Of a stretch of 20,000 nucleotides of DNA, positions 1 through 20,000 are shown in pieces (positions within the stretch are counted from its first letter, which is position 1; every line of letters starts with the position of its first letter). The DNA lies in NCBI GenBank assembly GCA_001871415.1, contig MNWW01000058.1, positions 110,483 to 130,482 of the forward strand. The letters run 5' to 3'. The stretch comes from Candidatus Woesearchaeota archaeon CG1_02_57_44. Its GTDB lineage: Archaea; Nanobdellota; Nanobdellia; Woesearchaeales; CG1-02-57-44. Both the position numbers and the translations under genes were made by a program. The notes under the pieces are model-generated. The model was not told where the DNA came from, did not search any database, and saw only the letters and a list, made by a program, of their open reading frames with translations.

Positions 1-374
1 TCGAGCAGCGCGTAGAGCAGCTCGCGGATCCCTTTTATCCCCTTAAAGGCGCTGACCTCGGATCGCTCCTTGGCCATCTCCTGCTTGAGCCGCAGCTCTG
101 GCAGCAGCTGCTCGAACTGCTCTTTCTTCTCATCGATGTACTGGGAGATGCGTCCGGGGTCGGTCGCCTGATACTGGTTGCGCCGTCCCTCCTTGATGAA
201 TGACACGAATCCCTTGGCGATGAGCTTGTTGAGTGTCATGTGCACGACAGAGCTCTGCAGGCCGCTCTTCTCGATGATCGGGCCTGCGGTGGACTCGCCA
301 AGCTCCAGCAGCGCCAGATAGGTACGTATCTCTGCATTGCTGAATCCCAGGTCCTCGAGGATGCGCGTGTCCAT
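1..374 (-). CDS. TrmB-family transcriptional regulator, N-terminal part (runs off the window edge)
   Basis: Not in the ORF track. My translation from ATG 374 is MDTRILEDLGFSNAEIRTYLALLELGESTAGPIIEKSGLQSSVVHMTLNKLIAKGFVSFIKEGRRNQYQATDPGRISQYIDEKKEQFEQLLPEL...VSAFKGIKGIRELLYALL, open to position 1. It has the TrmB winged-HTH pattern (LGxxxxExxxYxxLL...LxxKGxV) and is collinear with the paralog at 6333-7079. Confidence 0.9.
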   Translation of the reverse strand, partial: MDTRILEDLGFSNAEIRTYLALLELGESTAGPIIEKSGLQSSVVHMTLNKLIAKGFVSFIKEGRRNQYQATDPGRISQYIDEKKEQFEQLLPELRLKQEMAKERSEVSAFKGIKGIRELLYALL

Positions 375-396
375 GCTCGCTCTGTGGGCAGGGCGC

Positions 397-470
397 TATT
401 TGAATGTTACTGTTTTCTCCACCAAAACTGGAGAGTGAATCTATATATCGCGGTGTGTTACTACTGTGGT
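397..470. promoter_or_regulatory. Divergent archaeal-type promoter region with candidate operator sites
   Basis: TATA-like CTATATAT at 441-448 (+). Weaker TTCAAATA on the - strand (404-397), 22 nt before the TrmB ATG. Inverted repeat TCTCCA-N7-TGGAGA at 416-434. Motif TGTTACTACTGTGGT at 456-470 nearly recurs at 6126-6139. Confidence 0.55.
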
Positions 471-507
471 ATTGTAATAAGCAAGGATCACAGAAGAGGT
501 GAACGAG

Positions 508-612
508 ATGACGAAATTTGACGGACATTCGAAAAAGACACTGGCTGATGGGCTTGAGGTGCCTATGGATACGCAAGCTATCGTGCGCTGGCGCGCCTAC
601 CAGGGGGTGTGA
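508..612 (+). CDS. Small protein, 34 aa (MTKFDGHSKKTLADGLEVPMDTQAIVRWRAYQGV), unknown function
   Basis: Strong GAGGTGA SD (496-502) 5 nt before ATG 508. First ORF after the TATA box. Stop codon lies 2 nt before the next ATG (615). Below the ORF-track length cutoff. Confidence 0.55.
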   Translation: MTKFDGHSKKTLADGLEVPMDTQAIVRWRAYQGV

Positions 613-614
613 GC

Positions 615-1232
615 ATGAGACACAAGAATCCTGCGTACATGGTGGCAGCAGGGCTGAGTATTCTGGCGGCTACTGCAGGGGCTCCTGCTGCAGATGGATG
701 GGTTGCGCTCACTCCTGCGGTGCAGGAGGGCGGCGTGACCTTGCGGGTCGAGGAGAGCATCAGTGTGGGGCCCCTGACTGAATACGGTTTCCTTGATGTC
801 GGTCCTGACAATGCAATCTATGGCGAATCGCGCTTCAGCTTGCCGTTGGAACGCGTGCTGCCGGGGGTCGATGACTCCCTGCTGTCACGGCTTTCCCTTG
901 TGGGTGAGATTGATGCGGGTTCTGGTATGCAGCCGAGATTCCGCGCAGGCATCGGCGGCAGCTATGCTCCCTGGCAGGGCAACACCTCCGGCTTTCGCGT
1001 CATGCCCTTCTCGAGCTATGGGGCTCCCCAAGCGACGCTGTACTCCTACCAGCACCTTGGCGATGTCGACCTTGGAGGTTTTATCGACCTGGACAGGAAT
1101 GGCTGCTATGGCGAGATAGAGGTGACAGTACGGATTGATCCGCACCTGAGGGTGCTCGCGCAGGCACGCGGCTGCAAAGGGAGTGCGGGCGCGGATGTGG
1201 TGCCGTTGCTTGGTCTGAGGTGGGAGCCATGA
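615..1232 (+). CDS. Secreted protein with a predicted beta-barrel fold (Tsx/DUF5020-like), 205 aa
   Basis: Signal-peptide-like N-terminus (MRHK...YMVAAGLSILAATAGAPAA). About 11-12 short amphipathic beta-like segments, an internal repeat (YGFLDV..YGE / GGFIDL..YGE) and a C-terminal PLLGLRW. ATG 615 is preferred over GTG 609 because GGGGGTG lies just upstream as SD. Confidence 0.6.
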   Translation: MRHKNPAYMVAAGLSILAATAGAPAADGWVALTPAVQEGGVTLRVEESISVGPLTEYGFLDVGPDNAIYGESRFSLPLERVLPGVDDSLLSRLSLVGEIDAGSGMQPRFRAGIGGSYAPWQGNTSGFRVMPFSSYGAPQATLYSYQHLGDVDLGGFIDLDRNGCYGEIEVTVRIDPHLRVLAQARGCKGSAGADVVPLLGLRWEP

Positions 1233-1280
1233 GCGAGTCTGCTATGCATTCATCCCCGCAGGGGATACGAGGTGATGCGC

Positions 1281-1649
1281 ATGGACACAGCACTTGAGGC
1301 GCGCCTCAACGCGCTGCTGCAGGCTGACGAGCGCGAAGCCATAGGGGCTCTCATCGCAGGACGGGACAGGGAGACACAGGTCGCGATGAACCGCCTTGCA
1401 TGCGGTTATTTTCTGGAGCAGGGGCAGTATGTCGATGCTGTCTTCTGCGCGAGCCATGCGGGTGATGGAGACAGGGTATTTGAGATACTCGACATCCCGG
1501 ATGCTCGTCAGCAGGCACAGGAATTCATCCCCTCGAATGTCTATATCCAGTGCTCGCATGGCACGCCGCTCGGCTTGCTGAATACCCCGTATCATGACCT
1601 ATACTGGATGCTGCATTTCCACGCCGGGGCGAGAAAACCGACGACTTGA
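1281..1649 (+). CDS. Hypothetical protein, 122 aa
   Basis: GAGGTGA SD at 1269-1275 before ATG 1281. Same orientation as the upstream genes, and it fills the gap to the convergent Fur gene. No recognisable motif. Confidence 0.65.
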   Translation: MDTALEARLNALLQADEREAIGALIAGRDRETQVAMNRLACGYFLEQGQYVDAVFCASHAGDGDRVFEILDIPDARQQAQEFIPSNVYIQCSHGTPLGLLNTPYHDLYWMLHFHAGARKPTT

Positions 1650-1659
1650 TGTTCCCTTT

Positions 1660-2154
1660 CTATTCTTCTTGATTTTTTTTCTTTGCGCTCGCTGCCGGGT
1701 TTCTTCGGGATCTGGCCCTCATATCTGAAACGCATTCTTCACAGGTCCCTCGCACCTCTATCTGGAAGCTGCTTATAGTCCCGGGTATCTTCTCCTGCAT
1801 GAAGTCGAGCGAGTCCACGTCGAAGTGGATGACTTCGCCTGTCTTCTCGCACACGAAGTGGCAATGGCTCATCTTGCTGGTCGTATAGACAGTCTTTCGG
1901 TTGCAGAGGTAGGAGCGCACCTCGCCCGTCCTCTTCTTGTCCCGCAGGAAGCGGTAGACCGTGGCGATGCCCATTGATCTTGCCTGCCGTGATGCATCCT
2001 GTCTCTTACATGCGCTGGTGTCTCCGCTGGTGTCTCCTTTGACTGGGGCTGCCTCGGCAGCTATCCTCAGCTGCTCTGCTGAAAAGAATGGGGGCATCTT
2101 GCGGAGCGCGGAACCCAATGCCTTGTACTGATGTGTGGTTCTGCTACGGGGCAT
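1660..2154 (-). CDS. Fur-family metalloregulator (probably Zur-like)
   Basis: Fur motifs: RTT-Q, FFSAEQL, GIATVYRFL, HCHFVCEKTG-V, C-terminal G-CEEC. AGGTGA SD upstream. Divergent from a ZIP transporter. Confidence 0.88.
   Translation of the reverse strand: MPRSRTTHQYKALGSALRKMPPFFSAEQLRIAAEAAPVKGDTSGDTSACKRQDASRQARSMGIATVYRFLRDKKRTGEVRSYLCNRKTVYTTSKMSHCHFVCEKTGEVIHFDVDSLDFMQEKIPGTISSFQIEVRGTCEECVSDMRARSRRNPAASAKKKNQEE
2014..2037. repeat. Perfect 12-bp tandem duplication within the Fur gene (encodes GDTS-GDTS)
   Basis: GCTGGTGTCTCC occurs twice, at 2014-2025 and 2026-2037. Confidence 0.9.
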
Positions 2155-2243
2155 GGTCTCACCTTCTAGGAAGATGTCTTGCTATGATTGTATTGCGTCA
2201 CTGATTGTTGCTGGACACGTGTCTCCTGCCAGGTGCTCTTGTT

Positions 2244-2277
2244 CTTATTGATATAGTAAATCAATAAGGTATATATA
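2244..2277 (+). promoter_or_regulatory. 25-bp palindromic operator abutting the TATA box of the ZIP gene
   Basis: CTTATTGATATA-G-TAAATCAATAAG (2244-2268) is a 12-1-12 inverted repeat with one mismatch. TATATATA at 2270-2277 ends 22 nt before ATG 2300. Confidence 0.8.
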
Positions 2278-2299
2278 GGTATGGGCATTCGCAATCTCC

Positions 2300-3052
2300 A
2301 TGCTCCTGGCAATCATCCTCGCCACCGTGCTCATAAGCTGCATATCGCTCGTTGGTGTGTTCTTCGGCGACGCGCACATCCGCAAGTTCATGCACTATTT
2401 CATCAGCTTCGCGGCCGCCGTGCTCATCGCTATCACTTTCTTTGACCTGCTTCCTGAGGCGCTGGAAGAATTGGAGCTCATGGGGGTGCATCTAGAACAC
2501 GCGCTGGTGTGGGTAGTCGTTGGCATCGTGCTCTTCTTTTTGGTCGAGCGATTCATCCACTGGCATCACTGCGATAAGGATGATTGCCATGAGAGGCCGG
2601 CGGGTATGCTCGTTCTGACCGGTGATTTTGTCCACAACTTCATTGATGGCCTGCTCATCGCTGGCGCTTTTCTGCTCAACGTGCCTACGGGCATCGTGAC
2701 GTCTATCAGCGTCGCTGTGCATGAGATTCCGCAGGAGATAGGTGATTACGCGGTGCTCATCCACAGTGGCTACTCCCGTGGCAGGGCGCTGTGGCTGAAT
2801 TTCCTCTCGGCGCTGTCTGCGGTTATAGGGGGCGTCCTGGGCTATTATTTATTTGATTCTTTCACGGGCATCGCGCCGTATGCCGTCCTGCTCGTCGCCG
2901 GAGGGTTCCTCTACATCGCGCTCTCTGATATCGTCCCGGCGCTGCATCGGCATCATTCAGAACGCAAGGTGCAGTTGCTGGAGACGCTGCTGTTTGTCGG
3001 TACCATGGTGGCGGTATACTTCCTGCTCGGCGCGCTGGGGCATGGGCACTGA
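2300..3052 (+). CDS. ZIP-family divalent metal (zinc) transporter
   Basis: Multiple hydrophobic helices, LLPEA motif, His-rich loop HWHHCDKDDCHE, HNFIDG and HEIPQEIGD signature motifs, FLYIALSDIVP. Leaderless start. Confidence 0.95.
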   Translation: MLLAIILATVLISCISLVGVFFGDAHIRKFMHYFISFAAAVLIAITFFDLLPEALEELELMGVHLEHALVWVVVGIVLFFLVERFIHWHHCDKDDCHERPAGMLVLTGDFVHNFIDGLLIAGAFLLNVPTGIVTSISVAVHEIPQEIGDYAVLIHSGYSRGRALWLNFLSALSAVIGGVLGYYLFDSFTGIAPYAVLLVAGGFLYIALSDIVPALHRHHSERKVQLLETLLFVGTMVAVYFLLGALGHGH

Positions 3053-3160
3053 TATCAGCCACCGACATCCGCTCAAGAACCCGACGATAGCACCGCGCAG
3101 GCAACAGCGCAGGAATCATGCCTTTCGCTCTATCCCTTTCTCACTCTTCGTCCATGTGTC

Positions 3161-3838
3161 TTAGTCAGTGGCGGTTGTTGGACGCTTACCTGCTCTTGCC
3201 CACAGCGCCAGCATCGCAAGGTATGCCGCGGTGATGCTGACGGCCTGCCAGACCTGGCTGCTGGCTACTTGCTGCCCGATGAACGGGCGCGCCAGCACAG
3301 AGATGCAGAACGCCGCTATCAGGCTCATGCCTGCCATGCGCTCCTGCTTCGCGAAACGCGGCAGCTCCGCCAGCGCGCACAGCATCAATCCCCAGGGGAT
3401 GAGGTTCTCAAGCACTATGAGCAGGGTCGTCGTCAGCTCCGCGTGGCCTCCCAGAGACTGTATGAGCGCGATGAAGCTGCCCCAGGCGAAGGCAGTATTC
3501 GTCGGGGTGGGTGCTGGGTTGAAGAGCATGATCGCTGCCGCGATGCCCACCAACAGCCAGGCAGGCTTTCGCAGCTTCTCTTTGCGTGTGAGCAGCAAGA
3601 CTGCTCCGATGGTCAGCAGCGTTAGGTGCAGCAGCACCCATGCGAGATATGCGAACACCTCTTTACTCTGCAGGCTGCCGATGATGAGTCTGTGCTTGAG
3701 CGCCAAGGTCACGAAGACGAACAGGATCGTCGCCTTGGCTCTGAGCGACCAAGACGAGTGCGTGTCTGCATGGTCCTGCTTCGCTGCCCTGCTCGCAGGT
3801 TTCGCTTTCCCTCTTTGCTCTTTGCTGCTCTTGTCCAT
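3161..3838 (-). CDS. Hypothetical integral membrane protein (about 6-7 TM segments), 225 aa
   Basis: Lys/Arg-rich N-terminus followed by several hydrophobic stretches. Start reassigned to ATG 3838 (MDKSSK...) because a GGGGGT SD and a TATA-like ATATAAAC lie upstream on the - strand. Confidence 0.7.
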   Translation of the reverse strand: MDKSSKEQRGKAKPASRAAKQDHADTHSSWSLRAKATILFVFVTLALKHRLIIGSLQSKEVFAYLAWVLLHLTLLTIGAVLLLTRKEKLRKPAWLLVGIAAAIMLFNPAPTPTNTAFAWGSFIALIQSLGGHAELTTTLLIVLENLIPWGLMLCALAELPRFAKQERMAGMSLIAAFCISVLARPFIGQQVASSQVWQAVSITAAYLAMLALWARAGKRPTTATD

Positions 3839-3933
3839 GATACGATACCCCCTTGGCGATGATGGGCGGCGTGGTTTATATGGGTTTGTATGGCTTCCAA
3901 GGGGTGATGCCGTGTCTGCTTGATCCCCTATCA

Positions 3934-5349
3934 TCACCTCGCCTCCCAGTGCGCCACCCTCGTCGTGCCGTGCAGACCATCCTGCAAGGAGAGGAGGGCG
4001 TCTCTGACGACATCAGGGCTGATATCGCAATACTGCCGCACGAAGAGGTCGCTGAGCAGGATATAATCGATATTGTCTTCGCTGAGCAGGTCAGTGCCTG
4101 TCATCTGTCCGTATCGCTCCACGATTGAGGGGTTCTGCATCGCCTGCTTGAAATATGCTGAGCCGGGAAGGACCTTGAGCATGTTGATGCTCATGTCATC
4201 GACGTTTGGCATGGTGGCCAGCTGCTCGATGAGCGCTACATTCCTCTGCAATGATCCTGCGCTCTCTCCCGGGATGCCCAGCACGAAGGATGGCATGACC
4301 GTGATGCCCTGCTCTCCCAGCAGTGCCACTTCCTCGACCAGCTTGTCGATGGTATAGGAACTTGCGTATCTTCCTTGCATATGGTCATTAGTCTGCCTGC
4401 TCTCAGCGAAGTAGCGCACGTTCTCCACGCCCATGAAGATGTTGACGAACCCTGCTCCTTTGAGCCTGCGCGCCAGGGTCTCGCCGTTCACCATGCCTGG
4501 GTGCAGGTAGCCTCGCAGTCTTGTGCCGCTCAGGTGATCCGGCCTCGTGGCGATGATGCCCTCGAGCGCCTGCACCGGGAAGATGTCAGCTGTCTCGAAG
4601 ACATAGTCGATGCCATAGTCTCGGTCCAACGCATCTATCTGCTCCCAGAATCTTTCTGGGCTCACATGGCGCCTTCCATTCACCGGGATACTGCAGTAGT
4701 CGCAGCGGTTCGTCCTGAAACATCCGCGAGCGGTGCTGACGGGAAAGGCACTGTGCGCCGCTGCGTCTTCACCGAGCCGCTGCCAGGTATAACCCCCCAC
4801 TAGCTGCTTTGGTGTCATGGGCGGGATTTCTTGCAGGTCCAGAGAATAATCCGGGGTGTTCTGGGTGATGGTTCCATCGCCCGCGCGATACGCGAGGCCA
4901 GGTATCTGCCCAAGGGGCGCGTGCTGCAGAAGCATCTGCAGGGCCTTCTCGCCATCGCCTTCAACGACATAGTCTGCTCCAGGTTGATTGCGCAGAATCC
5001 TTTCGGACATCCCGCTTGTGTTGGGGCCTCCTATGATAATCCCGGCATGCGGGTTGGTCTTCCTGACCTTCTCCACCAAACGCATTCCATCTCCGTGGCT
5101 GCTGAACCAGACGCTGATCCCTACATACGCTGCCTCTCTGGCCGCCTCCAGCATGGCGTCTTCACCATACCTTGGGCCATTGGCGTCGTAGACAGGGATG
5201 CTCTGGCCGGTCCTGCCCTCGATGTAGCTCGCGAGCGTGAGCAATCCTGTGGGCGGGATGTATCGCTGGTTGAGTGCCTGGCCGAGGGTGTGGCGAGGGT
5301 TGATGAGCAGGGCACGGGATGGCGCGCCTGCTTCGGGTCTGGCCTGCAT
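3934..5349 (-). CDS. Cobalamin-binding (class B-like) radical SAM protein
   Basis: N-terminal B12-binding-domain pattern (LLINP, PPTGLLTLASY, VGIS, IIIGGP, DYVVEGDGE). RGCFRTNRCDYC cysteine cluster. Radical SAM core elements (IFMGVEN, FVLGIPGES, PGS). Confidence 0.9.
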   Translation of the reverse strand: MQARPEAGAPSRALLINPRHTLGQALNQRYIPPTGLLTLASYIEGRTGQSIPVYDANGPRYGEDAMLEAAREAAYVGISVWFSSHGDGMRLVEKVRKTNPHAGIIIGGPNTSGMSERILRNQPGADYVVEGDGEKALQMLLQHAPLGQIPGLAYRAGDGTITQNTPDYSLDLQEIPPMTPKQLVGGYTWQRLGEDAAAHSAFPVSTARGCFRTNRCDYCSIPVNGRRHVSPERFWEQIDALDRDYGIDYVFETADIFPVQALEGIIATRPDHLSGTRLRGYLHPGMVNGETLARRLKGAGFVNIFMGVENVRYFAESRQTNDHMQGRYASSYTIDKLVEEVALLGEQGITVMPSFVLGIPGESAGSLQRNVALIEQLATMPNVDDMSINMLKVLPGSAYFKQAMQNPSIVERYGQMTGTDLLSEDNIDYILLSDLFVRQYCDISPDVVRDALLSLQDGLHGTTRVAHWEAR

Positions 5350-5350
5350 C

Positions 5351-6091
5351 CTACTCGCCCTCGACCTTGCTTGTGCGCTGGCCCCTCTTTATCTCATAGA
5401 TGCTGAAGTCGCCTCGCTGCAGGCCTTCGGCAGAATCGATGCGCTCCTGCTTGCTGACATGATAGCCGAACCGTTCTGCATGAGCCGCTGGATCGTTCTT
5501 CGGCCCTGCGAAATGAAAATAGGGCATGACGATGACACCACGGGGCTCCAGATGGTCCTTCGCATCGACCAAGAACCTGTTGATGAGGTCGGTGCCGCCC
5601 AGCATGGAGGCGCCAAGACCCTTGGGGTCTTGACCCATTGCCTCGGGACGTTCAGGGAAGAACGGGTGATTGAATACGATGCATTCATAGCGTGTGTTTG
5701 GCAATGTGTCGAACAGGTCGCTCTCGTAGCAGGCCACCCTGTCCTGCAGGCCGGACAATCGGGCGTTGTATCCTGCATCGGCCACTGCCAGCGGGTTGAT
5801 GTCGGCGAGGTCGACATCAGCCGCCCCGAGCATCGCCATGAGCAGGCCTTGGGTGCCCGGGCCGCAGCCCATATCAAGGCATCGTCTGCCCGCGAAGAGG
5901 TTCTGGTTCGCATGCAGGTATCGGGCCAGCAGGATGCCTGAGCTCATGATGTCAGAGCCGAACACGCCATTGCTGATGCGCAGGGGCAGCTGCAGATGCT
6001 CGCTCACAGGAACGTTGTAGGTTCCGGTCGGCCTATCGTGGCGTGCTATCTGCCCTAGGACCTGCGCTGCCTGCTCCTGTGTCAAGGTCAT
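5351..6091 (-). CDS. Class I SAM-dependent methyltransferase (HemK/PrmC-like fold)
   Basis: LDMGCGPG motif I, ADINPLAV..A..N, SDLF, and IVFNHPF at the position of NPPY/F. GGAGGTGA SD. Stop codon lies 1 nt from the radical SAM ATG. Confidence 0.88.
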   Translation of the reverse strand: MTLTQEQAAQVLGQIARHDRPTGTYNVPVSEHLQLPLRISNGVFGSDIMSSGILLARYLHANQNLFAGRRCLDMGCGPGTQGLLMAMLGAADVDLADINPLAVADAGYNARLSGLQDRVACYESDLFDTLPNTRYECIVFNHPFFPERPEAMGQDPKGLGASMLGGTDLINRFLVDAKDHLEPRGVIVMPYFHFAGPKNDPAAHAERFGYHVSKQERIDSAEGLQRGDFSIYEIKRGQRTSKVEGE

Positions 6092-6125
6092 GTGCTCATC
6101 ACCTCCATTGTTCTGAGCAATTTGT

Positions 6126-6170
6126 TGTTACTATGTGGTGAAATGACCGTGGGAGATATTAATTATATCT
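6126..6170. promoter_or_regulatory. Promoter/operator of the methyltransferase-radical SAM operon
   Basis: AT-rich palindrome AGATAT-TAATT-ATATCT (6154-6170), TATA-like. Motif TGTTACTATGTGGT (6126-6139) near the expected transcription start. Confidence 0.55.
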
Positions 6171-6332
6171 TTACCCTTGGGGGTCGTAGTTTATGTCTAT
6201 CCTGGCCACTATTGCTTCTTGGCCGTCCATTTGGCTCATTCTGTGTGGGGGGCGGGGAAAAATAGTGAAAATACTGTCCCCTTTGGGGGTCTGATAGGAA
6301 GTTTTTTATGCAGCAATGCCTTGGATATCCTT

Positions 6333-7079
6333 GTGGAACCACGAATCCTTCAGGACATCGGCCTGACCGATGGAGAGGCGCGCGTGTATCTCGCGCTGCT
6401 CGCTTTGGGGGAATCAAAGACAGGACCGCTCGCCAAAGAGGCACGAGTCTCATCATCCAAGGTGTACAAGATCCTGGACCGCCTCATGGTCAAGGGACTC
6501 ACTGGCTTTGTCACCAAAGGAAAGACAAAATATTTCTCAGCAGTGGACCCCCAGCGGCTGCGCGAGTTCGTGGCGCGTCAGGAACAAGAGCTTGAGCGCA
6601 GGCGGACTGTGGTGGAGCGGCTCATCCCTGAGCTGGAGACGGCGCAGAATCTTGCCCGCAAACCAGATGCGGTGGTGTACGATGGATTCAAGGCAACCAC
6701 GAACTTCTTTCGCAGCCTGCTCGAGGAGCTCGGCAATGGTGATGAGTATCGCGTGCTCGGCGGCAACTATGGCACGACACAGGGGCTTCGGCCATTCTTT
6801 CAGAACTATCATCGGCAACGTGCGGCAAAGGGCATCAAGGTGCGGATGCTCGCCAACCATGGGGTGCTCGGCAACATCGAATCCACCACCCTGCAGCAGG
6901 CTGAGGTGCGCTATCTGCCGGAACGCTTCGTGTCGAGCATGCAGGTCACCTTCTATGGCAGCAAGGCGTTCATCACCTTCTGGACCAGATCTCCGACGGG
7001 ATTTCTCATCAATGACCCTGAGGCAGTCAGCAGCTTCGGCTCGTACTTTGATGCGTTGTGGCTGATGGGCGAGAAGTGA
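6333..7079 (+). CDS. TrmB-family transcriptional regulator, 248 aa
   Basis: IGLTDGEARVYLALL..G...LAKEARV....VYKILDRL..KG winged HTH, then a coiled coil and a C-terminal effector-domain-like region. Start reassigned to GTG 6333 by alignment to the paralog (MDTRILEDLG vs VEPRILQDIG) and TTTTTTAT (6302-6309) 23 nt upstream. Confidence 0.9.
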   Translation: MEPRILQDIGLTDGEARVYLALLALGESKTGPLAKEARVSSSKVYKILDRLMVKGLTGFVTKGKTKYFSAVDPQRLREFVARQEQELERRRTVVERLIPELETAQNLARKPDAVVYDGFKATTNFFRSLLEELGNGDEYRVLGGNYGTTQGLRPFFQNYHRQRAAKGIKVRMLANHGVLGNIESTTLQQAEVRYLPERFVSSMQVTFYGSKAFITFWTRSPTGFLINDPEAVSSFGSYFDALWLMGEK

Positions 7080-7112
7080 TGTATCCTTTTGATTATTTTT
7101 AATTATTAAAAT
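7080..7112 (+). terminator. T-rich tract after the TrmB gene, candidate archaeal terminator
   Basis: CCTTTTTGATTATTTTTAATT directly after the stop codon in a GC-rich background. Confidence 0.45.
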
Positions 7113-7345
7113 CTGATTGGTTCTTGCGCATGATCTCCTGGCGCCATTTCTTGGCACCAGGAGCGCCAATACTTTTGCCGGGGTATTCGCTCGCAGGTGA
7201 GATTAACGACCCTGCGATCCATGGACCCTCGCATGGTTATGACGTCGACATGGTCGCTCACTGGCATGCGCCAGCGCAGATGACCTCTCCGAACCTGCAG
7301 CGTGGAGAACTCTTCCTCTATGCGTTGCGCGAGCGTTGAACTCAT
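7106..7345 (-). CDS. Possible small hypothetical protein, 79 aa
   Basis: Fills the gap downstream of ilvE in the same orientation. No well-spaced SD and no motif. An opposite-strand ORF (7124-7339) competes. Confidence 0.3.
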   Translation of the reverse strand: MSSTLAQRIEEEFSTLQVRRGHLRWRMPVSDHVDVITMRGSMDRRVVNLTCERIPRQKYWRSWCQEMAPGDHAQEPIRF

Positions 7346-7421
7346 GCTGTGGGGGCTGCGGTCGGCGCTCTCACCTACGCTGCTTGGGTGTCGCTTACAA
7401 GGTTGGTTGGCCTGAGGGAAT

Positions 7422-8336
7422 CTACCTTACGGGCGCAAGCCATGTCGCGTGCTCCGCGTCCTCGCCCGCGATGACCTTGCTGAAGGCTGCCTGCAGTTGC
7501 TTGGTCACCGGGCCGGGCTTGCCGGTCCCGATGGTCCTGCCATCGACCTCGCGAACAGGAGTCAATTCTGCCGCAGTCCCTGTCAGGAACATCTCATCAG
7601 CGAGATACACATCGTCGCGGGTCAGGCGCGCCTCTGCGGTCGGTATGCCATGCTCCTTTGCCAGGACCATGACCGATTGGCGCGTGATGCCAGGCAAAAA
7701 GCTCGTGAACACAGGCGTTGTCAATATGCCATCGCGTACGATGAAGATATTCTCACCCGACCCCTCCGCAACATAGCCGTCCACGTCGAGCACCATGGCC
7801 TCATCATATCCGTTGCTCACGGCTTCGTGCTTGGCGAGCACGCTGTTGACATAGGCGCCGCAGACCTTCGCGCGGGTCATATTGATGTTGACGTGATGTC
7901 GCGTGAAGCTGGAGGTCTTGACGCGGATGCCATTGGCGACGCCATCTTCGCCAAGATATGTTCCCCATTCCCATGCGGCTATGGCGACGTTGACCGTGCA
8001 GCCGACCGGGTTCAGGCCCATCTGTCCGTAGCCAAGATATATGATTGGTCTGATGTAGGCGGAGGGTAATTTATTCTTGGTGATGATGTCCCTGCATGCC
8101 TGTGTTATCATTTCTTTGCTGAACGGTACCTTGATCCCAAGGATGTGCGCTGAGCCGAAGAGTCTATCGACGTGCTCCTTGAGGCGAAAGACAGCTGGGC
8201 CCTGCTTTGTCGCATAGCAGCGGATGCCCTCAAAGACGCCGGTGCCATAATGGAGCGCGTGGGTGAGCACATGCACCTGCGCGTCCTTCCATGCGACAAG
8301 CTCGCCGTCCATCCAGATGAACTTGGATTCCTTCAT
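7422..8336 (-). CDS. ilvE: Branched-chain amino acid aminotransferase
   Basis: [65 protein letters not shown] class IV aminotransferase of the IlvE type. Confidence 0.97.
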
Positions 8337-8359
8337 GGGGCGAGGTGAGCAGGATGATG

Positions 8360-8424
8360 ATTATAAATGTTTGGCGGGCGTGAAAACCTCCCGGATGGGT
8401 CTTCTTCAGCATAACCTTTAAATA
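8360..8424. promoter_or_regulatory. Back-to-back TATA boxes for ilvE (-) and the leader-leuA transcript (+)
   Basis: TTTATAAT on the - strand (8367-8360) is 23 nt before the ilvE ATG. TTTAAATA (8417-8424) is 23 nt before ATG 8448. Confidence 0.75.
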
Positions 8425-8447
8425 TCGCCTCCCATTCTTTGTTGCAC

Positions 8448-8522
8448 ATGCACGACAACCATTCCATCACGGGCTCTGCCATTATCGGTAAGAGCGTCCT
8501 TCTGCTCGTGCTAGTCCTATAG
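8448..8522 (+). CDS. Putative BCAA leader peptide (MHDNHSITGSAIIGKSVLLLVLVL)
   Basis: The ATG sits at the predicted transcription start. The last 8 codons are GTC CTT CTG CTC GTG CTA GTC CTA, all Val or Leu, and there are 3 Ile codons. It ends 53 nt before leuA. Confidence 0.8.
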   Translation: MHDNHSITGSAIIGKSVLLLVLVL

Positions 8523-8539
8523 CCCGGGCAATCCTGGGC
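8522..8539 (+). promoter_or_regulatory. GC-rich hairpin at the leader stop codon
   Basis: GCCCGGG-CAAT-CCTGGGC forms 7 bp with one G-U pair. No U-tract follows. Confidence 0.6.
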
Positions 8540-8575
8540 CAGTGCATTGTCTTGAACCTTACAGGGGGTACTACC

Positions 8576-10135
8576 ATGAATACGGTAAGAATCTTTGACA
8601 CAACACTTCGGGACGGAGAGCAGACACCGGGCGTCTCATTCACGCTGCAGGAGAAGCTTATGATAGCGAAGCAGCTTGAGCGCCTCGGCGTCGATATCAT
8701 CGAGGCAGGTTTTCCCATCGCGAGCAAGGGGAGCTTTGATGCTGTCCATCTCATAGCCAAGGAAGTCCGCAAGCCGGTCATCTGCGGGCTCGCGAGGACG
8801 GTCGACAAGGATATCAAGGCTGCGGCCGAGGCGCTCAAGGGCGCTGAGCGCGCAAGGATACACACATTCATCGCGACCAGCGACATTCATCGCGACCACA
8901 AGCTCAAGAAGACCAAGGAGCAGGTGGCGCAGATGGCGCGCGACGCGGTCAAGCTTGCCCGGACGTTCACGGATGATGTGGAGTTCTCGCCTGAGGACGC
9001 CAGCCGGACAGACCTCGACTATATGTGCGCGGTGGTCGAGGAAGCGGTCGCGGCGGGTGCCACGACCATCAACATCCCTGACACGGTCGGCTACGCACAG
9101 CCGCAGGAATATGAAGAGCGCATCCGCTATGTCCAGGAGAAGGTGCCCAACATCAAGGGACTTGCCATCAGCACGCACTGCCACGACGACCTTGGCCTGA
9201 GCGTCGCCAATTCGCTCGCCGCGGTCAAGGCAGGGGCGACGCAGGTGGAATGCACCATCAATGGCATCGGCGAGCGCGCTGGCAACACGTCCATGGAAGA
9301 GGTGGTGATGGCCATCAGGATGCGCGGGGCATACTACAGCGCCACGACCAACATCAACACCCGCGAGCTGTTTCGCACCAGCCAGATGGTCGCGCGCTTC
9401 AGCGGCATCACGCCACAGCGCAACAAGGCCATCGTGGGCGCGAACGCGTTCGCGCACCAGGCTGGCATCCACCAGCACGGGGTCATCAGCAACAAGCGCA
9501 CCTATGAGATCATGGACGCCGAAGACGTCGGCTGGGAAGGAGAGAACCTTGTCATCGGAAAGCTCTCGGGCAAGCACGCCATCAAGGAGGCACTGACCGA
9601 AGCGGGTTTTGAGCTCACGGAGGATCAGCTGCTCAGCGTCACGGAGAAGGTCAAGGACCTTGGCGATAAGCAGAAGAGCATCCATCGCGATGATGTGGTC
9701 GCTATCGCCATCGATGTCCTGTCCGCCCTGAGCCCGAAGGAGGATCGCATCAAGCTTGATGAGCTCAGTGTCTTCACGGGCAATCGGGTCACGCCGAGCA
9801 GCACGGTCGGTGTCAGCATCGACGGCCAGCGTCACATCGGCTCTGCCACCGGCGTCGGTCCGGTGGATGCTGCCGCAAAAGCCTTAAAGAGCGTCATCGG
9901 CCCGGGCTTTTTGCTCAAGGAATACAACCTGAAGGCCATCACGGGCGGTACCGATGCGCTGGCGAATGTGGCCATCAAGATGGAGGATGAGGAGCATAAT
10001 GTCTTCACCTCCGAGGCGGTCGATGAAGATGTCATCATGGCGAGCGTGAAAGCAATGATCAAGGGCGCCAACAAGGCGTACCACTTCAAGACACAGCAGG
10101 ATTTGCGACAAGGTGAGCGACATGAAAGGAAGTGA
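8576..10135 (+). CDS. leuA: 2-isopropylmalate synthase, 519 aa
   Basis: IFDTTLRDGEQ, EAGFP, EFSPEDASRTD, NIPDTVG, HCHDDLG, GERAGN, PQRNKAIVG.NAFAH..GIHQ.G, and a C-terminal regulatory domain (G.GPVDA). ATG 8576 follows a GGGGGT SD. A citramalate synthase paralog is not strictly excluded. Confidence 0.9.
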   Translation: MNTVRIFDTTLRDGEQTPGVSFTLQEKLMIAKQLERLGVDIIEAGFPIASKGSFDAVHLIAKEVRKPVICGLARTVDKDIKAAAEALKGAERARIHTFIATSDIHRDHKLKKTKEQVAQMARDAVKLARTFTDDVEFSPEDASRTDLDYMCAVVEEAVAAGATTINIPDTVGYAQPQEYEERIRYVQEKVPNIKGLAISTHCHDDLGLSVANSLAAVKAGATQVECTINGIGERAGNTSMEEVVMAIRMRGAYYSATTNINTRELFRTSQMVARFSGITPQRNKAIVGANAFAHQAGIHQHGVISNKRTYEIMDAEDVGWEGENLVIGKLSGKHAIKEALTEAGFELTEDQLLSVTEKVKDLGDKQKSIHRDDVVAIAIDVLSALSPKEDRIKLDELSVFTGNRVTPSSTVGVSIDGQRHIGSATGVGPVDAAAKALKSVIGPGFLLKEYNLKAITGGTDALANVAIKMEDEEHNVFTSEAVDEDVIMASVKAMIKGANKAYHFKTQQDLRQGERHERK

Positions 10136-11852
10136 GGTCATCGTCAAGTGCCTGCAGCAGCAGGGCGTGCAGGACATCTTCGGCATCACCGGAGGCGCGG
10201 TCATACCGCTCTATGATGCCCTCTACGACCATCAAGATACCATCCGCAACATCATCTGCCGTCATGAGCAGGGGGCGGCGCACATGGCGGCCGGCTTCGC
10301 GCGCGCCAGCGGCAAGCCCGGTGTGTGCGTCGGCACGTCAGGGCCCGGAGGCAGCAACATGATTACGGGCATCATGGACGCGTTCATGGACTCGACGCCG
10401 ATGGTCGCGATGGCGGGGCAGGTGCCGGTCTCTTTCATCGGCAAGGACGCGTTTCAGGAGACGGACATGATAGGGCTCACCATGCCCATCACCAAGCATA
10501 ACTTCCAGGTCCGGGATCCTGAGAAGCTTGCTGAGACACTGGTCAAGGCATTCAAGCTGTCCACAGAAGGGAGGCCGGGGCCCATCTACATCGACCTTCC
10601 CAAGGACGTGCAGAACGCCACGGTCAAGGGTAGCATCCCAAAGGATGTCACCATCCCATCGTATCGGCCGCGTGTCAAGCCAAACCTGTACCAGATCAAG
10701 AAAGCCGTGACCGCGTTGCTCAAGGCAGAGCGCCCGCTCATCATCGCGGGCGGCGGATGCATCATCGCGGGCGCCAAGGACGCGCTCGCAGCGTTCGTCA
10801 ATGCCTCGCACATCCCAGTCAATACCACGACCATGGGAAAAGGCATCTTCAATGAGGCGCATCCGCTGGCGCTCGGTGTCATGGGCATGCATGGCACAGA
10901 GGAAGCCAACTACGCAGCGGTCCACACGGATTGCATGCTTGCCATCGGTTGTCGGTTCTCTGATCGCATCACGGGCGATACCAGCTTGTTCGCGCAGGGC
11001 GCTATTGTCATCCACGCGGACATCGACCCCAGCGAGATAGGCAAGAACGTGCGCGTCGACATCCCGGTTGTGGGGGACGCGGCAGAGACCATCAAGCTGC
11101 TCACGCAGGTCTTCCTTGAGGAGAAAGGCAAGGATAAACACAAAGGCTCCGCATGGGTCAAGGCGCTCGAAGAGCTTCGCCAGATAGGCGAGAGCCATAA
11201 GGCGCGCGATGTCAAGGGCATGACGCAATCAAACATGATAACGCAGCTGGGCAGGTTCCTCAAGCAGGAGGATATCGTCACCACGGGCGTCGGCCAGCAT
11301 CAGATGTTCGGAGAGCACTACCTGCGGCGCACCCTGCCGCGCACCTGGATAACTTCGGGCGGCGCGGGCACTATGGGCTACGGCCTGCCAGCGGCGATCG
11401 GCGCCAAAGTGGCGGTTCCTGACCGGGAGGTCTATGACCTTGATGGTGATGGCAGTTTCCAGATGACCAGCCAGGAACTCGCGACTGCCAAGCAGTTCGG
11501 CATCAAGGTGACGCCGGTCCTCATGAACAACCAGTACCTTGGCATGGTCAAGCAGTGGCTCGACCTGTTCCAGGAGAGGCGGCATTCAGGCATCCACTTC
11601 AGCGTTAACCCTGACTTCGTCAAGCTGGCTGAGGCGTATCATCTGTCCGGCATCTCTGTCACACGGGAATCAGAGCTGGTCCCCGCGCTGCAGCAGGCGC
11701 GCAAGGCCGATGAGACCGTGCTTATCGATGTGCACGTCGACCCGGAGGATAATATCTTCCCCATGCTGCCGCCTGGCAAAGGGCTGCAGCACATCATCGG
11801 CGGCAAGGCCTACTTCACCAAGACCTGGGACGAGGTCCGGCAGGGCAAGTAG
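10122..11852 (+). CDS. ilvB: Acetolactate synthase large (catalytic) subunit, 576 aa
   Basis: RHEQGAAHMA, TSGPG, DAFQE, GRPGP, GMHG, RFSDR, TGVGQHQM, GTMGYGLPAAIGA, and the ThDP motif GDGSFQM...NN. ATG 10122 follows AGGTGA. Confidence 0.96.
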   Translation: MKGSEVIVKCLQQQGVQDIFGITGGAVIPLYDALYDHQDTIRNIICRHEQGAAHMAAGFARASGKPGVCVGTSGPGGSNMITGIMDAFMDSTPMVAMAGQVPVSFIGKDAFQETDMIGLTMPITKHNFQVRDPEKLAETLVKAFKLSTEGRPGPIYIDLPKDVQNATVKGSIPKDVTIPSYRPRVKPNLYQIKKAVTALLKAERPLIIAGGGCIIAGAKDALAAFVNASHIPVNTTTMGKGIFNEAHPLALGVMGMHGTEEANYAAVHTDCMLAIGCRFSDRITGDTSLFAQGAIVIHADIDPSEIGKNVRVDIPVVGDAAETIKLLTQVFLEEKGKDKHKGSAWVKALEELRQIGESHKARDVKGMTQSNMITQLGRFLKQEDIVTTGVGQHQMFGEHYLRRTLPRTWITSGGAGTMGYGLPAAIGAKVAVPDREVYDLDGDGSFQMTSQELATAKQFGIKVTPVLMNNQYLGMVKQWLDLFQERRHSGIHFSVNPDFVKLAEAYHLSGISVTRESELVPALQQARKADETVLIDVHVDPEDNIFPMLPPGKGLQHIIGGKAYFTKTWDEVRQGK

Positions 11853-11991
11853 CAACCACCCTGCAGCACATACGGTGCCCCTGGTGGAACGTCGGGACTG
11901 GCAGAAGAATCCCTTCGCAGCGGGGCAAGGGCGCAGGGCGACGCGTTGCGGAAATGCGTCCGACAATACCATAAACAATAAAACAGGATTC

Positions 11992-12019
11992 AATCCCACA
12001 ACACGAATCCCACAGCACG
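11992..12019. repeat. 14-bp tandem repeat with one mismatch, ending at the ilvN SD
   Basis: AATCCCACAACACG followed by AATCCCACAGCACG. Confidence 0.8.
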
Positions 12020-12030
12020 AGGCGATACCT

Positions 12031-12660
12031 ATGTACAGCGACAAGAAAGAATGGCACCCATCACACAGGCATGTCATCAGCCTGATGGTGGTCGATGAGC
12101 CAGGAGTGCTCACCCGCATCAGCAACATGTTCTTCAAGCGCAACTTCAACATCGACACTCTGACCGTCAGTCCCAGCATCATCAATGGGCAAAGCCGCAT
12201 CACGCTGAGCTTCTTTGGCGACGATTCAGTCTATGAGCAGCTCATCAAGCAGCTCAACAAGCTCATCGACGTCATCAAGGTATCAGACTTGCCCAAGGGC
12301 GATACGGTCATCAGGGATTTGTGCCTGGTGCGCGTCACGGCCAAGGACGCGGCCACGCAGAACCAGCTCATCAACTACTGCCGCTTCTATCGCGCGCGCA
12401 TCGTCGATGCCACGCATGATGATCTCATGGTCGAGATGGTGGGCAAGCCCGAGAAGATAGACGCGTTCCTCGAGCTTGTAGGGCCCTTGGGCATCAAGGA
12501 GGTATCGCGCACAGGCGTCACGGCGCTCGCCCGCGGCAATGGGGTGAAAGGCAATGGGATGAGGGGGAATGGCGTGAAGGGCAACGGCAGCGTGAGCGGC
12601 GCCTCCACGAGCGCGGGCAGCAAGACCGCAGGCTCTCCTGATGGAGGGGATGTGCGATGA
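12031..12660 (+). CDS. ilvN: Acetolactate synthase small regulatory subunit, 209 aa
   Basis: ACT domain [17 protein letters not shown]...[34 protein letters not shown] 12031 follows GAGGCGA. The 11539 start in the ORF track is over-extended. Confidence 0.93.
12535..12588 (+). repeat. Degenerate 15-bp in-frame tandem repeat ([18 protein letters not shown]) in the IlvN tail
   Basis: GGCAATGGGGTGAAA / GGCAATGGGATGAGG / GGGAATGGCGTGAAG / GGCAACGGC. Confidence 0.8.
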
Positions 12661-14099
12661 CCAAGCACGCTGGCAAGACGCTCTATGACAAGATCTTTGA
12701 CCTGCATACCGTGAGGCAGCTGCCTACTGGTCAATATCAGCTCTTCATCGGCCTGCACCTGGTGCATGAGGTGACCAGCCCCCAAGCATTCGCGATGCTC
12801 CGGGAACGTGGACTGAAGGTGGCTTATCCAGAGCGCACGTTCGCGACCGTGGATCACATTGTCCCCACGCACGACCAGAAACGCCCCTACCAGGATGCGC
12901 AGGCAGAGAAGATGATAGCGGCAATGGAATCGAACGCGAAGGAGTTCTGCTTCATGCTCTACAATACGCAGAGCGGCAAGCAGGGCGTGGTGCACATCAT
13001 CGGTCCCGAGCTTGGCCTGACGCAGCCAGGCATGACCATCGCATGCGGCGACTCGCACACCAGCACGCACGGCGCGTTCGGCGCCCTCGCGTTCGGCATC
13101 GGCACCAGCCAGGTCCGGGATGTGCTGGCCACGCAGACGCTCGCCATCAACAGGCTCAAGGTCAGGCGCATCAATGTGACAGGCAGCCTGAAGCCAGGTG
13201 TCTACGCAAAGGATGTCGTGCTCGCCATCATCCGCAAGCTGGGCGTGAAAGGCGGCATCGGTTATGCCTATGAATACGGAGGCAGTGCCATTGAAGCACT
13301 GAGCATGGAAGGCAGGATGACGCTGTGCAACATGACAATAGAAGGGGGTGCTCTGTGCGGTTATGTCAATCCTGACAAGACGACGTTCAGCTACCTGCAG
13401 GGCCGCGAGTTCGCGCCTGGTCTTGACGCATGGGATCGCGCGGTCGCGTTCTGGAGCAGCATGGCATCGGACGCTGACGCGGTCTATGATGATGTGGTGG
13501 AAATAGACGGTTCAGTGCTCTCGCCCATGGTCACCTGGGGCATCAATCCCGGACAGGCCATAGGCATCGACGAGAACGTGCCTGACCCTGCCAGCATGAT
13601 CGCTGATGAGGCGCAAGTGGCATCGCGGGCATTGGCGCACATGGGACTTGTTGCGGGACAGCCAATCACGGGAACACCGGTGGATGTGGTCTTCATCGGC
13701 AGCTGCACCAATGGCAGGCTGTCTGACCTGCGCGAGGCGGCCAGGATAGCGAAGGGGAAGAGGGTGCACGCGGGCGTGAAAGCGCTCGTCGTCCCTGGCA
13801 GCCAGCAGGTCAAGAAGACGGCGGAAGCAGAAGGCCTCGACAAGATCTTCACTACGGCGGGCTTCGAGTGGCGCAGCGCTGGGTGCAGCATGTGCCTTGC
13901 GATGAACCCAGACAAGCTGCAGGGCAACCAGCTTTCGGCGAGCAGCAGCAACCGCAACTTCATCGGCAGGCAGGGCAGCCCCACGGGCAGGACACTGCTC
14001 ATGAGCCCTGCCATGTGCGCGGCCGCGGCGATCGCAGGAAAGGTCGTGGATGTGCGGGCGGTCGATGTGCGTGCGGCAGCTGCGCTGGAGGTGAGGTGA
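12657..14099 (+). CDS. leuC: 3-isopropylmalate dehydratase large subunit
   Basis: [55 protein letters not shown] overlap with ilvN. Confidence 0.97.
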
Positions 14100-14759
14100 A
14101 TGGCGAAGCATATCATCGAGGTGTCTGGCAGAGGGGTCGTGGTCAGGGGCAATGACATCGACACAGACCGCATCATCCCTGCGCGCTACATGAAGGAGAT
14201 AACCTTCGACCATATGGGCGAGTACGCGTTCTATGATGAGCGCTTTACGCAGGAATTGGGTCGGGATGGCAAGCCGCAGCAGAAGGCGCATCCCTTCAAT
14301 GACGTACGCTTCCGGGGTGCGTCCATCCTGCTCGTCAACAAGAACTTCGGCTGCGGCAGCTCGCGCGAGCACGCTCCCCAGGCGCTCATGCGCTGGGGCA
14401 TCACCGCGATAGTTGGCGAGAGCTTCGCTGCCATCTTCGCGGGCAACTGCACCATGCTGGGCATACCGACCCTGACAGTATCGTCGCAGGAAATCGAGGA
14501 GCTGATGCAGCAGGTAGAGGCGCATCCGCAGGAACAGCTGGTGCTGGACATCGCGGCAGTCCGGATCGCCGCGGGCAACCTGCGGGGGGAGGCGTCCATG
14601 CCTGAATCCATCAGGAAGGCACTTACCGAAGGCACCTGGGATTCGACATCGCTGTTGCTGGACGGCAAGGACGCCATAGCGGCGCTGGCGAAGCGATTGC
14701 CGTACCTTAACACCTTCCGCGGAGGGTCGCAGGGCACAGGCGACGTCGGGAGAGCGTAG
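14100..14759 (+). CDS. leuD: 3-isopropylmalate dehydratase small subunit
   Basis: DIDTDRIIPARY, NFGCGSSREHAPQAL, SFA.IF..N. Abuts leuC, with a GGAGGTGA SD. Confidence 0.97.
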   Translation: MAKHIIEVSGRGVVVRGNDIDTDRIIPARYMKEITFDHMGEYAFYDERFTQELGRDGKPQQKAHPFNDVRFRGASILLVNKNFGCGSSREHAPQALMRWGITAIVGESFAAIFAGNCTMLGIPTLTVSSQEIEELMQQVEAHPQEQLVLDIAAVRIAAGNLRGEASMPESIRKALTEGTWDSTSLLLDGKDAIAALAKRLPYLNTFRGGSQGTGDVGRA

Positions 14760-14807
14760 GGCATTCACGTATGTGACGAGCATTCCTGCACATAACGAGA
14801 ACCATAA

Positions 14808-15923
<1,116 letters not shown>

Positions 15924-15977
15924 GATTGTCGCATGCGATGGAATGATGTGCGCGGTGGATGGTTATCCCGCGACAAA

Positions 15978-16040
15978 CATAAATAGGAGAGGGTTATCGG
16001 AAGCACCATGATTGGGGCCGCAAGGGCCCCGACGCGTTGA
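15978..16040 (+). promoter_or_regulatory. Putative internal ilvC promoter and 5' leader with hairpin
   Basis: CATAAATA at 15978-15985. ATG 16008 lies 22 nt later and opens a 10-codon ORF (MIGAARAPTR). Hairpin GGGGCC-GCAAG-GGCCCC at 16014-16030. Confidence 0.5.
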
Positions 16041-16072
16041 TACAGACTTTCAATACACCATAGGTGAATACC

Positions 16073-17119
16073 ATGAAACCAATCAAGGATCCGAACGGAA
16101 AAGTCATCGCTGAACTGCTGCAGGACGAAGACGTGACGTCATCGCTTTCTGGCAAGAAGCTCGCGGTCATCGGCTATGCCTCCCAGGGACGAGGACAGAG
16201 CCTCTGCTATCGCGACAGCGGCGTCGACGTGATTGTCGGTCTGCGCAAAGGCGGCGCGAGCTGGGCCCGTGCGCTAGAAGACGGCTGGGCGCCAGGCACG
16301 ACGCTGATGGAGATACCTGACGCGGTCAAGGCGGCTGACATCGTGCTGCTGCTCATCGCGGACACAGCGCAGCCAGAAGTCTATGCCAAGAGCATCGCGC
16401 CATCGCTTTCTGCTGGTAAGATGCTGGTGTTCTCGCATGGCTTCAATATCCATTTCAAAGGGATTGCGGCGCCCAAGGATGTGGACGTCGCCATGATCGC
16501 TCCTAAAGGCCCTGGCTTCGTGGTGCGCCAGGAATACGAGAAGGGTTTCGGTGTGCCCGCGCTCGTCGCTGTGCATCAGGACGCGTCGGGTTCTGCATGG
16601 GATCTTATCCTGGCCATGGCAAAGGCCATTGGCGCGACAAAGCCAGGCGTCCTGAAGACCACGTTCAAGGACGAAGTCGAGAGCGACCTGTTCGGTGAGC
16701 AGGTGGACCTCTGCGGCGGCGTCGTGGAGATGGTCAAGCACGCGTATGAGACGCTCATCGAGGCCGGCTACAATCCTGCGCTCGCGTACTGGGAAGTGCA
16801 CCATGAATTGTACGGGCTTATCGCGCCGCTCGCCTACCAGTACGGCAACTATGGTATGCTCTCACGCGTGTCATTGACCGCGCGTAAAGGTGCGGTTGTC
16901 TCGGGTCCAAGGGTCATGACCGCTGATGTCAAAGAGCGCATGAAGGAATGTTTGGTGGACATCCAGTCGGGCAAGTTCGCCAAGGACTGGATGGCTGAAT
17001 ACAAAGAGCACGGGTACGCCAAGCTGAACGCGGAGCTTGACATGCTGAAAGCGCATCAACTGGAAGTCGTAGGCAAGCAGGTACGGCGCATCATGTGGCC
17101 CAAGAAAGACGTGGAGTGA
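16073..17119 (+). CDS. ilvC: Ketol-acid reductoisomerase (class I), 348 aa
   Basis: AVIGYASQG, VIVGLR...S, FSHGFNIHF, DV.MIAPKGPG..VR..Y..G.GVP, SDLFGEQ..LCGG, I.SG.FA. ATG 16073 follows AGGTGA. Confidence 0.95.
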   Translation: MKPIKDPNGKVIAELLQDEDVTSSLSGKKLAVIGYASQGRGQSLCYRDSGVDVIVGLRKGGASWARALEDGWAPGTTLMEIPDAVKAADIVLLLIADTAQPEVYAKSIAPSLSAGKMLVFSHGFNIHFKGIAAPKDVDVAMIAPKGPGFVVRQEYEKGFGVPALVAVHQDASGSAWDLILAMAKAIGATKPGVLKTTFKDEVESDLFGEQVDLCGGVVEMVKHAYETLIEAGYNPALAYWEVHHELYGLIAPLAYQYGNYGMLSRVSLTARKGAVVSGPRVMTADVKERMKECLVDIQSGKFAKDWMAEYKEHGYAKLNAELDMLKAHQLEVVGKQVRRIMWPKKDVE

Positions 17120-17182
17120 GCGGGGGCGACATTGTTTGTGGGGCTGGACGACGCTGCGCCAGTCAGGGTTCTCCTCAAGCTC

Positions 17183-19885
17183 CTATCTGCGGCCAAACCA
17201 GTGTCCGATGGCTTCACTGATGTCCTTGTTGGTTGTCTGCTCGCAGACCGCCTCGATGGCACGCTGCGGGCTCCAGGCTGGATTCTGGATGTAGGTCAGC
17301 GGAGCGACAAGGTGGGTGAGCTGCTGGGCAGCGTAGAGTATCTGTCCGCTTACCCTGATCCTGTCCTGGTATGCGTCCTGCACCACGGCGTGGGAAGGAT
17401 CGCCGGGCCACTGCTCCGCGATGCGCTGCAATGATAATTTTCGCAGGATGTCATGCTCGCTTCTGGCCCAAGCGGAAGGCGGGTCGCTCCTATTGAACAA
17501 CCCAGGTTCGACCTGGTTCTTGGAGCAGTCATAGAGGAACGCGGCGCGTGTCAGGGTCTCCACTTGCTCCTTTCCGATGATGCGTTTCTCTGCCAGACGC
17601 GTGCAGATGAGATTCGTCGCCAGGGCGCGCATGAGCGAGCCATACAGATTGCCGGTCACAGCGTCGAAGCGCGCGATATTGATGCCTGGAATATCCACCA
17701 TGGTCTCGAGGGGTCCCCATATCTCACCTTCCCTTCTCGGCAATGCTCGCGCCTCGCGGTAGGGTGCATCTTCCAGATGCAACGCTGACTCGCGGATGAA
17801 GATGGCGGATTGCAGGTTCGTCTGCCAGTATTCGATCAATCGTGCCTGCAGCTTCTGTTGGCCTGCCGCGCGCGAGCTCGGGTCGACTTTGTAGGGGTTG
17901 TCGAGCACCAGATAGATGCCGGTCAGGTCATGGGCCGTGACCGGTTCTTCCAGGCCTTTTATCGATGTCGGCGCCCATTCCTGGAGTGTGAAGGAATATC
18001 TGGCAACAGCAGCAGTGGCTGGGCCGAGCATGACATGTCCTGGGACCTTGGTGACGGCGCCCTCCATACGGCTGGCGATATTCACATCATCGCCCATGAC
18101 CGTGTACGCTGGTTTCTGCGGCGCACCTGATGAGCCAGATATCACGTCGCCCGAATTGATGCCGATGCGGATGCCCATTTCCCGTTTCGGTGTACCGTCC
18201 GGGTGATGGTACATCTCCCGTATGCACCATGCTGCCAGGCACATCTGTTCAACATGCGCGTTGCTCGCCCGTTCCTGGTCAGGGGTGTCGCCGATAGGCA
18301 GTCCTCCTATCGCCATGATGGCGTCACCTTCATACTTGTCGACCCAGATGCCTAGTCCCATGAGCGCCCCGACCATTGGCGTATTGATGTCTATCATGGT
18401 CGTGTTGATTACCTGCGGCGCCTGTTCCGGTGTGCCTGCATCCAGCATGCGTTGCCTCACGCTTCTGGACCATGCCGTGAACCCTGCCGCGTCAGTGAAC
18501 AACATGGTCGCCGGGTGGTGTGTGGACGTGAGCGTACCGTCCACCAGCGCCCTGCCTATGCCTCTTGGCAGCATCTGCGTGAATGCGGCAGCGTACTTGG
18601 CGGTTTGTTCAACCGCGCTTCGCAGCTGTTCCTGCGCAAGGACCACGCGCTGGGTCCTGGCTTGTTGCGCGGCAAGCGCTGCCTGCAGATCATCTATCTG
18701 ACGGGAATAACCAAAGGGGCTGGCGGCCCGGGCCAACAGGTTGGGCAGGAGTCCCTGCTGGTCCCAGATGGTGTAATGTACACACGTTGGCGTCATGCCC
18801 GTCACTTCAGGCATCTGGGATTTTCCACGCGGTCTGTTATCCTGGGTTATGGTCGCCTGATGCTGTACATTGTAGAACTGGTCCTTGCGCAACACCGACC
18901 TGCCATTGACATCTACGGCATGGGTGCAGAGGAATGCGATATTGGGGTCTTCTGGCCACATGAATTCCCCGACACGGGTCATGGGAATGTAGTCTGAACG
19001 CAAGCGCTGATAATCCATGCCCTCGATGGGAGTCAGCTGATCGATTAGCTCATCACGGCTGCGGCTCTTCTGGAAGGGCAGCAATGTCGGAGGACTGAGC
19101 ATGGTCACAAATGAGCCAACAATCGCGCCATTGAAATACAGGTCAGGGCCATTGCGATAGATGTCCGCATCAAGGTTGAACAAGTCCGCGGATTCGCGCA
19201 AGATCTGCATGACATCGCAGCCACAGTGCGTCTCGACCAGGTGCGTGTTTTCCTCCCGTTTGCCGATGGAGGGCATATAGGCGTATACGCCTGTGGTGAA
19301 ATGGCAGTCCCACAGGCGTGGCGGCACCAGGTACGCACTGAAGACAAGGCCCTGCTGAGGGTCTCGCAGACCGTCATCGGTAAACGGGCGAAGCAGGTTC
19401 TGGAACTGGTGCGTATGGCTCAGCATGGCGCTGAGTACACTTGTGGTTCCTCCTAGTCTGCTGAGCGTCGCCAGGCCACTGAGGGTCGCTCCTCCCTGGT
19501 TAAGGTCATAGTAGTGGTATCCCGCGTCATAGAGCGCCAAGGGGTCCTGGAAATGGTCTACGATGGCGGTGACTACCTGACTGACCTCCTGGTAGGTTGC
19601 GCCATCATCCGGTTCCAGCGGTAATGCCGTCTTTTGCAGCCACGGCGCGGCCTCAAGGAGCCATTCCAGTACTTCCCGGTTTTTTGGGTCCTTGATGGAT
19701 GGTGCGCTCATGGCCGCAGGCGGCATGCGCTTGCCATCGCGTGCTTCCAAGCTGCGCACCAGCGCGTACTGTACCACTGTCATGACATTCCTGCCAAAGA
19801 CCATGGGGCTATAGCTGGAGAGCCACGAATGCGTCAGCATGTCTTCAAGCCCTAAAGGGTCTGCCATGGGCAACAGGTGTGGCAT
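17183..19885 (-). CDS. Multidomain class III adenylate/guanylate cyclase with an N-terminal sensor-like region and a degenerate HD-GYP-like C-terminus
   Basis: Cyclase motifs TMLFTDAAGFTAWS, VDKYEGDAIMA, IRIGINSG and YTVMGDDVNIASRMEG, preceded by a Q/A-rich coiled coil. The start may instead be ATG 19867, which has TATA-like ATTATTAA 23 nt upstream. Confidence 0.88.
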   Translation of the reverse strand: MPHLLPMADPLGLEDMLTHSWLSSYSPMVFGRNVMTVVQYALVRSLEARDGKRMPPAAMSAPSIKDPKNREVLEWLLEAAPWLQKTALPLEPDDGATYQEVSQVVTAIVDHFQDPLALYDAGYHYYDLNQGGATLSGLATLSRLGGTTSVLSAMLSHTHQFQNLLRPFTDDGLRDPQQGLVFSAYLVPPRLWDCHFTTGVYAYMPSIGKREENTHLVETHCGCDVMQILRESADLFNLDADIYRNGPDLYFNGAIVGSFVTMLSPPTLLPFQKSRSRDELIDQLTPIEGMDYQRLRSDYIPMTRVGEFMWPEDPNIAFLCTHAVDVNGRSVLRKDQFYNVQHQATITQDNRPRGKSQMPEVTGMTPTCVHYTIWDQQGLLPNLLARAASPFGYSRQIDDLQAALAAQQARTQRVVLAQEQLRSAVEQTAKYAAAFTQMLPRGIGRALVDGTLTSTHHPATMLFTDAAGFTAWSRSVRQRMLDAGTPEQAPQVINTTMIDINTPMVGALMGLGIWVDKYEGDAIMAIGGLPIGDTPDQERASNAHVEQMCLAAWCIREMYHHPDGTPKREMGIRIGINSGDVISGSSGAPQKPAYTVMGDDVNIASRMEGAVTKVPGHVMLGPATAAVARYSFTLQEWAPTSIKGLEEPVTAHDLTGIYLVLDNPYKVDPSSRAAGQQKLQARLIEYWQTNLQSAIFIRESALHLEDAPYREARALPRREGEIWGPLETMVDIPGINIARFDAVTGNLYGSLMRALATNLICTRLAEKRIIGKEQVETLTRAAFLYDCSKNQVEPGLFNRSDPPSAWARSEHDILRKLSLQRIAEQWPGDPSHAVVQDAYQDRIRVSGQILYAAQQLTHLVAPLTYIQNPAWSPQRAIEAVCEQTTNKDISEAIGHWFGRR

Positions 19886-20000
19886 GATGGTTAATAATGT
19901 TTTTATCCTGTAGTGGTATCTAAATCCTGTTCACATGGAGGTGATTGCGTAATTCACAGGGACTGTTCCGGTTGCCTGTACGAAATATTTAAGAAGGCCA

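Follow-up and report, generated by a model that had tools for sequence, protein, structure and literature searches.

The product of the gene at positions 615..1232 (+) of the window, which is the whole 20,000-nucleotide stretch of DNA analysed, is predicted to be a 12-stranded beta-barrel of outer-membrane type, an assignment supported by structure modelling and fold comparison. The gene is native to a groundwater DPANN archaeon of the Woesearchaeota/Nanoarchaeota type. Transmembrane beta-barrels of this class are regarded as typical of the outer membranes of bacteria and of organelles derived from these, and they are thought to need Omp85/BamA for their insertion. We know of no outer membrane described for this archaeal group, and a literature search returned no account of barrels of this kind from these organisms. 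PMC12228718 briefly notes that Altiarchaeales may have a remote relative of another barrel family.

We consider it probable, by a modest measure, that this DPANN archaeon makes a Sec-exported 12-stranded channel that resides in a lipid layer outside its cytoplasmic membrane, is controlled by a TrmB-family regulator and is inserted without Omp85/BamA.

Gene product and predicted fold

The gene encodes a 205-aa exported protein when read from the ATG at 615; this form is also on record as protein P0013, and the end coordinate takes in the stop codon. The list of open reading frames gives 609..1232 (+), which corresponds to 207 aa if translation starts at an alternative GTG at 609. A Shine-Dalgarno-like GGGGGTG (603..609, +) is located 5 nt 5' of the ATG at 615 and may function as such. 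The N-terminus, encoded by 615..695 (+; approximate cleavage site), resembles a signal peptide: as read from the sequence, R4, H5 and K6 are followed by a hydrophobic segment from M11 to A25 and then by A-P-A, an A-x-A motif. The signal peptide that had been claimed in a preliminary description of this DNA thus agrees with the basic residues, the hydrophobic core and the A-x-A motif, and also with the AlphaFold2 model, where residues 8-22 (207-aa form) make a separate N-terminal helix outside the barrel. A comparable N-terminus is found in all aligned relatives, with a lipobox Cys instead in some of them. The mature barrel, strands 1-12 in the AlphaFold2 strand list, is encoded by 696..1229 (+). 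An Rfam scan of the window gave no match.

AlphaFold2 modelled the protein as a closed barrel of 12 strands (pLDDT 83.8, pTM 0.74) when provided with alignment A1, which comprises 9 sequences. The model obtained from the single sequence was unusable (pLDDT 32.9), so that the fold call rests on the 9-sequence alignment. All 11 strands listed in the preliminary description were recovered as strands 2-12, the model adding a first strand at 30-39. Foldseek against the PDB gave 36 matches at E <= 1e-3, and those listed were all membrane beta-barrels, natural or designed.

The best structural matches were the small specific porins KdgM and NanC (PF06178; PDB 4fqe, 4pr7, 2wjr, 2wjq, 8xua). With VIA-align, the model was superimposed on KdgM (4fqe) with a Z of 17.6, an rmsd of 3.1 and 163/170 residues aligned, and on NanC (2wjr) with a Z of 17.4; these alignments (rmsd 3.1, 163-168 residues) cover nearly the whole target. 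The likeness extends to the 12 antiparallel strands, a monomer size of about 200 aa, the short loops and the charged lumen face. In contrast, identity over the structural alignments is only 7-10% and a sequence relationship is undetectable; moreover, unlike KdgM and NanC, the target is encoded in archaea in which Omp85 was not found. Tsx (PF03502) is structurally tied with these two porins (Z 17.0 to 17.6): its VIA-align comparison (1tlw_A) gave a Z of 17.0 and an rmsd of 2.6 with 177 residues aligned, and it was the top Foldseek match of the target (1tlw; E 1.1e-5, TM 0.62/0.53). Tsx is likewise 12-stranded, yet its chain of about 250 residues exceeds that of the target, its loops are longer and its Pfam model is not matched by the target family.

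The protein had originally been likened to Tsx/DUF5020. This held for the 12-stranded fold, as indicated by the Z of 17.0 with Tsx, but not for membership by sequence, since none of 30 family members matched the Pfam models Tsx (PF03502), DUF5020 (PF16412) or KdgM (PF06178) at E <= 10. The DUF5020 model also matched 0/9 members at E <= 1, and a Pfam scan of the target gave no family at E <= 0.1. Searches of PDB sequences yielded nothing significant with profile A1, whose best match (E 0.087) was to unrelated proteins, and with profile A2 there were 0 matches at E <= 10. Among the named structure clusters of the ESM Atlas, the nearest is DUF5020, a family of small Bacteroidota barrels (TM 0.81/0.71 over 184 residues), and one neighbour cluster in feature space contains 11% DUF5020 members; both are to be taken as leads.

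Profile comparison also pointed to two homologous 6-strand halves, at residues about 28-122 and 123-207 (207-aa form). The two-fold internal repeat noticed earlier was recovered when hhalign was run with the N-half against the C-half (probability 95.3%, E 2.2e-8, score 44.1). By comparison, the C-half in reverse scored 13.1, and 30 column shuffles reached 12.3 at best. These reversed and shuffled sequences are the valid controls; circular shifts were uninformative because a local alignment survives the shift. At the level of sequence profiles, the two barrel halves are a detectable 6+6-strand duplication, and the barrel would accordingly be the offspring of a duplicated 6-strand unit. As had been remarked, there is an aromatic residue near the C-terminus, a W at position -3 (...LRWEP); the target itself ends in ...RWEP, without a terminal aromatic residue. 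A terminal F is present in 7/8 full-length protein relatives and in 7/12 archaeal genome copies.

Archaeal provenance and distribution of the family

The genome had been taken to be archaeal, and its small-subunit rRNA confirmed this, scoring 1458 bits with the archaeal model versus 1087 with the bacterial model. The 130-kb contig that carries the barrel gene also encodes TFE-alpha, Orc1/Cdc6, GatE, Hel308, diphthine synthase (dph5), S19e, an archaeal Pth2, a proteasome assembly chaperone and an S-layer N-terminus. In an independent metagenome assembly, a 2,790-nt contig covers positions 1-1608 of the window with 0 differences and joins the TrmB and barrel genes; the run from which this bridging contig comes is not flagged as a source. 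The source genome measures 1.53 Mb at 82% completeness and belongs to a DPANN-type lineage.

Relatives were found by phmmer among 1.84 billion representatives, which gave 8 full-length proteins with 28-33% identity, two of them named Nanoarchaeota/Nanoarchaeia MAG proteins. Three further phmmer matches (P0004, P0005 and P0010) were long repeat proteins aligned over short stretches only and were dropped, as were a match confined to the signal peptide (L017, in G191) and a 26-residue match in Roseateles (L041). Searches with the target alone were less productive: a word-seeded protein search returned only the target itself, none of the 218 pattern matches of a genome-contig scan was a relative, and a single-protein search of 60 genomes of the same order gave 0 matches. 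The failure of these single-sequence searches is explained by the divergence of the family.

When 400 other genomes of this archaeal phylum were searched, profile A1 found matches in 13, one of which was spurious (signal peptide). Profile A2 found matches in 21/400, or about 5%; this profile is broad, as it includes the divergent rows G210 and G354 (A1 E-values 9.7e-5 and 5.3e-4), and some of its new matches may therefore belong to neighbouring barrel families. Such a patchy distribution, at about 5%, argues against a general structural component of the envelope. The archaeal members are spread over many GTDB families of two orders, and the genes around their loci are archaeal (TBP, MCM, thermosome, S24e, RpoE, P0). 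Bacterial members form one shallow clade, in the Opitutaceae. A tree was built without the fragment P0014, the entries P0001 and P0013 that represent the target, P0004/P0005/P0010 and four duplicate bacterial loci; its end branches measured 0.5-5.8 for the archaeal members and 0.6 or less for the Opitutaceae clade. The barrel family is a previously unannotated one, with deep diversity in the phylum of this DPANN archaeon.

We considered the possibility that the gene is a recently acquired, functionless copy of a bacterial outer-membrane protein gene, or that the contig is bacterial and was misbinned. The fold class is otherwise bacterial, an Opitutaceae clade exists and the genome contains other bacterial-type genes such as Lgt, all of which would agree with this explanation. 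Yet the contig carries archaeal hallmark genes and the junction was reproduced in the independent assembly. Furthermore, divergence runs deep among the archaeal members, which are found across many GTDB families and have kept an archaeal regulator as partner, whereas the bacterial clade is shallow and the family profile had no match in 300 other genomes of the phylum that contains the Opitutaceae. Finally, the barrel protein has an uninterrupted reading frame and ten nearly invariant positions. A recent acquisition or a misbinned contig is thus largely refuted, and we regard it as very improbable.

The deep distribution in archaea, as opposed to the shallow and narrow one in bacteria, raises the possibility that an outer-membrane protein was transferred from archaea to bacteria. 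In a broader scenario, which we put forward tentatively and would not call the likelier outcome, the barrels may constitute an ancient, archaeal-born and TrmB-regulated family that arose by duplication of a 6-strand unit, is inserted in a BamA-free manner into a second lipid layer or a partner's membrane, and was passed on to the Opitutaceae. Should this scenario be true, Bacteria and organelles would not be the only places where transmembrane beta-barrels and a route for their insertion exist.

Membrane location and insertion

Residues facing the two sides of the modelled barrel alternate on 12/12 strands. One face is hydrophobic, with a family mean Kyte-Doolittle value of +1.40, 5.8% charged residues and a variable composition (entropy 2.38). 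The other face is polar (mean Kyte-Doolittle -1.22, 30.6% charged) and more conserved (entropy 2.01), and includes E48, E73, R75, E100, R112, E169, Q185 and R187. Conserved charged residues combined with a variable hydrophobic face are characteristic of a barrel that has a polar lumen and turns its exterior to lipid. From this conservation pattern and the exclusively membrane-barrel fold matches, we infer that the exterior of the barrel is hydrophobic. Aromatic residues were modestly enriched at the strand ends of the hydrophobic face (19% vs 11%). The protein would then be a Sec-exported, monomer-sized barrel resembling KdgM, NanC and Tsx in shape, with a lipid-facing hydrophobic belt and a conserved, charged lumen.

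The opposite orientation was also weighed. The protein would in this case be an extracellular barrel, soluble or lipid-anchored, with its hydrophobic face inside, serving to bind or transport a lipid or a hydrophobic ligand and forming no transmembrane pore. The loops are very short on both sides of the modelled barrel, a barrel insertase was not found, several relatives have a lipobox Cys where others have a plain signal peptide, and the genome encodes a bacterial-type Lgt (PF01790, E 2.3e-59), as might be expected for such a protein. However, it is the charged residues that are conserved and the hydrophobic face that varies, the Foldseek matches listed at E <= 1e-3 are membrane barrels throughout, and the bacterial members occur in diderm Opitutaceae equipped with Omp85. 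A soluble or lipid-anchored barrel is therefore an improbable reading of the data.

As expected at the outset, Omp85/BamA (PF01103) was not found in the target's own genome, which is 82% complete. Nor was it found in any of 5 other archaeal carriers of the barrel, whose genomes are 95-98% complete, making 0/6 with the target's genome included. The same model detected Omp85 in 3/3 Opitutaceae carriers and in 7/14 control genomes. A search of the target's own genome for OMP_b-brl (PF13505) gave no match, though this genome does encode another barrel-like protein, at C51:4286-4906. A conserved barrel family with its own archaeal regulator is therefore present in archaea in which Omp85 was not found.

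The membrane that hosts the channel would be a lipid layer outside the cytoplasmic membrane, either in the cell's own outer envelope or in a partner cell, and the channel would enter it by a route that bypasses Omp85/BamA. One variant holds that the barrel is exported and enters a partner's membrane, the partner being either a diderm bacterium or a second archaeon, where it serves the symbiont as nutrient conduit, rather than belonging to the archaeon's own envelope. This variant overlaps with our preferred explanation, the target membrane being the sole difference. It would suit the small size of the genome (1.53 Mb) and its DPANN-type lineage, the finding of Omp85 in 0/6 archaeal carriers and the patchy, accessory distribution (21/400 genomes); a dedicated, adjoining regulator is what one expects for a conditionally expressed factor. 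Against it, an exposed hydrophobic belt would be hard to keep soluble during transit, none of the loci examined showed a linked chaperone or delivery system, and no host is known. Delivery to a partner appears rather unlikely to us, if clearly less so than a soluble barrel. The preferred reading, a channel in a lipid layer outside the cytoplasmic membrane, and its variant together raise the questions of whether a second lipid layer exists in some DPANN archaea, whether these archaea plant pores in their partners and how barrels would be inserted without BamA.

The TrmB-family regulator and the possible substrate

The gene next to the barrel gene, in divergent orientation, had been described as a TrmB regulator, and the Pfam model PF01978 bore this out (E 3.6e-15; 1.5e-14 for the full-length protein). 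Its 5' part occupies 1..374 (-) and the gene runs past the left end of the window; the whole gene, at C44:110131-110856, encodes 241 aa. TrmB is a family of sugar regulators. The protein can be aligned over its full length, with 30-38% identity, to the barrel-adjacent TrmB of six other archaeal genomes. Partner TrmB genes scored 152-160 bits among themselves, versus 133 bits with a TrmB from the same genome that is not a partner; given this moderate margin, the partners may be orthologues.

A divergent TrmB or double-wHTH gene lies directly beside the barrel gene in 11 of 19 archaeal loci (TrmB in 8, double-wHTH in 3). Of the other loci, 2 had TrmB one or two genes away, 5 had neither kind of regulator gene, and 1 was at the end of its contig. 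The pairing is thus kept in many of the archaeal relatives. For comparison, the 1.53-Mb genome as a whole gave 12 TrmB matches. Expression of the barrel is most likely controlled by this divergent TrmB-family regulator.

The barrel would function as a channel for small solutes, for which a sugar or a similar nutrient is the best guess. A hint that the substrate is a sugar comes from the TrmB family and from the gene neighbours in the Opitutaceae, where sulfatase, GH92/GH99, MFS and xylose-isomerase-like genes surround the barrel gene. KdgM-type porins are found in carbohydrate-utilisation neighbourhoods, a further likeness to the bacterial relatives of the target.

The nearest other genes in the window code for a Fur-family regulator and a ZIP metal transporter; they were rejected as functional partners, this neighbourhood not being kept in the loci of the relatives. 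Between the TrmB and barrel genes lies an intergenic region of 240 bp (375..614), which contains an AT-rich, TATA-like element at about 441-449, seen in the sequence, and a 9-nt inverted repeat (399-407 / 525-533), detected by a repeat scan.

Fold and surface pattern of the exported barrel

The target is exported and matches a small channel of the outer-membrane type in its fold and in the pattern of its surface. Its gene appears in the ORF list with a GTG start (609..1232, +; 207 aa), and an alternative ATG at 615 gives the 205-aa form (P0013 in the protein collection) that matches the coordinates of the preliminary description; GGGGGTG is found at 603-609, upstream of this ATG. Judged by sequence, the N-terminus resembles a Sec signal peptide, with basic residues, then a hydrophobic core, then A-P-A. 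Folded without relatives, the protein gave no usable AlphaFold2 model (pLDDT 32.9). With a 9-sequence alignment of relatives (A1), the model reached a pLDDT of 83.8 and a pTM of 0.74 and comprised an N-terminal helix, corresponding to the signal peptide, and 12 strands. Eleven strands listed in the preliminary description coincide exactly with strands of this model.

Foldseek returned 36 PDB matches at E <= 1e-3, and all those shown were membrane beta-barrels, with Tsx and KdgM leading. VIA-align superimposed the model on KdgM (4fqe; Z 17.6, rmsd 3.1, 163 of 170 residues aligned), NanC (2wjr; Z 17.4, rmsd 3.1, 167 residues), Tsx (1tlw_A; Z 17.0, rmsd 2.6, 177 residues) and PcoB (7pge; Z 15.5, rmsd 3.5, 172 residues). 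These matches support an outer-membrane-type barrel. The leading matches lie no more than 1 Z unit apart, so the nearest shape is a small 12-stranded specific porin and not Tsx in particular. The target is thus like KdgM, NanC and Tsx in fold (Z 17.0-17.6) but has no Pfam-level sequence match to KdgM or Tsx. No Pfam model matched it, and none of 30 family members matched the Tsx, DUF5020, KdgM or DUF481 models at E <= 10. The proposed Tsx/DUF5020 interpretation is therefore supported for the 12-stranded outer-membrane-type fold but not for family membership by sequence. A cyanophage OMP-like barrel model matched 3 of the 30 members weakly (best E 0.003), and profile searches of PDB sequences with A1 and with the broader family alignment A2 gave no significant match.

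Strand faces were analyzed in a 25-sequence subset of the family alignment, with strand boundaries taken from the AlphaFold2 model. Two faces alternate in each of the 12 strands, one hydrophobic (mean KD +1.40, 5.8% charged, column entropy 2.38) and one polar (mean KD -1.22, 30.6% charged, column entropy 2.01), the latter carrying all of the conserved residues E48, E73, R75, E100, R112, E169, Q185 and R187. A variable hydrophobic face and a conserved charged face are expected from a lipid-facing exterior and a polar lumen, and we infer that the hydrophobic side points outward to lipid and the charged side lines the lumen. We considered the possibility, one of two main alternatives, that the barrel has a hydrophobic interior and is either soluble or held by a lipid anchor. 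This would fit the lipobox of some relatives and the presence in the same genome (G000) of a bacterial-type prolipoprotein diacylglyceryl transferase, Lgt (contig C40:41838-42542, -, locus L042; PF01790, E 2.3e-59), which bears on those barrel relatives that carry a lipobox. Aromatic residues of the hydrophobic face are only modestly enriched at strand ends (19% vs 11%). On both sides, neighbouring strands are joined by short connections.

The preliminary description had also noted a two-fold internal repeat. Profiles of the N-terminal half (strands 1-6) and the C-terminal half (strands 7-12) aligned in hhalign over 73 columns with a probability of 95.3%, an E of 2.2e-8 and a score of 44.1, far above the reversed C-terminal half (13.1) and 30 column shuffles (<= 12.3). 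The repeat is therefore real, and the barrel looks like a duplicated 6-strand unit.

An archaeal family and its bacterial members

The barrel gene is native to DPANN archaea. The assembly (1.53 Mb, 77 contigs) is 82% complete with 0.1% contamination, and its SSU rRNA scored 1458 bits with the archaeal model vs 1087 with the bacterial one. The window forms the final 20 kb of contig C44 (130,482 bp), and the 100 ORFs scanned elsewhere on this contig include TFE-alpha, Orc1/Cdc6, GatE, Hel308, diphthine synthase, ATP-dependent DNA ligase, ribosomal protein S19e, archaeal Pth2, a proteasome assembly chaperone, NreA and an S-layer N-terminus, bearing out the archaeal assignment. Furthermore, a 2,790-nt contig from a groundwater metagenome run that is not marked as the source matched window positions 1-1608 with 0 differences and extends 1.2 kb further upstream, spanning the TrmB-barrel junction. 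The archaeal markers and this independent contig exclude mis-binning and assembly chimerism as far as these data go. The genome is the sole member of its GTDB family among those searched; its G+C is about 57%. Of the other 18 archaeal barrel loci examined, 15 have a G+C of 30-44%, and L044 and L046 have 54-55%.

When 1.84 billion representatives were searched exhaustively with phmmer, 8 full-length relatives emerged (208-222 aa, 28-33% identity), two of them named proteins of Nanoarchaeota/Nanoarchaeia MAGs. In 400 other genomes of the archaeal phylum, profile A1 gave 13 matches at E <= 1e-3, one of them spurious (signal peptide only), and A2 gave 21, of which 12 were so by construction, being rows of A2 itself, and 6 of the new ones reached E <= 3e-8. 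No match at E <= 1e-3 was obtained with A2 in 300 evenly sampled other genomes of the phylum of Opitutaceae. The archaeal carriers span many GTDB families and two orders, most being 91-100% complete and some in 1-4 contigs, and their barrel loci contain TBP, MCM, thermosome, S24e, RpoE and P0 genes. The barrel defines a new sequence family: its fold class is known, but the domain of life in which it occurs is unexpected. Full-text literature searches turned up no account of barrels of this kind in DPANN archaea; one paper mentions a possible distant relative of the PopA barrel family, unrelated to this one, in Altiarchaeales (PMC12228718), and another mentions porin-cytochrome operons in CPR bacteria only (PMC12153355).

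A compact set of 214-218-aa proteins, gained by a word-seeded profile search, maps to Opitutaceae MAGs (Lacunisphaera, Opitutus) with 62-100% mutual identity. Their neighbours are sulfatases, GH92/GH99 glycosidases, an MFS transporter and xylose-isomerase-like TIM-barrel genes. In an unrooted maximum-likelihood tree of 50 rows, the bacterial-type clade (27 rows) is shallow, with end branches <= 0.6, whereas the archaeal rows are deep and poorly resolved, with end branches up to 5.8. A single branch (support 98/95) has all labelled archaeal rows on one side and the labelled bacterial rows on the other; this split recurred in 100% of 200 bootstrap trees, the bootstrap being not fully settled. 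In this unrooted tree, the pattern would fit a single transfer from an archaeal family into Opitutaceae better than the recent acquisition of a bacterial gene by one archaeon. The second main alternative, an acquired gene without function in the archaeon, is one against which the conservation pattern speaks.

The regulator partner and gene neighbourhood

The barrel gene is linked to a dedicated regulator. As proposed from the sequence, it is divergent from a TrmB-family gene, whose 5' part lies upstream (-; PF01978, E 3.6e-15), and the pairing is kept at many archaeal loci. Among 19 such loci (the window, 12 from a first round and 6 from a second), a divergent TrmB gene is directly adjacent at 8 and one or two genes off at 2; 3 have an adjacent divergent double winged-helix gene (HTH_24/AsnC-type), 5 have neither type in the stretch examined, and at 1 a contig end makes the pairing not assessable. 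The 6 second-round loci, which had played no part in noticing the pairing, gave 1 adjacent TrmB, 1 TrmB one gene off, 1 double winged-helix gene and 3 without either. With only 12 TrmB-model matches in the whole genome (7 at >= 54 bits), adjacency by chance would be rare. Full-length alignments of the partner TrmB proteins show 30-38% identity, and the window's partner scores 160 and 152 bits against two partners elsewhere vs 133 bits against the window's other TrmB; this is suggestive, though not proof, of orthology across loci. The barrel observation was confirmed, and the fold, domain of life and regulator context of its interpretation were supported.

Downstream of the barrel gene, a Fur-family regulator (1660..2154, -; PF01475, E 2.7e-11) and a ZIP metal transporter (2300..3052, +; PF02535, E 9.7e-36) form a divergent pair resembling a Zur/ZIP-type unit for metal uptake; other barrel loci do not share this neighbourhood. 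Between the barrel and Fur genes, two candidate ORFs overlap on opposite strands (1242..1595, -, 117 aa; 1272..1649, +, 125 aa), neither with a Pfam match. A B12-binding radical-SAM enzyme (3934..5349, -) and an MTS-type methyltransferase (5351..6091, -) follow, divergent from the window's second TrmB gene (6177..7079, +; region 3934..7079), and further downstream lie an ilv/leu biosynthesis cluster and a 900-aa nucleotide cyclase protein (17183..19885, -) with a mid-protein adenylate/guanylate cyclase catalytic domain (PF00211, E 7.2e-19), whose long flanks on either side have no assigned domain.

Insertase search, second barrel-like protein and possible function

The absence of BamA/Omp85 expected for an archaeon was examined by genome search. 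No Omp85 (PF01103) was found in G000, at 82% completeness, or in 5 other archaeal carriers that are 95-98% complete; each of 3 Opitutaceae carriers has 2-3 copies, and the model also gave matches in 7 of 14 control genomes. Within G000, the generic OMP_b-brl model had no match either. In another archaeal genome (G305), a gene for a putative extracytoplasmic foldase (SurA/PrsA-like, SurA_N + PPIC rotamase domains; L028:5254-6321, -) lies 3.4 kb from the barrel homologue.

The barrel would act as a pore for small solutes, sited not in the cytoplasmic membrane, where an open channel of 12 strands would be harmful, but in another lipid layer, belonging either to the archaeon or to a partner cell. 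A sugar-type substrate is weakly suggested for the putative pore by the pairing with TrmB and by the carbohydrate-utilisation genes around the bacterial members. Judging from a Methanococcus-type N-terminal match (TIGR01564, E 2.9e-11) in a 793-aa protein (C44:65553-67934, -; L021:5556-7934), the archaeon probably has a conventional S-layer in addition.

G000 encodes a second barrel-like protein (C51:4286-4906, -, 206 aa; locus L043), with a lipobox-like LAAGC in its signal peptide and a C-terminus ending in GGRFTATF. Its ESM Atlas model (pTM 0.68) resembles KdgM, CopB, DUF481 and DUF5020-type clusters, and it has no detectable sequence relation to the target's family (hhalign probability 2.4%). 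This gene, too, is divergent from a TrmB gene (L043:4964-5752, +; PF01978, E 2.5e-15), with a SAM methyltransferase gene (L043:3444-4280, -) coming after it. Methyltransferase genes recur alongside barrel/TrmB pairs at L035, L045, L048 and L043.

Follow-up and report, generated by a model that had tools for sequence, protein, structure and literature searches.

The short open reading frame upstream of leuA in the window (the whole stretch of DNA analyzed, 20,000 nucleotides) is very probably a gauge of leucine and valine read by the ribosome, that is, an attenuator that would sense charged tRNA through its last codons. A leader with cognate codons precedes 96 of 104 leuA/cimA genes in 62 genomes, and the amino acids encoded at the leader tails match the content of the operon. 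The proposal of the first-pass annotation of this DNA that the Leu/Val codons are the sensor is borne out by these counts. The control of leuA translation that it derived from them is treated separately below.

Judged from its gene content, the host is an archaeon of the Woesearchaeota type. The genome (1.53 Mb, 82% complete) encodes TBP, an archaeal 16S rRNA with the anti-SD at its 3' end, and FttA/aCPSF1, which was identified by profile search (TIGR03675, 879 bits, above the cut-off). The named homologs nearest to the LeuA of the window belong to Woesearchaeota/Nanoarchaeota. This LeuA is about 50% identical to bacterial LeuA, and a scan of named genomes gave bacterial LeuA alone. The operon has the order leuA-ilvB-ilvN-leuC-leuD-leuB-ilvC, and ilvE is divergent from it. 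The genes and the promoter elements are as follows.

7422-8367, minus strand: ilvE, divergent and without a leader peptide; a TATA-like box at 8360-8367 lies 31 nt upstream of its ATG.
8417-8424, plus strand: archaeal TATA box TTTAAATA, 31 nt upstream of the leader ATG.
8448-8522, plus strand: leader mini-ORF of 24 codons, MHDNHSITGSAIIGKSVLLLVLVL-stop.
8496-8519, plus strand: control codons Val17 to Leu24 (5 Leu and 3 Val), reaching the stop codon, as read from the sequence.
8576-10135, plus strand: leuA, 2-isopropylmalate synthase of the bacterial type, with ATG at 8576 (TIGR00973 and NF002086 above the cut-off).
10113-17119, plus strand: the remaining operon genes ilvB, ilvN, leuC, leuD, leuB, and ilvC.

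Because the TATA box is located 31 nt upstream of the leader ATG, the transcript is probably leaderless; its start, placed from this spacing and from the absence of an SD, would be at or adjoining the AUG. An imperfect inverted repeat at 8382-8404, between the TATA boxes of ilvE and of the leader, is a possible regulator site. Farther out, the window contains a TrmB-family gene (6177-7079), a ZIP zinc transporter gene divergent from that of a Fur-family regulator (1660-3052), and, in the intervals 3934-6091 and 17183-19885, a B12-binding radical SAM gene adjoining a methyltransferase gene and a gene for a 900-aa protein with an adenylate/guanylate cyclase domain that converges on ilvC. The genome has one identical stretch of 17 nt, with the codons for Gly-Ser-Ala-Ile-Ile-Gly, in its leuA leader (8472-8488) and in its cimA leader (L022). 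The identity suggests duplication or conversion between the two leaders, as far as the letters can tell, and the common stretch also supplies Ile codons to the leuA leader.

Within the order, 90 of 401 genomes contain LeuA/CimA-family genes; four genomes in this tally are flagged as unpublished, and the other results do not draw on them. In a phylum-wide search, LeuA-like genes turned up in the same order alone among those searched (23 of 301). Upstream DNA was examined for 114 gene rows, which are a part of all LeuA/CimA matches. Five short or distant paralogs, a gene whose start falls outside the contig, a truncated row, and three rows flagged as unpublished were left out, giving 104 genes, and two rows were reassigned by hand to the class leuA_II. 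A leader was called when its last ten codons contained at least five Leu/Val or at least three Ile. Leaders precede 34 of 35 genes in the close leuA class and 15/18, 32/35, and 15/16 in the other three classes; 83 of them were identified by a TATA-plus-ATG rule, with composition deciding where several candidates were available, and one was chosen manually. The TATA-to-ATG spacing is 30 to 33 nt in 80 of the 88 leaders having a TATA match, and an SD is present before 1% of the leader starts versus 67% of the enzyme starts. One leader with Ns was left out, so that 95 leaders were used in the structure and codon tests. Related genomes are not independent, and the p-values given below are indicative only.

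The last eight codons consist of 62% Leu and 29% Val in the close leuA class, 75% Leu in the distant leuA class, and 62% Ile in both cimA classes, and the last cognate codon is 0 or 1 codons from the stop in 94 of the 95 leaders. CTA and CTG are enriched about twofold in the control codons relative to the enzyme genes. In a tally made by eye, at least two Val codons occur among the last ten at all 26 leuA genes that have ilvB next, and Val is absent from the last ten codons in all three leuA leaders with leuB, leuC, or ilvE next (six leuA loci were too short for the tally). That the frame is no sensor, and encodes a small hydrophobic membrane peptide or arose by chance, is very improbable. The tails are hydrophobic and of nearly transmembrane length, as would be expected of such a peptide, but their composition follows the pathway (Leu/Val, Leu, Ile, Trp, or His) and the N-terminal part of the peptides is unconserved. 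Moreover, when the 149 TATA-plus-ATG mini-ORFs of the genome are ranked by tail enrichment, the leuA leader is first and the cimA leader is third.

Leaders ending in Trp were found at 16 of 30 trpE loci and leaders ending in His at 9 of 30 hisG loci, both being hand-picked sets with no formal null. The trpE leaders (L234 to L260) have the form M-x-S-D-C-x-W-x, followed about 10 to 30 nt past the stop by a conserved GAGTTTTATNTAG-like motif, and the His leaders end alike in D/G-C-x-H. Tandem arrangements are present at L064, L065, L071, and L073 (leuA) and at L229 (his), where a leaderless Leu-run or His ORF is followed by an SD-led ORF and then by the enzyme gene. At L026, L054, L066, and L070, small SD-led ORFs are located between the leader and the enzyme gene, some of them overlapping the enzyme start. 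At L008, leuA is apparently split into two frames near residue 80, and the leader is intact. A Leu/Val-rich mini-ORF was found at 7 of 69 named-genome loci with bacterial LeuA. Four bacterial leuA loci (L148, L152, L186, and L191; three titled Planctomycetota or its subgroups) have leaders with Leu-Leu-Leu-Arg-Arg-type tails, in which the control codons are again C-terminal.

The RNA features considered between the leader and leuA are listed below; all folding results are equilibrium predictions.

8522-8539, plus strand: post-stop hairpin of 7 bp (one G-U) with a CAAT loop, beginning within the stop codon.
8503-8513 with 8520-8530, plus strand: alternative helix of control codons with the stop codon and the 5' arm of the hairpin; it excludes the hairpin and is the minimum free energy (MFE) fold of the free leader.
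8496-8504, plus strand: proposed anti-SD stretch, complementary to the SD region; predicted not to form and not above chance.
8556-8569, plus strand: leuA SD AGGGGGU (8563-8569) with a leader-independent local hairpin of 8556-8560 with 8565-8569; predicted to be partly paired.
8506-8579, plus strand: second possible basal helix, 8506-8518 with 8566-8579, over the 3' half of the SD and the AUG (duplex −12.7 kcal/mol).

The hairpin described in the first-pass annotation is present, and no U-tract follows it (0 terminator-like sites in 8200-8800). A hairpin starting at most 8 nt from the stop is found in 65 of the 95 leaders, versus 14 of 151 and 23 of 245 ordinary gene ends as called by a crude ORF rule. 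The rate of about 9% at such ends rules out a general gene-end feature of the lineage. Two-sided (compensatory) changes of the hairpin were observed in 4 of 10 and 7 of 8 pairs in two subfamilies, with the window in neither. MAFFT/RNAalifold gave no consensus structure from the divergent leader sets, and the hairpin is mostly missing from the trp (1/16) and his (0/9) leaders. In the naked RNA of the window, its predicted probability is 0.04 in the free leader and 0.97 with 8485-8520 held single-stranded; the former value is low because the helix of the control codons with the 5' arm (−14.4 kcal/mol, z −2.3) outcompetes it. A pair of mutually exclusive helices is not conserved, as 3:4 is found in 11 and 1:2 in 6 of the 95 leaders at z < −1.64, and in the window leader the 1:2 alternative is present and 3:4 is absent. 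Within 50 nt of the stop, U4 tracts show no enrichment (22 to 67% of leaders versus 36 to 48% of ordinary gene ends), and the hairpin loop of the window has none. U accounts for a fraction of 0.41 to 0.50 of the control codons and for 0.45 of the loop zone. The search for Rfam leader families gave no relevant match in the window at E values up to 5 and none in nine loci at the gathering score. Pairing of the control codons with the 3' arm of the hairpin was also considered and was unspecific in every class (p 0.07 to 0.87). Many of the hairpins in cimA1 and leuA_I have GCCA at their end and a CATTGTTTCT-like motif after it, and this motif can, in cimA1, weakly pair with the Gly-Ile codons of the leader.

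The first-pass annotation had further proposed that the control codons sequester the leuA SD unless a stalled ribosome covers them. The complementarity itself exists: CCTTCTG (8498-8504, within leader codons 17 to 19) matches CAGGGGG (8562-8568) over 7 bp including two G-U pairs, the isolated duplex amounts to −8.3 kcal/mol, and the extension of 8496-8497 with 8570-8571 across a 1-nt bulge can be drawn. It is at chance level because a G-rich SD faces Leu/Val codons that are rich in pyrimidines. Among 2000 synonymous recodings of the last ten codons, 78.5% give an uninterrupted helix of at least 7 bp with the SD region and 31% give a duplex as stable as the native one, and the leaders of other genomes pair with the SD of the window almost as well (median −9.35 versus −10.8). 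In the folded leader, the predicted probability of the anti-SD helix is 0.000, and it is at most 0.026 with the 5' end covered. The best fold holding this helix is 5.0 to 9.1 kcal/mol above the MFE (37 °C, four 3' ends), and the outcome is the same for the four 3' ends and for two temperatures. The ribosome footprint was taken as about −15 to +12 from the A site. Opening of the SD costs 3.58 kcal/mol in the free RNA and 3.57 to 3.80 kcal/mol in 14 ribosome-covered states. In the comparison set beforehand as the refuting test, with 8485-8520 held single-stranded, the cost is unchanged (3.58 versus 3.58 kcal/mol). The pairing is not conserved in homologous leaders either: the cognate value for leuA_I is −8.52 versus −8.34 for non-cognate combinations (p 0.31), and a second test of leuA leaders likewise gave cognate pairing no better than non-cognate (p 0.29). 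Based on the recoding, cross-genome, and partition-function tests, the 8498-8504 helix is rejected for the window genome as the control of leuA translation. The argument that a missing U-tract implies translational control does not transfer to this host, an archaeon with FttA/aCPSF1, because archaeal termination needs no hairpin-plus-U terminator (PMC13675443).

Translational attenuation in a broader form, in which freed control codons form a basal stem over the leuA initiation region and a stalled ribosome opens it, is rather unlikely, with evidence on both sides. In the window, such a stem would more likely be 8506-8518 with 8566-8579, a register more stable than 8498-8504 with 8562-8568, and polarity or coupling would carry the effect along the operon. 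Its predicted probability varies from 0.08 to 0.64 with 5' coverage, and the highest value, obtained in one condition, speaks for this alternative. However, local hairpins take over when this register is blocked, so that the gain is no more than 1.0 kcal/mol; under all conditions the window gains 0.0 to 1.0 kcal/mol, less than with recoded codons (mean gain in SD access 1.77 versus 0.23 for the native codons). The topology of the first-pass annotation, in which the control codons form the base of a stem enclosing the hairpin, is predicted for a minority of relatives: for three out of the four leuA leaders in one family and for 7 of 13 leaders in one cimA class, in most cases at a distance from the SD.

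The family with L041, L050, and L051 speaks for such a stem, and L050 is the leader with the strongest predicted occlusion of the SD. These three of its four leuA leaders gain 6.9 to 8.3 kcal/mol of SD access on stalling and are predicted to form a helix of 8 to 16 bp between the control codons and the SD region (16 bp in one case), which fits translational control better than gating of FttA. One-sided changes in the consensus stem of the four sequences also speak for it, and the absence of a double-sided compensatory change speaks against it. Strong helices near position −16 from the start are found in 13 of 79 leaders versus 6.9 expected, and with the last 12 codons alone free, 14 of 28 leuA_I leaders gain at least 1.5 kcal/mol. 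The test of uninterrupted helices in leuA_I gave p 0.012, with the one 16-bp case far above the rest. Against these stands, besides the equality of cognate and non-cognate pairing, the result over all classes: with the last 12 codons alone free, a gain of at least 1.5 kcal/mol is seen in 32 of 84 native versus 30 of 84 recoded leaders (eleven skipped), and native codons beat recoded ones in 47 of 84. Stalling shifts SD opening by less than 0.5 kcal/mol in 59 of 90 leaders and gains at least 1.5 kcal/mol in 17 of 90 (five were too long). The gap from the leader stop to the enzyme start ranges from 22 to 346 nt across the relatives, and one enzyme start in three lacks an SD by the criterion used. 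A permutation test of the cimA1 SD region gave p 0.016, as one of eight tests, uncorrected and with a recoding z near 0. In the cimA2 class, a basal helix is specific (p 0.0006 to 0.0014), is fixed at about 40 nt past the stop irrespective of the position of the start (7 of 13 versus 1.8 expected), and in most cases ends a good way upstream of the SD. The proposed SD partner in the window, at 42 nt past the stop, may be an echo of this cimA2 topology or a coincidence. Translational occlusion may be the real mechanism in some lineages.

Here, we propose that the leader gates termination of the FttA type at its stop codon and hairpin, a model that as a whole has, in our estimate, somewhat less than an even chance of being right. 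Every conserved feature is anchored on the leader stop and not one on the start that follows, a pattern suggesting that the decision falls near the RNA polymerase. Such a decision would be made within 40 to 50 nt around the leader stop, with the polymerase still close by, and not at the leuA SD. The leaderless transcript would start at the leader AUG. When charged tRNA-Leu or tRNA-Val is scarce, the ribosome would dwell on the last eight codons; when they are plentiful, it would reach the stop and leave. The dwelling ribosome would mask the U-rich control codons, and the post-stop hairpin would fold over its pyrimidine-rich arm and loop, so that FttA/aCPSF1 would have no substrate and the polymerase would proceed into the operon. 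A finishing ribosome would melt the 5' arm and depart, exposing the stretch to cleavage and termination. With the polymerase 30 to 50 nt past the stop, the zone engaged by FttA would extend from the final control codons across the 5' arm into the loop, all of them comparatively rich in U. The accessible text of PMC11616081 describes FttA as engaging nascent RNA from −1 to −36 (about 36 nt threaded), cleaving at −22, and preferring U at −23 and at −30 to −36. Archaeal termination can be hairpin-free or linked to cleavage (PMC13681488 and the available portion of PMC13675443). Against the FttA model are the lack of U4 enrichment, the scarcity of the hairpin in the trp and his leaders, and the lack of a conserved exclusive helix pair; Leu, Val, and Ile codons are moreover U-rich regardless of any role of FttA. 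A stalled ribosome uncouples the polymerase, which should by itself favor FttA, and the model thus depends on timing.

Two other outputs use the same position of the hairpin. In the first, stalled ribosomes and the hairpin as a roadblock would shield the leaderless message from 5'-3' decay of the aCPSF1/RNase J type, and the message would be degraded when Leu/Val is ample. The protection of mRNA by a stalled ribosome has a precedent in ermC and RNase J1. Stabilization would need neither a given gap length nor an SD, the hairpin is so placed that a ribosome translating the last codons would run into it, and the FttA present in the genome has 5'-3' exonuclease capability according to the accessible text of PMC11616081. 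A stable hairpin would, however, impede 5'-3' decay in both states, and the stop-anchored basal helix of cimA2 is left unexplained; we consider this alternative improbable. In the second, the hairpin would only insulate against re-initiation, like a ribosome-termination structure, and ribosomes on the last two or three codons would open it and allow loading downstream. The start of the hairpin at 0 to 8 nt from the stop agrees with such a role, as do several short-gap cimA1 leaders whose SD access improves with a ribosome at the stop (for example, L090 from 9.2 to 3.3 and L112 from 8.8 to 2.8) and L064, in which the hairpin of the first leader covers the SD and AUG of the second. The sign of the response is doubtful, since a ribosome that moves fast arrives at the stop more often. 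Most gaps are also too long, and the SD of the window is unaffected by a ribosome at the stop; we regard insulation as quite improbable. Returning to gated termination, it is possible, and we say so with more reserve than for the leuA leader, that Woesearchaeota carry genome-wide leaderless attenuators for Leu/Val, Leu, Ile, Trp, and His, some of them tandem, and that these control access of the CPSF73-like nuclease FttA through a ribosome held at the stop together with the hairpin behind it.

Leader-peptide attenuation is a textbook mechanism of bacteria. Our search of open-access full text found no published case of it in archaea; the accessible text of a ribosome-profiling study in archaea (PMC7261190) speaks of uORFs but not of attenuation, and a bacterial survey does not treat archaea in its available part (PMC2965389). 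The roughly 100 natural leaders with matched codon runs are a direct handle on regulatory transcription-translation coupling in archaea. They also bear on whether FttA termination can be conditional; steric exclusion of FttA is put forward as an untested hypothesis in the accessible text of PMC11616081. If the proposed mechanism is true, amino-acid attenuation would operate via cleavage-linked termination, from archaeal promoters, on bacterial-looking enzyme genes. The leader family also indicates that DPANN cells, supposedly minimal, exert fine control over amino-acid synthesis. The leader content can also be used to annotate paralogs, with Leu indicating LeuA and Ile indicating CimA. A seven-base-pair mechanism would matter less, as it would repeat the design of the LEU element and the poly-Cys leaders discussed below.

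The enterobacterial attenuators leuL, ilvL, ivbL, trpL, and hisL have codon runs matched to their pathways, with multivalent sensing of Leu and Val for a mixed operon. The pathway-matched run is common to the leuL/ilvL type and the archaeal leaders, as is Leu plus Val for a mixed operon. Unlike in the leuL/ilvL type, the control codons here end at the stop, there is no 2:3/3:4 switch and no U-tract terminator, and the promoter is archaeal and leaderless. Factor-dependent attenuation is exemplified by Escherichia coli tnaC and Rho. There as here, a ribosome at the leader end is proposed to deny the termination factor its RNA site; the differences are that the factor here would be the nuclease FttA/aCPSF1, in a putative role, and that the signal would be tRNA shortage and not a stalling peptide. 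Rho and uORFs are likewise connected in factor-dependent attenuation in Mycobacterium tuberculosis, according to the available part of the report (10.1101/2022.06.01.494293).

The LEU element of Actinobacteria, as described in the accessible text of PMC1262725, likewise has an upstream ORF with a Leu run before leuA and no terminator, and the basal stem proposed for it, between Leu codons and the SD, is nearly the model of the first-pass annotation. In contrast, the host here is archaeal, and a basal stem of Leu codons with the SD is neither conserved nor favored. The LEU element is drawn there with a pseudoknot, whereas the archaeal leaders, folded with tools that predict no pseudoknots, have a simple post-stop hairpin and a spacer of unconserved length, and the archaeal design also precedes cimA, with Ile codons. 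The same text doubts leader translation as the signal, whereas the codon content here follows the operon content. The leader thus works like a leader-peptide attenuator and is a member of neither the classical family nor the LEU element: it is not a classical attenuator because it has no terminator, no switch, and no Rfam match, and it is not a LEU element because the basal stem does not hold.

The archaeal leaders are closest in layout to the mycobacterial poly-Cys leaderless ORFs. Ms5788A, in the accessible text of 10.1101/834739, is alike in being a leaderless mini-ORF with a C-terminal cognate run, no intrinsic terminator, and co-regulated loci, and together with the LEU element (PMC1262725, as far as its available text goes) it is a precedent for translational attenuation. 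By that account, the codon run of Ms5788A has been demonstrated to lock the SD into a single, very stable fold, whereas such sequestration is predicted in a minority of the archaeal leaders, which also differ in having a conserved hairpin that starts at the stop.
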